Shown here: piece by piece, positions 1 through 64,000 of the stretch
How the letters are laid out: each line of letters begins with the position of its first letter
How positions within the stretch are numbered: position 1 is the stretch's first letter
Virus record (IMG/VR): IMGVR_UViG_3300032334_001259
Location: 124,001 to 188,000 of that record
DNA: 64,000 bases
Strand: one strand, 5' to 3'
Position numbers and translations under genes: made by a program
The notes under the pieces: generated by a model
Told to the model about the DNA's origin: nothing
Databases searched by the model: none
Seen by the model: only the letters and a program-made list of their open reading frames with translations

Positions 1-2
1 TC

Positions 3-2801
3 AATAAAAGTGTCAACATCTGTTCCATTATCAGCAGTAACAACAATATCACCACTTGCTTGTGCGCCAGTATTGCTATTTTCTAGGTTTATTTGTGTAT
101 AGTTATTAGTATTACCGCTAAATTGAGCCACTACGTTAGCAAGTGGAGTATAACCAGTTTGACCAGCATAAAGTGCATTCATACCAGTTACTGGTAAACC
201 GTAGAAAATACCACCTTGTGTATAAACATTTGCGGTTATAGCATTGATATTACCAGTAACAATTAAGTTACCAGCAATATATGCATTACCATTACCACCA
301 CTTGTTGTTGTTAAAAGACTAGTAAATACAGCACTATTTGGAACGTTAGCACCTATTGCACCATTTAAGTAACCAATAACTTGGCCCGCACTGTTTAAGT
401 TTCCAACAGAAGCATTGCCTGTTACTGTTAAACTATTCAATGTGCCAATTGAAGTAATGTTTGGTTGACTAGAACTAACACTAGCGATAGTTCCTTCAAG
501 AATTGTATTTGTATTACCAATCTGTCCAGCACTTACTGCATTTACACTTATGTTACCAGTGAGAGTCATACTTGCACCACTAATCGTAGCGCCAGCATTA
601 CCAATAGTTCCTGCATTTAAAGTAGGAGCAGCAACAGTTCCCTGTGATGTAATAGTGCTACTTGTTGTAAGAGTAGTAAATGCACCAGTAGATGCAGTTC
701 CATTACCAATTGGAGTATTTTGGATTGCAGCAGCATAGATGTTACCACCAACACCCATACCACCATAAATTACAGCAGCACCAGTTGTTGTTGATGTTGA
801 TGTGTTGCCACTATAAGCAATGATATTACCAAGTTTTACAGTATCATATATTAGATACGCATTTGCAAGATCAACAGTTGTGCTTGGTTCTGATCGAAGA
901 TTACTGAATACATACCATGCATTGTCTATGTGATTTCTTACAATACCAGTATGGTTATACCCAACAGCAGCATCGTATTTGTGGCTGTAGAAACCTATTT
1001 CATAGTTATAATTGGTAAAACCCGATACCGCAAGGTATAATAGCGGAGCATTGGCAACAAGCGAAGTACTTCCAAGACTTGTAAGATTAGCAACAGTTAA
1101 GTTACCCGCAATATAAGAGTCACCGCCAGCGTAGAAACCGCCAGTTATTTGTAATGCACCTTGACCACTGCCATAGCTGTTTGCTGTTCCTGTTAGTGTT
1201 GCAGTCGAGGCAGTAATTGCCGCACCAGTATTACCAATAGTGCCAGCATAAACTGCTACACCATTAAATGTGTTAGCATTTACGGCACCGCTGACAGTTA
1301 GAGATGATAAAGTACCAAGACTTGTAATATTCGGTTGACTTGGTGTAGCACTACCAATAGTGCCTTCAAGTATAGTAGTTGTGTTACCGATTTGACCAGC
1401 ACTAACAGCGTTTACACTTACGTTACCAGTAAGAGTCATACTAGCACCGCCGAATGTAGCACCACTATTACCGATTGAACCAGCATTTAATGTTGCAGCG
1501 TTAAGTGTACCATTAACGGTTGCAGTTGTGAATACACCAGTATTAGGTGTGTTGGCACCAATTGCACCAGTTATATAACCAATGTGTTGACCGCCACCAG
1601 TAGAAGTAAAATTATCTGCTTTTAAATCATTATTAACGGTAGTTGTACCAGTATCAGCACCAATGCTAACTGTTGTTGCTGCTCCACCAATGTTTACAGT
1701 TGTAGTGTTTGCATTAAAGACAGATGCAGTGCCAGTAGAACTTGTATCAATTGTTGGATTTGCGCCATTCATCAATACTTGTGTAGTATTTGGTAAGTTT
1801 AAGGTTGCATTTTTAATAGTTACTAGACCAGATGTGGCACCAATATTAATATTAGTAGCAGCACCAGCAAAATTCATTGTTGTTGCAACATTATCATATA
1901 AACTTTGTGTAGTTTGACTACCAATAAGGAAAGGATTAGCAATATTTGCTGTTCCACTTGTAGCACCCATTTTAAGTGCAGTAGCAGCACCAGCAAAATT
2001 CATTGTTGTTGCAACAGTGTTAAACAAAGTAACAGCAGTTGAAGAACTAACGATAGTTGGATTTCTTAATGTCAACGAGCCAGATGTTGCACCCATTGAT
2101 AGTGCAGTTGCAGCTTGGAAAGCGTTCACTGTGGTAGAAACAGTATTGAATACGGTTGCAGTCGTTTGATCAGTTACGATAGTTCCATTGCCTTGCATAG
2201 AAATGCCAGTTCCAACTACCAATGCACCACTAACACCAGCACCACCAGTCACAACCAACGCACCAGTTGTTGTATTTGTAGATGCAGTTCCACTTGCAGC
2301 CCAAATATTTCCACTTGATGTTATTGTGCTGCTTGTATTAAGAGTAGTTAAACTTGCACTACCAATTGTAGCATTACTTGCAGCTAATCCATAAACTTGT
2401 AAATTTGCAAAACCACTATTGTTTATTATTCCAAATGTAGTACTTGCAGTACTTTGTGTCGTATATTGTAATTGAAACTGTTGAGCATTTTCTTCCCAAA
2501 TAAATGCTACGTTAGTTGAACTACCACGACCCATAATCATACCAAGATCATATGCAGGCACACCAGTAGCATTTCGATTAATGCTAAACATTGGATCAGC
2601 AATTACAAGATTTGTGGTATCAATTGTAGTAGTATTACCACTGATTGTGAGATTTCCAATGGTCATATTACCTGTATAGGTAAAATTATCGCTTAAAAGA
2701 CCACCACTAATAGACTTTGTAACAACCTTTGCATCAGCATAGATATCACTATTATAAACTTGGTTATTACGTATACGTGTAAGGGATGGTGGTAAGGCCA
2801 T
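3..2801 (-). CDS. Long tail-fibre/virion structural protein, partial (>933 aa, runs off left edge)
   Basis: Not in ORF track. ATG at 2801 (MALPPSLTRIRNNQVYNSDI) with GGAG RBS and TATAAATA upstream; frame open to position 3. Gly/Asn/Thr-rich, with ~42-aa ATTMNFAGAAT repeats and modules shared with neighbouring fibre genes. Confidence 0.85.
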   Translation of the reverse strand, partial: MALPPSLTRIRNNQVYNSDIYADAKVVTKSISGGLLSDNFTYTGNMTIGNLTISGNTTTIDTTNLVIADPMFSINRNATGVPAYDLGMIMGRGSSTNVAFIWEENAQQFQLQYTTQSTASTTFGIINNSGFANLQVYGLAASNATIGSASLTTLNTSSTITSSGNIWAASGTASTNTTTGALVVTGGAGVSGALVVGTGISMQGNGTIVTDQTTATVFNTVSTTVNAFQAATALSMGATSGSLTLRNPTIVSSSTAVTLFNTVATTMNFAGAATALKMGATSGTANIANPFLIGSQTTQSLYDNVATTMNFAGAATNINIGATSGLVTIKNATLNLPNTTQVLMNGANPTIDTSSTGTASVFNANTTTVNIGGAATTVSIGADTGTTTVNNDLKADNFTSTGGGQHIGYITGAIGANTPNTGVFTTATVNGTLNAATLNAGSIGNSGATFGGASMTLTGNVSVNAVSAGQIGNTTTILEGTIGSATPSQPNITSLGTLSSLTVSGAVNANTFNGVAVYAGTIGNTGAAITASTATLTGTANSYGSGQGALQITGGFYAGGDSYIAGNLTVANLTSLGSTSLVANAPLLYLAVSGFTNYNYEIGFYSHKYDAAVGYNHTGIVRNHIDNAWYVFSNLRSEPSTTVDLANAYLIYDTVKLGNIIAYSGNTSTSTTTGAAVIYGGMGVGGNIYAAAIQNTPIGNGTASTGAFTTLTTSSTITSQGTVAAPTLNAGTIGNAGATISGASMTLTGNISVNAVSAGQIGNTNTILEGTIASVSSSQPNITSIGTLNSLTVTGNASVGNLNSAGQVIGYLNGAIGANVPNSAVFTSLLTTTSGGNGNAYIAGNLIVTGNINAITANVYTQGGIFYGLPVTGMNALYAGQTGYTPLANVVAQFSGNTNNYTQINLENSNTGAQASGDIVVTADNGTDVDTFI
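1854..2016 (-). repeat. Intragenic 126-bp-period repeat (ATTMNFAGAAT unit)
   Basis: agtagcagcaccagcaaaattcattgttgttgcaaca is identical at 1854 and 1980; degenerate units flank both sides. Confidence 0.9.
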
Positions 2802-2820
2802 TTAGAAAACTCCGCAAGTA

Positions 2821-2828
2821 TATTTATA
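2821..2828 (-). promoter_or_regulatory. T4-type late promoter TATAAATA
   Basis: Exact T4 gp55 consensus ~20 nt upstream of the ATG at 2801. Confidence 0.75.
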
Positions 2829-2849
2829 GGAGATTTTGTATTTTAAACG

Positions 2850-4052
2850 TCAGTATTTGCCAATAACTAAAGAGGAGTTAATTCCACCAAATGCAAAGTT
2901 ACTTGTCAGTGCATAATCTATGTTCATGTTGCGACCAGTGTTAGGAATTACATCCATATCACACTCTGGGTCTGCTGTTGTAAAGTTTATAGTAGGCGGT
3001 GCAAAACTGTTTTGAATAGATTTAATTGTAATGATTGCTTCAATCGCACCAGTTGCCACTAACATATGCCCATGTATTGGTTTTGTAGAAGATATTGGTA
3101 GTGAATCTGCATATTTTCCAAATATTTGTCTTATACCAGCAACTTCATTTTTATCATTTAATTTTGTTCCAGTTCCATGAGCATTTATGTAATTAATATC
3201 ACCTAAAGCTAAATTAGAATCTTCTAATGCACTTTGCATTGATTTAATAAGACCTAAATTATCTGGCTGAACTAAATGAAATGCATCATTTGATGTACCG
3301 TAACCTAAAATATATGCTTGTGGTTTTACCCCTCTTGCTAAAACATCACTTTCACGTTCTAAAATAAGCATACCACTGCCTTCACCCAATACAATACCAT
3401 CTCTATCAATACTGAATGGTTTAATTGTAGTTGTGCTTAATGCGTTCATATATTCCCACGCACGCATTACCCAAGGTTGAAGACTTGCTTCAGTTGCACC
3501 AACAATAGCACGATCAATTATTCCTGCTCTTATAAGTTGAAAAGCTAATCCTATTGCTTGATTACCAGCAGAACAACCAGAACCTATTGGATAACTTGGT
3601 CCATAAATTTTATTTTCTATACAAATATAACTTATTGCGGCATTAGTCATAGCACGAGGTATAGTGAATACATCATTAGAGTGTGATTCAGCATTTAATT
3701 TTGTAATAAAATTATAAATTGATTCTGCGGCAGGAAATCCATTACCTAATATTATACCTGTTCTACTATCACTTAATTCTTCTTGTGAAATTTTACTATC
3801 TGCAATTGCTTCACGTGTTGCGATAGCAGCGTATGCAGAAAACAAATCTATACGAGTCTGTCTTGTAAAATAATCAGTATGAACAAAATTTTCGATTTTG
3901 GCTGCAATTTTAATTTTGTTTTTTAGATTATATTGATGTCCAATGGGTTTAATACTGCTTTGGTTATTAACAACAGCTTGCCATAATGGGTCAACACCTA
4001 CACCACATGCAGTAATAGCACCCATACCACTAATAACGATATTTGATTTCAT
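2850..4052 (-). CDS. fabF: Beta-ketoacyl-ACP synthase II (FabF/NodE-like)
   Basis: VISGMG start; catalytic Cys (GSGCSAG), His (INAHGTGT), His (TKPIHGHML); PFSIDRDGIVLGEG; SNFAFGG end. Confidence 0.95.
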   Translation of the reverse strand: MKSNIVISGMGAITACGVGVDPLWQAVVNNQSSIKPIGHQYNLKNKIKIAAKIENFVHTDYFTRQTRIDLFSAYAAIATREAIADSKISQEELSDSRTGIILGNGFPAAESIYNFITKLNAESHSNDVFTIPRAMTNAAISYICIENKIYGPSYPIGSGCSAGNQAIGLAFQLIRAGIIDRAIVGATEASLQPWVMRAWEYMNALSTTTIKPFSIDRDGIVLGEGSGMLILERESDVLARGVKPQAYILGYGTSNDAFHLVQPDNLGLIKSMQSALEDSNLALGDINYINAHGTGTKLNDKNEVAGIRQIFGKYADSLPISSTKPIHGHMLVATGAIEAIITIKSIQNSFAPPTINFTTADPECDMDVIPNTGRNMNIDYALTSNFAFGGINSSLVIGKY

Positions 4053-4060
4053 AAAAATAT

Positions 4061-4660
4061 TTAAGAGTTATTAAGAGAAATATAAACTTTTTCAACCCAA
4101 AATTCTGCAATAGCTGCATCTACCGCAGGCATTACATCTGCTTCTCTATATACACAAGCAATAGGTTCAAGAGCTTTATGTATTTGACCATTTATTTCTA
4201 GATCAACATTAGAAAAATAGTATCTACCTGTTTTTAAACGAAATGGTTGTCCACTTGGTATACGCCAAACTTTATCCTTTACAATTTCATTTTCAGTATT
4301 ATTAATAAGTTCACGTTGTGTAGCAGGATATATGCAAAAAATACTTGAATTATCTTCAGTAGCAGTTGATACAACACGATCAACATCATAATCACCATTT
4401 GGACTTATTATAATTCCATGACGTAATCTTGAAATATAAGGTGATTCAGTATATTCAGTAGCTACCTTTTCTCCGTTTAGATAACCATCAACATTAACCC
4501 AACCATTTATAAGAATATGTCGAGAGATAGTAATGTCTTTACCTATACCACGATATGAAAATGATTGATCAATTACATCACCAGCATTTTCAAATGTAAC
4601 CTTTGCTAATTGCATAGGAAAATTACTAATATGAATTGTATTACCTGTAATAATACTCAT
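4061..4660 (-). CDS. Hypothetical protein (199 aa)
   Basis: ORF coupled by ATGA overlap to the upstream gene; no recognised motif. Confidence 0.75.
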   Translation of the reverse strand: MSIITGNTIHISNFPMQLAKVTFENAGDVIDQSFSYRGIGKDITISRHILINGWVNVDGYLNGEKVATEYTESPYISRLRHGIIISPNGDYDVDRVVSTATEDNSSIFCIYPATQRELINNTENEIVKDKVWRIPSGQPFRLKTGRYYFSNVDLEINGQIHKALEPIACVYREADVMPAVDAAIAEFWVEKVYISLNNS

Positions 4661-5019
4661 AGAATTGTGATGCCTGTCATGTTTCCAGTATCGCCATCAG
4701 GAGATGTATAAGTTGTTACATTTATCAAATCAGCAATTGGAAAATTATAAACCTTACCAATTTCTGACTTTGCTGCGGTAACAACATCCTCGTTCTTTTT
4801 ACTTTGTTCTTTAAGATATTTTTGGTGTGCAATAACTGCACCTTGTTTTGCAATTTGTGCAAGCGCATCGCTCAAATCATTTGGGTTGTAATTATGAATA
4901 TCAAAACTGTATTTTTCACTTTCATCAACACTCATATCACTTGCATCAGTTGTAAAACTGACAACTAAACTATGATTTTCTTCATTATATTCATGAACTT
5001 TTACGGTTAATGTATCCAT
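4657..5019 (-). CDS. Hypothetical tail-fibre-associated protein (120 aa)
   Basis: AAGGA RBS; directly follows the adhesin gene. Confidence 0.7.
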   Translation of the reverse strand: MDTLTVKVHEYNEENHSLVVSFTTDASDMSVDESEKYSFDIHNYNPNDLSDALAQIAKQGAVIAHQKYLKEQSKKNEDVVTAAKSEIGKVYNFPIADLINVTTYTSPDGDTGNMTGITIL

Positions 5020-5028
5020 TTTAATTCC

Positions 5029-5850
5029 TTAACTACTTCCACCAAGTCTTGTTCCAGTAACAACCCATGTTGCATAGGCTATACCGTTGATATATTTACC
5101 AGCAGCACCACCTGATCTACCATTTCCACTTGTAGAACCAGCTTGTCCAGGACCACCGCCAGATGCTCCTCCAGCACCACCAGATGTTCTTGTACCTGCA
5201 CTACCACCATTAGCACCGCCAGCACCAGGATCATAACCAGCACCGCCGCCACCACCAGTTCCATTATAACTACTGCCACCACCTAAACAACTACCATAAG
5301 TTGTTCCACCGTCAGTTGCACCTCCGCCACCGCCACCACCAGCAAGTGTGCCATTATTTGTAATGTTTACAGGAGACTGTAACAATAATGCATTACCACC
5401 AGGAGATCCACTACCGCCAGCACCACCAGTACCGTTACCGCCAGCACCACCAGTCCCTATGATAAAACCATTATTGATTAAATTAACAGTATCACCAGCA
5501 GCAAATCCAGTAATAGTCAGTGCATATGAACCAGTAGAACTACTACCAACATAAATTCCACTATCAATAGTTAAATTTACTTTTGTAAAATTAGCTACAT
5601 AACCGCTTACCGCAGCTGGATTTAAAGTATAATTTTTTGTATCAACCGAGATTGTTAAATCAACAGTAACTTTATTTTGTGTTCCACGAAACTCACTAAA
5701 ATTTAAATCAGTAGTATCAAAAGTGCCAATAGTTAAAGTTGATGGTTTATAATATGAAACACCACGATAAGCTGAAATAGCATTACCCAACTGGAATTCA
5801 GTATTAATATTTGCATTAAGGGCAACTTTACCAGTTAACGAAATTGTCAT
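5029..5850 (-). CDS. gp38: T2/S16 gp38-like glycine-rich tail-fibre adhesin
   Basis: INNGFIIGTGGAGG, GGNALLLQSPVNITNNGTLAGGGGGGG and GGAAGKYING...W...GTRLG resemble the gp38 beta-helix plus polyglycine sandwich; downstream of a fibre with an S74 chaperone. Confidence 0.7.
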   Translation of the reverse strand: MTISLTGKVALNANINTEFQLGNAISAYRGVSYYKPSTLTIGTFDTTDLNFSEFRGTQNKVTVDLTISVDTKNYTLNPAAVSGYVANFTKVNLTIDSGIYVGSSSTGSYALTITGFAAGDTVNLINNGFIIGTGGAGGNGTGGAGGSGSPGGNALLLQSPVNITNNGTLAGGGGGGGATDGGTTYGSCLGGGSSYNGTGGGGGAGYDPGAGGANGGSAGTRTSGGAGGASGGGPGQAGSTSGNGRSGGAAGKYINGIAYATWVVTGTRLGGSS

Positions 5851-5851
5851 T

Positions 5852-6205
5852 TTAAGTCCAAGTTATTTTTATTCCGCCATTGGTGCCATTGCCACCAGCA
5901 GCACCAATATTATAATTTATAACTGTGCCAGCAGGTATTTGTCCACCAGTATAAACTACTTTTATATATGCGCCAGCACCGCCTGCTCCACCACCTGCAC
6001 CACCAGCATATCCAGTTGTGCCACTACCATTTCCGCCTACACCAACATTTGCATTAGTAGCACTTGCAGTAGTAGATGTGCCACTTGCAGTTCCAATTAC
6101 ACCACTATTACCATTAAGGAATGTAAAACTTTTTGGATTAGGTATAAATGGTGTTATACCTACATCTATCGTTCCGCCACTGCCACCTGCTCCGTATTGT
6201 GCCAT
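5852..6205 (-). CDS. Glycine-rich protein, C-terminal half of a split Gly-rich adhesin domain
   Basis: ATG at 6205 overlaps the upstream TGA (TGATG); GGAGAYIKV..PAG..YNIGAAGG..GGIKITW is the usual second half of phage Gly-rich domains. Confidence 0.7.
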   Translation of the reverse strand: MAQYGAGGSGGTIDVGITPFIPNPKSFTFLNGNSGVIGTASGTSTTASATNANVGVGGNGSGTTGYAGGAGGGAGGAGAYIKVVYTGGQIPAGTVINYNIGAAGGNGTNGGIKITWT

Positions 6206-6834
6206 CAATATACTCCAGTATCACCAAATCTATCAACAATATCACCATAACCATTTGGTTGTGATGTCTGTGTATATCCAACTGGCACATCATCTCTTGT
6301 AAAAAAGTATGTAGTTCCACCACTGCTATTTTGCACACCAAATGATTGTAAATTATCTTTAGGACCACGATCACCCACATCTACTGAAAGAGGTGGAGGA
6401 GGAACAGGAACTTTTCCACCATCACCACCTTTACCACCACCAGCAGTATAATCTGCAGTAACTGTTCCACCACTTATTGGTTGGTAGTTAGAGATACTTG
6501 TGTCTCCGCCTTTTGCACCATCACTACCATTAGAACCACCGCCGCCGCCACCAGCACCCCATATTTCTATAGTAATTGTATTTCTATAAAGTGGAACGAC
6601 AAAACTGCCACTACCAGAACTATTACTGAATAACACACCAGCAGTTGCAGGATCATTTGGTTGTTTACCATAAAAATCGCTTGATTTAATAGTGCCACTA
6701 TTAAAGTAACCAAATAATAGATTACCTGGATAATACCATTTGGTACCACGATAATTGTTAAAATCATCACCTAACCCAAATACGTCACTTATAATATCAG
6801 TGCTTACCGCACCAGAGTTAGGGACAAAAGCCAT
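6205..6834 (-). CDS. Glycine-rich adhesin-like protein, N-terminal half
   Basis: N-terminus resembles that of the gp38-like gene; GSFVVP..TITIEIWGAGGGGG begins the Gly-rich domain. Confidence 0.7.
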   Translation of the reverse strand: MAFVPNSGAVSTDIISDVFGLGDDFNNYRGTKWYYPGNLLFGYFNSGTIKSSDFYGKQPNDPATAGVLFSNSSGSGSFVVPLYRNTITIEIWGAGGGGGGSNGSDGAKGGDTSISNYQPISGGTVTADYTAGGGKGGDGGKVPVPPPPLSVDVGDRGPKDNLQSFGVQNSSGGTTYFFTRDDVPVGYTQTSQPNGYGDIVDRFGDTGVY

Positions 6835-6838
6835 TCAA

Positions 6839-8692
6839 TTACCTCGCTGCTTTTAATGCCTCGACCTCTGCACTTAATTCCTTGATTGCTTGAATTAGAA
6901 GTGGAACAAGTTTATCATATTGTACAGTAAGATAATTTTCACCACTCTTGCTACTACCGTCTTCTGCAATATCAAATGGTGCTGCTTTAATGACTTGCGG
7001 AGCAACTTGTGCAATTTCTTGTGCAAGAACACCAATATGCTCGTTGTTATCACCTACACCCATTGTAAATGCGAGTTCATTTGGTCGATAAGTGACACCA
7101 CGAATTGCTTTAACTTTATCAAGTGCATTTGGTATTTCAACAATATCTGTTTTTAAACGTTGGTCGGAATAAAATGCAACGATATCTTGTGTAGCAAGTA
7201 TACCACCTGTTACACTTAAGTTTGCATTGTTAAATGTAACACTACTATTACCAGCAAGATTTGCACTATCAGTATAAATTGCAACACGACCAGCAGCACC
7301 ACCACCAGCTACAGGTGTTGGAATTGTATACCAATTTAAGTTACTGCTACCGTCAGTAATAAGAGCTTGTCCACTACTACCGCCAGCAATTTGCACATTA
7401 CCAACATTACCTAATATTACTTTATATGTGCTTGTTGGATTAAATGTAACTGTTCCATTTGCAAAACCTGCTGCACCGCTAACCTGTAATGCAGTAAGTG
7501 TTCCAACGGTTGTAATATTTGTTTGTGTTGCTGTGCTGATAGTTCCAGTTAATGTTGCACTACTATTACCAATAGTGCCCGCCATTACATAATTTGCATA
7601 AACATTACCATTATTACTGCTACCATTAGCAATTAAGTTACCAACATAAACATTTCCTGTAAAAGCATTATTTGGTCCACCAACAATAATGTTACCAACA
7701 AAACCCGCACCACCTGATACCTGAAGTGCGCCAGTTGTTGTACTATATGCGGGTGATGTGCCACTTATGACTGCAATTTCATTACTTGTTACAACATCCA
7801 AATCACCAAGAACAATCAAGTTACCGTTAATTTGAACATCTGCATTAGCAAGAATGTCAAGTGCATCTACTACAGCACCGCTACCATTACGTGTTCTTAA
7901 ACGTATAATACCATTGTTAAGAGTATTATCCATACGAAGTTCATTACTGTAAACAGTAAATGCACCTTGTCCAGTGGTTCCAATATTGATACCACTGTTA
8001 TTTGTAACACTTAAAATACCAACTGTACCAGTGTTTTGGTCATTACGCATAAAGCTACTACCGCTGACACCATTAAGTGCGGCACTATCACTAGCTTGAC
8101 CAACAAATTTATTATTGCTTACAAAAGCAGTTGATGCAATATTAAAACCTGGTGATATTGTGCTAAAACCACTGATTGTTGTTGAAGGTGTAAATGTTGC
8201 ATCTTTACTTAAAATAGCATAACGAGTGTTATTAATCTTCATGCTTATAACATCGTGACTACCAGCAAGAGTGTCAACAATACTCTCACTAACAACTTGA
8301 CCAGCACCACCAAGTGGTCCAACAACCACCCAACCCGTTCCATTATATACATTAAGTTGTTGGTTAGCACTATCAAACCATAAATCACCTGCAACGCTAC
8401 TTGTAGGCGCAGATGCACTGTTAGTTGCACTTGCAATGTTCTTAAAAATTACACCGTTATAAACTTGTAGAGCACCTTTTGTAGTGTTATACCAAATCTG
8501 TCCAACAATTGGATTGCTTGGTTGACTACCACTTGCAAAATTTTCCAACATACTTAAGAAATTTTGATCAAGATACTGACCATAATTGGGGTAATTTTTA
8601 CCAACAAGTGAAAGACTTGTGCTGTTATCTATTGTTCCATCGGCAATAACGATTGAATTAGCACCATTTGAATATGTAATGGTATAAGACAT
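6839..8692 (-). CDS. Tail fibre with C-terminal peptidase S74 intramolecular chaperone
   Basis: SDQRLKTDI...ALDKV..IRGVTY...GVLAQEI...YDKLVPLLIQAIKEL; N-terminal LVGKNY..YG...NF...LENFA fibre-attachment motif. Confidence 0.85.
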   Translation of the reverse strand: MSYTITYSNGANSIVIADGTIDNSTSLSLVGKNYPNYGQYLDQNFLSMLENFASGSQPSNPIVGQIWYNTTKGALQVYNGVIFKNIASATNSASAPTSSVAGDLWFDSANQQLNVYNGTGWVVVGPLGGAGQVVSESIVDTLAGSHDVISMKINNTRYAILSKDATFTPSTTISGFSTISPGFNIASTAFVSNNKFVGQASDSAALNGVSGSSFMRNDQNTGTVGILSVTNNSGINIGTTGQGAFTVYSNELRMDNTLNNGIIRLRTRNGSGAVVDALDILANADVQINGNLIVLGDLDVVTSNEIAVISGTSPAYSTTTGALQVSGGAGFVGNIIVGGPNNAFTGNVYVGNLIANGSSNNGNVYANYVMAGTIGNSSATLTGTISTATQTNITTVGTLTALQVSGAAGFANGTVTFNPTSTYKVILGNVGNVQIAGGSSGQALITDGSSNLNWYTIPTPVAGGGAAGRVAIYTDSANLAGNSSVTFNNANLSVTGGILATQDIVAFYSDQRLKTDIVEIPNALDKVKAIRGVTYRPNELAFTMGVGDNNEHIGVLAQEIAQVAPQVIKAAPFDIAEDGSSKSGENYLTVQYDKLVPLLIQAIKELSAEVEALKAAR

Positions 8693-8713
8693 AAAATTGG
8701 ACTCCGTTAGGAA

Positions 8714-8719
8714 TATTTA
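8714..8719 (-). promoter_or_regulatory. Late promoter TAAATA
   Basis: CATAAATA in a short intergenic gap, followed by GGAG RBS. Confidence 0.65.
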
Positions 8720-8737
8720 TGCAGTAATAGCCACTTA

Positions 8738-10885
8738 TTATACTGGTATGTAAATGTTGCTTACTTTAAAGTTTGTGTTAGCTGTTGTGGTTGCCCAAAG
8801 CCTTACATTTCCACTATAAATGTTAGCTGATAATGTAAAAAATTGTGAGTTAGTTGCAATAATATTATATGTTGTTACATTTGCAGTAAAACCATTATGA
8901 ACAATCATAGCTTCTACTGATTGGAAATAATTACTTGTGGTATTTGTTCCACTTACTAGATATTTTGCAGTTCTATAAATTGATGGGTCAAAGCTATCAA
9001 TTATACTTGTTGTATTATTAACTGAAATGTTGCCAACATTTGCAACAATTGCAGAACTTAAATTTAAAGTATTAAAGATAGCAGTATTAGATTGTGTTAA
9101 TTCACTAACAGTTACACTATTTGCAATGCTAGTAATTTTTTGTAATCCAGCATCATTATGTATATAAATGCGTGAATTATCATTGCTTATAGTATTGACT
9201 GATGTAGAAGGGGTATATTGTCTTGCTTCGATAATATCAGTGCTGATAGGTGCTTCTGTAAAGGTAAGCACATTACCATTTACAGTATAGCTTGATGTTG
9301 GAATCTGTAAAACACCATTAACGCTAACAAGTGTTCCTTGTGTTGTATTATTTTGACTTAGTATAAAGTCAACTTGAGAACCATTACCAGTAAATTGGTC
9401 ACTGGTAACTACAGTTGTTCCTTCAAGACCAACTGCTTCCCAAATAGTTCCTGTATAAACTTCTAAATAATTATAACTTGTATTCCAACGAATCATACCT
9501 GGTGTTGAATAAGTTGGGTATTCACCACTATTTCCCACTGGAACTTGTAGAGCAGTTTTACTATTAACGTTAACAATACCAGTTCCAGTTGGTGTTAAGA
9601 AAATGTTACCATCAGTTGCCTGACCAGTAATATAATTTGTATAAACGTTTGCATTTACATTGGTTGATACAATACTATTAGTAATATTAAGATTTTGAGC
9701 ACTTATATTTGCATTGCTTATAACATAACTGCTATTAATATTACCTGTAATAAGATTTGCACTTGTTATATTGCCAGCAACATTAAGTGAAACAAGAGTT
9801 CCTGTGCTTGTAATATTTGGCTGACTTGAACTTAAACTAGCAATAGTTCCTTCAAGTATAGTATTTGTATTACCTATCTGACCTGCACTTACAGCATTTA
9901 CGCTTATATTTCCTGTAAGAGTCATACTTGCACCACTATGAACAGCGCCAGCATTACCAATAGTGCCAGCGTTAATTGTAGGTGCAGAAATTGTTCCAAT
10001 AGATGTTAGACTAGTTAGTGTTCCAAGACTTGTAATGTTTGGTTGACTTGCACTTACACTAGCAATTGTGCCTTCAAGTATAGTGTTTGTATTACCAATT
10101 TGAAATGCACTTACTGCTCTTGAACTAATATTTCCAGTTACTGTTAAACTAGTTAATGTTCCCAGTGATGTAATATTTGGTTGGCTTGCACTTACGCTTG
10201 CAATAGTTCCTTCAAGAATGGTGTTTGTATTACCAATTTGACCAGCTGCAATAGCATTTGTTGTAACATTACCAGTAACACTTAAACTTGTTAATACACC
10301 AAGACTATTAATATAAGGTTGATTGTTTGTCAGAACATAACCAACTAAATTGGTAATAGCGTTTCCATTAATGTTTACATTATTATAAAAGGTAGGAACA
10401 CTTACAAAACCAAAAGTTACTTGATTATTAGTAACATAAACATTCATCTGGCTTGTATTACCAAAGAATGTTAGGGTTTCATAATTGATACCAACGTTGT
10501 CAGTTCTGGTTCCATCACTGATTGTAAGGTTAGGTTCAGCAGTAGCAATAGCAGTATCAACATAAAGTTTGTTTGCGGCATCTGCTGTATGAACTGGTGT
10601 AGCAACATTTGCAATTCGCAAATTATTAGCACTTATATTACCAGAAATGGCGGTTAAAACAAGATTACCAACAAGACTTGTAATTTGGTTATTGTTTATA
10701 TAGATATTACTGGTTGTAAAACTACCATTAACAGTAAGCGTATTGCCTGGTATAGTGTTATAAATGCCAACACGACGATTAACAACATCAAAATATACAA
10801 GATCAGTATCAATTTGCAGATCTGTGCCATTACGCAACAGATTGTCTTTGAGCATCGGACCTGCAACTTTACCAAGAACTGCCAT
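8738..10885 (-). CDS. Virion structural/fibre protein with internal repeats (715 aa)
   Basis: Three ~41-aa QIGNTNTILEGTIASVSASQPNITSLGTLTSL repeats; P.G.IR.N motif; FTGNG..F beta module; C-terminal YRTAKYLV domain. Confidence 0.8.
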   Translation of the reverse strand: MAVLGKVAGPMLKDNLLRNGTDLQIDTDLVYFDVVNRRVGIYNTIPGNTLTVNGSFTTSNIYINNNQITSLVGNLVLTAISGNISANNLRIANVATPVHTADAANKLYVDTAIATAEPNLTISDGTRTDNVGINYETLTFFGNTSQMNVYVTNNQVTFGFVSVPTFYNNVNINGNAITNLVGYVLTNNQPYINSLGVLTSLSVTGNVTTNAIAAGQIGNTNTILEGTIASVSASQPNITSLGTLTSLTVTGNISSRAVSAFQIGNTNTILEGTIASVSASQPNITSLGTLTSLTSIGTISAPTINAGTIGNAGAVHSGASMTLTGNISVNAVSAGQIGNTNTILEGTIASLSSSQPNITSTGTLVSLNVAGNITSANLITGNINSSYVISNANISAQNLNITNSIVSTNVNANVYTNYITGQATDGNIFLTPTGTGIVNVNSKTALQVPVGNSGEYPTYSTPGMIRWNTSYNYLEVYTGTIWEAVGLEGTTVVTSDQFTGNGSQVDFILSQNNTTQGTLVSVNGVLQIPTSSYTVNGNVLTFTEAPISTDIIEARQYTPSTSVNTISNDNSRIYIHNDAGLQKITSIANSVTVSELTQSNTAIFNTLNLSSAIVANVGNISVNNTTSIIDSFDPSIYRTAKYLVSGTNTTSNYFQSVEAMIVHNGFTANVTTYNIIATNSQFFTLSANIYSGNVRLWATTTANTNFKVSNIYIPV

Positions 10886-10903
10886 TTATAACACCTTACT
10901 TAA

Positions 10904-10909
10904 TATTTA
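10904..10909 (-). promoter_or_regulatory. Late promoter TAAATA
   Basis: CATAAATA intergenic, then AAGGT RBS. Confidence 0.65.
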
Positions 10910-10928
10910 TGGTGTTTAACTTACTGCC

Positions 10929-11333
10929 TTAATTGGCATCCGTGCTATTAAACTTGTGGAATACAACTACTGTTTGACCAAGTGGCGGTGGATTACTAAA
11001 TGTAATAGTTGCACCAACTAATGTAAATGCATCACCTGGATTTTGTGCAATGTTACCAACAAACACAAGAATACTTGTATCACTTGGTGGAGTATAACTT
11101 AATGTAAACACTGTTGTGCTACCATCACCTGTAAACATATCTTTTGGAATGGTAACATTTCCCAAGATAGCAATACTTTGCCAAGCATTATAATAAATCT
11201 CAAAACGTTGAGTATCCGTGTTATAACGTATCTGTCCATTAACAGGATTTGATGGACGGTCGGAAGTAGCACCCAATGGTAATTGAATTGCTGTGCTTCC
11301 ACTTATTTTAGGATTTTTAAGTAATGTAGCCAT
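10929..11333 (-). CDS. Small virion structural protein (134 aa)
   Basis: LPLGATSDRP..GQIRYNT and FTGDGSTTVF modules shared with the 715-aa protein; TAATG coupling. Confidence 0.75.
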   Translation of the reverse strand: MATLLKNPKISGSTAIQLPLGATSDRPSNPVNGQIRYNTDTQRFEIYYNAWQSIAILGNVTIPKDMFTGDGSTTVFTLSYTPPSDTSILVFVGNIAQNPGDAFTLVGATITFSNPPPLGQTVVVFHKFNSTDAN

Positions 11334-11641
11334 TATAGTGTAAAATATCCCACAGTTGAAGTAATACTTGTAGCGGCATTAGCATTAGCATAAATTGCAT
11401 CACCATTACTTAAAACAATTTTTTCAGTGCTTACTACAAGTGTATCAGTGCTTGTAATTGCATAATTTTGATAAACGACAGTGCTATTGCTTGCACTACC
11501 ACCGCTTGGAACAAGATAAAGATTTATTGTTTTTGTTGCACCGCTTGTATTGCAAAAATAAAGTAGGCTAACAACATTAGTACCACTACTAGTATAAATT
11601 GCAGAAGCTGCTGTCCCTAAAACTGTATTTGTAATCGCCAT
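11333..11641 (-). CDS. Small beta-rich structural protein (102 aa)
   Basis: AAGGA RBS; FCNT...LYLVP...KIVLSNGDAIYA; lies in the structural cluster. Confidence 0.7.
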   Translation of the reverse strand: MAITNTVLGTAASAIYTSSGTNVVSLLYFCNTSGATKTINLYLVPSGGSASNSTVVYQNYAITSTDTLVVSTEKIVLSNGDAIYANANAATSITSTVGYFTL

Positions 11642-11651
11642 CTTTAATTCC

Positions 11652-12392
11652 TTAAATCATTATGTTGAAACCTATGGCTCTGTTTTTGCCAACAAGTTCA
11701 TCGCCATTATTACTATTTACCACATATAGACCAGTGTTTCCACTACCAACTGTGTTAGAAAACAATAATGTGTTATTACTTACACTTGCAGGTGTAATAT
11801 TTTTAAAATTAAATTTAAGACCTTTGTCTAAAGAAATTACACCTGAACCATTACCGTAAAGTTTTAAATCTTGGTTTGTTCCACTAGTTGTAATATTACC
11901 ATTTGATATTCTAGTTCCATATACATTTAAGTTTGGAATAGAAAAAGTAAAATTAGCATTACCTAATAATAATCCACCACCTTGATTATATTGAATATAA
12001 GTGTTAGCACCAACTGCCGTAACACCAGCACTCGTATTGCTTATATATGAAAGAGTAACAACATCACTATTAGATACTGGACTTGCAGCTTGTATACGTT
12101 GTATACCTGAAATGTTACCTGTAAATGCTGAATATAATTCATTATAAATCCAATAAGCATTAGGCAAACTACCACGGTCAACTAAAATACCAGCATTTCC
12201 GCCAGTAATACCTGCACCAGTTTCAGCGGTGTTAACTGCAATATAAGCATTTCCAACAGCAGTAGTAGAAGCATTAAAATAAACTATATTACCAACAACA
12301 GCAATATTACCATTGATTGTAACATTATTAGCATAAATGTCCCAAGGAGCATATAAATTATCTGCACCAGTAACTTTTTTTACAGTTGCCAT
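11652..12392 (-). CDS. Structural protein, paralog A
   Basis: Aligns end to end with the neighbour (MATVKKVTGA, VDRGSLPNAYW, SGTNQDL, DEL..KNRA). Confidence 0.8.
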   Translation of the reverse strand: MATVKKVTGADNLYAPWDIYANNVTINGNIAVVGNIVYFNASTTAVGNAYIAVNTAETGAGITGGNAGILVDRGSLPNAYWIYNELYSAFTGNISGIQRIQAASPVSNSDVVTLSYISNTSAGVTAVGANTYIQYNQGGGLLLGNANFTFSIPNLNVYGTRISNGNITTSGTNQDLKLYGNGSGVISLDKGLKFNFKNITPASVSNNTLLFSNTVGSGNTGLYVVNSNNGDELVGKNRAIGFNIMI

Positions 12393-12396
12393 TCAT

Positions 12397-13134
12397 TTAT
12401 CCAAAAATTAGTGACAGTGCTACTGCCCTGTTTTTAGCAAGTAATTCGTCATTAGTAGAATTATTAACAAAGAAAAGTCCACTGTTACCAACACCAACTG
12501 TATTTGCATATATGAAAGCTGTGCTTGCTTGATTAGTTGGTGCTGTTTGAAAACTCATTTTAAGAACATCATCTATAGTTACATAACCAGTAGAACCATT
12601 AGCACTTAATACAAGGTCTTGGTTTGTTCCACTTGTAGTGACATTACCGTTACCAATTATAGTATTATAAACTTTCAAATTACCATTATTAAATGTAAAA
12701 TATTGACTACCAGCTAATAAATTACTTACATTATATTGAACTTCGGTAACGTTACCACCAGCGGTTCCACCAACGTTTGAAAGATAACCTTTTGTTACAA
12801 CATCACTTGGATTTACTGGATTTGCAGCACTTATTCTTGTTAAAACACCACTTATAGTTCCACGAAATGAAGAATTTACTTCGTCCCATACCCAATAAGC
12901 ATTTGGTAAACTACCACGATCAACAATAATACCACTGTTTCCGCTTGTTACACCAGAACCAGTTTCTGCATCATTTAAAATAAGATAAGCATTAGCAATA
13001 TTAACATTACTTGTGTTAATAGAAGAAGTATTACCCGTGACAGTTAAATTACCGTGAATAGTTACAACATTGCTATAAATGTCCCACGGAGCGGTCAATC
13101 CATTTGCACCAGTTACACGTTTTACAGTCGCCAT
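12397..13134 (-). CDS. Structural protein, paralog B
   Basis: Start moved to ATG 13134 (MATVKRVTGA) by paralogy and AGGA RBS; TAAATA at 13154-13159. Confidence 0.8.
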   Translation of the reverse strand: MATVKRVTGANGLTAPWDIYSNVVTIHGNLTVTGNTSSINTSNVNIANAYLILNDAETGSGVTSGNSGIIVDRGSLPNAYWVWDEVNSSFRGTISGVLTRISAANPVNPSDVVTKGYLSNVGGTAGGNVTEVQYNVSNLLAGSQYFTFNNGNLKVYNTIIGNGNVTTSGTNQDLVLSANGSTGYVTIDDVLKMSFQTAPTNQASTAFIYANTVGVGNSGLFFVNNSTNDELLAKNRAVALSLIFG

Positions 13135-13176
13135 ATAAGAAAATCCTACCAAATATTTATGCGAAGGTGTTTTTAT

Positions 13177-13205
13177 AAAAAAATAGCAGCCCGAAGGCTG
13201 CTATT
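13177..13205 (-). terminator. Rho-independent terminator with cUUCGg loop
   Basis: Minus strand AATAGCAGCC-TTCG-GGCTGCTATT followed by a T run. Confidence 0.92.
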
Positions 13206-13227
13206 AATCCTACCATATTCTTGGTTA

Positions 13228-13884
13228 TTAAGCGCCAGGAATACGAACAGTTGTTGAAGTTGGATTGTTAAATGTCCATTGATATTCAAGACCACTAAAA
13301 TCTTGAACAAACTTATTGGTTAACCGTGCTGCATAACCACCACTGTAAATACTTGCTACGCTATTGGTGTTTGCAACAGTTTGTGTTTGACCAAGTGAAA
13401 CGTTTGCATTTGATTGACCAGTAGTTGTATTTGCAGTGACTGTGTTAACTACAACGTTACCAGTAAGACCAGTGCCACGTAGGTAATCACCTGCGCCTGG
13501 TGCTTTTGGACCGCTTACGTTTGCAGTTTGATAAATTACATAAGCATATGTTGAGCTACTGCTTATACCACCATTGCTTACGTTGGCATATGTAATTACT
13601 GCAGTATCAACACCTATACTCATTTGTGTTGAAGTTAAGTTTGCATTCGGAACGTTAACAAGTGTGCATTGACCAGTTTGTGTACCGTTTGTTACAAGAA
13701 ACTTTGCACGACCTTTTTGATTAAGAATTGAACCAAAACCAGCAGCACTTGCACCGCTAATATAAACGTTTGGACGAACTTGGTTACCCGCAATGCTTGT
13801 TAGACCACCAGTACCACCAATTACGTTTGTAGCATCGAAATATTGGTTTACTGTTGCTGACTTTTGAATTTTAAATTTTGCCAT
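13228..13884 (-). CDS. Probably abundant virion protein (218 aa); candidate capsid decoration protein
   Basis: Own late promoter (13950-13955), TAAGGAG RBS and UUCG terminator; QKG..KFLV motif. Function is inferred. Confidence 0.7.
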   Translation of the reverse strand: MAKFKIQKSATVNQYFDATNVIGGTGGLTSIAGNQVRPNVYISGASAAGFGSILNQKGRAKFLVTNGTQTGQCTLVNVPNANLTSTQMSIGVDTAVITYANVSNGGISSSSTYAYVIYQTANVSGPKAPGAGDYLRGTGLTGNVVVNTVTANTTTGQSNANVSLGQTQTVANTNSVASIYSGGYAARLTNKFVQDFSGLEYQWTFNNPTSTTVRIPGA

Positions 13885-13955
13885 TTTATTCTCCTTATGT
13901 GACGTTCCAGGTCAACGGCTGGCTAAACCGTAGTCTTAAACGACAAAGGTATTTA
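13885..13955 (-). promoter_or_regulatory. Late promoter plus structured 5' leader
   Basis: TAAATA followed by hairpins at 13933-13944, 13915-13931 (G-U on minus strand) and 13900-13914, then TAAGGAG. Confidence 0.55.
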
Positions 13956-13960
13956 TGTTA

Positions 13961-14674
13961 TTATAATCCAAATCTGCTACGATAATATGCCCATTGTGCT
14001 TGTATATCTGTTAATGCTAAAACACTATTATATGCTTTTACAAATCCAATATCAGCAGTTTGAACTTCGGAACCACCTGAACGACTGAATAATCGCAACT
14101 GATTAAATCCACCAAAACCTGCATTAGTTGCTGTTTTATAAACTCCAGCAGGTTGTGTATTTGTAGCAATATAAAGATTTGCTACACCAGTTGATGATTT
14201 AAAAGTTCCCCAAATAAAATGCCAATTTTGATCAGCAACATCGGAACTTAAGTTAACTGTTCCGTTAGGATAGAATACATTCATATAATTAATACCAGTT
14301 GAATAACTACCCAACAACCAATCTTTACTCGCTTCACTTTGCGTGTTTAACAATCTACCATTAGCAGTAGTAGAAAGTTTATATGCCATAAAAACTGTAT
14401 AATCTTGACCAGTTACATAATTTGGACCACCATATATATAATCTGTTCCACTGCTTGTTGATTTTCTAAAAACGCCACCATTAGCACTATTCCAAGCAAT
14501 ACTACTGCCAGCATTTGCTACGGTAATTGTAAAAGTTCCCGTTGCATCCGTTGTGCCGTTTACAGGAACAGCAGAATAGTTAGCCGCATCAAGATCGTAT
14601 GTAGGTGATGGTAATCCACGTTCTATTACGATTCCGTTACCAAATGTTATACCTGGTCCAACTATGGTTACCAT
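13961..14674 (-). CDS. LamG/concanavalin-A-like lectin-fold virion protein
   Basis: YDLDAANY, YTVFMAYK, WHFIWGT, DIGFVKAYNSVL..DI...W..Y.SRFG pattern. Confidence 0.7.
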   Translation of the reverse strand: MVTIVGPGITFGNGIVIERGLPSPTYDLDAANYSAVPVNGTTDATGTFTITVANAGSSIAWNSANGGVFRKSTSSGTDYIYGGPNYVTGQDYTVFMAYKLSTTANGRLLNTQSEASKDWLLGSYSTGINYMNVFYPNGTVNLSSDVADQNWHFIWGTFKSSTGVANLYIATNTQPAGVYKTATNAGFGGFNQLRLFSRSGGSEVQTADIGFVKAYNSVLALTDIQAQWAYYRSRFGL

Positions 14675-14676
14675 TA

Positions 14677-17600
14677 TTACACCAATCGCTCAATACTAAT
14701 TAGGTTGTTGCTATAACCACTGCCAGTAATTGCACTGACACGATAAGCATTTGTTCCAATAGTTGCAGTAAACATAAACATGTCACCAGCAGTTCCACTT
14801 GGACTACCAATATTTGCATAAGTTGTGCTTAATGCCGTGTTACTACTACCACCAGTTGTTCCACCACCCAATCCAGATTGGAAAATATAAGTGTAAAGTG
14901 CTTGTGGTGTTCCGCTTAAACTACCAAGTTGTAATTGGTTAGCATTGCTACTACCATTGTTCAACCACTGAACCTTAATATTATCCATCGTAACAGCAGT
15001 ATTTTGTGCTACAATTGCAGAACTCTTACCAGTAACACTTGAACTATATAAATTACCACTAATTGTAGCATTAGTTCCAGTAAATGTATTAGCAGTAATA
15101 ACGTTTGCACCACTAATATTACCATAATTGGTTATTACAAAATTGCTTGCAACTACATAGCTTGCACCAGTGATGTTACCACCACTGCCTGTTGTTATAA
15201 GATAACCAGCAGTTATGTTACCAGTTGTAGATACGTTACCATAAGTTAAATTGTTCGTTACACTTATGTTAGCGGCATTGACATTTGCAGTTACGTTGAT
15301 ATTGCCAACATTAATATTACCAGTTGTGGTAATTGGGTTGGCATTGCTCATATAAATGTTACCATTTGGATACAACACCATCTGTGCGGCACCGTTGTTA
15401 TAGAAACTTAACGGTAGATATGTGCCAGTGCCGTTGATACCACTAACCAACTGAACATCTGTTGAACCATTTGTAGCAATAAGAATCTTACTTGCATTAG
15501 TTGGGTTAGTGCTATTAGCTGCTTGCCAACTTGCCGCAGTGCTACTACCACTTGGAAGAGCATAGATACCAGTGCTGCTATTAACATTAGCAGTTTGGAA
15601 CATTGTTCTATAAGCAACAGTAGAATTAGTAAAGTCACCAAGAATATAACTATTGCTTGGATGTGTTATGTTTCCAGTTACAGTAATATTACCAGCAGTT
15701 AAATTACCAGTATAAGTTGGCAAGTATGCAGCAACTTGCGTATTGCCATAAGTTCCACTTATGCCTGTCAGTATGCTTACACCATTGCTGTAAAGATAAC
15801 TGTTACCATAATGTGCGTTTGCAATCACATTGCCTGTGACAGAAATAGTTGAACTGATCAAGTTGCTGTTTAAGTAATATCCAACTTGTGTATTACCATA
15901 AGTTCCACCAATACCAGTGAGTATGCTTACACCATTGCTATAAAGGAAGCTGTTACCATAATGAGCGTTTGCAATAACGTTGCCTGTAACAGAAATGGTT
16001 GAACTGATCAAGTTGCTGTTTAAGTAATATCCAACTTGTGTATTACCATAAGTTCCACTTACACCAGAAAGTATTGATGTTCCATTTGGATATAGATAAT
16101 TTGGTGAGTAAATGTTGGATACAAAAGCATTACCAAAGAATGTGCTTATGCTACCAATATTGCCATAGTTGTTTGAACCACCATTGACAATTGCATTTTG
16201 CTGATTACCATAAACATTTAATATGTAGACACCAAATTGTCCACTAACTGAACCATAATTTAATACAGCATTTCTTGAACCATTTGGTGATAACAGATAA
16301 CCACTGCCACCAATAACAACACCAGCAAGGGCATCTACAGTTGTGTTAGGCGAAAGAACAAGATAACCAGCACTATAACTATCACTTATACTTGCACCAG
16401 TTGCTAATCTTATATTACCATTTCTCAAGATTTGAACATTACTTGTAGCAACAGTATTAGCAACATAATAAGCACTTACTTGTGTATTACCATATGTTGC
16501 AGGCAAACCTGTTAGATAATATCCATTACCTGTGTAGAATGATGCACCAACATTACCACTTGCTGTGATATTACCACTTGCAATAATACTGTTTGCATAT
16601 TCTGTATTATTGATAGTTTCATAGTTAAGTGTAGTAATATTACCAGTTACAAATAGATTACCATTTACAGTAATATTACCAGCACTTAAATTACCGCTAT
16701 AAGTTGGCAAGTATGTAGCAACGTTTGCATTGCTATAACTAAATGCACCGTTAATAACACCAATAAGTGTATTATTAATGCTTACAATATTACCTTCAAC
16801 GACTGTAACACGACCAGTTAATGATCCAAGATTAGCATTAGCTGCATTAATATTTGCAGTCATTGCATTGTTTAAGTTTGTTGCATAAGCGGTTACAGCA
16901 CTATTTGCAGTAACAATTGCGCTGTTTGCACCACTTACATTAGCATTTAATAATGCAATGAGATTTGCTTGTGTAGCAGCATTACTATAAAGAGTAGTAA
17001 TATCACTTGCTTGACTTGCGGCATTAGTTGTAAGTGTAGCAAGGTTACTTGCTTGTGTAGCGGCATTACTATAAAGAGTAGTAATATCACTTGCTTGGCT
17101 TGCAGCATTAGTGAATAATATATTCACGTTGCTTGCAATAGTTCCAGTGTTACTCTGTAGTGCGCTAATGTTAAGATTAGCGGCATTTAAGTTTGCATTT
17201 AATGTAGAGATTGAACTATTCGCAGCTTGAATCTGTTGTGTAGTAGCAAATCCAGTACCTGCTTGTATTTGCGCAATTTCACCTGCAAGATTTACAACAC
17301 TGTTGTTTAATGCAGTTATACTGTTTGCTTGAACGCCAGCATTAGAATAAAGTATAACAATATCGCTTGCCTGACTTGCGGCATTGCTTGACAATGTAGC
17401 AATTGCGCTGTTAGCTGCTGTAACATTAGCATTTATTGTAGTAATTGCACTATTAGCAGCAGTAACATTAGCATTGACTGTTGTAATAAGGTTTGCTTGC
17501 GTTGCCGCATTACTTGTTAATGTAGTGATTGCACTATTAGCTGCAGTGATGTTAGCATTTATAATTGTAATAAGGTTTGCTTGTGTTGCGGCATTACTTG

Positions 17601-19194
17601 TTAATGTAGTGATTGCACTATTTGCCGCAGTAACATTTGCATTAATGGTTGTAATAAGGTTTGCTTGTGTTGCCGCATTGCTATTAAGAGTTATAATTGT
17701 GCTATCAGTAGGTAGATATGCCGCAACATTAGCATTACTATATGTTGTTCCACCAGTGACTGCATTTCCTCCAACCAAAAGTGATCCATTTGCAACTTGA
17801 ACCGCAGTTCCAGCAATATAAATTGTATTATTGCTTACATACAAACTCTTCCATTGATTTGTTAGTGTTCCTAAACTATAAACAGCATTTGCTGTTGGTG
17901 ATATGTTACCAGTTATATTAACATCAGTTACAATACTATTTGTAAGATACGCTGCTACATTTGTATTGCTATAACTTGTTTGAACACCAGTTAGATAATA
18001 ACCATTACCTGTGTAAAATGTTGCACTAATATTACCGCTTGCAATAATACTATTAGCATATTCAGTTTTAGAAACAACTTCATAATTTGTAGTTACAATA
18101 TTACCAGTAACATTTAGATTACCAGAAATATTAACATTGCCACTTGCTGTAACATTTCCTGTTACAACTAATCCATTTCCACTTTTAAAACGACCTATTT
18201 CATTTGCAGCAGCATCGCCACCAATGGCAAATACAATATCTTTACCAGAAGTTAGGGTTGCAACAACAAGTTTACCACCTTCATTAAGAAGATAACCATC
18301 ATTTGGCCCATCAAGACCACCGCCACCACTAAATGTGCTACTGTTAATACCAAGATCAATATAATTAGTGCTATCACTACCATTATCTGCTGTTACAACA
18401 AGGTCGCCACTTGCACTGGTTCCATTGCTTTTGTTTTGTAATAATACTTGTGAATAACTGTTTACACTATCAACATAAGTCAAACGTGCATTTGCAGGAT
18501 TAAATGATGGTAATAACCCGATAGTTGTATAATTTGGAATGGTAAGATTATTGCCAGTAATATAAACATTACTATAAAATTGTGTGTATCCATTTACAGT
18601 ATTATAACCATTACCATAAGTTGTTAAACTTGTATTTCCATTTGAAGTTATATATAAAGCTGGAACACTACCAACATTTGAGTGAATTAAACCTGTTACA
18701 TTAGTTCCTAATCCACTAAATGTATAACCAGAAAAATTAGTAGTATTGATTTCTATAAAGCCATTAGCATAAATTGTGTCAGCACTTAAAGAACCATCTG
18801 TAGAAATACTTGTTTGGGCATAAAGTCTATCAGCGTTTAAACGATTTGCATTTATTCTTAAATTACCCCAATTATTATTTGTTTTAGTAGGATTAATCCA
18901 AGTATCAACGCTAATATTTCCAGAAAAGTTTGCATCTTTAATATAAGCACCAGCCCAAATATTAGATACATTTCCTAATGTAAAATAATTAGTAATACTT
19001 GGATTTACATTTGCATAAACATTACCTACCGCTGCATTAACATTGGTATATAGAATACGTTGACCACCTGCAGTAATGCCATCCATGACATATACATAAT
19101 CTGTTGCTTCATCAATGACTAATTCACCGTTGTGACCAACAAGATTACCTATTTCAAGAAAACTAATCTTACCAAAATAACGACGCAGTGCCAT
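14677..19194 (-). CDS. Long fibre protein (1505 aa) with Mtd_N-like N-terminus and coiled-coil stalk
   Basis: GELVIDEATDYVYVMDGITAGG (Mtd_N-like); 28-aa heptad repeats; many YSN.NVA.YL/YGNTQV repeats; TAAATA at 19215-19220. Confidence 0.85.
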   Translation of the reverse strand: MALRRYFGKISFLEIGNLVGHNGELVIDEATDYVYVMDGITAGGQRILYTNVNAAVGNVYANVNPSITNYFTLGNVSNIWAGAYIKDANFSGNISVDTWINPTKTNNNWGNLRINANRLNADRLYAQTSISTDGSLSADTIYANGFIEINTTNFSGYTFSGLGTNVTGLIHSNVGSVPALYITSNGNTSLTTYGNGYNTVNGYTQFYSNVYITGNNLTIPNYTTIGLLPSFNPANARLTYVDSVNSYSQVLLQNKSNGTSASGDLVVTADNGSDSTNYIDLGINSSTFSGGGGLDGPNDGYLLNEGGKLVVATLTSGKDIVFAIGGDAAANEIGRFKSGNGLVVTGNVTASGNVNISGNLNVTGNIVTTNYEVVSKTEYANSIIASGNISATFYTGNGYYLTGVQTSYSNTNVAAYLTNSIVTDVNITGNISPTANAVYSLGTLTNQWKSLYVSNNTIYIAGTAVQVANGSLLVGGNAVTGGTTYSNANVAAYLPTDSTIITLNSNAATQANLITTINANVTAANSAITTLTSNAATQANLITIINANITAANSAITTLTSNAATQANLITTVNANVTAANSAITTINANVTAANSAIATLSSNAASQASDIVILYSNAGVQANSITALNNSVVNLAGEIAQIQAGTGFATTQQIQAANSSISTLNANLNAANLNISALQSNTGTIASNVNILFTNAASQASDITTLYSNAATQASNLATLTTNAASQASDITTLYSNAATQANLIALLNANVSGANSAIVTANSAVTAYATNLNNAMTANINAANANLGSLTGRVTVVEGNIVSINNTLIGVINGAFSYSNANVATYLPTYSGNLSAGNITVNGNLFVTGNITTLNYETINNTEYANSIIASGNITASGNVGASFYTGNGYYLTGLPATYGNTQVSAYYVANTVATSNVQILRNGNIRLATGASISDSYSAGYLVLSPNTTVDALAGVVIGGSGYLLSPNGSRNAVLNYGSVSGQFGVYILNVYGNQQNAIVNGGSNNYGNIGSISTFFGNAFVSNIYSPNYLYPNGTSILSGVSGTYGNTQVGYYLNSNLISSTISVTGNVIANAHYGNSFLYSNGVSILTGIGGTYGNTQVGYYLNSNLISSTISVTGNVIANAHYGNSYLYSNGVSILTGISGTYGNTQVAAYLPTYTGNLTAGNITVTGNITHPSNSYILGDFTNSTVAYRTMFQTANVNSSTGIYALPSGSSTAASWQAANSTNPTNASKILIATNGSTDVQLVSGINGTGTYLPLSFYNNGAAQMVLYPNGNIYMSNANPITTTGNINVGNINVTANVNAANISVTNNLTYGNVSTTGNITAGYLITTGSGGNITGASYVVASNFVITNYGNISGANVITANTFTGTNATISGNLYSSSVTGKSSAIVAQNTAVTMDNIKVQWLNNGSSNANQLQLGSLSGTPQALYTYIFQSGLGGGTTGGSSNTALSTTYANIGSPSGTAGDMFMFTATIGTNAYRVSAITGSGYSNNLISIERLV
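15741..16058 (-). repeat. 150-bp tandem duplication in the fibre gene
   Basis: GTYGNTQVGYYLNSNLISSTISVTGNVIANAHYGNS.LYSNGVSILTGI occurs twice, with mostly synonymous differences. Confidence 0.9.
17380..17700 (-). repeat. 84-bp (28-aa) coiled-coil tandem repeats
   Basis: SNAATQANLITT(I/V)NANVTAANSAITTLT three times plus partial units. Confidence 0.9.
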
Positions 19195-19272
19195 GCTTAT
19201 ATCCTAATATCTTATATTTACCATAAAATGATTGTTTAAGAACCCATGAGATTTATGCATATCAGCCATTTA

Positions 19273-19327
19273 TGCACTGCAACATAATAAATATTGCACT
19301 GCACTAAATATATGCGTAAAATGCATA
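19273..19327 (+). promoter_or_regulatory. Regulatory region: two TGCACTGCA boxes, two TAAATA, TATGC-N7-GCATA inverted repeat
   Basis: TGCACTGCA at 19273 and 19295 (22 bp apart); TAAATA at 19288 and 19305; inverted repeat at 19311-19327. Confidence 0.55.
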
Positions 19328-19344
19328 GAACATGGAGATTTAAT

Positions 19345-19536
19345 ATGAAGACCATCGTAGAAAAGATAGCTAAGGTCATAGAATATAATCGTGAAGCAAT
19401 TGCACTTCGTCGCAAGTATTATAAAACCTATGATGAATTAAGCCGTTTAAACGATAGAGACTTAGCTGATATTGGTATCAATCGTGGTATGATTGAACAA
19501 ATTGCATTTGACCATACATATAATACTTCTCGCTAA
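19345..19536 (+). CDS. DUF1127 (YjiS-like) small protein, 63 aa
   Basis: RRKYYKTYDELSRLNDRDLADIGINRGMI is the DUF1127 signature; GGAG RBS at 19334-19337 supports ATG 19345. Confidence 0.9.
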   Translation: MKTIVEKIAKVIEYNREAIALRRKYYKTYDELSRLNDRDLADIGINRGMIEQIAFDHTYNTSR

Positions 19537-19561
19537 TATTTTTTTATATTTTTTGGTCAAT

Positions 19562-19588
19562 AAAAAAGGGGCTTTTCAGCCCCTTTTT
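19562..19588. terminator. Bidirectional intrinsic terminator between DUF1127 and major capsid genes
   Basis: AAAAAAGGGGCT-TTTC-AGCCCCTTTTT; GAAA loop on the minus strand. Confidence 0.92.
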
Positions 19589-19610
19589 CTTTTTCTGTAT
19601 TCCGTAAATC

Positions 19611-20810
19611 TTATTGGAATGAAAGGTTGCTAACGTTGATTTCACTTAGGTAGTCAGCTGCGTTACCGAAGCTGCTTGCTACGTTTGTGAGTTCTACATA
19701 ACCATAACGAGTCATGAAGCCAACTACTGGTTCGAATGTAGTTGGATCAAGGATAACACCACTGCTCATTAGAGGAATATATGGGCAATAGAACGCAGCT
19801 GCATCAGCTTCGCTAGTTCCCTTATAACCAACTAGAACAGGAATTGTGTCATCAGCATAGCTATCAACATATACACGCATTGCACCATTGAGAGTACCAA
19901 CGAACTTAGTGTTTGTTGGAGCTTCAAAAGCACCTTCTGTAGTACGTGCGAAAGCTGAAGTTGTTGCAGACTGAAGAACAGTCAATGCAGCACTTGATAC
20001 AACAGCCCAGTTACCTGCACCACGACGAGTGCGTTGTGCAATTAGGTTAGCAGCACGGTTGATAAGAACAGCTAGAGCAGCATGTTCGTCACCAACGAAT
20101 GTTGCAGTACCACTTACAGTAGCTTGGTTGTAAGTAAATTCTTGTGCAGCCAATGAACGTAGGCTGTAAAGGATTTCCTGATCAATTTCAGCAGTGATTT
20201 CTTGTGCGAGAGCAGCCATGATTTCTGCTTCAATGTCAAGACCATGCATAGCCTGTGCATCTTGAGCAGCTTCAAAAGTCCAGCGTGCGCTTAACTTACG
20301 AGTCTTTGCTTCAACAGGTTGCTTTAGGATTTGAACATTGAGCTTACGACCTGGTGTACCTTCCATAGCAGCAGTGAAACCAGCCTTACCGTCAGTGCTG
20401 TTAACACCTGGTGCAGTTCCAGAATAACCACTTGCAATCTTAAATGGTGAAAGTGCTTCATCATTAAGAGCAACGTCAGTACCAGCCTGACCGCTTGCAG
20501 TTGATGTGAATGTTTCAGCATAACGTACACGAAGAGTGTGGATCTGTGCAACAGGTCCAGTCATTGGTTGAACACCAACGATTTCGTTTGCAATAACAGT
20601 TGGCATAACACGGCGGATAACAGGGAGGATAACACGGTTAAGTGTTGCAATGTTACCAGCTGCAGTTGCACCAGCACTTGCGCTTTCAGCAAGATACTTC
20701 TTAGTATTTTCGAGCACCATGCTCATTGTTGTACGACGATTACCGCTTAGACCTTCCAACAGGGCTGTCTTGGTTTCGTCCCAACGACTTTCAATTAATT
20801 CTTGTGACAT
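19611..20810 (-). CDS. gp23: Major capsid protein (T4 gp23 family)
   Basis: VIRRVMP..IA.EIVGVQPMTGP, AKTRKLSARWT.EAAQD, EI..EIDQEI, FYCPYIPL, TRYG. Confidence 0.97.
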   Translation of the reverse strand: MSQELIESRWDETKTALLEGLSGNRRTTMSMVLENTKKYLAESASAGATAAGNIATLNRVILPVIRRVMPTVIANEIVGVQPMTGPVAQIHTLRVRYAETFTSTASGQAGTDVALNDEALSPFKIASGYSGTAPGVNSTDGKAGFTAAMEGTPGRKLNVQILKQPVEAKTRKLSARWTFEAAQDAQAMHGLDIEAEIMAALAQEITAEIDQEILYSLRSLAAQEFTYNQATVSGTATFVGDEHAALAVLINRAANLIAQRTRRGAGNWAVVSSAALTVLQSATTSAFARTTEGAFEAPTNTKFVGTLNGAMRVYVDSYADDTIPVLVGYKGTSEADAAAFYCPYIPLMSSGVILDPTTFEPVVGFMTRYGYVELTNVASSFGNAADYLSEINVSNLSFQ

Positions 20811-20834
20811 AGGGTCTTCTCCAAATTTGTATTA

Positions 20835-21932
20835 TCACTTTAGACCAGCAAGACGCTTCATTTCAATTATGTTTGAAGTTTCTTTCTGTTCAGTTTTAAC
20901 AGCACGATCACCTGTAACTTCTTTCTTGCTTTCAACGATAGTTTGCTTTGTAGCTTCTACCTTTGGAGCATTGCCTTCCATTACTGGGTTTAAGTACTTT
21001 TTGTATGCTGCGTCGAGTTTTTCTGTTGGGACTGATTCCAGCAGTTGTGACATCACAGCGGCTTTGTCTTTGCTAAGAGGACTTAGCAATTCGTTGAGTT
21101 TACCGTTACGAGCAATGCTTTCATTGATTTTACGGATTTCTACTTCTTTTGCCTTAACTTCAGTCAACGCACGTTCTTCGGCATCACGTGATTCACTGAT
21201 TTGACGAGCCATTAGCTCGATCTTACCAGTAAGTTTCTTGATGTCTGCACGTTCGTTAAGGTAGCTTGCGCCAAACTCAGTTGCAAAGGCTTCAAAAATC
21301 TTACGACCGAAGTTGTTTTCCTTGGCTTCCTGAATATCTGTTTTGAGTTGGTTTAATTCTGTACGTAGATGATTTGTAACTGTGCCTTCTACAAGTGCAC
21401 TTGCTTTTTTTACGAAACTATCACGAAGTGATTCAAGTTTCTTACGACCTTCGGTTACAACTGCAACCTTAGTGCGAGCAAGATCCATCTTGTCTGCTGC
21501 AAATTCTGCAATCTCAGCTTGTAAGTTTTCAGCAACGAATGCTTCTAACTTACTGATTGCATTTTGCATATTGGCACGATCACCACGAAGTTCAGCAACT
21601 TCACTTGCAAGTGATTCACTTAGATAAGCATCAAAATTACGAGCCTTATCCATCATTTGCTTTGTGAATTTTACACGGTCTTCGCTAACCATTTCACGTT
21701 CAGCACGAATTTTTGACAATTCGTCTGTAAGTGATTCGTTAACCATCTTGTCCAGAGCCTCAACCATATTAGCACGGTCGTGTTCATAACGACTAGCCAT
21801 TTCCTCACGAATTTCATCACGAATCTGTCCACGTGCTTCTTCAAGTTTCACATTCCATGCTTCTTCAAGTTGCTTACGTGTATCTTCGTTCAGAAGTCCG
21901 CTTTCTAGTAATGGTTTTAGAGCTTCGAACAT
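20835..21932 (-). CDS. gp22: Prohead core scaffold protein (gp22-like)
   Basis: Glu/Lys-rich helical protein between protease and capsid genes; FGRKIFEAF motif. Confidence 0.8.
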   Translation of the reverse strand: MFEALKPLLESGLLNEDTRKQLEEAWNVKLEEARGQIRDEIREEMASRYEHDRANMVEALDKMVNESLTDELSKIRAEREMVSEDRVKFTKQMMDKARNFDAYLSESLASEVAELRGDRANMQNAISKLEAFVAENLQAEIAEFAADKMDLARTKVAVVTEGRKKLESLRDSFVKKASALVEGTVTNHLRTELNQLKTDIQEAKENNFGRKIFEAFATEFGASYLNERADIKKLTGKIELMARQISESRDAEERALTEVKAKEVEIRKINESIARNGKLNELLSPLSKDKAAVMSQLLESVPTEKLDAAYKKYLNPVMEGNAPKVEATKQTIVESKKEVTGDRAVKTEQKETSNIIEMKRLAGLK

Positions 21933-21947
21933 TAATTTCTCCTGAAC

Positions 21948-22571
21948 TTATATTTTTAATTCATCAATAAATTTAGCAAGTTCTTGCTTAAGATATTTTT
22001 GAACTCGTTGATCTTGATTTAAATCTTTAGCCATTTCCAAAATGCGATGACCACCGTTCATATTCATTAGTCCTTCATAGACTGCTGTTGGGTAGGCATT
22101 AGGTGCACTTGGCTGTGCTACAATATCAACAGTAACGATATCAAAATCGCTTACTGCACCGTCGTTTTCGTTTACATTACCACTTCCACGACTACTTACT
22201 CCTAGTTTGACACCACTTTCTAACATGGTGCGAACTAAATTGCCCATTGGAGTAGGCAAAATCTTCATCTTACCATAACCGTTCGGTCCATCTAACCACA
22301 TTTCTGTAATCATATGACTTACACGATCAAGGTTAATGCGTAAGTTTGTTGGGTGATCTACTTCACCCAACACACTATAACCTGTTCTAATTTGCTTATT
22401 GAGTGTTTCAATAGCACGACTAATTTCATTAACGGGATAAACACGTTGATTTGCGTTCTTTACACCACCTTGGATGCAAATGCCCTTCATATAAAGGTTT
22501 TTGCCTTCATCAGTTGATGTTTCCATCTTTGCTTGGTCGTAACTAAGATTTTCAATAAGCAAATTATTCAT
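21948..22571 (-). CDS. gp21: Prohead protease (gp21)
   Basis: KNANQRVYP, LGEVDHP, VSHMI, GVSSRGSG, DIVAQPSAP. Confidence 0.96.
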   Translation of the reverse strand: MNNLLIENLSYDQAKMETSTDEGKNLYMKGICIQGGVKNANQRVYPVNEISRAIETLNKQIRTGYSVLGEVDHPTNLRINLDRVSHMITEMWLDGPNGYGKMKILPTPMGNLVRTMLESGVKLGVSSRGSGNVNENDGAVSDFDIVTVDIVAQPSAPNAYPTAVYEGLMNMNGGHRILEMAKDLNQDQRVQKYLKQELAKFIDELKI

Positions 22572-22585
22572 AACTTTTCTTTACC

Positions 22586-23443
22586 TTACTTTGGAAGATT
22601 ACTCTTCTTGTTTACATTTGGACCACCGCCAGTTGCAAACTTGCCTTCTGCACTTTGTGGCTTCTTGGCATTTGAGAAACCTTTCTTGCCAGCGTCACCA
22701 CCTGGTGCATTAAGGAACTTACCACTGTGTGGGAAATTACCTGACTTTGGACTAGTATATTGCTTGCCATTTGGATCTACTTGTTCACTCTTTTGAGCAA
22801 TATTCTTTGCAGTGCCACCCATGTCGTTCTTGCCAGCAACAACGCTCTTTGGATTTGTTTCACCAGTTTTTACGAATTCACCAGTGCCAGCACCTACTGT
22901 AGCACCATTTGGCTTTGCGCCAAACTCGCCCTTGTATGGTTCGCCAACTTTTTCAACATATTCACGAACTACGCCTTCTTCAGCGTGTTCTGGTTCTTCT
23001 TTTTCTTGTGCCATTAGCTTTTCAAATTCAGCCTTAAGGTCGTCAAGAGCATCTTCAAGGTCCATTACACGATCTTCAACGTCACCTGCTTCACCAGCTT
23101 CGTCGCCCATGTCCATGTCATCACTGTCCATGCCCATGTCATCGTCTGCACCGTCCATACCGTCATGATCTGCTTCAATATCGTGCATCATGTCATCGGT
23201 TTGGTCCATGCTCATGTCGTCACCAGCTTCTTCCATGCCGAAGTTTTCTTCAACTGAATCTTCTTCAACTGCTTCTTCGTCCATGTCTTCTGCTTCATCA
23301 ACGCCTTCTTCCATTTCTTCTGCAACGATTTCGTTGTAGATGTCACGGCTTTTTGCTACAACAAGGTTATGAAATAATTCTTTTGCCTTGTCTTGTTCAT
23401 CATTAATGATGTATTCTATAAGTTGTTCGTACTGACTACGCAT
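22586..23443 (-). CDS. Highly acidic prohead core/internal protein (gp67/68 position)
   Basis: Asp/Glu/Met-rich tract; position between portal and protease; TAAATA at 23479-23484. Confidence 0.65.
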   Translation of the reverse strand: MRSQYEQLIEYIINDEQDKAKELFHNLVVAKSRDIYNEIVAEEMEEGVDEAEDMDEEAVEEDSVEENFGMEEAGDDMSMDQTDDMMHDIEADHDGMDGADDDMGMDSDDMDMGDEAGEAGDVEDRVMDLEDALDDLKAEFEKLMAQEKEEPEHAEEGVVREYVEKVGEPYKGEFGAKPNGATVGAGTGEFVKTGETNPKSVVAGKNDMGGTAKNIAQKSEQVDPNGKQYTSPKSGNFPHSGKFLNAPGGDAGKKGFSNAKKPQSAEGKFATGGGPNVNKKSNLPK

Positions 23444-23545
23444 ATAAAAAACTCCTGTGGAATTATATCCTGTGATTATATTTAAACTATGGTTATAATA
23501 AGTGCCTGAAATAGCCGTATTTTTGAATTTTTTGTGAAAAATAAA

Positions 23546-23770
23546 TTATAAGCCTGGTTGGCCGCTACTTGGCGCACCATATTGTTGGCGCACTAACTTG
23601 ATTTTTTCAACATATTCGACCGTGCGCTGGTCATTCATTTTACGTAATTGGTTAATTTGAGCAAGTGTTAGTCGTGTTTTACGCAAATCATGAATCTTAT
23701 CTACACTATTATCACGTGATAGATCTTGATAGGCTCCATTATTTGCATTAAACATTTCACTTAAAAACAT
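23546..23770 (-). CDS. Small head-module protein (74 aa)
   Basis: GGAG RBS; TAAATA at 23786-23791; RKTRLTL.QIN.LR.M motif. Confidence 0.7.
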   Translation of the reverse strand: MFLSEMFNANNGAYQDLSRDNSVDKIHDLRKTRLTLAQINQLRKMNDQRTVEYVEKIKLVRQQYGAPSSGQPGL

Positions 23771-23794
23771 AACTGCTCCACTTTTTATTTAGGT

Positions 23795-25582
23795 TTATGC
23801 GCCACCTAGCGCCGCACCAGCAGTTTGTCCACCTGCAGCACCGCCGCCAGCACCACCTGTTGGACTTGGAACACCAGCCGCACCAACTTCACCACCTATT
23901 GGCGGTGCACCTGGTCCACCTAGTCCACCACCTTGTTCTGCAGCTTGTATATCGCTTACGGTTTCAAGGTCAGTGCTTATTGCACCTGGTGTAACACCAA
24001 CTGTTCGTAGATCAGCACCCTGAATCATACCCTTTGGTTGCTCTGTGCCACGTTCTTCATGCCACATCTTATCGTTTTCAGCAAGTTCCATATCACTCAA
24101 ACCAAGATATTTCTTTAACATAAAGCGTTTACTCAAGTAATCAGTTTGGTTAATTTGTGTAAATGCAGTAATACGACCAGCATTTAACTCAAGTTCACGA
24201 TATGCTGCAAAATTTTGTGGTTCAGTAAATTTAATTTCAAACAAGCTATTATCAAGGTTGAAACCACGATGTTTTAAAAACATCTTAAATTCTGTATCAA
24301 ACTTTGGACTTATATAACGCTGCAATCTCTTGCAATATTCATTAAAACGATGTTCTTGTATAAGTGCAGTAGTTACCTTACCATCAACAAATGCACGATC
24401 ACTGTCTTCTGGACCAGTTGGTAGATAAGAACTTGGAATACGAAGACTACGATACATCTTGTTTTGGAAATAACGCAAGTCATCAATTTCACCAAGATTT
24501 TGACCACCAGGTAGAACTTCTACTGATGAGCCACGACCTTCTGCACTTTGTGGAAAGAAAAAATCTTCATTCATACTCATTGGATTATATGAAGCATCCA
24601 TTAAGTTAGAACCACCACCACTTTGTGTTGGTATTCTGCGTTGATTAATTTCATTCTTTACACGTTCAACAAATTGCATTGCAAGATGTGCTGGCATGTT
24701 GCCAACATCAATCTTAAACATTCTGCGTTCTGGTGCACGACTAATACGATAGATAAGAATTGCATCTTCAAGTAATTCTTTTTGCTTGAATACTTTAAAG
24801 ATTGCTTCAAATATACTAACACCAAATGGCCAGTTGACATCTAAACCTTCAGTTAGACTTAAATGAACAATATGTTCTGCACCAACAGGAAATTCATTGT
24901 TACCAGCACCGAAACGTGTATTTGGTGAAAATACTTCACCACCTGCTGTATAAGAACGACTACCGCCCATATAAGGAGCAAAGGCATAACTGTCATTTGG
25001 ACCAGGTGGACGAGTAATAGTATTATTCTGTAGATTTGGATTTAAATCACGAATATAATAAATTTCAGGTTCTTTACCTTTAGATTCATTAACAATAACC
25101 TTGCTAACACGGTTCATTTCAGTCCAAAACCACTTATAAGTTTCTGGATCACGAACAAACACTTGGTCACCATACTTTAATGTGTTACGGAAAATCTTAA
25201 AGATACGCTGTTCAAAGTCTTGTAATTTACACCAAGCCTTTAACTGTTCTTTTAGAATCATTACTTCATTTTCAGTAGCTTCTTCATTAAAATGAACATT
25301 AAATGGTGTATGTGTTTCTTCACTACGTTGTGTACAGAACTCACTTAAAATATCAAGTGCGCTGTTGGCTTCACTATCTAAATCCATATTTTCATATTGA
25401 GTATAACGATCAATACGATTTGGGTGACCGCTATAAACATCTGGCAACATGCTTTGATAGTTACGATATGCGGCGTTTGCTTGTGAACCAAGATAATTGT
25501 AACTGCTATAATCTGTTACACTACCGTTTACAGGGCTATATGAACCATCACTTACAATACGCCAATGCTTTTTCCAACCCAT
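23795..25582 (-). CDS. gp20: Portal vertex protein (gp20)
   Basis: LLEDAILIYRISRAPERRMFKIDVGNMP, EDFFFP..EGRG..VEVLPGGQNLGEIDD, LRIPSSYL; TAAATA at 25602-25607. Confidence 0.97.
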   Translation of the reverse strand: MGWKKHWRIVSDGSYSPVNGSVTDYSSYNYLGSQANAAYRNYQSMLPDVYSGHPNRIDRYTQYENMDLDSEANSALDILSEFCTQRSEETHTPFNVHFNEEATENEVMILKEQLKAWCKLQDFEQRIFKIFRNTLKYGDQVFVRDPETYKWFWTEMNRVSKVIVNESKGKEPEIYYIRDLNPNLQNNTITRPPGPNDSYAFAPYMGGSRSYTAGGEVFSPNTRFGAGNNEFPVGAEHIVHLSLTEGLDVNWPFGVSIFEAIFKVFKQKELLEDAILIYRISRAPERRMFKIDVGNMPAHLAMQFVERVKNEINQRRIPTQSGGGSNLMDASYNPMSMNEDFFFPQSAEGRGSSVEVLPGGQNLGEIDDLRYFQNKMYRSLRIPSSYLPTGPEDSDRAFVDGKVTTALIQEHRFNEYCKRLQRYISPKFDTEFKMFLKHRGFNLDNSLFEIKFTEPQNFAAYRELELNAGRITAFTQINQTDYLSKRFMLKKYLGLSDMELAENDKMWHEERGTEQPKGMIQGADLRTVGVTPGAISTDLETVSDIQAAEQGGGLGGPGAPPIGGEVGAAGVPSPTGGAGGGAAGGQTAGAALGGA

Positions 25583-25631
25583 TTGTGAAATCCTTGTAGA
25601 ATATTTATGGATATATGCGGTGTTTTAATTA

Positions 25632-27965
25632 TTATGCTACACGCACACTAGTGCGTTCAGTATGACTGCTGATATCATCAAGTAAACTTATCATGTCATC
25701 AAACTTGGAATTTAAAGCTGTAAGCAATTCATCACTCATATTTCTTGTATTCATTGCGGTTGGTATTTGTTCTTTAACTGTTTGTGCACTTTTTGCAGCA
25801 TCAGTTAATAATTCTGTTAAGTTTTCTGGTAATACTGCTTCTGTTCCGTGCAGCATCGCAAGGTATCCAGATTTTGGTCCAGAAGCAATTCCGCCATTGT
25901 CTAATGGTGGTAATCCGTAACTTCGACGTATATCATTAACCGCAGCATCACTGACGCTAGTCATACTTGCAGGTTGCTGATTTGGTTGTGTGTTATTACC
26001 ACTGTTCATGAACCAATCTGGCATATCAATTCTTGACCTTGTATCAGATTGTATTGCCTGTGTTCTTGCAAGCATATTTCGGTCAGATTGAGCCAACCGT
26101 TCACCCATTCTTCTTATTTCAGCCCTATTTTCATCTTCGCTTATATTACCAACAAAACCACCCGCACCAGTAATACCTGATTCAGTAAACTTTCTTATTA
26201 AACCAACAATTGCTTCGGTAACATTCTTAAATGCCCATGCAGTATTTTCTAAAACTTTACTATCAAGCATTGTTTCTTGAATTTGTTTAGCCATATCACG
26301 ACCAGCATTTGCTGCTAATATTAATTGTGTATCAAGTTGTGCTGAAGTAGCTTTTTGTTTTTCTACTGCTTGTTCAGCTGCGGTTATTGATTCTTGCGTT
26401 ACACGATTTCTTTCTTGTAGTTCACCCTTATACGCTTCTCTTAAATCTTGGACTAATCCAGTAACACCAGCCATACCAGCACGAGCTAAATCAGTGCTTG
26501 CGATTATGTCTGCTTTCATGGCACTACCCAAATCAGCATTTATTCTTCGCATACTTGCGCCATCTAACGTGCCGTCTTGAAAATTTTGCATTGCACGATT
26601 AATACTTTCACCAAAACCAGCCATATTAGACATCATATATGCACTTGCTGGTGTAATTGCTTGCCCAAATACCACAGTTTCCATGAATGCTTTACGTTGT
26701 GCAACACTCATATTCTCCATTGCGGCGATGGTGCCTAAACGTGTTTTCTCATCCATGCCAGCAAGTTTCTGCTGAAAGGCAACTTCGTTTGTTTGATCAC
26801 GAACTTCTTGTTCACGGCGTTTTGCATCTTCACCAGTAATAGCACTTATAATGCGTAAATTCTCTGCATACTTGGATGTTTGCTGTGCAACTTCTTCATT
26901 ACTACTTGTAAGACTGCCACCACTTTGACGCATTAAACCCATAGTATCAGCAATTAAACCTGCTTGTTCTCTAAATGTAAATCCAAGTTTTTGTAACTCA
27001 AGACTTACACCACTTTTACGCATGGTAGTTCCAACATCACCCATACGTTTAGCGGCTTCAGTACTGCTTATACCCAACAATGATAAATTTTGTGTGTTTG
27101 CTTTAACAACTTCTGCAAATTCAGGTAGTGTCAAGTTTAATGCTAAACCAGCGTTAGCCATATCACGTATACCACCCGCAAATACTAAACCTGCACTATT
27201 GATTAAATTAAAATTAGTATAAAGTTTATCTAATTCACTTGTTAATATCGGAATTGCAGTTTGTGCCAGTTTATCTGCGGCTTCACTTGCACTATTAAGA
27301 AAAATTCCCAATCCTTTTGCCGCTATACCAACACCAGCAGTAATAATGCCACCTATACCAGCACCCAATGCTGCAACAACTGGTGCCGCCGCCATTGCCG
27401 CATCACCAAATGTAGATAAAGCATTACCAGCTACACTTGTTGTTTTAAACAATACGCTTGCCGCCGCCGCTGTAGTAGTGCCAGCCATTCTTATGTCAGT
27501 TTCACCACCTTGATATGCTTTTACAAGTGATAATGAATTTGTATAAAGTGAACTTAAAATTGTTGTTCCGCCTTGTATTGCACCATTAAACTTTACAAGT
27601 TGTGAGTTTAATGACATTACAACGTTATTTGCATAACCTTGATTACGAATATACAAATCAAATTTTGCTTTAAACTCTGGCGGAACTACTTCTTTAACTC
27701 TATCATTAAGTGCTTGTAATTGTAACTGTGTTTCACGTGCAGTCAATCTGCCTTTGCGTTGTTCAGACAGTATTTGCTGTTCTTCACGTTGACGTTCACG
27801 CATTAAACGTTTATAAGATTCATTAGTATCTTTTGTAGTTTTATTAGTTTCTGTTAATTTTAATTTCAATGCTTCTGTAGCAAGATCTAATCCGCTGAAC
27901 TTTGTTGTTACATTTTTAAGTGCTTCATTAAAAGCAGCTAATTCGGCATCGCTTATTTCAGCCAT
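25632..27965 (-). CDS. Tape-measure-like protein (777 aa)
   Basis: Ala-rich helical protein with a central hydrophobic stretch; C-terminal GGIASGPKSGY..LHGTEAVLP motif; next to the chaperone-like gene. Confidence 0.7.
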   Translation of the reverse strand: MAEISDAELAAFNEALKNVTTKFSGLDLATEALKLKLTETNKTTKDTNESYKRLMRERQREEQQILSEQRKGRLTARETQLQLQALNDRVKEVVPPEFKAKFDLYIRNQGYANNVVMSLNSQLVKFNGAIQGGTTILSSLYTNSLSLVKAYQGGETDIRMAGTTTAAAASVLFKTTSVAGNALSTFGDAAMAAAPVVAALGAGIGGIITAGVGIAAKGLGIFLNSASEAADKLAQTAIPILTSELDKLYTNFNLINSAGLVFAGGIRDMANAGLALNLTLPEFAEVVKANTQNLSLLGISSTEAAKRMGDVGTTMRKSGVSLELQKLGFTFREQAGLIADTMGLMRQSGGSLTSSNEEVAQQTSKYAENLRIISAITGEDAKRREQEVRDQTNEVAFQQKLAGMDEKTRLGTIAAMENMSVAQRKAFMETVVFGQAITPASAYMMSNMAGFGESINRAMQNFQDGTLDGASMRRINADLGSAMKADIIASTDLARAGMAGVTGLVQDLREAYKGELQERNRVTQESITAAEQAVEKQKATSAQLDTQLILAANAGRDMAKQIQETMLDSKVLENTAWAFKNVTEAIVGLIRKFTESGITGAGGFVGNISEDENRAEIRRMGERLAQSDRNMLARTQAIQSDTRSRIDMPDWFMNSGNNTQPNQQPASMTSVSDAAVNDIRRSYGLPPLDNGGIASGPKSGYLAMLHGTEAVLPENLTELLTDAAKSAQTVKEQIPTAMNTRNMSDELLTALNSKFDDMISLLDDISSHTERTSVRVA

Positions 27966-27992
27966 TAAATTTCATCCATTTTTTTCTAACTG

Positions 27993-28018
27993 TAAATAAT
28001 ACTGTCAATTATTATTTA
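27993..28018. promoter_or_regulatory. Face-to-face late promoters (TAAATA plus 27993-27998; minus 28013-28018)
   Basis: One motif on each strand in the 66-bp gap between divergent genes. Confidence 0.6.
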
Positions 28019-28031
28019 TGGAACTCAAAAA

Positions 28032-28874
28032 ATGCAAAATTCAAATCCACTTGCTAAACATTTTCGTCAGCCAGCAGTATTTCTTAAACTGCCTAGTGGT
28101 GGAAAATATTGGGCACCAGATAGTTTAGACCTTCCACCAAATGGTGAAGTAGGTATTATGCCAATGACAGCCAAGGATGAAATACTATTACGCACACCAG
28201 ATGCACTTATGAATGGTCAAGGTGTAGTAAATGTAATACAAAGCTGTGTGCCTGCTATTAAAAATGCTTGGGCAATGCCAACTATAGATGTTGATGCACT
28301 TCTTATTGCTATACGTATTGCAACTTATGGTGAAACCATGGAAATGGATAGTAAATGTCCTAAATGTGAAGCAGAAAGCCGCCATGGATTAGATTTAAGT
28401 AGAGTTCTATTTGGCGTTAGAGCACCAAATTATAATCAAATTGTAGAAATAGATGGATTAAAGATTAAGTTTAAACCACTTAACTATGTGCAAAGCACTA
28501 AAAATAACATTGCTGGATTCGAAGAACAAAAGATTATACAGTTATTAAACAATGAAAACATTGATCCAGATACACGCAAAGCACAGTTTGATATGCATCT
28601 ACAAAATATTATCAAAAGTAATATAACTTTGTTGAGTGGTGCCACAGAAAGTATTACTACTGAAGACGGAACTATTGTTACTAATCCAGAGTTTATATCA
28701 CAATTCTACGATAATACTAACAACCATATTATTAAAACTGTTCAAGCAAAATTAAGAGAATTTGCTGATACAGCACAATTACCACCTACACGTGTGCAAT
28801 GTGAAGCATGTGATAACGAATATAATGTTAATGTAACTTTTGATTACGCAAATTTTTTCGAGCCACTATCTTAA
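28032..28874 (+). CDS. gp26: Baseplate hub assembly/tail chaperone (gp26-like)
   Basis: LPSGG, PMTAKDE, D.DALLIAIR..TYGE, two CxxC pairs, NFF near the C-terminus. Confidence 0.8.
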   Translation: MQNSNPLAKHFRQPAVFLKLPSGGKYWAPDSLDLPPNGEVGIMPMTAKDEILLRTPDALMNGQGVVNVIQSCVPAIKNAWAMPTIDVDALLIAIRIATYGETMEMDSKCPKCEAESRHGLDLSRVLFGVRAPNYNQIVEIDGLKIKFKPLNYVQSTKNNIAGFEEQKIIQLLNNENIDPDTRKAQFDMHLQNIIKSNITLLSGATESITTEDGTIVTNPEFISQFYDNTNNHIIKTVQAKLREFADTAQLPPTRVQCEACDNEYNVNVTFDYANFFEPLS

Positions 28875-29089
28875 CTCTCACCCAAGAAGAATTATTGAAG
28901 TTAGTGGCGGATTATGAGGGTGAAGTAAAGAGTATTAAAAAGAATATTCTTAAAATGTGTTGGTATATGCGTGGTGGTGTCACTTATGACGAACTCATGG
29001 ATATGAGCGTAACTGAACGTAACATTATCGGTAGCATTATTGAAGAAAACTTGGAAACTACTAAAAAGTCAGGTATGGCTTTCTTCTGA
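28853..29089 (+). CDS. gp51: gp51-like segment, probably made as a -1 frameshift extension of gp26
   Basis: Frame open from 28844 with no ATG/RBS at its 5' end; slippery T TTT TTC at 28853-28859; WYMRGG..Y.E...MS..ER motif. Confidence 0.65.
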   Translation, partial: FFRATILTLTQEELLKLVADYEGEVKSIKKNILKMCWYMRGGVTYDELMDMSVTERNIIGSIIEENLETTKKSGMAFF

Positions 29090-29098
29090 TCAGTTTTA

Positions 29099-29520
29099 AG
29101 ATGCCTACGGCATCTGTTCAGGGACTATCGTCCCTTCACTTTCTTTCTTTCTTTCATTTCTCTTCTAAGATTTAATATTAGTTTCATTTAGACTGGATTT
29201 TGGACATAGATTTCCTTAAGCAGGAAATCCATATCCAAACAGCTTCATTTGAGCTATCATAAGGACATTAGCAAACGGAACTTGAAACCAAGTGGGGCGG
29301 TTAGCCTGTACCCCTTCACATCCTGTAGATTTTACCAACGGACCTACTATAAACCCTTGCTAACGAACTTATATTAGTAGAGGTTGCTTTTTCTCAGAGC
29401 CTCAATCATTTAGCCTAACGTTTGGCCAAACGATTCCATCATAGCAATGTCGGGGTGCTACCAACCTTCAGTTAATACCTATTTGTGGATATGCTGCCTA
29501 AATTGCCTGTGAGCCAAAGG
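29099..29520 (-). ncRNA. Candidate large structured ncRNA of unknown family
   Basis: 463-bp gap with no ORF of 60 aa or more; several helices whose non-Watson-Crick pairs are G-U only on the minus strand; possible pseudoknot. Confidence 0.65.
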
Positions 29521-29552
29521 TGAGTTATAATCTATATATCGTAAAATTAAAA

Positions 29553-30110
29553 TTACCAGAGATTTTCTTCAAAGCCTAATTGTATTGCTATTCGTGTTTC
29601 TGGAATGTTTTCTACACTGTGTGGTACAAAAGCATTCAACAGTGTCCATTTATACAATGGAACTACAATACTGTCAATTTCTTTTACCTGGTCATACTCT
29701 AATTGTAGCCCACGTGAAAGATTAATAGAACTGTCAATTGCCTCGTAAAAAACAGTTCTATGATGTTCTCCGCCTGTTTGTATCAAATACATTAGTGTGT
29801 ATTTTCTTGTTCTGTCAATATGCGGAGCAACCATACTACCCCGCACTACTGTTGTTTGAGCCAAACTACAGCCATTAAACTTATCACTTATATTAGTTTT
29901 AATCCAATCAAATAGCTGTGGATGCAGTGATTGTTTATGAAATCTTTTGTTTTGCTCCTCTATATCATTACGAACTATAGTTCTGTCCATGTATGGTATA
30001 GTTGGATTTTGAACATAAGGATCAAATATATCTTGCGAAGTATAATTTAAAGTTAGATCAATTAACTGTGTTGGAACACTTGGTAAATTGTCTAATATCT
30101 TGTAATGCAT
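29553..30110 (-). CDS. Fe(II)/2OG-oxygenase-like (double-stranded beta-helix) protein
   Basis: HxD (PHID), distal His (PHSVEN) and Arg (TRIAI). Confidence 0.65.
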   Translation of the reverse strand: MHYKILDNLPSVPTQLIDLTLNYTSQDIFDPYVQNPTIPYMDRTIVRNDIEEQNKRFHKQSLHPQLFDWIKTNISDKFNGCSLAQTTVVRGSMVAPHIDRTRKYTLMYLIQTGGEHHRTVFYEAIDSSINLSRGLQLEYDQVKEIDSIVVPLYKWTLLNAFVPHSVENIPETRIAIQLGFEENLW

Positions 30111-30964
30111 TACTCACCCCTAATACTTTTAATAATTTTTATAAATTTGTTTTCACTTGTAATTTCTATTCTACCAAATTCATTAACAAAATCTTTCCAA
30201 GATTGGTTATTACGAATTGTCTTGATTTGATTGTTTATATTTTGAATTTGTTCTTGAGATAAGTTGGCACCAACTAAAACTATACTATCTTGCAATAGTG
30301 GTAGATCCACAGCCTTTGGTAGCAATTTATATACGCTTGGTATTGTGACACCATCTTTAACAATATCACTTTCACTACCACTAAACAAACAATTTACTTT
30401 GTCTAAATTTTTACCTAACCATTCACTATCAACAAGAGTATAATCAAATTCATTGCCTAGAATTACTTCTCTAGCCTTACCACTATTGCCTACAATTACA
30501 ATATTTGCACTGTCTCCATTAGGAAACGCACCTATGATTTTTTGAATTATATTATTGCTTGCTGTGGTAATTGCAATGTTTTTGCGAGTAGTCTTATCTA
30601 AGAAATTCTGCATTCCTAAATTAGTTTTATCTTTGCGATAACAAAGACTGTAACTATAATAGTATAGTTCTTGGATCACTTTAACATTATCACTATATGT
30701 TAGTTTACAAGCATCATCAACTACACCCCAACTACCTGTAAGATAAACTAATGGTTGTTTTTCATTCTCAATTGCATTTTTAACAACTGCACAATTTGGT
30801 AGAGCATTTATGGTATTTTTGATACCAGATTTTTCCTGTATTTCTTGTAGTATTGTTGCAGTTTTACCAGTAACTCCACCTGGTGGAACGCCAACTGTAA
30901 TATCAAAAGCATATGCATTTGATGCAAATAAAACTGCAAATAATGTTGTAATATATCGTATCAT
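30110..30964 (-). CDS. TctC/Bug-like periplasmic substrate-binding protein (divergent)
   Basis: AAGGAG RBS supports ATG 30964; signal peptide ending NAYA; VGVPPGGVT resembles TctC P..PGG.TD; follows tctA. Confidence 0.6.
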   Translation of the reverse strand: MIRYITTLFAVLFASNAYAFDITVGVPPGGVTGKTATILQEIQEKSGIKNTINALPNCAVVKNAIENEKQPLVYLTGSWGVVDDACKLTYSDNVKVIQELYYYSYSLCYRKDKTNLGMQNFLDKTTRKNIAITTASNNIIQKIIGAFPNGDSANIVIVGNSGKAREVILGNEFDYTLVDSEWLGKNLDKVNCLFSGSESDIVKDGVTIPSVYKLLPKAVDLPLLQDSIVLVGANLSQEQIQNINNQIKTIRNNQSWKDFVNEFGRIEITSENKFIKIIKSIRGE

Positions 30965-30974
30965 TCTATTCTCC

Positions 30975-32276
30975 TTAAAAATATAAATTATACACAATGT
31001 GTATAACTGAATCAAATTGTTGCGCCAGCAAAAACCCTAATACTAGTGGTAATAAGTCATGTCGTCGTAACAAAAACCCAATCGGTGCAAAAATTGCACT
31101 ACAAATCAAATAAAAAGAAAGTTGATTTGTATTATACCCCATTTGAAATACTGCAAATAATAACAAAACTATACTTAAAGTATTAAAAAGTCTTAATCTT
31201 TTAACCATTGCTTTAACTAAACTTGCAGCAAGCGGCCAACTGCAAACAAACCCAATTATATTTGCGAATCCAAAAATAGCAAATATCCACCAAAAATTAT
31301 TAACCAACCAATCATAACTGTAATTTAAACCACGAGTAGATGTAATATCATATAGTAGATATTCACTTGCATTTATTGGTATCGCAAAACAAAACAATGG
31401 AATAAAACTAGCAACCAATCCACTGTTATGTGCACTATCACTAGAAACCAAACCACGTATATCACCATCTTTGTTATATGTTTTACGATTAACAAACTTT
31501 TCAACAGCCCATGCAAAATTACTGCTAATAGTAATACCCAACGAAGGTATAAAACCACAAACAAAACCAATTATACTACCTCGCATAAAAGTATAAGGAT
31601 TTATATCAATAATGTATTTTTTGCTTTTTATGTTAACTAGATTTTTGATTTGTGCTGATGACGATAACATCATGGGTAAACTATATAGAAACACTAATAT
31701 AATAATAGTAGGTATACCGCCATATAGATAAGGAATATCAAAGGTGGCGAATTGTTGTTTTGTTACTGGATCATACCCTACTTTACCTATAAAATAACCA
31801 CTTACCAAAAATACCGCAGATAATAATATATTTTTACTAGTGAATATAGTAATAAGGTAAGTTAACAATAATATACAAAACTGTAGTTTGAAATTGTATA
31901 AAACAGAGTAATTGTTACCTATCCAAAAAATGCTACAAGCTAATATGACTGCTACAATACTACCTAAAAAACTTGCCATAGCGCCACTGCCTAATGCAGT
32001 ATTAGCTTGACCACGTAGTGTTAACGCATATCCTTCTTTGACACTTGGTAAACTAGTAGTTTCAGTTGGTATACCAAGTATTGTTGCACTAGCACCACCA
32101 AAATACTGTGTACATGTAACCATACCAATATAAAAACTTAAAACATTATGTGGGTCTAAATCAATTAATAGTGGATAAAACAATACCATAGCCAAACTGT
32201 TATGTAAGCCAGGCATAATTCCAACAAATAAACCAGTTGCGCACCCTAATAATGCAAAAAGTATTATTTCACTCAC
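30975..32276 (-). CDS. tctA: Tripartite tricarboxylate transporter large subunit TctA
   Basis: GIMPG, YFGG..ATILGIP..T.S....EGY, GFIPSLG, SDSAHNSG..FIPL..AIP; many transmembrane segments. Confidence 0.88.
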   Translation of the reverse strand: MSEIILFALLGCATGLFVGIMPGLHNSLAMVLFYPLLIDLDPHNVLSFYIGMVTCTQYFGGASATILGIPTETTSLPSVKEGYALTLRGQANTALGSGAMASFLGSIVAVILACSIFWIGNNYSVLYNFKLQFCILLLTYLITIFTSKNILLSAVFLVSGYFIGKVGYDPVTKQQFATFDIPYLYGGIPTIIILVFLYSLPMMLSSSAQIKNLVNIKSKKYIIDINPYTFMRGSIIGFVCGFIPSLGITISSNFAWAVEKFVNRKTYNKDGDIRGLVSSDSAHNSGLVASFIPLFCFAIPINASEYLLYDITSTRGLNYSYDWLVNNFWWIFAIFGFANIIGFVCSWPLAASLVKAMVKRLRLFNTLSIVLLLFAVFQMGYNTNQLSFYLICSAIFAPIGFLLRRHDLLPLVLGFLLAQQFDSVIHIVYNLYF

Positions 32277-33366
32277 CTAACAAATACCTTTTGCTCCATG
32301 TTCCAACTAAACCGTTGTGTATATTGTTTCCATTTATAAAATATGGATCAACATTATTTGAAATCCATTCTAAACCTGTAAAATATTCCGTAGCAAAATC
32401 ACTGTTACTATCCCATATCCACCGATTCTTTTCTTTTAATATTGATTTTTCTTTTCCTAAACTAAAAGTTTTATCACTCCAATATGGATAACATGCGGCA
32501 CGTACCGCAGAAAAATATTCGCCACCATTGAAATTACCATCATTATTGAAGTTTTTTTCTATAAATTCAAGTGTATAAGTTTTATTAATATAATTTTTCA
32601 CTAAGTGTGATTGTTTTATTGTTACTAATGGCGAGTCAGGACTTACATAAAAAGGTTCTAAACTTATTGGTGATATTGAATTATAACTATTTCCAAAATT
32701 ATAAGCATTAGTTACATCTAAAAAAGCACTATACCAAACACCATTTTCAAACCAAATTCGTGGTTTTTCTAATCCAATTATTACACCTACTTTATTTTTT
32801 TCACTCTTCTTTAACCAATCACTATTTTCAAAAATTAATTTTGGTTTACATAGTTGTTCTAGTGATAGTGATGGTTCACTTGTCATAAACCACTCTATAT
32901 TTGGCATTATACCTTTTTCAAATTGTGGTTTCATATCCATTTTTGAAACTTTTATACCATTAATGATAATGATTGAGTTAAGCAATTCACTACCAGCATT
33001 TAAAACTTCACTGTTTGCTAAATTGTTTTGTAAATCATAACTGCTATACCAATAAGCAACTTCATCTATTTTAATATTATTTTTGAGAAATACTTTAAGT
33101 GCATTACTGCTATCGCTGCCACCGCTATAAAGTAAAATAAGATAATCATACTTTTGACGCAGCTGTAATGCTCGTTCCATGTATAAATCTTCAATATTTG
33201 ATTGCGGTTCATTTTTCCAATCATGACTACCAAAAATATTATCATGGTAATAAAAACGTATATCATAGCTGTTTCGTGATTGCGCCTCTATAATAGTCTG
33301 TAGTTTGTTATAATAAATGTGTTGATTGTCTAACAACCAATGACCAAACTGTGCTGCATTACTCAT
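32269..33366 (-). CDS. PP-loop (adenine nucleotide alpha-hydrolase-like) ATPase, unknown substrate
   Basis: LLYSGGSDS PP-loop; start placed at ATG 33366 just after a -10 box. Confidence 0.75.
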   Translation of the reverse strand: MSNAAQFGHWLLDNQHIYYNKLQTIIEAQSRNSYDIRFYYHDNIFGSHDWKNEPQSNIEDLYMERALQLRQKYDYLILLYSGGSDSSNALKVFLKNNIKIDEVAYWYSSYDLQNNLANSEVLNAGSELLNSIIIINGIKVSKMDMKPQFEKGIMPNIEWFMTSEPSLSLEQLCKPKLIFENSDWLKKSEKNKVGVIIGLEKPRIWFENGVWYSAFLDVTNAYNFGNSYNSISPISLEPFYVSPDSPLVTIKQSHLVKNYINKTYTLEFIEKNFNNDGNFNGGEYFSAVRAACYPYWSDKTFSLGKEKSILKEKNRWIWDSNSDFATEYFTGLEWISNNVDPYFINGNNIHNGLVGTWSKRYLLGE

Positions 33367-33371
33367 AAAAA

Positions 33372-33400
33372 ACCTTAACAAAAAAATATATATAAGTCAA
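33372..33400 (-). promoter_or_regulatory. Sigma70-like promoter, leaderless geometry
   Basis: TTGACT-N17-TAAGGT-N5-ATG. Confidence 0.65.
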
Positions 33401-33409
33401 TTTTTGTTA

Positions 33410-33510
33410 GCAGTTTACTGCATACAGCACGGCGTCTCTTGGCTCTAACCAGATAAAAGGATCACTATCCTTTGCGTCGTTTTTATTGCTGACGCCACTA
33501 TGTGGCGTTA
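33410..33510. other. GC-richer structured intergenic element (candidate small RNA)
   Basis: Hairpins at 33410-33421, 33456-33473 and 33492-33508 plus an enclosing stem; TAAATA (minus) at 33517-33522. Confidence 0.45.
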
Positions 33511-33522
33511 CGAAATTATTTA

Positions 33523-34038
33523 TTATGCACAAGCAAGTGCTACAAAATCTTTATTCAATGACCAAAAACGATCATAATCCATAATTGCCCAACGAATATC
33601 TTTATACTGATATAGCATATGATATTCTACAAACAGCGGCACATCATAATGTTGGTCAAATTCCAATGCTACAAACTTGCCTTTACGGTTAAACTTCATA
33701 AACAATATATTAAAGTCACCTTCATCAGCAACATCCATAAGCTGATCTATCCAACCATCTAATTGTTTACAACTACCGCTGAATAGTTGATGAAATGGAA
33801 AGTCACCATAGTTTTTACATTCGCAATTAAACTTTGGAAAACTTTGCCCAGGTATAATATCACCTTTGAATGATCTTATTTGACCTTCATGTAATATTTC
33901 TTTACGTTTTGTATTAGCACCGCCAATATAAGCACCACTATTAGGAACACGGATAAATGGTTCACCATATAATTCTGTTAGGTGTTTGGCAACTTCACGT
34001 TCCCAACTATTGCCTTTTGTTTTACTTTTACTGGTCAT
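33523..34038 (-). CDS. Holliday junction resolvase-like PD-(D/E)XK nuclease
   Basis: SK.KG..WERE, RVPNSGA, GDII, ECK; ATGA overlap with gp46. Confidence 0.8.
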   Translation of the reverse strand: MTSKSKTKGNSWEREVAKHLTELYGEPFIRVPNSGAYIGGANTKRKEILHEGQIRSFKGDIIPGQSFPKFNCECKNYGDFPFHQLFSGSCKQLDGWIDQLMDVADEGDFNILFMKFNRKGKFVALEFDQHYDVPLFVEYHMLYQYKDIRWAIMDYDRFWSLNKDFVALACA

Positions 34039-35807
34039 ACTGTAGTTATGTCGCTTCCATAACTAGTAAAACCATTTTCTTTTGTTACAGTAAGAATATT
34101 ATTAACACGGCCACTTAATTCTTCACGATGTGATACAAGGAAAATACTCTTGCCACGCTCACGTGTCATACGTTTAAGAATAGCCAAACTGTTTTCAACA
34201 CCACTGGCATCCATACCACTATCAATCAATTCATCAATAAACAACAAATTAATATTTTGGTATAGATTTTCCCAAACATCACGAAACGCCCAACTTAGTG
34301 AAAGAATAAGACGATTGCGTTCACCACGTGATAAGTTATCAAAATCAAGGTCACGACCAAGTTCAGTAATTTCTACAGATAGGTCATTAATAAACTTAAC
34401 TTCATGTGGTAATCCAATAGAACTCAAGTATGCGCCAAGTCTGCTATTAAGATAGTTAAGGTTCTGATCAATAATCTTCTTACGAACAAAACTATCTTTG
34501 CTTACGAGCATTTTAAGTAAGAACTCTTGGTGTTCTTGCATTTGTGTGAGATTATTAATAGTATCCCAACTAATTTCAACCAGTGCAGTGCTTTCCATAT
34601 CACCAATTTGTTCACTATATGGATCAGTTTCTGTTGCTTTCTTTTCTAACGTGACCGCAAGATTGTCAACCGTGCTACGATGTTCAAGTGCTTGTTCTAA
34701 CGTGTCATATATTACAGTGGGTGCATCACCAATATCTGCAAATTGTTCAAGCACAGCCATGTGTTCCCAACGTTGTGTTTCATTTGACAGTATTTGTGCT
34801 ACGCTTTCACCAAGTAGTTTCTTTTTAGACTCAATCATTTTTTCTTGATTACTATCATGTAACTCACCACCACAAGCATAACAACGGTGATCTTTGAGTT
34901 GTGCTATTTCTTGAGTAAGTTTATCACGTGTGCGTTCTTCTTTTGCATTAGCAGCATCAATACTTGCAATCCATTTCTTGGCTTGGTCACGCCTCTTTAC
35001 ACCTTCATGGTATAGAGCAAGCGCACGATGATTAGCAATTTCTTCATCAATATCAATAGCAACAAGATCACGTAGGTGTTTTTCTAGCGTAAGAACATCT
35101 TCTTCGTGTTTAGTATGCCATAGTTTTTGACGTTTTTTTAAATTTTCAATTTGTTCTGCAATACGCAGATTAGCATCTTGCTGTGCCTTAATACGAATCT
35201 TTTCTTCTGTAATAGCATCTTTGGTTGATTTAATTTGGCTTTTAAGTTGTTCAGCCTTTTCACTTAAGATTGTAACACCAAGCAACTGCTCAATAATTTG
35301 GCGTTGGTCATTGGCTCGCATTGCCAAGAATGGTTCTGTATAAGTGTTGAGTGCCACAACATGCTTGAACATGTCATGTGTCATACCAAGCAGTCGTTCA
35401 ATGTCACCTTGTGTTTCACGGCTGTCACCTTGGCTATCATCTACATAATCAGTTTGTTCATTGCCATTAATATATAATTTAGTAAACGTAGGTTTTCTGC
35501 CACGTTCAATGCGATAATCTACCCCACCAACTTCAAAGTCAACCGTAACAACCATGTTCTTGGCATTGGTTTTGTTAATAAGGTTATCTTTCTTGATATT
35601 AGTAAGGGCTTGACCGTAGAGACCATAACTCAAAGCATTTATAATGGTTGTCTTACCTGTTCCATTACGTGCTCCAGTATCATCACCTCCTAAATCCAAG
35701 TTCTCTCCGAGTACAAGAGTTAGGTCACTACGGTCAAAGTGTACAGCTTGGGTCGCATTACCCACGCTCATAAAGTTTTTAGCGGTAAGACTTTTAAGTT
35801 TCAACAT
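34035..35807 (-). CDS. gp46: Recombination exonuclease ATPase subunit (gp46/SbcC/Rad50)
   Basis: KNFMSVGN, Walker A NGTGKTT, CYAC zinc hook, LSRGE signature, LFIDE Walker B, VSH. Confidence 0.95.
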   Translation of the reverse strand: MLKLKSLTAKNFMSVGNATQAVHFDRSDLTLVLGENLDLGGDDTGARNGTGKTTIINALSYGLYGQALTNIKKDNLINKTNAKNMVVTVDFEVGGVDYRIERGRKPTFTKLYINGNEQTDYVDDSQGDSRETQGDIERLLGMTHDMFKHVVALNTYTEPFLAMRANDQRQIIEQLLGVTILSEKAEQLKSQIKSTKDAITEEKIRIKAQQDANLRIAEQIENLKKRQKLWHTKHEEDVLTLEKHLRDLVAIDIDEEIANHRALALYHEGVKRRDQAKKWIASIDAANAKEERTRDKLTQEIAQLKDHRCYACGGELHDSNQEKMIESKKKLLGESVAQILSNETQRWEHMAVLEQFADIGDAPTVIYDTLEQALEHRSTVDNLAVTLEKKATETDPYSEQIGDMESTALVEISWDTINNLTQMQEHQEFLLKMLVSKDSFVRKKIIDQNLNYLNSRLGAYLSSIGLPHEVKFINDLSVEITELGRDLDFDNLSRGERNRLILSLSWAFRDVWENLYQNINLLFIDELIDSGMDASGVENSLAILKRMTRERGKSIFLVSHREELSGRVNNILTVTKENGFTSYGSDITTV

Positions 35808-35813
35808 ATTATT

Positions 35814-35842
35814 ACCATATCACAATTAAAGGCTATTGTAAA
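35814..35842 (-). promoter_or_regulatory. Sigma70-like promoter, leaderless geometry
   Basis: TTTACA-N17-TATGGT-N6-ATG with an extended TG. Confidence 0.65.
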
Positions 35843-36839
35843 TTTCCATCAACAACTTGGTGTCATAGTGTTGTGTATCAAGATTTTGTATTTGATTTAA
35901 CACAATCTGGTCAACTGACTCAAACTTAACATCACCAAGTGTATCTTCACGTAGCACTTCACCACGTTGTTGTATAAGACTTAATTCACGAACAGCAAAT
36001 GTTTTAACCATTTCTTCTTTAATAAATGTTGCTTCTTCATAAGAAATGTTAATATCAATGTTTACACGTGCATAGGTTTTATCATTTAAATGTTTGTCTG
36101 CTTCATCAATAAGTTGTGATAGTGTAAGAACTCTATAGCGTGGAGCATCAGCCCAATTATGATAAACTGGTTCGGCACCCCAAGTTAAAATCATTGCACC
36201 ACGAGCATCGTCCCAAGCATCAGCATAATTATGAGGAAAGGCGTTGCCAATATAATGTATGTTGCCCTTACGCTGACGTTTATGAAAATGTCCTGTAAAA
36301 ACCGTTCCAACATTTGAAAACTCCTCACTATTTAATCCTCCGTGGTCAGGCATTTCTACCATTGCATTCATAAGAAACTGCGGTAATTCAAAATGACCCA
36401 TAACATAGCGTGACTTAATCTTACGCATATTTTTATGTTCTTCACCAATCAACCATGGCACAAAGGTAACATCACCTTCGGTATGTTGGTCCATAATTAA
36501 TTCAATATTTTTAAACTTTTCAATATAACGAATACTTGTTATGGTTCGTCTGTCTTTGTGATAAAGATCATGGTTACCAGGAATAAAAAGTACACGTGTG
36601 CCAATATTATTAAGGCGTTCAAGAATCCGTATTGAATGATCCATAGTATTAATATTAAGACTATTCCGTGTATCATGAAAATCTCCAAGAAACAGCACTG
36701 TGTCACATTCTTGAGTTTTAACTAGATCCAAGAACCAATCTATATAACGATCACAATCGTTTAAGAACAGTTGACTGTTCTGTTTGTACCCAAGGTGTAG
36801 GTCGGTAAAAACCGCAGCTTTTTTGAACAGATTAGACAT
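35826..36839 (-). CDS. gp47: Recombination nuclease subunit (gp47/SbcD/Mre11)
   Basis: TDLH, GDFHD, GNHD and GHFH metallophosphoesterase motifs. Confidence 0.95.
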   Translation of the reverse strand: MSNLFKKAAVFTDLHLGYKQNSQLFLNDCDRYIDWFLDLVKTQECDTVLFLGDFHDTRNSLNINTMDHSIRILERLNNIGTRVLFIPGNHDLYHKDRRTITSIRYIEKFKNIELIMDQHTEGDVTFVPWLIGEEHKNMRKIKSRYVMGHFELPQFLMNAMVEMPDHGGLNSEEFSNVGTVFTGHFHKRQRKGNIHYIGNAFPHNYADAWDDARGAMILTWGAEPVYHNWADAPRYRVLTLSQLIDEADKHLNDKTYARVNIDINISYEEATFIKEEMVKTFAVRELSLIQQRGEVLREDTLGDVKFESVDQIVLNQIQNLDTQHYDTKLLMEIYNSL

Positions 36840-36845
36840 ATTACT

Positions 36846-36874
36846 AACCTAACAGTTTAGTGTTTAGTTGTCAA
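36846..36874 (-). promoter_or_regulatory. Sigma70-like promoter, leaderless geometry
   Basis: TTGACA-N17-TAGGTT-N6-ATG. Confidence 0.72.
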
Positions 36875-36876
36875 TA

Positions 36877-37725
36877 TTAATCATTAAAACCAAAATCACC
36901 ACCGCTACCGCCGCCTCTTATGGCGTTGTCTGTTTGACGGGTATAACTTGGATTAAGTCCATTTGCTTCAAGGATGTCGTCACGTAAATGTTGATTTCTC
37001 TTCTCAACATTAAGGACTCTAGTAAAACTATTGGTAATAGTAGCAGTATAATAAGCAAAAGGATTATTAGATTTGCTTTCGTCAAATTGCAACCCTACCT
37101 GTGATAACTGTAACAATGCTTGGCTTCGCATTTCATCATTATATGTATAACCACGCCAGTTGCCTTTACTACCATACCGTTCACATAGCTTGATAAACAT
37201 ACGTGCTAGATTATTGGTAATCTTGCCATGGTCACGATTAAAGCAACCATTCTCTAGTCCACCCTCCCAATGTGATTTACCACAGCATATAAGTTCACCT
37301 GCTTCATTATATCTATAATGTTGGAATGGTGGGAAGTTTACTTTGACGTGGTGGTCAGCAGTTGTCTTAAGACTTTTCTTTCTGCCAGGTGCCAATGGAA
37401 TATGATCCCATGTAGTGATTCTAAAAATTACTTCTGTTTTTGGAATTGCTTGCCAATCAACTGTATGTTGGTCTAATTTTGTTTTCTTACCATCAACGTT
37501 TGATGCTTCCCATGCTTGCTTTGCCAACCTATCAGCACGTGCACGTTTGGCTTCTGCAACAGTCTTCTGATTAATTTTAGTAATACTTGGAAGAATCAAA
37601 TCATAAACACAATCTTCGGGTGTTAAAAATTCACAGTAAGTATTTTTACTTCTAGCAATTTCTTTAAGAAGTTCTTTATTTGTAAGATATGGAGTTCTTT
37701 TGGTTGGTGTTTTTGTTATTGTCAT
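36877..37725 (-). CDS. gp55: Late-transcription sigma factor (gp55-like)
   Basis: YLTNKELL, NWRGYTY.DEM, QFDESKSNNPFAYYT...NSF.R...EK. Confidence 0.88.
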   Translation of the reverse strand: MTITKTPTKRTPYLTNKELLKEIARSKNTYCEFLTPEDCVYDLILPSITKINQKTVAEAKRARADRLAKQAWEASNVDGKKTKLDQHTVDWQAIPKTEVIFRITTWDHIPLAPGRKKSLKTTADHHVKVNFPPFQHYRYNEAGELICCGKSHWEGGLENGCFNRDHGKITNNLARMFIKLCERYGSKGNWRGYTYNDEMRSQALLQLSQVGLQFDESKSNNPFAYYTATITNSFTRVLNVEKRNQHLRDDILEANGLNPSYTRQTDNAIRGGGSGGDFGFND

Positions 37726-37784
37726 GACTCAATTATATATGGTTATTTTAATAAAATAAATATTTTTGTTGAGAATTTTTTCAT

Positions 37785-38831
37785 ATGGCATCATTATTTA
37801 ATTTCGCACCGCAAAACTATTATACTAGAACACCTGGATACAATCAAAATCCAGCTACTTTCTATAATCCTGGTGAATTACAACCTACTGGTTATGGCAG
37901 ACAACCTGATGTTGCTGGTTATCTTGGCTATGGTGCAGCTGTTGGTGCACTTACAGTTGGAACACAAGGTTATAGATTACCTACACAAAACTTTTACAAT
38001 TATGGTGTTAACAATCCTGGTTTGTTTGGTGCACAAACACTTAAAACAAGTGTAAAAGATGTTGCAATTAATGCTGCTCTTACAGGGTTAGTGTATGGAT
38101 TAACTGGTGGACCATCTACTGATCCTACTAACGGTCGCTTAAGTGGTACTGGTGTACAACAAGGTGCTACACCACGACAATTGTTACCAACACAAACACC
38201 AAGAACCAATCCAGATGATGGTAAAGAAGATCGTGTTGTAATATATGACCAAACTGGTAGATTCATTGGTCAAAGTGATATCTTCAAACCACTTAAGAAT
38301 ACTGGTGGTGTGTTATTTCCATATACTCCAACTATTCAAGTTGGTCATAAAGCAAGTTATGAAATGATGCAACTTGTGCATACCAATTATCCTACACCAG
38401 CTTATCAACACAGTGCTATTGAGAATATATCTATACAAGCATTGTTTACAGCAAATTATCGTGCAGAGGCAGAATATATTATTGCTATGATGCATTTCTT
38501 TCGCACTGCTACAAAGATGTTTTATGGTCAAGATCAATTAGCTGGCACACCGCCACCTATTTTATTTCTTGATGGTTATGGTCCATACACGTTTGATCAT
38601 ATACCAGTTGTAATCACAAGTTTTGATTATACACTACCTAATGATGTTGATTATATAAGTTGCACTATTATGAATGAGCGTCAAAAAGTTCCTACAACTC
38701 TTAATGTAAGTTTAAGTCTTGTCCCAACTTACAGTCGTAATAAAGTTAGTAATGAGTTTGGTTTGGTTAATTATAGTCAAGGCACACTTAAAACAAGTGG
38801 TCGTGGTAATCGCAGCGGAGGATGGATCTAA
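37785..38831 (+). CDS. Baseplate/tail-tube initiator-like protein (gp48/gp54-like)
   Basis: FPYTP, GTPPP.L.L.GYG, PVVITSF.Y tube-fold motifs; TAAATA at 37757-37762. Confidence 0.6.
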   Translation: MASLFNFAPQNYYTRTPGYNQNPATFYNPGELQPTGYGRQPDVAGYLGYGAAVGALTVGTQGYRLPTQNFYNYGVNNPGLFGAQTLKTSVKDVAINAALTGLVYGLTGGPSTDPTNGRLSGTGVQQGATPRQLLPTQTPRTNPDDGKEDRVVIYDQTGRFIGQSDIFKPLKNTGGVLFPYTPTIQVGHKASYEMMQLVHTNYPTPAYQHSAIENISIQALFTANYRAEAEYIIAMMHFFRTATKMFYGQDQLAGTPPPILFLDGYGPYTFDHIPVVITSFDYTLPNDVDYISCTIMNERQKVPTTLNVSLSLVPTYSRNKVSNEFGLVNYSQGTLKTSGRGNRSGGWI

Positions 38832-39145
38832 TGGCAAGCACACCAAATTATCCTGCCGCAAGTTCTTATTATGGCACACCAAGTTTTGATAATAATCAGT
38901 TTCTTGATTTGTTAAATTATCGTGCAATACCTAAATTGGTTGATGATATTCTTTTTACTATACCGCCACAATATGAATATCGTCCAGACTTGTTAGCATT
39001 TGACCTTTATGGAGACCCTACACTTTGGTGGGTATTTGCTGTGCGTAATCCTAATACACTTATTGATCCGCTTTGGGATTTTGTCGCTAATGCAGTAATA
39101 TATTTGCCAAAAAAAGCCACGCTACAGAACGCATTGGGTATCTAA
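38831..39145 (+). CDS. gp53: Baseplate wedge protein (gp53/LysM-like)
   Basis: YEYRPDLLAFDLYG...LWWVFA..N; TAATG coupling places the start at 38831. Confidence 0.85.
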   Translation: MASTPNYPAASSYYGTPSFDNNQFLDLLNYRAIPKLVDDILFTIPPQYEYRPDLLAFDLYGDPTLWWVFAVRNPNTLIDPLWDFVANAVIYLPKKATLQNALGI

Positions 39146-42100
39146 ATGGCATCAAATTTGACCAAAGATCAACAATTAAGTGCTGCCAATGCTCAATACA
39201 AGAATTGGGTTAATCAACAGATTGCCGCCAATGGTGGTTATTATCCAACTATAGACCAAATTAACCAATATAAAGCAAGTGTTCTTAATACAGGATTGTA
39301 TCCTGATTTAGATATAGGTGTTGCACCACCACCGCCTGGTGTAGATGTAAACATAGCACCAAGTCAATTTTTTATTGTAGGGCAAGATGCATTAAATGCA
39401 GATCGTGGTAGTGGTTATAGCGGTAATCCAATCTTTACAGGTGGTATAAGTGATAACACAACATTAGAACAATTTACAGCTGCGCAAGATGCTTATGGTA
39501 GTGCACTACAAGCACAACAAGATGCGCTGGCACGTAGTAGTGCCGCAGAAGCACAAGCCGCACAAAATGCACTTGCAGCCGCACAAGCACGTGTAAAGGC
39601 ATTAGAAGCGCAATTAGCGGCTGATAGTCCAATGGACCCTACTCTAACAAGCAGTGCACAAGTACAAGCTGCAAGTAGTGCCGCAAATCAACGCAGTGGT
39701 CAAGAGATTTCACCAACTGGTGCAGTTACTGATCCAACTACTCTTGCTGAACAATACAGTCAGTATCGTAGTGGTGGAACTGTTATTCAAAATAGCACAC
39801 CTGCAAGTAATCCTGATAGACAAGCACAATTAGACCGTATTAATGATTCTTACACTGCAACAAGCAGTGGTAGCGGAACTGATGTAACAGCCCAAACACC
39901 ATCTACAAATAATCAAAATATAGAAAATTTTAATCGTGATAGACTTACTGATGCAACAGAAGTATCAGCTGCACCATTAAATAAAACTAATAGTGCAGCA
40001 GAGGATAATCCACAAAATGGTGCTACAACAGGTAGCAGCGATAGTAGGGTTTATACTGACCAACAAGTAAATGGTATGCGTGGACGTGGATTGCCTGATA
40101 AAAATCCAAGTGGTTCAGATGCAGCAACAAACGGTAGTAATAGCGTAAGCATATTAAAAAGTGGCAAAGCATATGATGAAGGTGTAAATGGTGGTAATCA
40201 AAGCACTGCCGCACCTACTGGTGGTAATGCTTCACGCACAAATAAATTACACAATTATGTCAACTACACTTATAGATTAAGTTTATATGCGATACCTAGA
40301 GAAACAGTAAACTCTATATTTGCAAGTAGCACTACACCAACAAATCAACAAATACTTGCAAACAGTGTTTGGATTTGTAGTGATAGTGGACAAGGACAAA
40401 ACAAACGTGATGCTAATTTTCCTGTTGATTTAACAATTGATAATCTTGAATTAGAAACAATAGTAAATGCTAATAATAGCAGAACTCGTGCAACTGATGT
40501 AATAAAACTTAAGTTTGATATTATTGAACCATATACTGTTAATTTTCTTGGTAGACTTATGAAGTTAAGTGCCAAAGTAAATCCAAATGGTAATTGGAGC
40601 ACAATGTTCTTTGTATTGAAAATAGAATTTATGGGATATACAGATAACGGTCAACCAATTATTCCTAGTGGTGGCGGTGATACAATTCCAAATACTACAA
40701 AGTTTATTCCATTTACAATGATTAACATGAAGTTTAATGTTACAAGTAGTGGTGGAAAGTATCACATTGATGGTATTCCTGTTAATGCTCTTGCGCTTAC
40801 TGCACTTGATAATCAAATACCATTCCACGTAGAAGTAAGTGGACAAAACATAAATGATTTATTTAACGAAGGATTACAAAGCACAACTAAATCAACTGCA
40901 ACTGGTGGAGCAGCAAGAGAACAAAATACTGTTACAACACAAAATACAGTTAATGGTAACAATACTACTGTAACTAAAGGTCTTGCAAAAGCACTTAATG
41001 CAAATGAAGAACAAAAGGTAAGTCAAAATACTCAAGGTAAACCAAACACTTATGCATTTGATTTCCAAGATCATTTACCAAGTGCAAAGATAGTTGATCC
41101 AGAACAATACTTTAAGATTCAAGGAGTACCTGGCGTAAAAGGTAAAGACCAAAAAGAAATTGACCAAGGTAAGGTTGGTTCACTTGTAGCTGATTTACAA
41201 AAAGGTGTATTTCGTGCAAATCCAGGTACTCGTATCACAGATTTTATTTCAAGTGTGTTATCAGTAAGCACATATATGACAGACCAATACAAAGATGATG
41301 GTAGTAATAATACAGCACCACTTAAAACTTGGAAGATTACTCCTGTAGTTCAGTTTAATGATATTGATCCTAAAACAAATTTTTATGCACGTGATATAAC
41401 TTATGTTGTGCGAGAATATACAACTTATGGTCAAGATGCGCCTAACTTTGGTCAAGCACGTGTGCAAAATAATCGTATTGTGAAAACCTACAAATACATT
41501 TATAGCGGTAATAATCAAGATGTGCTAGATGCAAGCATTGATTTTCAAATGGCTTTCTTTGAATTAAAAAATGGTGTGCCAATGAACTATATTGATCGTG
41601 ATGGTTTAACACCTGGTGCAGCACAGGCACAAACTGTAAGCCAAAGTCCATCAACAATAAAGCGATTCTTTATGCCACGCTATCAATATACTAATGGTCT
41701 TGCTAATCGCCAAAACACTGGTCCAACTACTATTGATTTGAAAAGCATTGGTGTTCAAGAATTAATGGAAAAATTATTTGATAATCGTGGTGATATGATT
41801 ACACTTGACATTACAATTGTTGGTGATCCAGATTGGATAAGTCAAGATTATCCACTTATGCATCCAACTCTTGTTGGCAATGATGCTTACTTACAAAATG
41901 GCAGTATTAATTACAGTAATGCTGTTTATTTTAATTTTTATTTTGCAACACCTAATACAGATTATAATGATGTTACTGGTATATTTGATGATAGAAATAA
42001 TTACAGCGAATTTAGTGGAATCTATCAAGTTGTAAGTGTAAAGAGTAATTTTAGTAATGGTAGATTCACACAAAAATTAACTAACTTCCGTGTTCGTAAT

Positions 42101-42376
42101 CAAGAAGAAGTTCAGAGCAGTGCTATACGTAATGATAGTGTAAATCCAAATGCTCCAACCTCAAGTAACAATGCAGGTGCTGCACCACTAGAAAAAGCTA
42201 CTAACAGTATAACTATTCCACCTGATCCAAGATTGAATATTCCAACAGGAACTAATGCACCATCTAATAATCAACCAATTTATAATGTTACTGATCCACG
42301 TGTAGGATTACCGCCACCAAGTAATAATTACAATGAAGACGCAGCTATACGAAACTACTATTTGGGAGTTGATTAA
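39146..42376 (+). CDS. Baseplate hub protein (gp27-like) with a long low-complexity N-terminus
   Basis: N.LH.Y..YTY..SL, I.EPY...F, TIVGDPDW and FSGIY.V..V...F..G.FTQ.L motifs; lies before the spike gene. Confidence 0.6.
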   Translation: MASNLTKDQQLSAANAQYKNWVNQQIAANGGYYPTIDQINQYKASVLNTGLYPDLDIGVAPPPPGVDVNIAPSQFFIVGQDALNADRGSGYSGNPIFTGGISDNTTLEQFTAAQDAYGSALQAQQDALARSSAAEAQAAQNALAAAQARVKALEAQLAADSPMDPTLTSSAQVQAASSAANQRSGQEISPTGAVTDPTTLAEQYSQYRSGGTVIQNSTPASNPDRQAQLDRINDSYTATSSGSGTDVTAQTPSTNNQNIENFNRDRLTDATEVSAAPLNKTNSAAEDNPQNGATTGSSDSRVYTDQQVNGMRGRGLPDKNPSGSDAATNGSNSVSILKSGKAYDEGVNGGNQSTAAPTGGNASRTNKLHNYVNYTYRLSLYAIPRETVNSIFASSTTPTNQQILANSVWICSDSGQGQNKRDANFPVDLTIDNLELETIVNANNSRTRATDVIKLKFDIIEPYTVNFLGRLMKLSAKVNPNGNWSTMFFVLKIEFMGYTDNGQPIIPSGGGDTIPNTTKFIPFTMINMKFNVTSSGGKYHIDGIPVNALALTALDNQIPFHVEVSGQNINDLFNEGLQSTTKSTATGGAAREQNTVTTQNTVNGNNTTVTKGLAKALNANEEQKVSQNTQGKPNTYAFDFQDHLPSAKIVDPEQYFKIQGVPGVKGKDQKEIDQGKVGSLVADLQKGVFRANPGTRITDFISSVLSVSTYMTDQYKDDGSNNTAPLKTWKITPVVQFNDIDPKTNFYARDITYVVREYTTYGQDAPNFGQARVQNNRIVKTYKYIYSGNNQDVLDASIDFQMAFFELKNGVPMNYIDRDGLTPGAAQAQTVSQSPSTIKRFFMPRYQYTNGLANRQNTGPTTIDLKSIGVQELMEKLFDNRGDMITLDITIVGDPDWISQDYPLMHPTLVGNDAYLQNGSINYSNAVYFNFYFATPNTDYNDVTGIFDDRNNYSEFSGIYQVVSVKSNFSNGRFTQKLTNFRVRNQEEVQSSAIRNDSVNPNAPTSSNNAGAAPLEKATNSITIPPDPRLNIPTGTNAPSNNQPIYNVTDPRVGLPPPSNNYNEDAAIRNYYLGVD

Positions 42377-42378
42377 TA

Positions 42379-45300
42379 ATGACTTGGTTTACAGAACAAG
42401 AAACTAGTAAAACAGCACCAAATACAAAATCAGAAGCCTCTGCTGGTAATCGTATTAATCCTGGTCCTTATATTGGTATTGTTAAAAACGTTGTTGACCC
42501 ACTGTATAGTGGTAGATTACAAGTTTATATTCCAGATTTAGGTGGTGATGAAACTGACCCCACCAGTTACAAAAGCATGATGTATGCGACACCATTCTAT
42601 GGTCGCACTAATATTCAAGATGGCAGTAGCTTTGCTGGTAGTCCACACAGTTATGGTATGTGGTTTGTGCCACCTGATATTGATAATAAAGTGCTATGTA
42701 TATTTGCTAACGGTGATCCTGCAAAAGGTTATTGGTTTGCTTGTATTCCAGATTGGCCAGCACTACACATGGTTCCTGGCATAAGTGGTCCAGTTGATGG
42801 TAGTAGTCCTGCACCAGTAGTAGATCATTTTGATAATAAAGATAATCCAAGTAACTTATCTAGTGTACGAACACTTGACAGATATATTCATGAATATCAA
42901 CAGAAAACTTGGGAAGACCAAGGATTATTACAAGACCCAGATCGTGGACCTGGTCGCAGTAGCGCACAACGTGAAACACCAAGTGGTGTGTTTGGTATAT
43001 CTACACCTGGTCGTCCAATACTAGATGAAGACCCACAACTTTATCCTGACAATCTTGGCTTTACAAGTGGTGGTGTAAAGCAAAAAACACCTGGTCAACT
43101 TATGGGTGTAATGGGTCGTAAGGGCGGTCATACACTTGTTATGGATGATGGCGATGCCAATGGCAATAACCAAATGTTCCGTATTCGCAGTGCCGCTGGT
43201 CATATGATATTAATGAATGACACCAAAGAGTTTCTTTATATTATTAACAGTAAAGGCACTGCTTGGGTTGAAATGGATGCTAAAGGTAGCATTAATGTTT
43301 ATGCTGAAAGCCAGATGAATATATTTGCTAAAGATAGCTTTAGTCTTGAGTCAAGTGGTGCTATAAAAATAAAAGGTAAGACAGTTGATATTCTTGCAGA
43401 GAATGGATTAAGTTTACAAGGTGCTGATGTTAACGTATTAGGAAGTGGTAGCACAAAGATTGCTGGTAAACAGAACCTACACCTACACAGTAAAAAGAAT
43501 ACCTATCTTACTGGTGAATCATGTATACAAATTAAAGCAGATGGGCATATTGATCTTAAAGCTAGTTGTCATACTATTAATACTGCTGATGCAACTAAAG
43601 CTACTGAAGCGGCTGAAGTTAAAAATAAACCAACAAATATGCCACAGCATGAACCAAGAAATAAAGGTGCTGGTAGTTTAACAGCAAGTCCAACACCTAA
43701 TGCTAAAAACAATGCAGCTACTAATCCAAATAATCCTTATGGTCAAGGTAATAACTTTGGCAGTGGTGGTGCACAACCAAATTATGGTCCACAAACTAAT
43801 AATGTTCAACCAGTTGTTTATAACAGTGGACCACAAGGTAGTTTACAAGGTCAAGGCAGTGTTTATGGTAGTTATAAACCAGACAATTATAATGGCGGTG
43901 GTATAGATTGGACAGTAGCTGGCACTATCGCTGGTGCTATTGCTGGTATTGCATTTAGTGGTGGTAGTAGTTATAATGTAACAAATGATGCTGATCCAAA
44001 ATTAAGTGTTGGTGAAGCACAGAACAATCCAGGCAACTTACCATACAATAATACTGATACATTTGCCGTGGGTTATAATAATAATCTTGCCGTATATGCA
44101 AAACCAGAAGGCGGTATTGCGGCACTTGCATTAGCATTTGATGCACTGAATATAGGTGTAAGCACACGTAGCATTGATCTTATACAAGGTTTCTTAAATG
44201 CAAAGAGCAATGTAGATCCTAAAGTTATTGATATGACTCGTTATATGCACCAAAATTTAGGTATAGTTGCTGATGATTATGTTGCATTATATGATCCTAA
44301 TACACGTATTGGTTGGGTTGCTTATGCAATACAGTATATTCAAGGTAGATTAATTTATAGTTATGACCAAGTAGTGACTGGTTGTGCATTAAGTCTTGGT
44401 ATAAGTGTAACAGACTTCTTAATGGGTATTCAACCACTTACTAAACCATGGCAAAACAATAATGGTTATAATCCGCTAAGTGGATTTGTTAATCCTGCAC
44501 AGAATAACAATATTGTTCAGCGTGGTAGCAGTCCGCTACAAACTATTGGCAGTGCAATTGGTGGTGGTTTGATTGGTGGGTTGATTGGTAGCTTTATACA
44601 AGGCAATCAACGTAGTAATCAAGGTGGTATTGTTGCAGTTACTGATGCTAATTCTGCAAGACGTTATTTGGAAGCTAATCCAAATACACCTAATGGCACC
44701 GTATTCCAATATCCTGATGGTAGCACATTTACATTAGGCGGTGGCAGCGTAACTTATGTTGATAATGGTGGTTATAATGTAACTAATGTTCAACAATATG
44801 GTGGACCAACTAATGAAGCTATCGGTTCTGATATTCGCTTTGATGGTATCATTAATAATGGCACACAAGGCAGTGGTGGCTGTGCTACACTAGCGCAAAC
44901 ATATGCACCTAATCTTGGTCATACAAGCACTTGGAGTGCTGGTGATAGTATTACTAATGGAACCGCACAACCAGGTGATGTATATGCTACATTTGCACCT
45001 GGTGGTAGTTATACAGGTCAAAGTGGCACATGTCATACAGTTATCTTTAACAATTACACTTATGATAATAATGGTAATATTAATGGTGCCTATGTTACTG
45101 AACAATATGTTGGTCAGCCTCCACATACAGCTTTCTATAGTGCATCACGCACTGACAAATATGAAGTATTCCAAAACTTTAAACGTGTTCAAAGTGATAC
45201 TGCTCCAAGTGGTGCTAACGTAACACAAACACAACAATATAATAATGTTACTGGTCAAAGAACACAACAAAGTTATGCACAAGATAGTAATCCAATTCCT

Positions 45301-46176
45301 CAACCAAGAGACAATACACCAGTCGTAGAAACTTCTGATAGTCGTGATATGAAGTCAACTGCTGTACGTTCACCGATGAATCCAAATGATGCATTTGGTG
45401 ATACTATTGCTAATCCTAAAGATACTGCAACTGGTCGTTATTATGATCCACGTACTGGTGAAGTAGTATCAACATACTCTTATAGTGGTGGTGCACCTGC
45501 TGGTGCAAATCCTGGTGATATAGCAACAGGTGGTTATGGTGCACCTGCACCAAACACTGATTTCTATCCTGAAGATTTCTACAGCAGAACAGCAAAAAAT
45601 TATGATACAATTTATGATCCAAGAACTAACGATGTTGTTCAAGTAGAAAAGCCATCACAATCAGCATATTACTATTATGATGATGTCCATCCTGCAAGTA
45701 GTTCAGTTTATAATCCATATGAAGATTCAGCTAATACTGAATTAAAGAATGTAACTCAAAGTTCAACATATTATGAACGTGATTATCTTGACCCAGGTCA
45801 AAACAGAAACAGTGATATAACAACCGAAAGTAATTTTGATGCGGCAAGTAAAGCTGCAAATCTTGGAAGTGATAATAATCTTGGTATTGCGGCACCAGAT
45901 GCGGCTGATGCACCACTGGCTGTAAACAATTATCAAACTACATATGATGTTCGCACAGGTGAAGTTGTTACAGTTGGTAGCAGTGGAACAGCAGTTCAAC
46001 CACCATCTGTATCAAATGTAAATGGTGTACGGCCAGAGTATGATCCATTAACAGGAAAATTAATTAACCAACCAATTACAGGTGCTAATAAACCACCTGG
46101 AACTGGTGGTGCAAACGGTGGACAAAAGACACCACAAGGAAGTTCACAAACAGGAGCAGGCGGTAAGTCCTGTTAA
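42379..46176 (+). CDS. gp5: Central spike (gp5/VgrG-like) with C-terminal peptidoglycan-hydrolase-like domains
   Basis: OB-fold DP...GRLQVYIP, GMWFVPPD...VLC.F..GD; GHT.VMDD beta-helix start; NNPGNL and Cys/His amidase-like segments. Confidence 0.8.
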   Translation: MTWFTEQETSKTAPNTKSEASAGNRINPGPYIGIVKNVVDPLYSGRLQVYIPDLGGDETDPTSYKSMMYATPFYGRTNIQDGSSFAGSPHSYGMWFVPPDIDNKVLCIFANGDPAKGYWFACIPDWPALHMVPGISGPVDGSSPAPVVDHFDNKDNPSNLSSVRTLDRYIHEYQQKTWEDQGLLQDPDRGPGRSSAQRETPSGVFGISTPGRPILDEDPQLYPDNLGFTSGGVKQKTPGQLMGVMGRKGGHTLVMDDGDANGNNQMFRIRSAAGHMILMNDTKEFLYIINSKGTAWVEMDAKGSINVYAESQMNIFAKDSFSLESSGAIKIKGKTVDILAENGLSLQGADVNVLGSGSTKIAGKQNLHLHSKKNTYLTGESCIQIKADGHIDLKASCHTINTADATKATEAAEVKNKPTNMPQHEPRNKGAGSLTASPTPNAKNNAATNPNNPYGQGNNFGSGGAQPNYGPQTNNVQPVVYNSGPQGSLQGQGSVYGSYKPDNYNGGGIDWTVAGTIAGAIAGIAFSGGSSYNVTNDADPKLSVGEAQNNPGNLPYNNTDTFAVGYNNNLAVYAKPEGGIAALALAFDALNIGVSTRSIDLIQGFLNAKSNVDPKVIDMTRYMHQNLGIVADDYVALYDPNTRIGWVAYAIQYIQGRLIYSYDQVVTGCALSLGISVTDFLMGIQPLTKPWQNNNGYNPLSGFVNPAQNNNIVQRGSSPLQTIGSAIGGGLIGGLIGSFIQGNQRSNQGGIVAVTDANSARRYLEANPNTPNGTVFQYPDGSTFTLGGGSVTYVDNGGYNVTNVQQYGGPTNEAIGSDIRFDGIINNGTQGSGGCATLAQTYAPNLGHTSTWSAGDSITNGTAQPGDVYATFAPGGSYTGQSGTCHTVIFNNYTYDNNGNINGAYVTEQYVGQPPHTAFYSASRTDKYEVFQNFKRVQSDTAPSGANVTQTQQYNNVTGQRTQQSYAQDSNPIPQPRDNTPVVETSDSRDMKSTAVRSPMNPNDAFGDTIANPKDTATGRYYDPRTGEVVSTYSYSGGAPAGANPGDIATGGYGAPAPNTDFYPEDFYSRTAKNYDTIYDPRTNDVVQVEKPSQSAYYYYDDVHPASSSVYNPYEDSANTELKNVTQSSTYYERDYLDPGQNRNSDITTESNFDAASKAANLGSDNNLGIAAPDAADAPLAVNNYQTTYDVRTGEVVTVGSSGTAVQPPSVSNVNGVRPEYDPLTGKLINQPITGANKPPGTGGANGGQKTPQGSSQTGAGGKSC

Positions 46177-46184
46177 ATATACAC

Positions 46185-46571
46185 ATGGCATTATACAAAG
46201 GCTACAGCAGCGTAAACAGAGATTTTGGTCCATTTGCAATAACTGATAATGATCTTATCATACAGGATTTGCTTAATCATTTAAACATACGCAAAGGTGA
46301 AAAGCTACACAATCCAAATTTTGGAACTATTATTTGGTATCGATTATTTGATCCACTTACACCAGCACTTAAGAATGAAATAAAAGCAGATTTAGATAGA
46401 ATTATTTCATATGATCCACGTTTTACGGTTGTAAGTGAAACATTAGTCCAAGAAAGTCCAGATGGTCATGGTTTGGTATTGAGTTTTAGTTTACAGTTCA
46501 GTGGCGGAAACAAGATTGTAGACTTAAGTTTACTGTTCGATAAGAACAGCAGCAAACTTTATGTATTATAA
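46185..46571 (+). CDS. gp25: Baseplate wedge protein gp25
   Basis: DLLNH..IRKGE...NP.FG..I...LFDP, YDPR; TAAATA at 46174-46179. Confidence 0.9.
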   Translation: MALYKGYSSVNRDFGPFAITDNDLIIQDLLNHLNIRKGEKLHNPNFGTIIWYRLFDPLTPALKNEIKADLDRIISYDPRFTVVSETLVQESPDGHGLVLSFSLQFSGGNKIVDLSLLFDKNSSKLYVL

Positions 46572-46614
46572 TAGTAGCATATTATTTTCAAAATAAATAA
46601 TAAGAGGTTTTTAA

Positions 46615-49600
46615 ATGGCTACTAATACTCGTCAAACCAATATATTTGCAGCTGAAGATTGGAAGAAAGTTTATACAACATTCTCCAATGCTGATTTCCA
46701 AAGTTATGATTTTGAAACGCTTCGCAAAGTATTGGTTGATTACATCAAGACTTATTATGCAGAAGATTTCAACGACTTTATTGAAAGCAGTGAGTATGTA
46801 GCACTACTTGATTTGATTGCATTTATGGGACAAAGTGTTGCTTTTCGCACTGACCTTAATGCACGTGAAAACTTTCTTGAAACTGCAGAACGCCGTGATA
46901 GCGTCCTGAAACTAGCAAAACAATTAAATTATGTTCCAAACCGTAATCGTGCAGCTAATGGATTATTAAAAATTAAATCTGTTAATACTACTGAAAACAT
47001 TTTTGATGTTAATGGCAGTAACTTAAGTCGTGTAACAGTTAATTGGAATGATGCAAACAATGCGGCTTGGGTAAGCCAGTTCACACAGATTCTTAATGCG
47101 GCTATTACCAAATCTACAAAGATTGGTAAACCATATGCAAGCAAGACTATTAACAATATTCGCACTGAACAATATAACATTGCAGTACCAAATACTATAC
47201 TTCCAATCTTTGCTTTTAACAGCACAATTAATGATGTTTCAACTAATTTTGAAATTGTGAGCGCAAACATTCTTAACACTGATACTATAAGTGAATATGA
47301 ACCAGGTAGTCGTGGACAATTTGGTATGATTTACCAAAATGATAGTCGTGGTAATGCTTCTTCAAACACTGGATATTTCTTATATTTCAAACAAGGTAGT
47401 TTGAATAGCACTGACTTCCTTATCACAGAAAAGATTGCTAATCGTGTTATTGATGTAGATGTTGCTAATATCAATAACAGTGATATATGGATGTATGAAA
47501 TTACTAATGGTGCTATTGGTAATAACTGGACACAGGTTCCAGCTACAAGTAGTAGCAGTGCAATTTATAATTCCACAGCACGTGGTATCCGCACTCTTTA
47601 TAGCGTTAATACACGCATCAATGACCAAATATCACTAGTGTTTGGTGATGGTAGCTTTGCAGATATTCCTATTGGTAACTATCGTGTTTACTATCGTGTA
47701 AGCAACGGTTTAACTTACCGTATTACACCGAATGATTTAAACAATGTTACTGTTGCTGTTCCTTATATCAGTAGCACTGGTAAGCCAGAAACACTTACAA
47801 TTACTGCAAGTCTACAGTATACTGTAAGTAATAGTAGTCGTCGTGATTTAACAAATGAAATTAAGATTAAGGCACCACAGTCTTATTACAGTCAAGGTCG
47901 TATGGTAAATGGCGAAGATTACAATACTTTTCCATATACAAGTTATAGTGACATTGTTAAAGTAAAATCTGTAAATCGTTATGCTAGTGGTGTAAGTCGT
48001 GGTTTAGATATTACTGACCCTACTGGCAAATATACTTCTACTGATTTGTATGCACGTGATGGTGCTCTTTATAAAAACCAATACAATCAGTTGCTGACTT
48101 TTATATATAATAGTCGCAATGATATTATTAATGTTATCAACACACAAATCTTGCCGATTGTTCAAGATTACCCAATGCGGCATTTTTATTTTGAAAACTA
48201 TACGCCAATAGATTTTGCTACATTACAACCAACTACTTGGGAACGTAGCACAGATGATACTACAAGTAGCACAGGTTTCTTTTTAGATCCTGCTGATAGC
48301 ACAGATACACCAGTTCAAATTGGCAATAGCACAACAACGTATCGCAAATACTTACAAGTTGGTAGTTTGATTAAATTTACTGCACCAACAGGTTATTATT
48401 TTGATGCTACAAATACACTTGTATTAGGTAGTCCAAGCCTACGCAGTGATCGCACTTATGTATGGGCAAGTATTCAAAGTATTACAGGTAGTGGTGCAAC
48501 TACTGTATTAGTTGCTGGTCGTAATATTGGTGCTGTTACTATAAGTGAAAGCATACCAACTGGTGCTATCATAAGTTCAGTTTATACACCATTTACAACT
48601 AATTTCCAATATACTACAATTAATACAATTGTAAACTATATCTTAAACAAAACAGAATTTGCACTTATATATGATTACACTAAAACTGCTGGTGTAAACG
48701 ATCCTTGGACTATTATACCTATTACTAATGTAAATCAAAGTAGTGAATTTAATTTAGGTACACAATATACTACTAATGATAGTAGTTGGTTATTCTTGTT
48801 TACCACTGATACTATAAAATATACTGTAAAATATCGTCAGCTTGATTTTGTATTTGGCAGTCAAAATCAAGTAGCGTTTATTAATACAAATCCACAGATT
48901 GTTTATGATGCTACTACTAACACACGTGTTCGTGATAACATTCGTTTAACAACAGTTAATAGTGGTTTAAGTAAAGATGTTAATATGAATGTTTACAAAA
49001 ACTTTACAACAAGCGATGGTTATAGTGATACAAGTCGTGTATATGTAACATATCCTATAAGCAATACTAATCAGTTGCCAACTGATCCAAGCATTTTTAG
49101 TGAAGCAACTGCTGGCACACCTATATTACTTTTTTACGAGCGTTATAATGATGCACAAAATCTTGTGCGTTATAGATTGTTATCAACAGGAACAATTATT
49201 GCAACATTTAACACATATAGTGATATTAATTATGTTCGTAACAATTATCCAGTTAGTACAGTGTTTTATGCACTTTTAGATCAACTTTTTTATAGAATTG
49301 ATATTACTAATACTGTCACATATCTTACAAACGTGACTAGTAGTTATCTAGCATACTATGGTCGTCAAGACATGGTATTTGAATATCAACATAATGCAGA
49401 AAATACTCGTCGTCTTGATCCAGCGGCCACAAACTTGATTGACTCTTATATTCTTACACGCAGCTATGATGAAAGCTATCGTAATTATGTTTATGATAAT
49501 ACGAACACTGTTGCAAGACCTGCAGATTTAGATACAGTTCAATTAAACAATAGTTATAGTGGATTGTTTAATTATAAGATGATAAGTGATGAAATGATAT

Positions 49601-50007
49601 TAAATCCTGGTGTTTATAAACTGCTATTCGGAAGTAAGGCTGATGTTCAACTGCGTGCTAATTTTCAAGTTGTTAAAAATAGCAACACTACATTAAGTGA
49701 TACAGAAATTAAAACTCGTGTCATAGATGAGATCAACCAATATTTCAGTTTAGATAATTGGGATTTTGGTGACACTTTCTATTTCAGTGAATTAGCTGGT
49801 TATCTTCACAGTAAGTTAAGTAATTACATCAGTAGCATTGTATTAGTTCCTAATGATGCAACAAGTTATTTTGGTAGTCTTTTTGAAATTCGTTGTCAAC
49901 CAAATGAAATTTTCTTAAGTGCTGCAACTGTTGATAATGTAGAAATAGTTCAAAGTGTATTGAGTGGCATTAACAGTGCTGGCATTAATCTGTATCAGGG
50001 ATATTAA
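46615..50007 (+). CDS. gp6: Baseplate wedge protein gp6-like (1130 aa)
   Basis: DF..LR..L, ENFLETA.RR.SV..LA..L.Y.P, FGDG.F..IP, Q.RMV..EDY; TAAATA at 46594-46599. Confidence 0.88.
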   Translation: MATNTRQTNIFAAEDWKKVYTTFSNADFQSYDFETLRKVLVDYIKTYYAEDFNDFIESSEYVALLDLIAFMGQSVAFRTDLNARENFLETAERRDSVLKLAKQLNYVPNRNRAANGLLKIKSVNTTENIFDVNGSNLSRVTVNWNDANNAAWVSQFTQILNAAITKSTKIGKPYASKTINNIRTEQYNIAVPNTILPIFAFNSTINDVSTNFEIVSANILNTDTISEYEPGSRGQFGMIYQNDSRGNASSNTGYFLYFKQGSLNSTDFLITEKIANRVIDVDVANINNSDIWMYEITNGAIGNNWTQVPATSSSSAIYNSTARGIRTLYSVNTRINDQISLVFGDGSFADIPIGNYRVYYRVSNGLTYRITPNDLNNVTVAVPYISSTGKPETLTITASLQYTVSNSSRRDLTNEIKIKAPQSYYSQGRMVNGEDYNTFPYTSYSDIVKVKSVNRYASGVSRGLDITDPTGKYTSTDLYARDGALYKNQYNQLLTFIYNSRNDIINVINTQILPIVQDYPMRHFYFENYTPIDFATLQPTTWERSTDDTTSSTGFFLDPADSTDTPVQIGNSTTTYRKYLQVGSLIKFTAPTGYYFDATNTLVLGSPSLRSDRTYVWASIQSITGSGATTVLVAGRNIGAVTISESIPTGAIISSVYTPFTTNFQYTTINTIVNYILNKTEFALIYDYTKTAGVNDPWTIIPITNVNQSSEFNLGTQYTTNDSSWLFLFTTDTIKYTVKYRQLDFVFGSQNQVAFINTNPQIVYDATTNTRVRDNIRLTTVNSGLSKDVNMNVYKNFTTSDGYSDTSRVYVTYPISNTNQLPTDPSIFSEATAGTPILLFYERYNDAQNLVRYRLLSTGTIIATFNTYSDINYVRNNYPVSTVFYALLDQLFYRIDITNTVTYLTNVTSSYLAYYGRQDMVFEYQHNAENTRRLDPAATNLIDSYILTRSYDESYRNYVYDNTNTVARPADLDTVQLNNSYSGLFNYKMISDEMILNPGVYKLLFGSKADVQLRANFQVVKNSNTTLSDTEIKTRVIDEINQYFSLDNWDFGDTFYFSELAGYLHSKLSNYISSIVLVPNDATSYFGSLFEIRCQPNEIFLSAATVDNVEIVQSVLSGINSAGINLYQGY

Positions 50008-50010
50008 TAA

Positions 50011-53000
50011 ATGGCAAAACGTAAAAGTGAAAACTTTTTACCACAATCTTTTAGAACATTAAGCAATCGTAGATTTTTAAATGCCACTATAGATCCACTT
50101 ATACAAGAGCCAAGTCTTAAGAAGATGTATGGTTATATTGGACAACAGGACCAAAGTCCTGTGTTTGAAAAAGGTGACTATTACATTAATGAAAACGATA
50201 GCTATAGTCAGTTCTATCAATTAGAACCAGGTGTAGTAATCAAAAAACGCCAGTATGGAACTAACACTTATAAAGTAGATAATGTTTACAACTATGTTGA
50301 TTTATTAAACCAGATTGCAGCTGACGGTGGTATTAACAACAATCATGATAGATTGTTTAGTAATCGTTATTACAGTTATAATGGTTTTATTGACCTTGAT
50401 AAGTTAACAAACTATCGTCAGTATTATTGGGTGCCAGGCGGTCCACTTACAGTTGACGTAACTGCAGAAAATACACTTACACAAAAAGATTTTTATATTC
50501 ACCGTAACAGTTATGTTGCTAATAATCAAACTGAATTACAAAGTGCTGCACTTGGTGCAACTGGTTATAGTGTGGATGGTTACAACAATGTTATTAATCC
50601 TACACTTACGCTAGTTCGTGGTGGTAGTTATAATTTTTATGTAAATCAAGACACTGACTTCTGGATTCAAACTGAAATTGGTGTAGATGGTGTAAGTAGT
50701 GTACAGAATAATATTTCAACTCGTGATGTATTGGGTGTTTCTAATAATGGAGCAAAAAGTGGAACTATAACATTTACAGTTCCATTAAGCACTGCACAAG
50801 ATTATCTTATTAACTATCCAACAATTAGCCAAGCTGTTGATTTAATTGTTGATGATGTTACTTACGAAGAATTACAAGGACAAAATTACGATACATTTAT
50901 TCTATCAAACGGATTAGATGGTGTTCGTGCATTCGATGGAAAGTATATTGTTTTAACAAGCACAACTGGTTGGGGAGATATAGCATCTACACAATGGGGT
51001 GGTGTTTGGCGTATAAATGTAGGCAGTGATCCAGCTGCAGCCAATTATCGTTTAATGAATTTAACATATATTGCAGATTGGACAGTTTTAAACAAAGTAT
51101 TTGTTACTCAAGGTGATGTATATGGTCACGTTTATGCATACAAAGATTTATTTGGTGTTATTCAAAAATTTCCAACATTAAGTGCAGCACAAAGTGTTCT
51201 TTATTATGTTGATGCTACAAATCCTCTTGTGTACGGAACTATTCAGCTTGTTGATCCACAACCAAATAGTTTACTAAATGTTAATGATATACTTGGTCGT
51301 GAAAACTATACAAGTCCAAATGGTGTACAGTTTACAAGTGGACTTAAAGTAAAGTTCACTGGCATTGTCGTGCCTGCTGAATATCAAGGTAATGAATATA
51401 TTGTTGAAGGTGTAGGTAGCAGTATTAAACTTATTAAATATGCTGACCTTGTTACACCAGAAATAATTAATACTAATCTAGGTAGTAGTTTTGGTAATAG
51501 TCGTGGTTATGATGCTGATGGCACTGGTTTCGATGGAACTACAAATAGTCCAGAACAAAAAGATTATGTAACAATTAATCGTGCTAGTATTGATGGTAAT
51601 AGTTGGAGTCGTAACAATCGTTGGTTCCATCGTGATGTGCTGCAAGCAGCTGCTGATTATAATAATGTAAGTTATAGCTTTGACAGCAATCAACAAGCAA
51701 AGCGTCCTATTATTGAGTTTTTACCTAATATAAAACTTTACAACTATGGAACAAACTATGCTGGCAGTGTCACTTGTATAGACAGTGTTACAACAAGTGC
51801 TTTTGCACAAGTAGAGGGTTTTAACAGTTATGCTGTAAAGACTGATGGTGTTTATAATAGTGATGGTATACAATTATTGAATGGACTGTCAGTTATCTTT
51901 ACACAAGAAACTGATCCTGTAAAGCGTGCAACTCTTTATCGTGTGCAGAATAATAAAACACGTGCAAGTGCAACTTATAATATACTAACAAATGCTTTTA
52001 CTAACAGTGGTGTAAATTATCTTAACATAAACAATATTGCAAATCTTGCTGTTGGTCAGCATGTTACTGGTAGTGGTATCCCAAACTTTACTACTATTAC
52101 AAGTATTGATACTGTATTTGATCGTGTTTATATAAGCAATAATTTAACACAAGATGTTCCTGCAGGAACTACAATTACATTTGATAACAGTTATGATCAA
52201 ATACATCTTGTACCTATTAAAACATTTACCAATGGCGATACTGTTGTTGCTATGGAAGGTGTTGAGAATCAAGGTAATATGTTTTATTACTTGGATGGTG
52301 AGTGGATTCGTTCACAGATTCGTAACAGTCGTCCACAATTTCCACTATTTGATGTCATCGATAAAAATGGTTATAGTTTTGGTGATCAAACAGTTTATGC
52401 AAGTAGTGACTTTAGTGGTAGTGAACTATTTGGTTATGCAGTAGGAACTGGAACACGTGACAGTGAATTAGGGTTCCCACTTGTTTATAAGAGCATTGGT
52501 AATCTTGGTGACATTGTATTTGAAAACTATTATCAAACTGATACATTTCATTATAGTTTAAATCAAGTTGACCAAGAAGAAAACATTAATCAGGGTTTTG
52601 CAGCGGTTATTGTTGGTTGGAACAACTATACTCTTGCTAATGGTTGGTATCGTGTAAGTGATAAATCTAAACAATACATTACTAAAGTTTTCACTGCAAA
52701 TGCAGTTCAACTCAATAATTTTGATCTTGGTGTTGTTTATGATAACAGCTATTATGAAAATAATATATTCGTTTATGTAAATGGTTCACTACAATCAAAT
52801 TCAACATATGCATTACAGACAAGCAGTTTAACAAGTGTAGTTGTTTTTAATCAAGATTTAAATGTAAATGATCGTGTATTTGTTAAAATTTATGGAACAA
52901 GCACAGTGTACAAAGAAACATACACTATGCCACGCAATCTCACAAACAACAGTGAGAACACAGAATTTACAACTATTACGCTAGGTCAAGTTCGTAATCA

Positions 53001-56000
53001 CTTGATTGAGATTGGTAATAATTTATTAGATTTGGTTGGCGAACCTGCTGGCGCAAATAATTTCCGTGATTTAAACTTTAACTATGTTGGTGGTAAGTTG
53101 TTACAACACAGTGCAAGTATGCGACCAGCTGCACTACTATTTGCAAACCGTGATGTAGATCCAATACAATTCATTCGTTATGCATCTGATAGCTATGGTA
53201 TCTTTAAGAATCAGTTATTGAATTATATCAGTAATACAGAGTTTCCAAATCCAACTAATTATCGTGAAAGTTTGGATATGGTATTAGCAGAGTTTAGTAA
53301 AGTGGCAAATATTGGTCAACCATTTTATTATACTGATATGGTTGGATTTGGTACTGATTTTATTAAAAATAGTTATACAGTTGCTAACACAACATATCGT
53401 CGTTATAATTTGACACAAGATTTTGCAGATGACACTAAAGGTTATCGTGCATTGTATGTCTATCTTAATGGTGTGCTATTACTTAAGAATGTAGATTATA
53501 CTATTGGAACAAGAACTATTACTATTAATGATAGTGTTACTCTTGTACGTAATGATAAGATTGAGGTGTATGAATACAATAGCACACAGGGTTGCAACAT
53601 ACCATCAACACCAACTAAACTTGGTATGTATCCAAAGTTTAAGCCTGAAATAGTAACTGATGACACATATGTAACACCAACTCTTGGTATTATCGGTCAC
53701 GATGGTAGCTTTACAAAAGGTTTTGGTGATTACCGTGATAATATTCTATTAGAATTTGAAAAACGTGTGTATAACAATATTACTACTACATATGCTGAAA
53801 ACAGTGATGTTGATTTAAGTAGTGTTGTGCCAGGTGCTTTTCGTGTTACTAATTATACAATTGATGAATGGACACAATTACTTGCACCATCATATTTGCG
53901 TTGGGCACATATTAACAACGTTGATATTTTTACTAATTCAACCGTAACAGGTGATCCATTTACATTTAACTATGCAACTGGAACTGACAAATTGTTTGCA
54001 AAACCAGTGCCTGGTTATTGGCGTGGTATCTACAAGTATTTTTATGATACCAATCACCCACATACAAAGCCATGGGAAATGTTAGGTTTTACTCAACGTC
54101 CAACATGGTGGACAAATCGTTATGGACCTGCACCATATACAAGTGAAAATGGTGTGTTGTGGAGCGACCTTGAGGCTGGTTTTGTTTATAGTGGAAATCC
54201 TAATGATTCATATTATAATACTCGTTACGCAAGACCTGGTCTTACAAGTATTATTCCTGTTGATGAGCATGGTAATTTATTAAATCCAAACCAGTCTGTA
54301 TTACTCAATTACGATGCAAATTATGCTGCACAGAATTGGGTAGTTGGAGATCAAAGTCCAGCAGAAACTGCATGGCGTCGTAGCGTAGATTATCCTTTTG
54401 CTGTTATGATGGCCTGGTGTCTCGCAAAACCAGCGGAATGGACTGCATTAAAATACAATACACGAGACCTTGCTTATAATACACTTTTAGAACAGTTTAT
54501 TAATAAAAAATATAACAATCGTCAGTTTGATTTTACTGCTACTGATGATACTGATTTTATACCAGGTTACAATGTTTGGTTGCGTGATTATCTAACAAAT
54601 AATAACCTCGATATTACTGAAAATTGGATTAACGTAGCAAATAATAGCACATTTAATCTTGTATACAAGATGGGTGCTTATACTGATAAGAGTTATCTTA
54701 CTATTGTTGCAGACCAAGTAAGTCCACAAAGCACAAACAGTAGTGTTATAATTCCGCAAGAAAACTATCAAGTTAAAGTAACAAAGAGTGCACCAGTTGC
54801 TCGTGCTGTTTATAGTGCAGTTATTGTACAGAAAGTTGTTAATGGTTATCAAGTAAGTGGATTTGACCGTGAGCGTCCATACTTCTTAACCATTCCAAGT
54901 CGTGTAAGCAATAACAACTATACTATCACTGTTGGCACTGAACGTGCTATTGTTTATATGGATAGCAGCGATAATGTATTCAGTTATCCTTATGGTAGTA
55001 TCTTTAATACAAAACAACAAGTGGTTGATTTCCTTGTAAGTTATGGTCGTTATCTACAATCACAGGGCTTTACATTCGAGGATGTTTTAGGTGATAAAAC
55101 TACTAAGAGTGATTGGGTATTAGCTTCAAAAGAATTCTTATTCTGGAATCAACAGCAGTGGGGTGACGATACAATTATTTCCTTGACACCTGCGGGCACA
55201 GATGTTAAGTTTATAAGTACATTTGGTGTTGTTGATACATTATCAAATACAAACAATTATACCAAGGTTGTTAACAGTGATAATGTTACACTAACTGGTA
55301 GTGATTATCGTGTATATCGTGATGATAACTTATTCCAACTTGAATTAAAAAATGCACAAAAAGGCGTGCATCTTATAGACTTGGCGATTATTCAGTATGA
55401 GCATACACTTATACTTGATAACAACACTGTGTTTAATGATATTTTGTATGATGAGCAAGTTGGTAGCCGACAATTCCGTCTGCGTCTTGATGGAGCAAAA
55501 ACAAATGATTGGAATGGTAGTCTTTATGCACCTGGTTTCTTTGTAAATGTAAGTGAAGTTCCGCAATGGGTTGCTTATACTGACTATTATAAGGGTGATA
55601 TTGTTCTATTCAAAAATCAGTATTATGCCGCACAAGATTTTGTACCAGGCACTGCACAATTCAAGAGTAGCAATTGGTATCCAATCAATGGTGATTTATT
55701 AAGTAAAAACCTTATTCCAAACATGGCAAGTGGTGCTGCACAGTTTATTAATTTCCATGATCCAGATAGCACTGACCTTAACAGTGCTGCTGATTTATTG
55801 AGTAAAGCCGAAACAGGATTTAGTCCACGTCAATACTTTGCTGATTTAGGGTTGGATAACACAAGCCAATACAAGTTCTACCTTGGTATGGTAAGCCAAA
55901 AAGGAACACAGGCTGTTCTTAATGCATATCTTCGTAACAAACAAAAGCGTATTGATAGTGATATTAAGTTAGTAGAACAATGGGCAATTAAACTTGATAA

Positions 56001-59000
56001 TTATGGTGGTACAAATCAAAACGATAAGTTAGAATTTAATATTGGTAATGCTATAACAATTAATAACCAATATCTATTTGAACTTATTAATCAGACTGAT
56101 CAACGTATCGCTGATACTAATACAGTTAAGCCAAGTGATTTACTTTATAAGCCACGCATTTATACAACAGATATATTTGCAAAAACACAAAACAATAAAG
56201 AAGTTATACCAACTGTTGGACCAGTAAATCCAAATGATGTTGATGCAACTGTATATGATATTAACAAAATTTATAACATAAGTCCACTTAACACTATATT
56301 AAGTGAAGGCAGTAAAGTATGGATTGCAGCGGATAGTGCTAACCAGTGGGGTGTATATCGTTTAAGTCAAACTGGTCAAGTATTTGTAACTTATATCAAT
56401 CAGATTAGTCCAACTGAATTACAGTTCACGACAAATCTGCCACATAATTTAAGTCAGTATGATTACATTATGTTGAAGAATGGTCGTCTTGCAGCACCAC
56501 AAACTGGTGGTGCAATTACCGATATGAGTGGTTTCTATCGTGTTAAGACTGTTACCAACACAACATTTAATGTGAAGATTGCTGATAATACAACTATCGG
56601 CACGGGTGCACTTAATGCAATTCTTTTTAAACTTATAAATGTTCGTTATACAACTGCTAATGACTTTACAGGCTTTGTTCCTGTTCGTGGTTGGAATAGC
56701 GGTGAAATTGTTTATATTGATGCTGGACCAGATGGTTATAATGTTTTACAGAACAGCAATAGTTGGGTTTATAGTCAAACGAAGAGTCCTGTGTTTACAA
56801 CACCAAGCGACAATTATGGTAGTAGTGTGCGAATTAATTCAACACAAGGTTTTGCTATTGTTGGTGCAAGTGTAAAAAATACAACTGGTAGTGCTTTTGT
56901 TTATGGAAAGCGTGAGGATAATTCATTCCAAGAAATTGGTATTCTAACACCTGATACTGGCGTAACTACGTTTGGTGCTAATGTAGATATTAATGATAGT
57001 AATTTTGCTTTTGTAAGTGCACCTGGTGCATATAAAGGTGTTGTATATACAGCTAATGTAAACAGTCAACAAGTCCAATTAACACAAGCAATTCACTATG
57101 ATAACCTTTATGCTATCAGTGCTGGATTTAGTCAAACAAATAACAATATTTTGTTAACTACAGTTTATAGTTTTGATAGTAATGGTAATATTGCACAACA
57201 AGCAAGTTATAGTTTAGATAATTTTGCTGTTGGTATGGGAGTAGGTGGTGCTGGTGTAAATGCTGGTACAGTTATTACAAGTATAACAACTAAAGCTCTT
57301 ACAAATACTATACAACTTGCTACATCAAATGGTAATAGTAGCATTTTCAGTATTACAACTGGTGACACCGCTACAATATTGCAAGCTAACAATAGTATTT
57401 TAAAAACACTATATGCAAATATTACAAGTAGCAATTCTAATGTTTATATTGGTAATACTGGACAAAGCATTACTGGGTTATATGCTAATGGTTCACAACC
57501 AGTATTGGGTAATGGTATTCCTGCTGGTTCATTCATTACAGCAATAAGCAATATTACTGGTTATAAAGTTATTACCTTAAACAATAATGTTTCAATAACA
57601 AACAAAAGTCTGTTAACATTTGTTCGTAGCAACGCTAACATCGTTCAATCTTCAATATCTAGTATAAGCACAACCGCAAACAATTATTTAATTGTAAGCG
57701 GAGCAACAAGTCTTTATGGTGCAGCTAATGGTTTACCAATTATTGGTGGATATCTTCCTAACAGTAGTGTTATTTCTAACCTTGTCGTCGGACCCGCTTA
57801 TAACATTCTTGGTGTAAGTGATAATGTAAATCTAAATGCATCTACAAAGATTGCAGTCTATCCCAATGTTCAACCAACAAGTAATTTTGGTTATAGCATA
57901 AGTGCAAGTGGTGATGGTAAGTGGTTATATGTTGGTGAACCAACAACAAATAGTGTTTATGTTTACAAATACACTTATGTGAATGCAAATAGCAGTCTGC
58001 GTCAAGGTGATGGAACTCAAACCAGTTTCACTTATCCAACTGGTGCAACTGGTAGTGCAAATGATATTAAAGTTTATGTAAATGGTGTTCTTAAGATACC
58101 AAACTATCATTATATTAAAACACCTGGTCAAGATATTATTACATTTGATATAGCACCAAGTGCAAGTGATATTATTAATCTTGTTTATGAAGATCACTAT
58201 GCAGAAGTTAATCGTATTGTTACTGATGATCCTGATGCAAGTGGATTTGGAACAAGTGTGAGCACCAACTATGATGGTAGCACAATTGTAATTGGTGCGG
58301 CTAATAGTAGTGTAAACAGTGTAACAACTCTTGCAAATAGTGGTAAAACATATGTATTTGACCGCACAGCAGAAATATTTGTTGCTAATGGTGTTGCAAA
58401 AACTTTCCAATTAAGTAATGCACTTAGTAGTCTTACAACAATTACAACACCTGATTTAATTACACATCCAAGTGTAACAATTGATGGTGTTGACACGGAT
58501 GCGACATTTAATTATGCTACAAACCAAGTTACATTTGCAAATGCACCTGAACGTGGTAGCACTGTTCGTGTTCAAACAAATCAATTTGTTAATACTCTTA
58601 TAAGTTATACTGATGTGGGTCAAGAAAACAGTAATTATGGTTCCGCAGTAAAAATAGATCGTGATGGCACGACGGCATTTAGTGGTGCGCCTGGTTATGC
58701 TACAAGCAGCACACAGAATGGTGCAGTATTTCGTTTAATTAATACTCCAAGAATGTATGGTAATGTAGTTGGTAGTAAAACTGGATTCAGCATTGCTGCA
58801 AATAGCACAATACGAATTAACGATTATCTTGTAACATTTGGTCAAACATTTAGACCACCATATGCTCCAATTTATTACAGCAGCAATGTTGACCAAGTAA
58901 TAACAACTATTAATAATGCTGGCATACCATATGTTACTGCTGGTAAAACACCAAACGGTGCTATCTATATTACAAGTAGTGATACTACTGCAATGCCTAT

Positions 59001-62000
59001 GTTAAAACTACGTAACGAAGGCAGTGACATTCTTGGAACATTTGGAATTACACAGTGGAAAACTGTGCAAAAACTTACAAATCCTATTGCACAAGATACT
59101 GCACGTTTTGGTGAAATACTTGCGCTAAGTCCACATGCCAATAGCATGGTTGTGGGTAGCACATTATCAAATACAAAAACAACAGTTACATTTGATAGCA
59201 AGACTACTACATTCGACCGTTTTGGAACACGTTTCCGTGATACTGTGTATCGCAGTGGTGCCGCTCACCTTTATGAATATCAAGCAGTTGCAAATGAAGA
59301 CTATCAAAACTATGGTAGCTTTGCTTATGCAAGTCTTGTTCAAGATCAATTTGCAAATAGCTATGACCGTTATGCAAGTGGTGTAGATATCAGCGATAAC
59401 TTCTTGATGGTTGGTGCACCACATGCACATGTACTTGGTAATCCAGTTGGTGCAATGTATATATACTACAATCAAAATGCGGCTCCTGTGTGGCAAACTA
59501 TACGCAGTGGTGGTATTGATTTTGATAGTCGCAATATTGACCGTGTTTACTTGTATAATAGCACAACTGCAAGATTAATTGCTGAATTACCAGTGCTTGA
59601 TTTACCTTACGGTTATCTACCAAATAGCAGTGAAAGTTATATTGATTATACTATTAACTATGATCCTGCTGTTTATAATCAAGCACCAACAACTACAAGT
59701 TTCAGTTTTGATCGTAAAAATGCTTGGGGCAAGCAACAAGTTGGTAAATTGTGGTGGGATATTAACAGTATCAAGTATTATGATAATACACAAGGCGATA
59801 ACGTTAACCGCTTTAATTATTGGGGTCTTGCTTTCCCTAATAGCACAATAAATGTTTATGAATGGATTGAAAGTGATGTTCTACCAAAGAATTACAGTGG
59901 TAGCAGTGTAAACAATACACCACTTTATACAGTTAATGATGTTTATTGTTCTCAAGTTACCGTTGATGAAAAAACTGGACAAGCGGTTACAAAATATTAT
60001 TTCTGGGTTAAGAATAGTATTCTTGCTAACACAAAGCGTCCAAGTGCACGTGAAATACAAACTGCACTTATAAGTCCACGTAACAACAGTGAACCATTTG
60101 CAGCAGTGATTAATAAAAATGCAATCGGTATATTTAATGCACAAAATCTTGTAAGCATTGATACCAATCTTGCCATTGAATATAAGAACACTCTTGAACC
60201 ACAACTTATCCATAGTGAATGGACTATGTTTGACGATGGCACTGACTTGGGCGTTGCTGATGAGTTCTTGAATAAGTTGAATGATAGTTTAACTGGTCAG
60301 GATGTCAGTGGTCGTATTGTTCCAGATTTTAACCTTCCTATTGGTCAAAAGTATGGTATGAGTGTTGATTTGCGTCAGAGTTTATTCAAAGACAATTACT
60401 ATGCACGTATGTTGTTTATTGAAAAGATAAATCAGATTTGCATCAAATATCCAATGGTGTTGACTCGTGTTGATGCTATTGCTCAACTTAACAACATTGA
60501 TCCGATTCCCGACTCTACTGAATATACACTTACTGTCAATAACTTAACAGAACTAGGCTATATAAACACTGTAGCCTATCCTATCGGCACACGTGTTCTT
60601 GTAATACAAGATAGCAATAGTTATAACAATGGTTGGAGTTTGTTTACTTTAGTGTTAAATTCAACAAGTTATGCAAGACGTTGGGAATATGTTCGTGTTC
60701 AAACTTATAATGTTAATGATTATTGGACATATGCTGATTGGTATAGCACAAAATACAACCCACAAGCACCATATAACTATACAGTTACAACTGACAATGA
60801 TATTGCTAACCTTCAATTAAATGTAAATGATTTAATTTATGTAACAAATAGTAATAGCGGTGGTTGGAAGTTAGTTCTTGTAAACACTAATGATCTTGAA
60901 TTAGTTGCACAACAAAACGCAACTATACAATTCACTTCAAATCTGTATAGTCTTGTTGATGCTGCACAAGGATTCCAAACAAATAGTTTCCAAAGTGTAG
61001 GATTTGATACTGACAGTAATCTTGAATTTAGTGCAATATTTGCTGTGATTCGTGATTATCTTCTTACTAATGAATATCGCAGTGAATATAAAGAAACTAT
61101 TGCACTTCTTATTGATATTGTTGCAAGTCAACATCAACAAACTGATTGGATGATGAAAACAAGTCTTGTTGATTTATATCATCGTGTTCGTGGTTTGGAT
61201 CAGCTACCTGTTTATCTGCCACAACCAGAAAATACAGTAACTGATTTCTTCAATGAAGTTAAACCATTCCATACAAAACTAAAACAATATGTTGCAAGAT
61301 ATGATAACAGCAATGATATTGATACAGCATATGCAAGTATTACTGACTTTGACTTGCAACCATATAAGAATGCATTAACTGGCAAGTATCGTAGTCCACA
61401 ATTAGGTAACAGTCTTGATACTGATACTTTGAATAATACAGCAGTGTATCAACCATGGGTAAACAATCACAAATATAGTATTGATCTTGTTACAATGGTT
61501 GATGGTGGTGCTGGTTATGATGGTTCAACTACTGCGGCTGTAATTGGCGATGGAAGTGGTGCTATTGTTAAACCTTATATTCTTAATGGTAGTGTTTATA
61601 CAATTGAAGTTATAAATGCAGGTCAAGATTATACCTATGCTACTGTAGAAATTTATGGTATTGGTGTTGGTGCCAAAGCTGAAGCAGTTTTAGGAAGCAG
61701 TCTTGCACGAAATATTAATGCAACAGTTAAATTTGACCGTAACCAATATTTTAATAATATACAAGATTGGGCGGCTAACACAAGTTATACAATTGATACT
61801 GTTGTTGTATATAATGCAACACCTTATAGATGTATTACTGCACACACAAGTGGTTCTACATTTGATGCAACCAAGTTCTTGGTATTGATTGTTAAAGTTT
61901 GGTATCCAAAAACTGATTATAATGTTGGTGATATAGTTGTTTATAATAATAGTAGCTATGTTGTTGATACAGCATTTACAAGTGATCTTATATTCAGTAG

Positions 62001-63999
62001 TGCTAACATGTCAAGTTACACTGGCTTCTGGTTAGATAATGCTTGTGACCGTGTATGGGCATATTATGCACCATTAAGCGGTATGGCAGGTCGTGATCTT
62101 GCACAGGTTATGACAGGAATTTACTATCCAGGCAATCAGGTTATTGGACCAGGTTTTAATCAAGTTCCAGGTTATGATGTAACTTATTATGATTATATTC
62201 CATATGATTATGCAACAAAAGATATTGAAAATGTTTATGATATCTATGGTGTGCAAAGTGAAGATACTATTATTCGTAGCTTGTTCACTGATACTGGTTT
62301 AGGTCTACGTCCAGAAGACATTGATGTTGTTGGTGGTGGATTCATTGATACATATAGTAGTCATGCACCAGAAGAATTGGTACCTGGTCAAATCGTTGAC
62401 ACATTAGATATCAAGGTTAATACGCTACCTGATCGTGATGGTGGACCAGATATTATGATCTTCACAAGTAATTATATAGGTAGTGATACATTTAGTTACG
62501 ATCCAGAAATTACTGGTGTAGAATTACCACTTGGTGGTATTGAAAAGTTCTATGTAATTGACCGTGATTTAGGTCCAATTGCTGAAACATATCACTATAC
62601 TGTTGATTACTATGCTAAAACAATAACTGTTCTTTACACTCCAGCTGCTGGAACATTCTTCTATGTTCTTATGATTGGTAGTAATGGTGTAAATCCAGTT
62701 AATGATCTTGATTTCTATGCTGATGGTGTTCAGACAGATTTTGATATTCCAGATTTTGTTACAACACCAATTCAACAGGCATATGTTAAAATAAATGGTG
62801 CAAAAGTTGATAATTGGAGTTTGGTTGACAAACTTGAAAACGGCAGAACTTTACTTGCTGTAAGATTTGATACTGCACCTGTTGTTAATGACTATGTTCA
62901 AATTCATCTTTACAATGTTGCAGTTGGAACACAAGCATATAGTGAATGGTATGAGCAAACATTTATCATTACAAGTGCAAGTTATCCAATAAACTATAAC
63001 TTTACATTGGATCGTGAAGAATTTTATGTTGAGCCTATAAGTTCATTCCCAATTGTTCGTCTAAATGGTAGTGATTTATTGCCACCACAACAAAGTTATT
63101 ATTTTGGTGATGGTGTAACTACTAATTTCAGTATGACAGATAGTTGGGTTGAAACCATTGCGAATATTGTTGATCCTGAAATCATTGTTGTAGTCGATAA
63201 TGTAACACAGGTTCGTGATCAAGATTATACGGTTTATCATGATCCAACAAATACTGTTACGCCAGTTATACAATTTACAATAGCACCAGCGAGCGGTTCA
63301 AGAATTGTAATAAGTGATAGCAGTCAGTGTGATTTCAAGATTTATGGTAATCAGTTATGGATTAGTCCACAAGTCACAATTACCGATAATAGTAAACTTA
63401 CAGTTTTAACTCAAGGCAATCATGATCCAAATGAACAGTATACTAAATTGTTTAGTGGTAGCACAAGTGCGACAAGTGTTATCGATAATGGTCTTGATAC
63501 AACTGGATTTGATAGTGTTGGTTTTGATAATGAATTGAGCAGTTATATCGGTGCAGTATATTATACTCTTCCACGTGCTGTTACAAACATAAATCAACTT
63601 TACATTACGCTTAAAGCACCAAATACAACAGGTGGTTTCCCACTATTGCCTTATAGTGACTTTAAATTGGTTACACCATCTATTATTGTGTTGGATACTG
63701 CACTTAACATTAGTGGAACAAGTGTCATTACTGTTCGTTTATTTGGTGAACCTGTTCGTCAAAATACTCTTGAATTTAGAATATTCAAAGATATGCGTGA
63801 AAATACAAGAATGTATGGGGTAAAGTCAAAGAAAGCTACACTTACTGCTAACTTGACAGCAAATGCAAATTACATTTATGTTGATAATGTTAATTATCTG
63901 CAACAACCAAGCACTACACCTAATAATTCTGGTATTATCTTCATTAATGGCGAACGTATTTCTTACGGAACTATGGACCGTGTAAACAATCGTTTAGGT
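50011..63999 (+). CDS. Giant virion/baseplate protein, partial (>4,663 aa, runs off right edge)
   Basis: Not in ORF track. ATG at 50011 (MAKRKSENFLPQSFRT) coupled to gp6; frame reads open at every line checked to the end; contains FG-GAP-like blades and CBM5/12-like repeats. Confidence 0.9.
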   Translation, partial: MAKRKSENFLPQSFRTLSNRRFLNATIDPLIQEPSLKKMYGYIGQQDQSPVFEKGDYYINENDSYSQFYQLEPGVVIKKRQYGTNTYKVDNVYNYVDLLNQIAADGGINNNHDRLFSNRYYSYNGFIDLDKLTNYRQYYWVPGGPLTVDVTAENTLTQKDFYIHRNSYVANNQTELQSAALGATGYSVDGYNNVINPTLTLVRGGSYNFYVNQDTDFWIQTEIGVDGVSSVQNNISTRDVLGVSNNGAKSGTITFTVPLSTAQDYLINYPTISQAVDLIVDDVTYEELQGQNYDTFILSNGLDGVRAFDGKYIVLTSTTGWGDIASTQWGGVWRINVGSDPAAANYRLMNLTYIADWTVLNKVFVTQGDVYGHVYAYKDLFGVIQKFPTLSAAQSVLYYVDATNPLVYGTIQLVDPQPNSLLNVNDILGRENYTSPNGVQFTSGLKVKFTGIVVPAEYQGNEYIVEGVGSSIKLIKYADLVTPEIINTNLGSSFGNSRGYDADGTGFDGTTNSPEQKDYVTINRASIDGNSWSRNNRWFHRDVLQAAADYNNVSYSFDSNQQAKRPIIEFLPNIKLYNYGTNYAGSVTCIDSVTTSAFAQVEGFNSYAVKTDGVYNSDGIQLLNGLSVIFTQETDPVKRATLYRVQNNKTRASATYNILTNAFTNSGVNYLNINNIANLAVGQHVTGSGIPNFTTITSIDTVFDRVYISNNLTQDVPAGTTITFDNSYDQIHLVPIKTFTNGDTVVAMEGVENQGNMFYYLDGEWIRSQIRNSRPQFPLFDVIDKNGYSFGDQTVYASSDFSGSELFGYAVGTGTRDSELGFPLVYKSIGNLGDIVFENYYQTDTFHYSLNQVDQEENINQGFAAVIVGWNNYTLANGWYRVSDKSKQYITKVFTANAVQLNNFDLGVVYDNSYYENNIFVYVNGSLQSNSTYALQTSSLTSVVVFNQDLNVNDRVFVKIYGTSTVYKETYTMPRNLTNNSENTEFTTITLGQVRNHLIEIGNNLLDLVGEPAGANNFRDLNFNYVGGKLLQHSASMRPAALLFANRDVDPIQFIRYASDSYGIFKNQLLNYISNTEFPNPTNYRESLDMVLAEFSKVANIGQPFYYTDMVGFGTDFIKNSYTVANTTYRRYNLTQDFADDTKGYRALYVYLNGVLLLKNVDYTIGTRTITINDSVTLVRNDKIEVYEYNSTQGCNIPSTPTKLGMYPKFKPEIVTDDTYVTPTLGIIGHDGSFTKGFGDYRDNILLEFEKRVYNNITTTYAENSDVDLSSVVPGAFRVTNYTIDEWTQLLAPSYLRWAHINNVDIFTNSTVTGDPFTFNYATGTDKLFAKPVPGYWRGIYKYFYDTNHPHTKPWEMLGFTQRPTWWTNRYGPAPYTSENGVLWSDLEAGFVYSGNPNDSYYNTRYARPGLTSIIPVDEHGNLLNPNQSVLLNYDANYAAQNWVVGDQSPAETAWRRSVDYPFAVMMAWCLAKPAEWTALKYNTRDLAYNTLLEQFINKKYNNRQFDFTATDDTDFIPGYNVWLRDYLTNNNLDITENWINVANNSTFNLVYKMGAYTDKSYLTIVADQVSPQSTNSSVIIPQENYQVKVTKSAPVARAVYSAVIVQKVVNGYQVSGFDRERPYFLTIPSRVSNNNYTITVGTERAIVYMDSSDNVFSYPYGSIFNTKQQVVDFLVSYGRYLQSQGFTFEDVLGDKTTKSDWVLASKEFLFWNQQQWGDDTIISLTPAGTDVKFISTFGVVDTLSNTNNYTKVVNSDNVTLTGSDYRVYRDDNLFQLELKNAQKGVHLIDLAIIQYEHTLILDNNTVFNDILYDEQVGSRQFRLRLDGAKTNDWNGSLYAPGFFVNVSEVPQWVAYTDYYKGDIVLFKNQYYAAQDFVPGTAQFKSSNWYPINGDLLSKNLIPNMASGAAQFINFHDPDSTDLNSAADLLSKAETGFSPRQYFADLGLDNTSQYKFYLGMVSQKGTQAVLNAYLRNKQKRIDSDIKLVEQWAIKLDNYGGTNQNDKLEFNIGNAITINNQYLFELINQTDQRIADTNTVKPSDLLYKPRIYTTDIFAKTQNNKEVIPTVGPVNPNDVDATVYDINKIYNISPLNTILSEGSKVWIAADSANQWGVYRLSQTGQVFVTYINQISPTELQFTTNLPHNLSQYDYIMLKNGRLAAPQTGGAITDMSGFYRVKTVTNTTFNVKIADNTTIGTGALNAILFKLINVRYTTANDFTGFVPVRGWNSGEIVYIDAGPDGYNVLQNSNSWVYSQTKSPVFTTPSDNYGSSVRINSTQGFAIVGASVKNTTGSAFVYGKREDNSFQEIGILTPDTGVTTFGANVDINDSNFAFVSAPGAYKGVVYTANVNSQQVQLTQAIHYDNLYAISAGFSQTNNNILLTTVYSFDSNGNIAQQASYSLDNFAVGMGVGGAGVNAGTVITSITTKALTNTIQLATSNGNSSIFSITTGDTATILQANNSILKTLYANITSSNSNVYIGNTGQSITGLYANGSQPVLGNGIPAGSFITAISNITGYKVITLNNNVSITNKSLLTFVRSNANIVQSSISSISTTANNYLIVSGATSLYGAANGLPIIGGYLPNSSVISNLVVGPAYNILGVSDNVNLNASTKIAVYPNVQPTSNFGYSISASGDGKWLYVGEPTTNSVYVYKYTYVNANSSLRQGDGTQTSFTYPTGATGSANDIKVYVNGVLKIPNYHYIKTPGQDIITFDIAPSASDIINLVYEDHYAEVNRIVTDDPDASGFGTSVSTNYDGSTIVIGAANSSVNSVTTLANSGKTYVFDRTAEIFVANGVAKTFQLSNALSSLTTITTPDLITHPSVTIDGVDTDATFNYATNQVTFANAPERGSTVRVQTNQFVNTLISYTDVGQENSNYGSAVKIDRDGTTAFSGAPGYATSSTQNGAVFRLINTPRMYGNVVGSKTGFSIAANSTIRINDYLVTFGQTFRPPYAPIYYSSNVDQVITTINNAGIPYVTAGKTPNGAIYITSSDTTAMPMLKLRNEGSDILGTFGITQWKTVQKLTNPIAQDTARFGEILALSPHANSMVVGSTLSNTKTTVTFDSKTTTFDRFGTRFRDTVYRSGAAHLYEYQAVANEDYQNYGSFAYASLVQDQFANSYDRYASGVDISDNFLMVGAPHAHVLGNPVGAMYIYYNQNAAPVWQTIRSGGIDFDSRNIDRVYLYNSTTARLIAELPVLDLPYGYLPNSSESYIDYTINYDPAVYNQAPTTTSFSFDRKNAWGKQQVGKLWWDINSIKYYDNTQGDNVNRFNYWGLAFPNSTINVYEWIESDVLPKNYSGSSVNNTPLYTVNDVYCSQVTVDEKTGQAVTKYYFWVKNSILANTKRPSAREIQTALISPRNNSEPFAAVINKNAIGIFNAQNLVSIDTNLAIEYKNTLEPQLIHSEWTMFDDGTDLGVADEFLNKLNDSLTGQDVSGRIVPDFNLPIGQKYGMSVDLRQSLFKDNYYARMLFIEKINQICIKYPMVLTRVDAIAQLNNIDPIPDSTEYTLTVNNLTELGYINTVAYPIGTRVLVIQDSNSYNNGWSLFTLVLNSTSYARRWEYVRVQTYNVNDYWTYADWYSTKYNPQAPYNYTVTTDNDIANLQLNVNDLIYVTNSNSGGWKLVLVNTNDLELVAQQNATIQFTSNLYSLVDAAQGFQTNSFQSVGFDTDSNLEFSAIFAVIRDYLLTNEYRSEYKETIALLIDIVASQHQQTDWMMKTSLVDLYHRVRGLDQLPVYLPQPENTVTDFFNEVKPFHTKLKQYVARYDNSNDIDTAYASITDFDLQPYKNALTGKYRSPQLGNSLDTDTLNNTAVYQPWVNNHKYSIDLVTMVDGGAGYDGSTTAAVIGDGSGAIVKPYILNGSVYTIEVINAGQDYTYATVEIYGIGVGAKAEAVLGSSLARNINATVKFDRNQYFNNIQDWAANTSYTIDTVVVYNATPYRCITAHTSGSTFDATKFLVLIVKVWYPKTDYNVGDIVVYNNSSYVVDTAFTSDLIFSSANMSSYTGFWLDNACDRVWAYYAPLSGMAGRDLAQVMTGIYYPGNQVIGPGFNQVPGYDVTYYDYIPYDYATKDIENVYDIYGVQSEDTIIRSLFTDTGLGLRPEDIDVVGGGFIDTYSSHAPEELVPGQIVDTLDIKVNTLPDRDGGPDIMIFTSNYIGSDTFSYDPEITGVELPLGGIEKFYVIDRDLGPIAETYHYTVDYYAKTITVLYTPAAGTFFYVLMIGSNGVNPVNDLDFYADGVQTDFDIPDFVTTPIQQAYVKINGAKVDNWSLVDKLENGRTLLAVRFDTAPVVNDYVQIHLYNVAVGTQAYSEWYEQTFIITSASYPINYNFTLDREEFYVEPISSFPIVRLNGSDLLPPQQSYYFGDGVTTNFSMTDSWVETIANIVDPEIIVVVDNVTQVRDQDYTVYHDPTNTVTPVIQFTIAPASGSRIVISDSSQCDFKIYGNQLWISPQVTITDNSKLTVLTQGNHDPNEQYTKLFSGSTSATSVIDNGLDTTGFDSVGFDNELSSYIGAVYYTLPRAVTNINQLYITLKAPNTTGGFPLLPYSDFKLVTPSIIVLDTALNISGTSVITVRLFGEPVRQNTLEFRIFKDMRENTRMYGVKSKKATLTANLTANANYIYVDNVNYLQQPSTTPNNSGIIFINGERISYGTMDRVNNRLG

Positions 64000-64000
64000 A

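What the first reader, a model, noticed from the sequence alone, without database searches (positions are those of the whole stretch)
29553..33400. Four-gene operon: PP-loop ATPase, TctA, divergent TctC and Fe/2OG-oxygenase-like enzyme, flanked by structured elements
The genes overlap or abut, look more AT-rich than the gp46/47 flank and have their own sigma70-type promoter. TTT systems normally import carboxylates using TctA, TctB and TctC; TctB is absent here and TctC is highly diverged. PP-loop enzymes adenylate substrates for amidation or thiolation. Inference: a phage module that makes or modifies a small carboxylate and imports or senses it (nutrient capture, inter-infection signalling or anti-defence). 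Alternatively the two enzymes modify RNA, possibly the ncRNA directly downstream.
Basis: partly seen in the sequence, partly recalled or inferred. Interest (0 to 1): 0.72.

Follow-up and report, generated by a model that had tools for sequence, protein, structure and literature searches.

The report
Phage solute-uptake and tailoring operon
A 338-kb freshwater jumbo phage carries a conserved four-gene operon (a new asparagine-synthetase-like ATP enzyme, a TctA membrane transporter, its periplasmic binding protein and an iron/2-oxoglutarate oxygenase) that most likely lets infected cells import an organic acid and chemically modify it; the substrate is unknown.

Summary
Four intact, tightly packed minus-strand genes (29553-33366) encode:
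- g2, TctA (PF01970, E 2e-62).
- g3, a signal-peptide TctC-like binding protein, recognisable only by profile (hhalign 96.9%) and structure (TM 0.80).
- g4, a 185-aa double-stranded beta-helix oxygenase with invariant HxD...H...R.

The cassette has 30.8% GC against 35.6% for the window. The whole genome has no TctB.

It is not a decaying host capture. The same four genes occur in at least six other uncultured phage genomes at 34-60% identity. The phage TctA clade is only 23-30% identical to cellular TctAs.

The key evidence is comparative. In sister phages the g1+g4 pair sits at the same site with an ABC importer instead of TctAC. In 72 loci carrying g1 relatives, 50 have a binding protein, permease or porin within two genes.

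The best reading is an uptake-and-modify module for an organic anion. The substrate and the benefit to the phage are unknown.

The roughly 420-nt structured RNA downstream is real. It is a core element of the phage clade, present with or without the cassette, so it is not the enzymes' specific target. A sigma-70 promoter could not be established.

The parts
33367..33522 (-). Upstream intergenic region between the PDDEXK-nuclease gene and g1. It contains hairpins (ACGCCAC-ATA-GTGGCGT; AAGGAT-AGTG-ATCCTT) and a conserved TTGACT at 33400-33395. It is a possible regulatory or terminator region; a promoter is not proven.
   Evidence: The sequence is conserved at nucleotide level in L006 and L009, and interrupted by an extra 341-aa gene in L004. 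The promoter scan is not above shuffles.
32269..33366 (-). g1: 365-aa PP-loop (adenine-nucleotide alpha-hydrolase) enzyme of a new, phage-restricted family. Its fold is closest to the synthetase domain of asparagine synthetase B and beta-lactam synthetase, and it has no glutaminase domain. Predicted to adenylate a carboxylate and form an amide (inferred).
30975..32276 (-). g2: 433-aa TctA-family permease (GTG start, 8-nt overlap with g1). It belongs to a short, phage-specific TctA clade.
   Evidence: PF01970 E 2e-62, covering profile positions 1-416 of 423. Phage homologs of 432-437 aa are 43-93% identical; the nearest cellular TctAs are 23-30% identical and about 500 aa. Many hydrophobic segments.
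30110..30964 (-). g3: 284-aa periplasmic TctC/Bug-like solute-binding protein. It has a Sec-type signal peptide (MIRYITTLFAVLFASNAYA) and a VPPGG motif.
   Evidence: ESM Atlas structure TM 0.80 and 0.79 to bacterial TctC clusters. hhalign against the viral TctC cluster that includes a PF03401-positive member: 96.9%, E 1e-10. No direct Pfam hit. RBS and start.
29553..30110 (-). g4: 185-aa Fe(II)/2-oxoglutarate-dependent oxygenase fold (double-stranded beta-helix). Candidate facial triad H97-x-D99...H164 and 2OG-binding R173.
29101..29521 (-). Adjacent element that is not part of the cassette: a structured RNA candidate of about 420 nt, a core element of this phage clade.
   Evidence: 84-93% nucleotide identity to the closest relatives, whose cassette proteins are only 38-60% identical where they carry the cassette. 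25 alifold pairs, 14 with compensatory double changes. GU/UG 122 against AC/CA 51 cells favours the minus strand. No Rfam hit. Found in more than 120 IMG/VR contigs with or without the cassette.

Best explanation
The four genes form a phage-borne 'uptake-and-modify' operon expressed in the infected cell.

1. g3 is exported to the periplasm. The signal peptide is shown; export is inferred. There it binds an organic anion, as TctC/Bug proteins do.
2. g3 hands the ligand to the TctA permease g2, which imports it using the membrane ion gradient. Either no TctB is needed or the host's is borrowed (inferred).
3. In the cytoplasm the asparagine-synthetase-like PP-loop enzyme g1 activates a carboxylate of the imported compound as an acyl-adenylate and converts it to an amide, or otherwise traps it. 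It has no glutaminase domain, so it would use free ammonia, another amine or an intramolecular nucleophile (inferred from fold and motif).
4. The small Fe(II)/2OG oxygenase g4 hydroxylates or oxidises the same compound or its product (inferred from fold and the conserved triad).

The enzyme pair is the constant core and the transporter is exchangeable. The cassette is cargo in a variable island of a clade of uncultured freshwater T4-superfamily jumbo phages. The ligand and the pay-off for the phage (nutrient or cofactor supply, or production of a specialised metabolite) are unknown.
For: Operon anatomy: overlaps of 8 and 1 nt and a 10-nt gap with a Shine-Dalgarno sequence.

Gene identities.

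Conservation as a unit. The same order g1-TctA-TctC-g4 occurs at the same site in L003/L004, L006, L009/L123, L095 and L136 (38-60% aa identity). It also occurs in a different neighbourhood of a 318-kb phage contig (L007/L008, 34-43% identity). All copies are intact.

Transporter swapping. In L087, L024, L083, L023 and L101 the same island holds SDR + NMT1-like binding protein + ABC ATPase + permease + g4-like + g1-like. L127 holds a bona fide TctC (PF03401, 1e-41) + g1-like.

Family-wide association. In 72 non-redundant IMG/VR loci with g1 relatives, 35 have a signal-peptide binding protein (TctC, DctP/TRAP or NMT1/ABC) within 2 genes. 50 have some transport or envelope gene (including TctA, DUF2061, Porin_2 and OMP barrels). 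23 have an oxygenase within 3 genes. 15 loci carry more than one g1 copy, some as tandem binding-protein + g1 pairs.

Two of the three binding-protein classes (TTT, TRAP) are, by established knowledge, specific for carboxylates, which matches a carboxylate-adenylating fold.

The phage TctA clade is deeply diverged from cellular TctA, so it has been long maintained in phages.
Against: - There is no biochemical or expression evidence. The 'RNA' runs found are probably DNA.
- g1 resembles AsnB only by structure, at a moderate Z (11.3, rmsd 5.8 A). It has no sequence-level membership, so thiolation or another PP-loop chemistry is not excluded.
- TctB, normally part of TTT systems, is missing.
- g1-g4 complex prediction gave no answer.
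- Co-diversification of g1 with adjacent binding proteins is weak once genome relatedness is controlled (146 of 2000 within-locus shuffles reach the observed value).
- About 30% of g1 loci show no transport gene nearby.
- The neighbouring porins and lipid-type hydroxylases also fit an envelope-remodelling reading.
Confidence: 0.6

Rival explanations
1. Envelope remodelling or superinfection exclusion. The enzymes modify a periplasmic or membrane component (lipid A, aminolipids, polysaccharide uronic acids, peptidoglycan carboxylates). The binding protein and TctA serve that process or block a receptor or nutrient route, rather than feeding phage metabolism.
For: g1 relatives in other phages sit next to Porin_2, OMP beta-barrels, DUF2061 membrane proteins, FA_hydroxylase and FA_desaturase-like genes. 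g4's structural neighbours include the AspH/LpxO-type hydroxylase fold. From general knowledge, AsnB-like enzymes amidate peptidoglycan and sugar-acid carboxylates.
Against: g1 and g4 have no signal peptide or membrane segment. The partners most often linked to g1 are solute-binding proteins of three importer classes, and complete importers occur (TctA; ABC ATPase + permease). No glycosyl- or acyltransferase is present in the cassette.
Confidence: 0.12
2. A specific salvage route for a pyridine or nucleotide precursor. The TTT system would import nicotinate or a related acid, and g1 would act like NadE or NMN synthetase, amidating a nicotinate nucleotide to rebuild NAD+ during infection.
Against: The NadE-type matches score clearly lower than the AsnB and beta-lactam synthetase matches. 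A 2OG oxygenase has no role in NAD salvage. No phosphoribosyltransferase or NMNAT is in the cassette. No sequence-level similarity to NadE.
Confidence: 0.07
3. One reading: g1 and g4 are RNA-modifying enzymes (tRNA thiolation or lysidine-type PP-loop chemistry plus an RNA hydroxylase), possibly acting on the structured RNA directly downstream.
For: Foldseek's top PP-loop matches include MnmA, TilS and TtuA. g4's matches include TYW5 and ALKBH5. A structured RNA lies 30 nt downstream.
Against: With whole-chain alignment, AsnB, BLS and CarA score best and cover residues 1-360, while the tRNA enzymes match only the roughly 150-residue PP-loop core. g1 has no recognisable RNA-binding domain. The RNA occurs in more than 120 contigs, of which only 12 fetched loci carry all four cassette genes, and it persists in 1.1-kb minimal islands. 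L007/L008 carry the cassette in a neighbourhood where no hub, orf64 or SbcC match was found. The consistent link to binding proteins and importers is unexplained by an RNA role.
Confidence: 0.05
4. Non-functional cargo: a decaying capture of a host tct locus plus unrelated ORFs.
For: Low GC relative to the flanks suggests foreign origin. TctB is missing. TctC is highly diverged.
Against: All four ORFs are intact in at least seven diverged genomes at 34-60% identity, with conserved catalytic motifs. The nearest cellular TctA is only 23-30% identical. Gene order and translational coupling are kept.
Confidence: 0.02

Closest known systems
Tripartite tricarboxylate transporter (TctABC / Bug family, TC 2.A.80)
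   Same: A TctA permease (PF01970) is encoded next to a signal-peptide TctC-fold binding protein, with the same binding-protein-dependent secondary-transport logic.
   Different: There is no TctB anywhere in the genome. TctA is about 65 aa shorter than cellular ones and only 23-30% identical to them. TctC is too diverged for the Pfam model. The system is encoded by a phage and coupled to two enzymes.
Class-II asparagine-synthetase-like adenylating enzymes (AsnB, beta-lactam synthetase, carbapenam synthetase, TsnB9)
   Different: No Asn_synthase Pfam hit. No N-terminal glutaminase domain (only a roughly 60-residue N-terminal piece). About 10% sequence identity. The partner oxygenase is a small 185-aa DSBH, not a clavaminate-synthase-type enzyme.
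Small-molecule Fe(II)/2OG hydroxylases (Cpz10 of caprazamycin biosynthesis, proline 3-hydroxylase, AspH/LpxO-type)
   Different: 7-18% identity, no Pfam membership, unknown substrate.
tauABCD-type operons (binding-protein-dependent importer + 2OG dioxygenase)
   Same: The sister cassette in L087, L024 and L083 has an NMT1-family binding protein + ABC ATPase + permease followed by a 2OG-oxygenase-fold gene. The logic is the same: import, then oxygenate.
   Different: g4 is not in the TauD/TfdA family. An extra PP-loop enzyme and an SDR are present. There is no evidence for sulfonates.
Phage auxiliary metabolic genes for nutrient uptake (for example the cyanophage PstS phosphate-binding protein; a 'tctA' domain hit noted in SUP05 viruses, PMC4164917)
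   Same: A phage-encoded component of a host-type uptake system. tctA has been listed before as a putative viral AMG of unknown role.
   Different: Here there is a complete permease + binding protein with two dedicated enzymes. It forms a conserved cassette whose enzyme core recurs with other importer types.

Membership tests
TTT transporter (TctABC) | TctA large permease subunit (PF01970) | tested here: met
   E 2.2e-62, 211 bits against a cut-off of 28.9, profile positions 1-416 of 423.
TTT transporter (TctABC) | Periplasmic TctC/Bug binding protein (PF03401) with signal peptide | tested here: inconclusive
   There is no Pfam hit even at E<=1. Remote homology is supported by hhalign 96.9%, E 1e-10 to a viral TctC cluster that includes a PF03401-positive member and by structural TM 0.80 to bacterial TctC clusters. 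A signal peptide and a PPGG motif are present.
TTT transporter (TctABC) | TctB small membrane subunit (PF07331) | tested here: not met
   No match at E<=1 in the 338-kb genome. No small membrane ORF in the cassette. The short phage TctA proteins carry no TctB domain in the precomputed Pfam hits, whereas some long cellular TctAs do.
TTT transporter (TctABC) | Transports a carboxylate | not testable with these tools
   Needs ligand-binding and uptake assays.
PP-loop ATP pyrophosphatase superfamily | SGGxDS PP-loop at the end of the first strand of a Rossmann-like fold | tested here: met
   S86, G87, G88, D90 and S91 are invariant in 61 sequences. Foldseek probability 1.0 to MnmA, TilS, LarE, NadE and AsnB cores.
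Asparagine synthetase B family (PF00733 + Ntn glutaminase) | Asn_synthase domain recognisable by sequence | tested here: not met
Asparagine synthetase B family (PF00733 + Ntn glutaminase) | N-terminal glutamine-hydrolysing domain with an N-terminal Cys nucleophile | tested here: not met
   Only about 60 residues precede the helix leading into the PP-loop. The sequence starts MSNAAQ with no Cys2.
Fe(II)/2-oxoglutarate-dependent oxygenases | Double-stranded beta-helix fold | tested here: met
Fe(II)/2-oxoglutarate-dependent oxygenases | HxD/E...H iron-binding triad and a basic residue for the 2OG C5 carboxylate | tested here: met
   H97, D99, H164 and R173 are invariant in 39 homologs. Their 3-D geometry in the model was not inspected.
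Fe(II)/2-oxoglutarate-dependent oxygenases | Sequence membership in a curated family | tested here: not met
   No Pfam, NCBIfam or PHROG hit. The profile against PDB sequences gives no oxygenase.
Rfam RNA families (for the downstream element) | Match to any of 4,227 covariance models | tested here: not met
   Nothing at gathering score in the window. Only chance-level hairpin matches at E<=10. No tRNA or tmRNA.

The most novel reading that the evidence does not exclude
The g1 family (about 1,900 clusters at 50% identity; the nearest ESM Atlas clusters are 99-100% viral) marks a previously unrecognised phage strategy. Phages would supply their own periplasmic binding proteins, and sometimes permeases or porins, to capture specific organic acids. 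An AsnB/beta-lactam-synthetase-like enzyme plus an oxygenase would then convert them into a specialised amide, lactam or hydroxamate-type product. That product would be a phage-directed bioactive or signalling metabolite rather than a simple nutrient, by analogy with the BLS/CarA + 2OG-oxygenase pairs of clavam and carbapenem biosynthesis.
Probability: 0.1. Interest if true: 0.9.

Novelty: new variant of a known kind. Interest (0 to 1): 0.62.

Why it matters
Phage 'auxiliary' uptake genes are usually single borrowed parts, such as a phosphate-binding protein. Here a complete binding-protein-dependent secondary transporter is welded to two dedicated enzymes. The enzyme core recurs with TTT, TRAP-type and ABC binding proteins and with porins across about 70 uncultured phage loci.

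This points to a widespread and so far unannotated way in which large aquatic phages re-programme what an infected cell takes up and what it makes from it. It also gives a concrete handle for assigning function to a protein family of about 1,900 clusters that has no Pfam, PHROG or NCBIfam model and no homolog in 50,697 GenBank phage records.

The adjacent 420-nt structured RNA is a separate candidate for a new large viral RNA class.

Tried and rejected
- **Direct family scans.** Pfam, PHROGs and NCBIfam scans of g1, g3 and g4 gave nothing. The PADLOC defence library was not scanned.
- **PDB sequence searches.** Single-sequence and profile searches gave only chance or PP-loop-motif matches. The pilin hit for g3 was disregarded as a low-complexity local match that is inconsistent with the fold evidence.
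- **GenBank phage collection.** megablast, tblastn and blastn found no relative of g1, g3, g4 or the RNA. The TctA hits there are host-like sequences at 23-28% identity.
- **Promoter and terminator scan.** Not above shuffles.
- **Rfam.** Nothing at either the gathering or the E-value threshold.
- **Expression evidence.** The only 'RNA-Seq' runs that hold the region are probably DNA. They cover only the conserved RNA element of relatives.
- **g1-g4 complex prediction.** No answer.
- **g1/binding-protein co-diversification.** Spearman 0.28. It is significant against global shuffles (4 of 2000) but not once genome relatedness is controlled (146 of 2000), so it is inconclusive.
- **Literature.** Searches for phage TctC/TctA modules found only lists of tctA as a putative AMG of unknown role.
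- **Not attempted.** A covariance model for the full 420-nt RNA was not built, because the model would be too long for the calibration limit. The long dot-bracket string needed for the count of structure pairs was not submitted either; pair counts were computed in Python instead.


Full report
**Context.** The window is bases 124001-188000 of a 338,435-bp IMG/VR virus record with direct terminal repeats. Its SbcC-like gp46 is about 50% identical to those of Pseudomonas phage PA5oct and 45-47% identical to Atu_ph07 and Phosso. This makes it an uncultured jumbo phage of the T4 superfamily. The DNA runs that hold it are freshwater and lake metagenomes.

**Observation.**
- Four minus-strand ORFs fill 29553-33381.
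- The junctions show translational coupling. g1 and g2 overlap by 8 nt. g2 and g3 are 10 nt apart with AAGGAG before the ATG at 30964. g3 and g4 share TAATG.
- The likely g1 start is the ATG at 33366. The protein collection also holds a 365-aa, 100%-identical form (P0002).
- The cassette has 30.8% GC against 35.6 +/- 2.0% for equal-sized windows, rank 3 of 301 (profile).

**Gene identities.**
- *g2* is a full TctA (PF01970, E 2e-62).
- *g1* has no hit in Pfam, PHROGs or NCBIfam. It carries an invariant SGGSDS PP-loop.
  - An AlphaFold2 model built on 61 homologs has pLDDT 93.
  - Foldseek finds only the shared PP-loop core in MnmA, TilS, LarE, NadE and AsnB.
  - AFDB and ESM Atlas neighbours outside its own viral family are 'asparagine synthetase domain' proteins at TM about 0.5.
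  - There is no glutaminase domain.
- *g3* has a Sec-type signal peptide and a VPPGG motif.
  - Its Atlas model matches bacterial TctC/Bug clusters at TM 0.80 and 0.79.
  - Its profile aligns to a viral TctC cluster that includes a PF03401-positive protein, at 96.9% probability and E 1e-10.
  - The Pfam model itself does not detect it.
- *g4* (AF2 pLDDT 93.7) is a double-stranded beta-helix.
  - H97, D99, H164 and R173 are invariant in 39 homologs.
- No TctB is present in the genome.

**Is it a real, maintained unit?**
- The same four genes in the same order lie at the same genomic site, between SbcCD/PDDEXK nuclease and the RNA/orf64/baseplate hub, in IMG/VR and Logan contigs L003/L004, L006, L009/L123, L095 and L136. 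Protein identities there are 38-60%.
- All four also occur together at 34-43% identity in a different neighbourhood of a 318-kb contig (L007/L008).
- The phage TctAs form a tight clade of 432-437 aa. The nearest cellular TctAs are 23-30% identical and about 500 aa.

**What the cassette is attached to.**
- The segment between SbcC and the hub is a cargo hot spot of 1.1 to 7.8 kb in 48 distinct relatives.
- In the window's sub-clade the cargo varies but keeps the same theme.
  - L087, L024, L083, L023 and L101 carry an SDR, an NMT1-like binding protein, an ABC ATPase, a permease, a g4-like gene and a g1-like gene.
  - L127 carries a bona fide TctC plus a g1-like gene.
- A profile search shows that g1 belongs to a family of 1,934 clusters at 50% identity. 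Its nearest ESM Atlas clusters are 99-100% viral. It has no member in 50,697 GenBank phage records.
- In 72 non-redundant IMG/VR loci with g1 relatives:
  - 35 have a signal-peptide binding protein (TctC, DctP/TRAP or NMT1/ABC) within two genes.
  - 50 have some transport or envelope gene (TctA, ABC permease, DUF2061, Porin_2, OMP barrels).
  - 23 have an oxygenase within three genes (g4-like, NMO, Rieske, FA hydroxylase or desaturase, halogenase).
  - 15 hold more than one g1 copy, some as tandem binding-protein + g1 pairs.
- This non-orthologous replacement of the importer around a constant enzyme is the strongest argument that the enzymes act on the imported solute.
- TTT and TRAP binding proteins are carboxylate-specific by established knowledge, which fits a carboxylate-adenylating fold.

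**Mechanism proposed, and what is shown against what is inferred.**
- Shown: gene identities at fold or superfamily level, the signal peptide, operon packing, conservation and co-occurrence.
- Inferred: periplasmic capture by g3, import by g2, adenylation and amidation by g1, hydroxylation by g4, and benefit to the phage.
- The ligand is unknown. Candidate classes such as acidic amino acids, pyridine or aromatic acids and sulfonated acids are only analogies to characterised Bug, TRAP and NMT1 proteins.

**Rivals.**
- Envelope remodelling is suggested by the porins and lipid-type hydroxylases near g1 relatives.
- An NAD-precursor route is suggested by NadE-type matches and a PRPP-synthetase neighbour in L147 and L151.
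It is disfavoured because the downstream RNA is independent of the cassette.
- Non-functional cargo is contradicted by the conservation.

**The flanks.**
- *Downstream, 29101-29521 (minus strand).*
  - Nucleotide identity to the closest relatives is 84-93%. Where those relatives carry the cassette, its proteins are only 38-60% identical.
  - A 20-mer from it occurs in more than 120 IMG/VR contigs.
  - RNAalifold on 22 diverse copies gives 25 pairs, 14 of them with compensatory double changes.
  - Local folds add a long-range stem and several hairpins with GNRA-type loops. G-U wobble cells outnumber A-C cells 122 to 51 on the operon strand.
  - No Rfam family, tRNA or tmRNA matches, and no GenBank phage carries it.
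  - It is present in islands with no cargo at all. It is therefore a core element of the clade, not a partner of the cassette.
- *Upstream, 33367-33522.* This region is conserved in L006 and L009 and contains two hairpins and a TTGAC(T/A) box. A sigma-70 promoter cannot be claimed.

**Limits.**
- No expression data could be obtained.
- The complex prediction gave no answer.
- The co-diversification test was inconclusive.
- The AsnB assignment rests on moderate structural similarity only.

**Verdict.** This is a genuine, conserved, phage-specific uptake-plus-tailoring operon. It is a new variant of the auxiliary-transport theme, built around a new PP-loop family. Its substrate is unknown.

Noticed in passing
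window 29101-29521 (minus strand): A structured RNA candidate of about 420 nt. It is 84-93% identical in the closest relatives, far better conserved than the flanking proteins. It has covarying helices and GNRA-type loops, and no Rfam, tRNA or tmRNA match. Its 20-mer GGCTCTGRGAAAAAGCAACC occurs in more than 120 IMG/VR contigs, and in the fetched loci the neighbouring genes that were found are SbcC and/or the baseplate hub. It may be a new large viral RNA class.
   Followed up: partly
window 28875-34034, and loci L010-L129: The segment between the SbcC-like gene and the baseplate-hub gene is a cargo hot spot, 1.1-7.8 kb in 48 relatives. Alternative cargos include radical-SAM enzymes, a SegE-type GIY-YIG endonuclease (L127) and large unannotated ORFs of 400-990 aa. 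In most relatives a 141-aa ORF takes the place of the PDDEXK nuclease directly upstream of the RNA.
   Followed up: partly
L143, L154, L156, L170, L173 (IMG/VR loci with g1 relatives): Some phages carry two or three copies of g1-like genes in one locus, some as tandem binding-protein + g1 pairs. Nearby genes in several of these loci include Rieske, nitronate-monooxygenase, amidohydrolase_2, fatty-acid desaturase or hydroxylase-like and tryptophan-halogenase genes, which looks like small-molecule processing islands.
   Followed up: partly
L181, L186, L189, L198, L207 and L168, L172, L184 (IMG/VR): A conserved block in another phage group places a Porin_2 or OMP beta-barrel gene immediately upstream of the g1-like gene. 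A DUF2061 membrane protein and usually a radical-SAM/SPASM enzyme lie just downstream. These are phage-encoded outer-membrane proteins next to the PP-loop enzyme.
   Followed up: no
window 33367-33522: The intergenic region upstream of g1 is conserved at nucleotide level in L006 and L009. It has two hairpins and a TTGAC box. In L004 an extra 341-aa gene is inserted there.
   Followed up: partly
window 28895-29089 (+) and 28032-28874 (+): A conserved 64-aa ORF with no family hit accompanies the T4_baseplate (gp26-like hub) gene in 62 of the fetched loci. It sits on the hub side of the RNA element.
   Followed up: no
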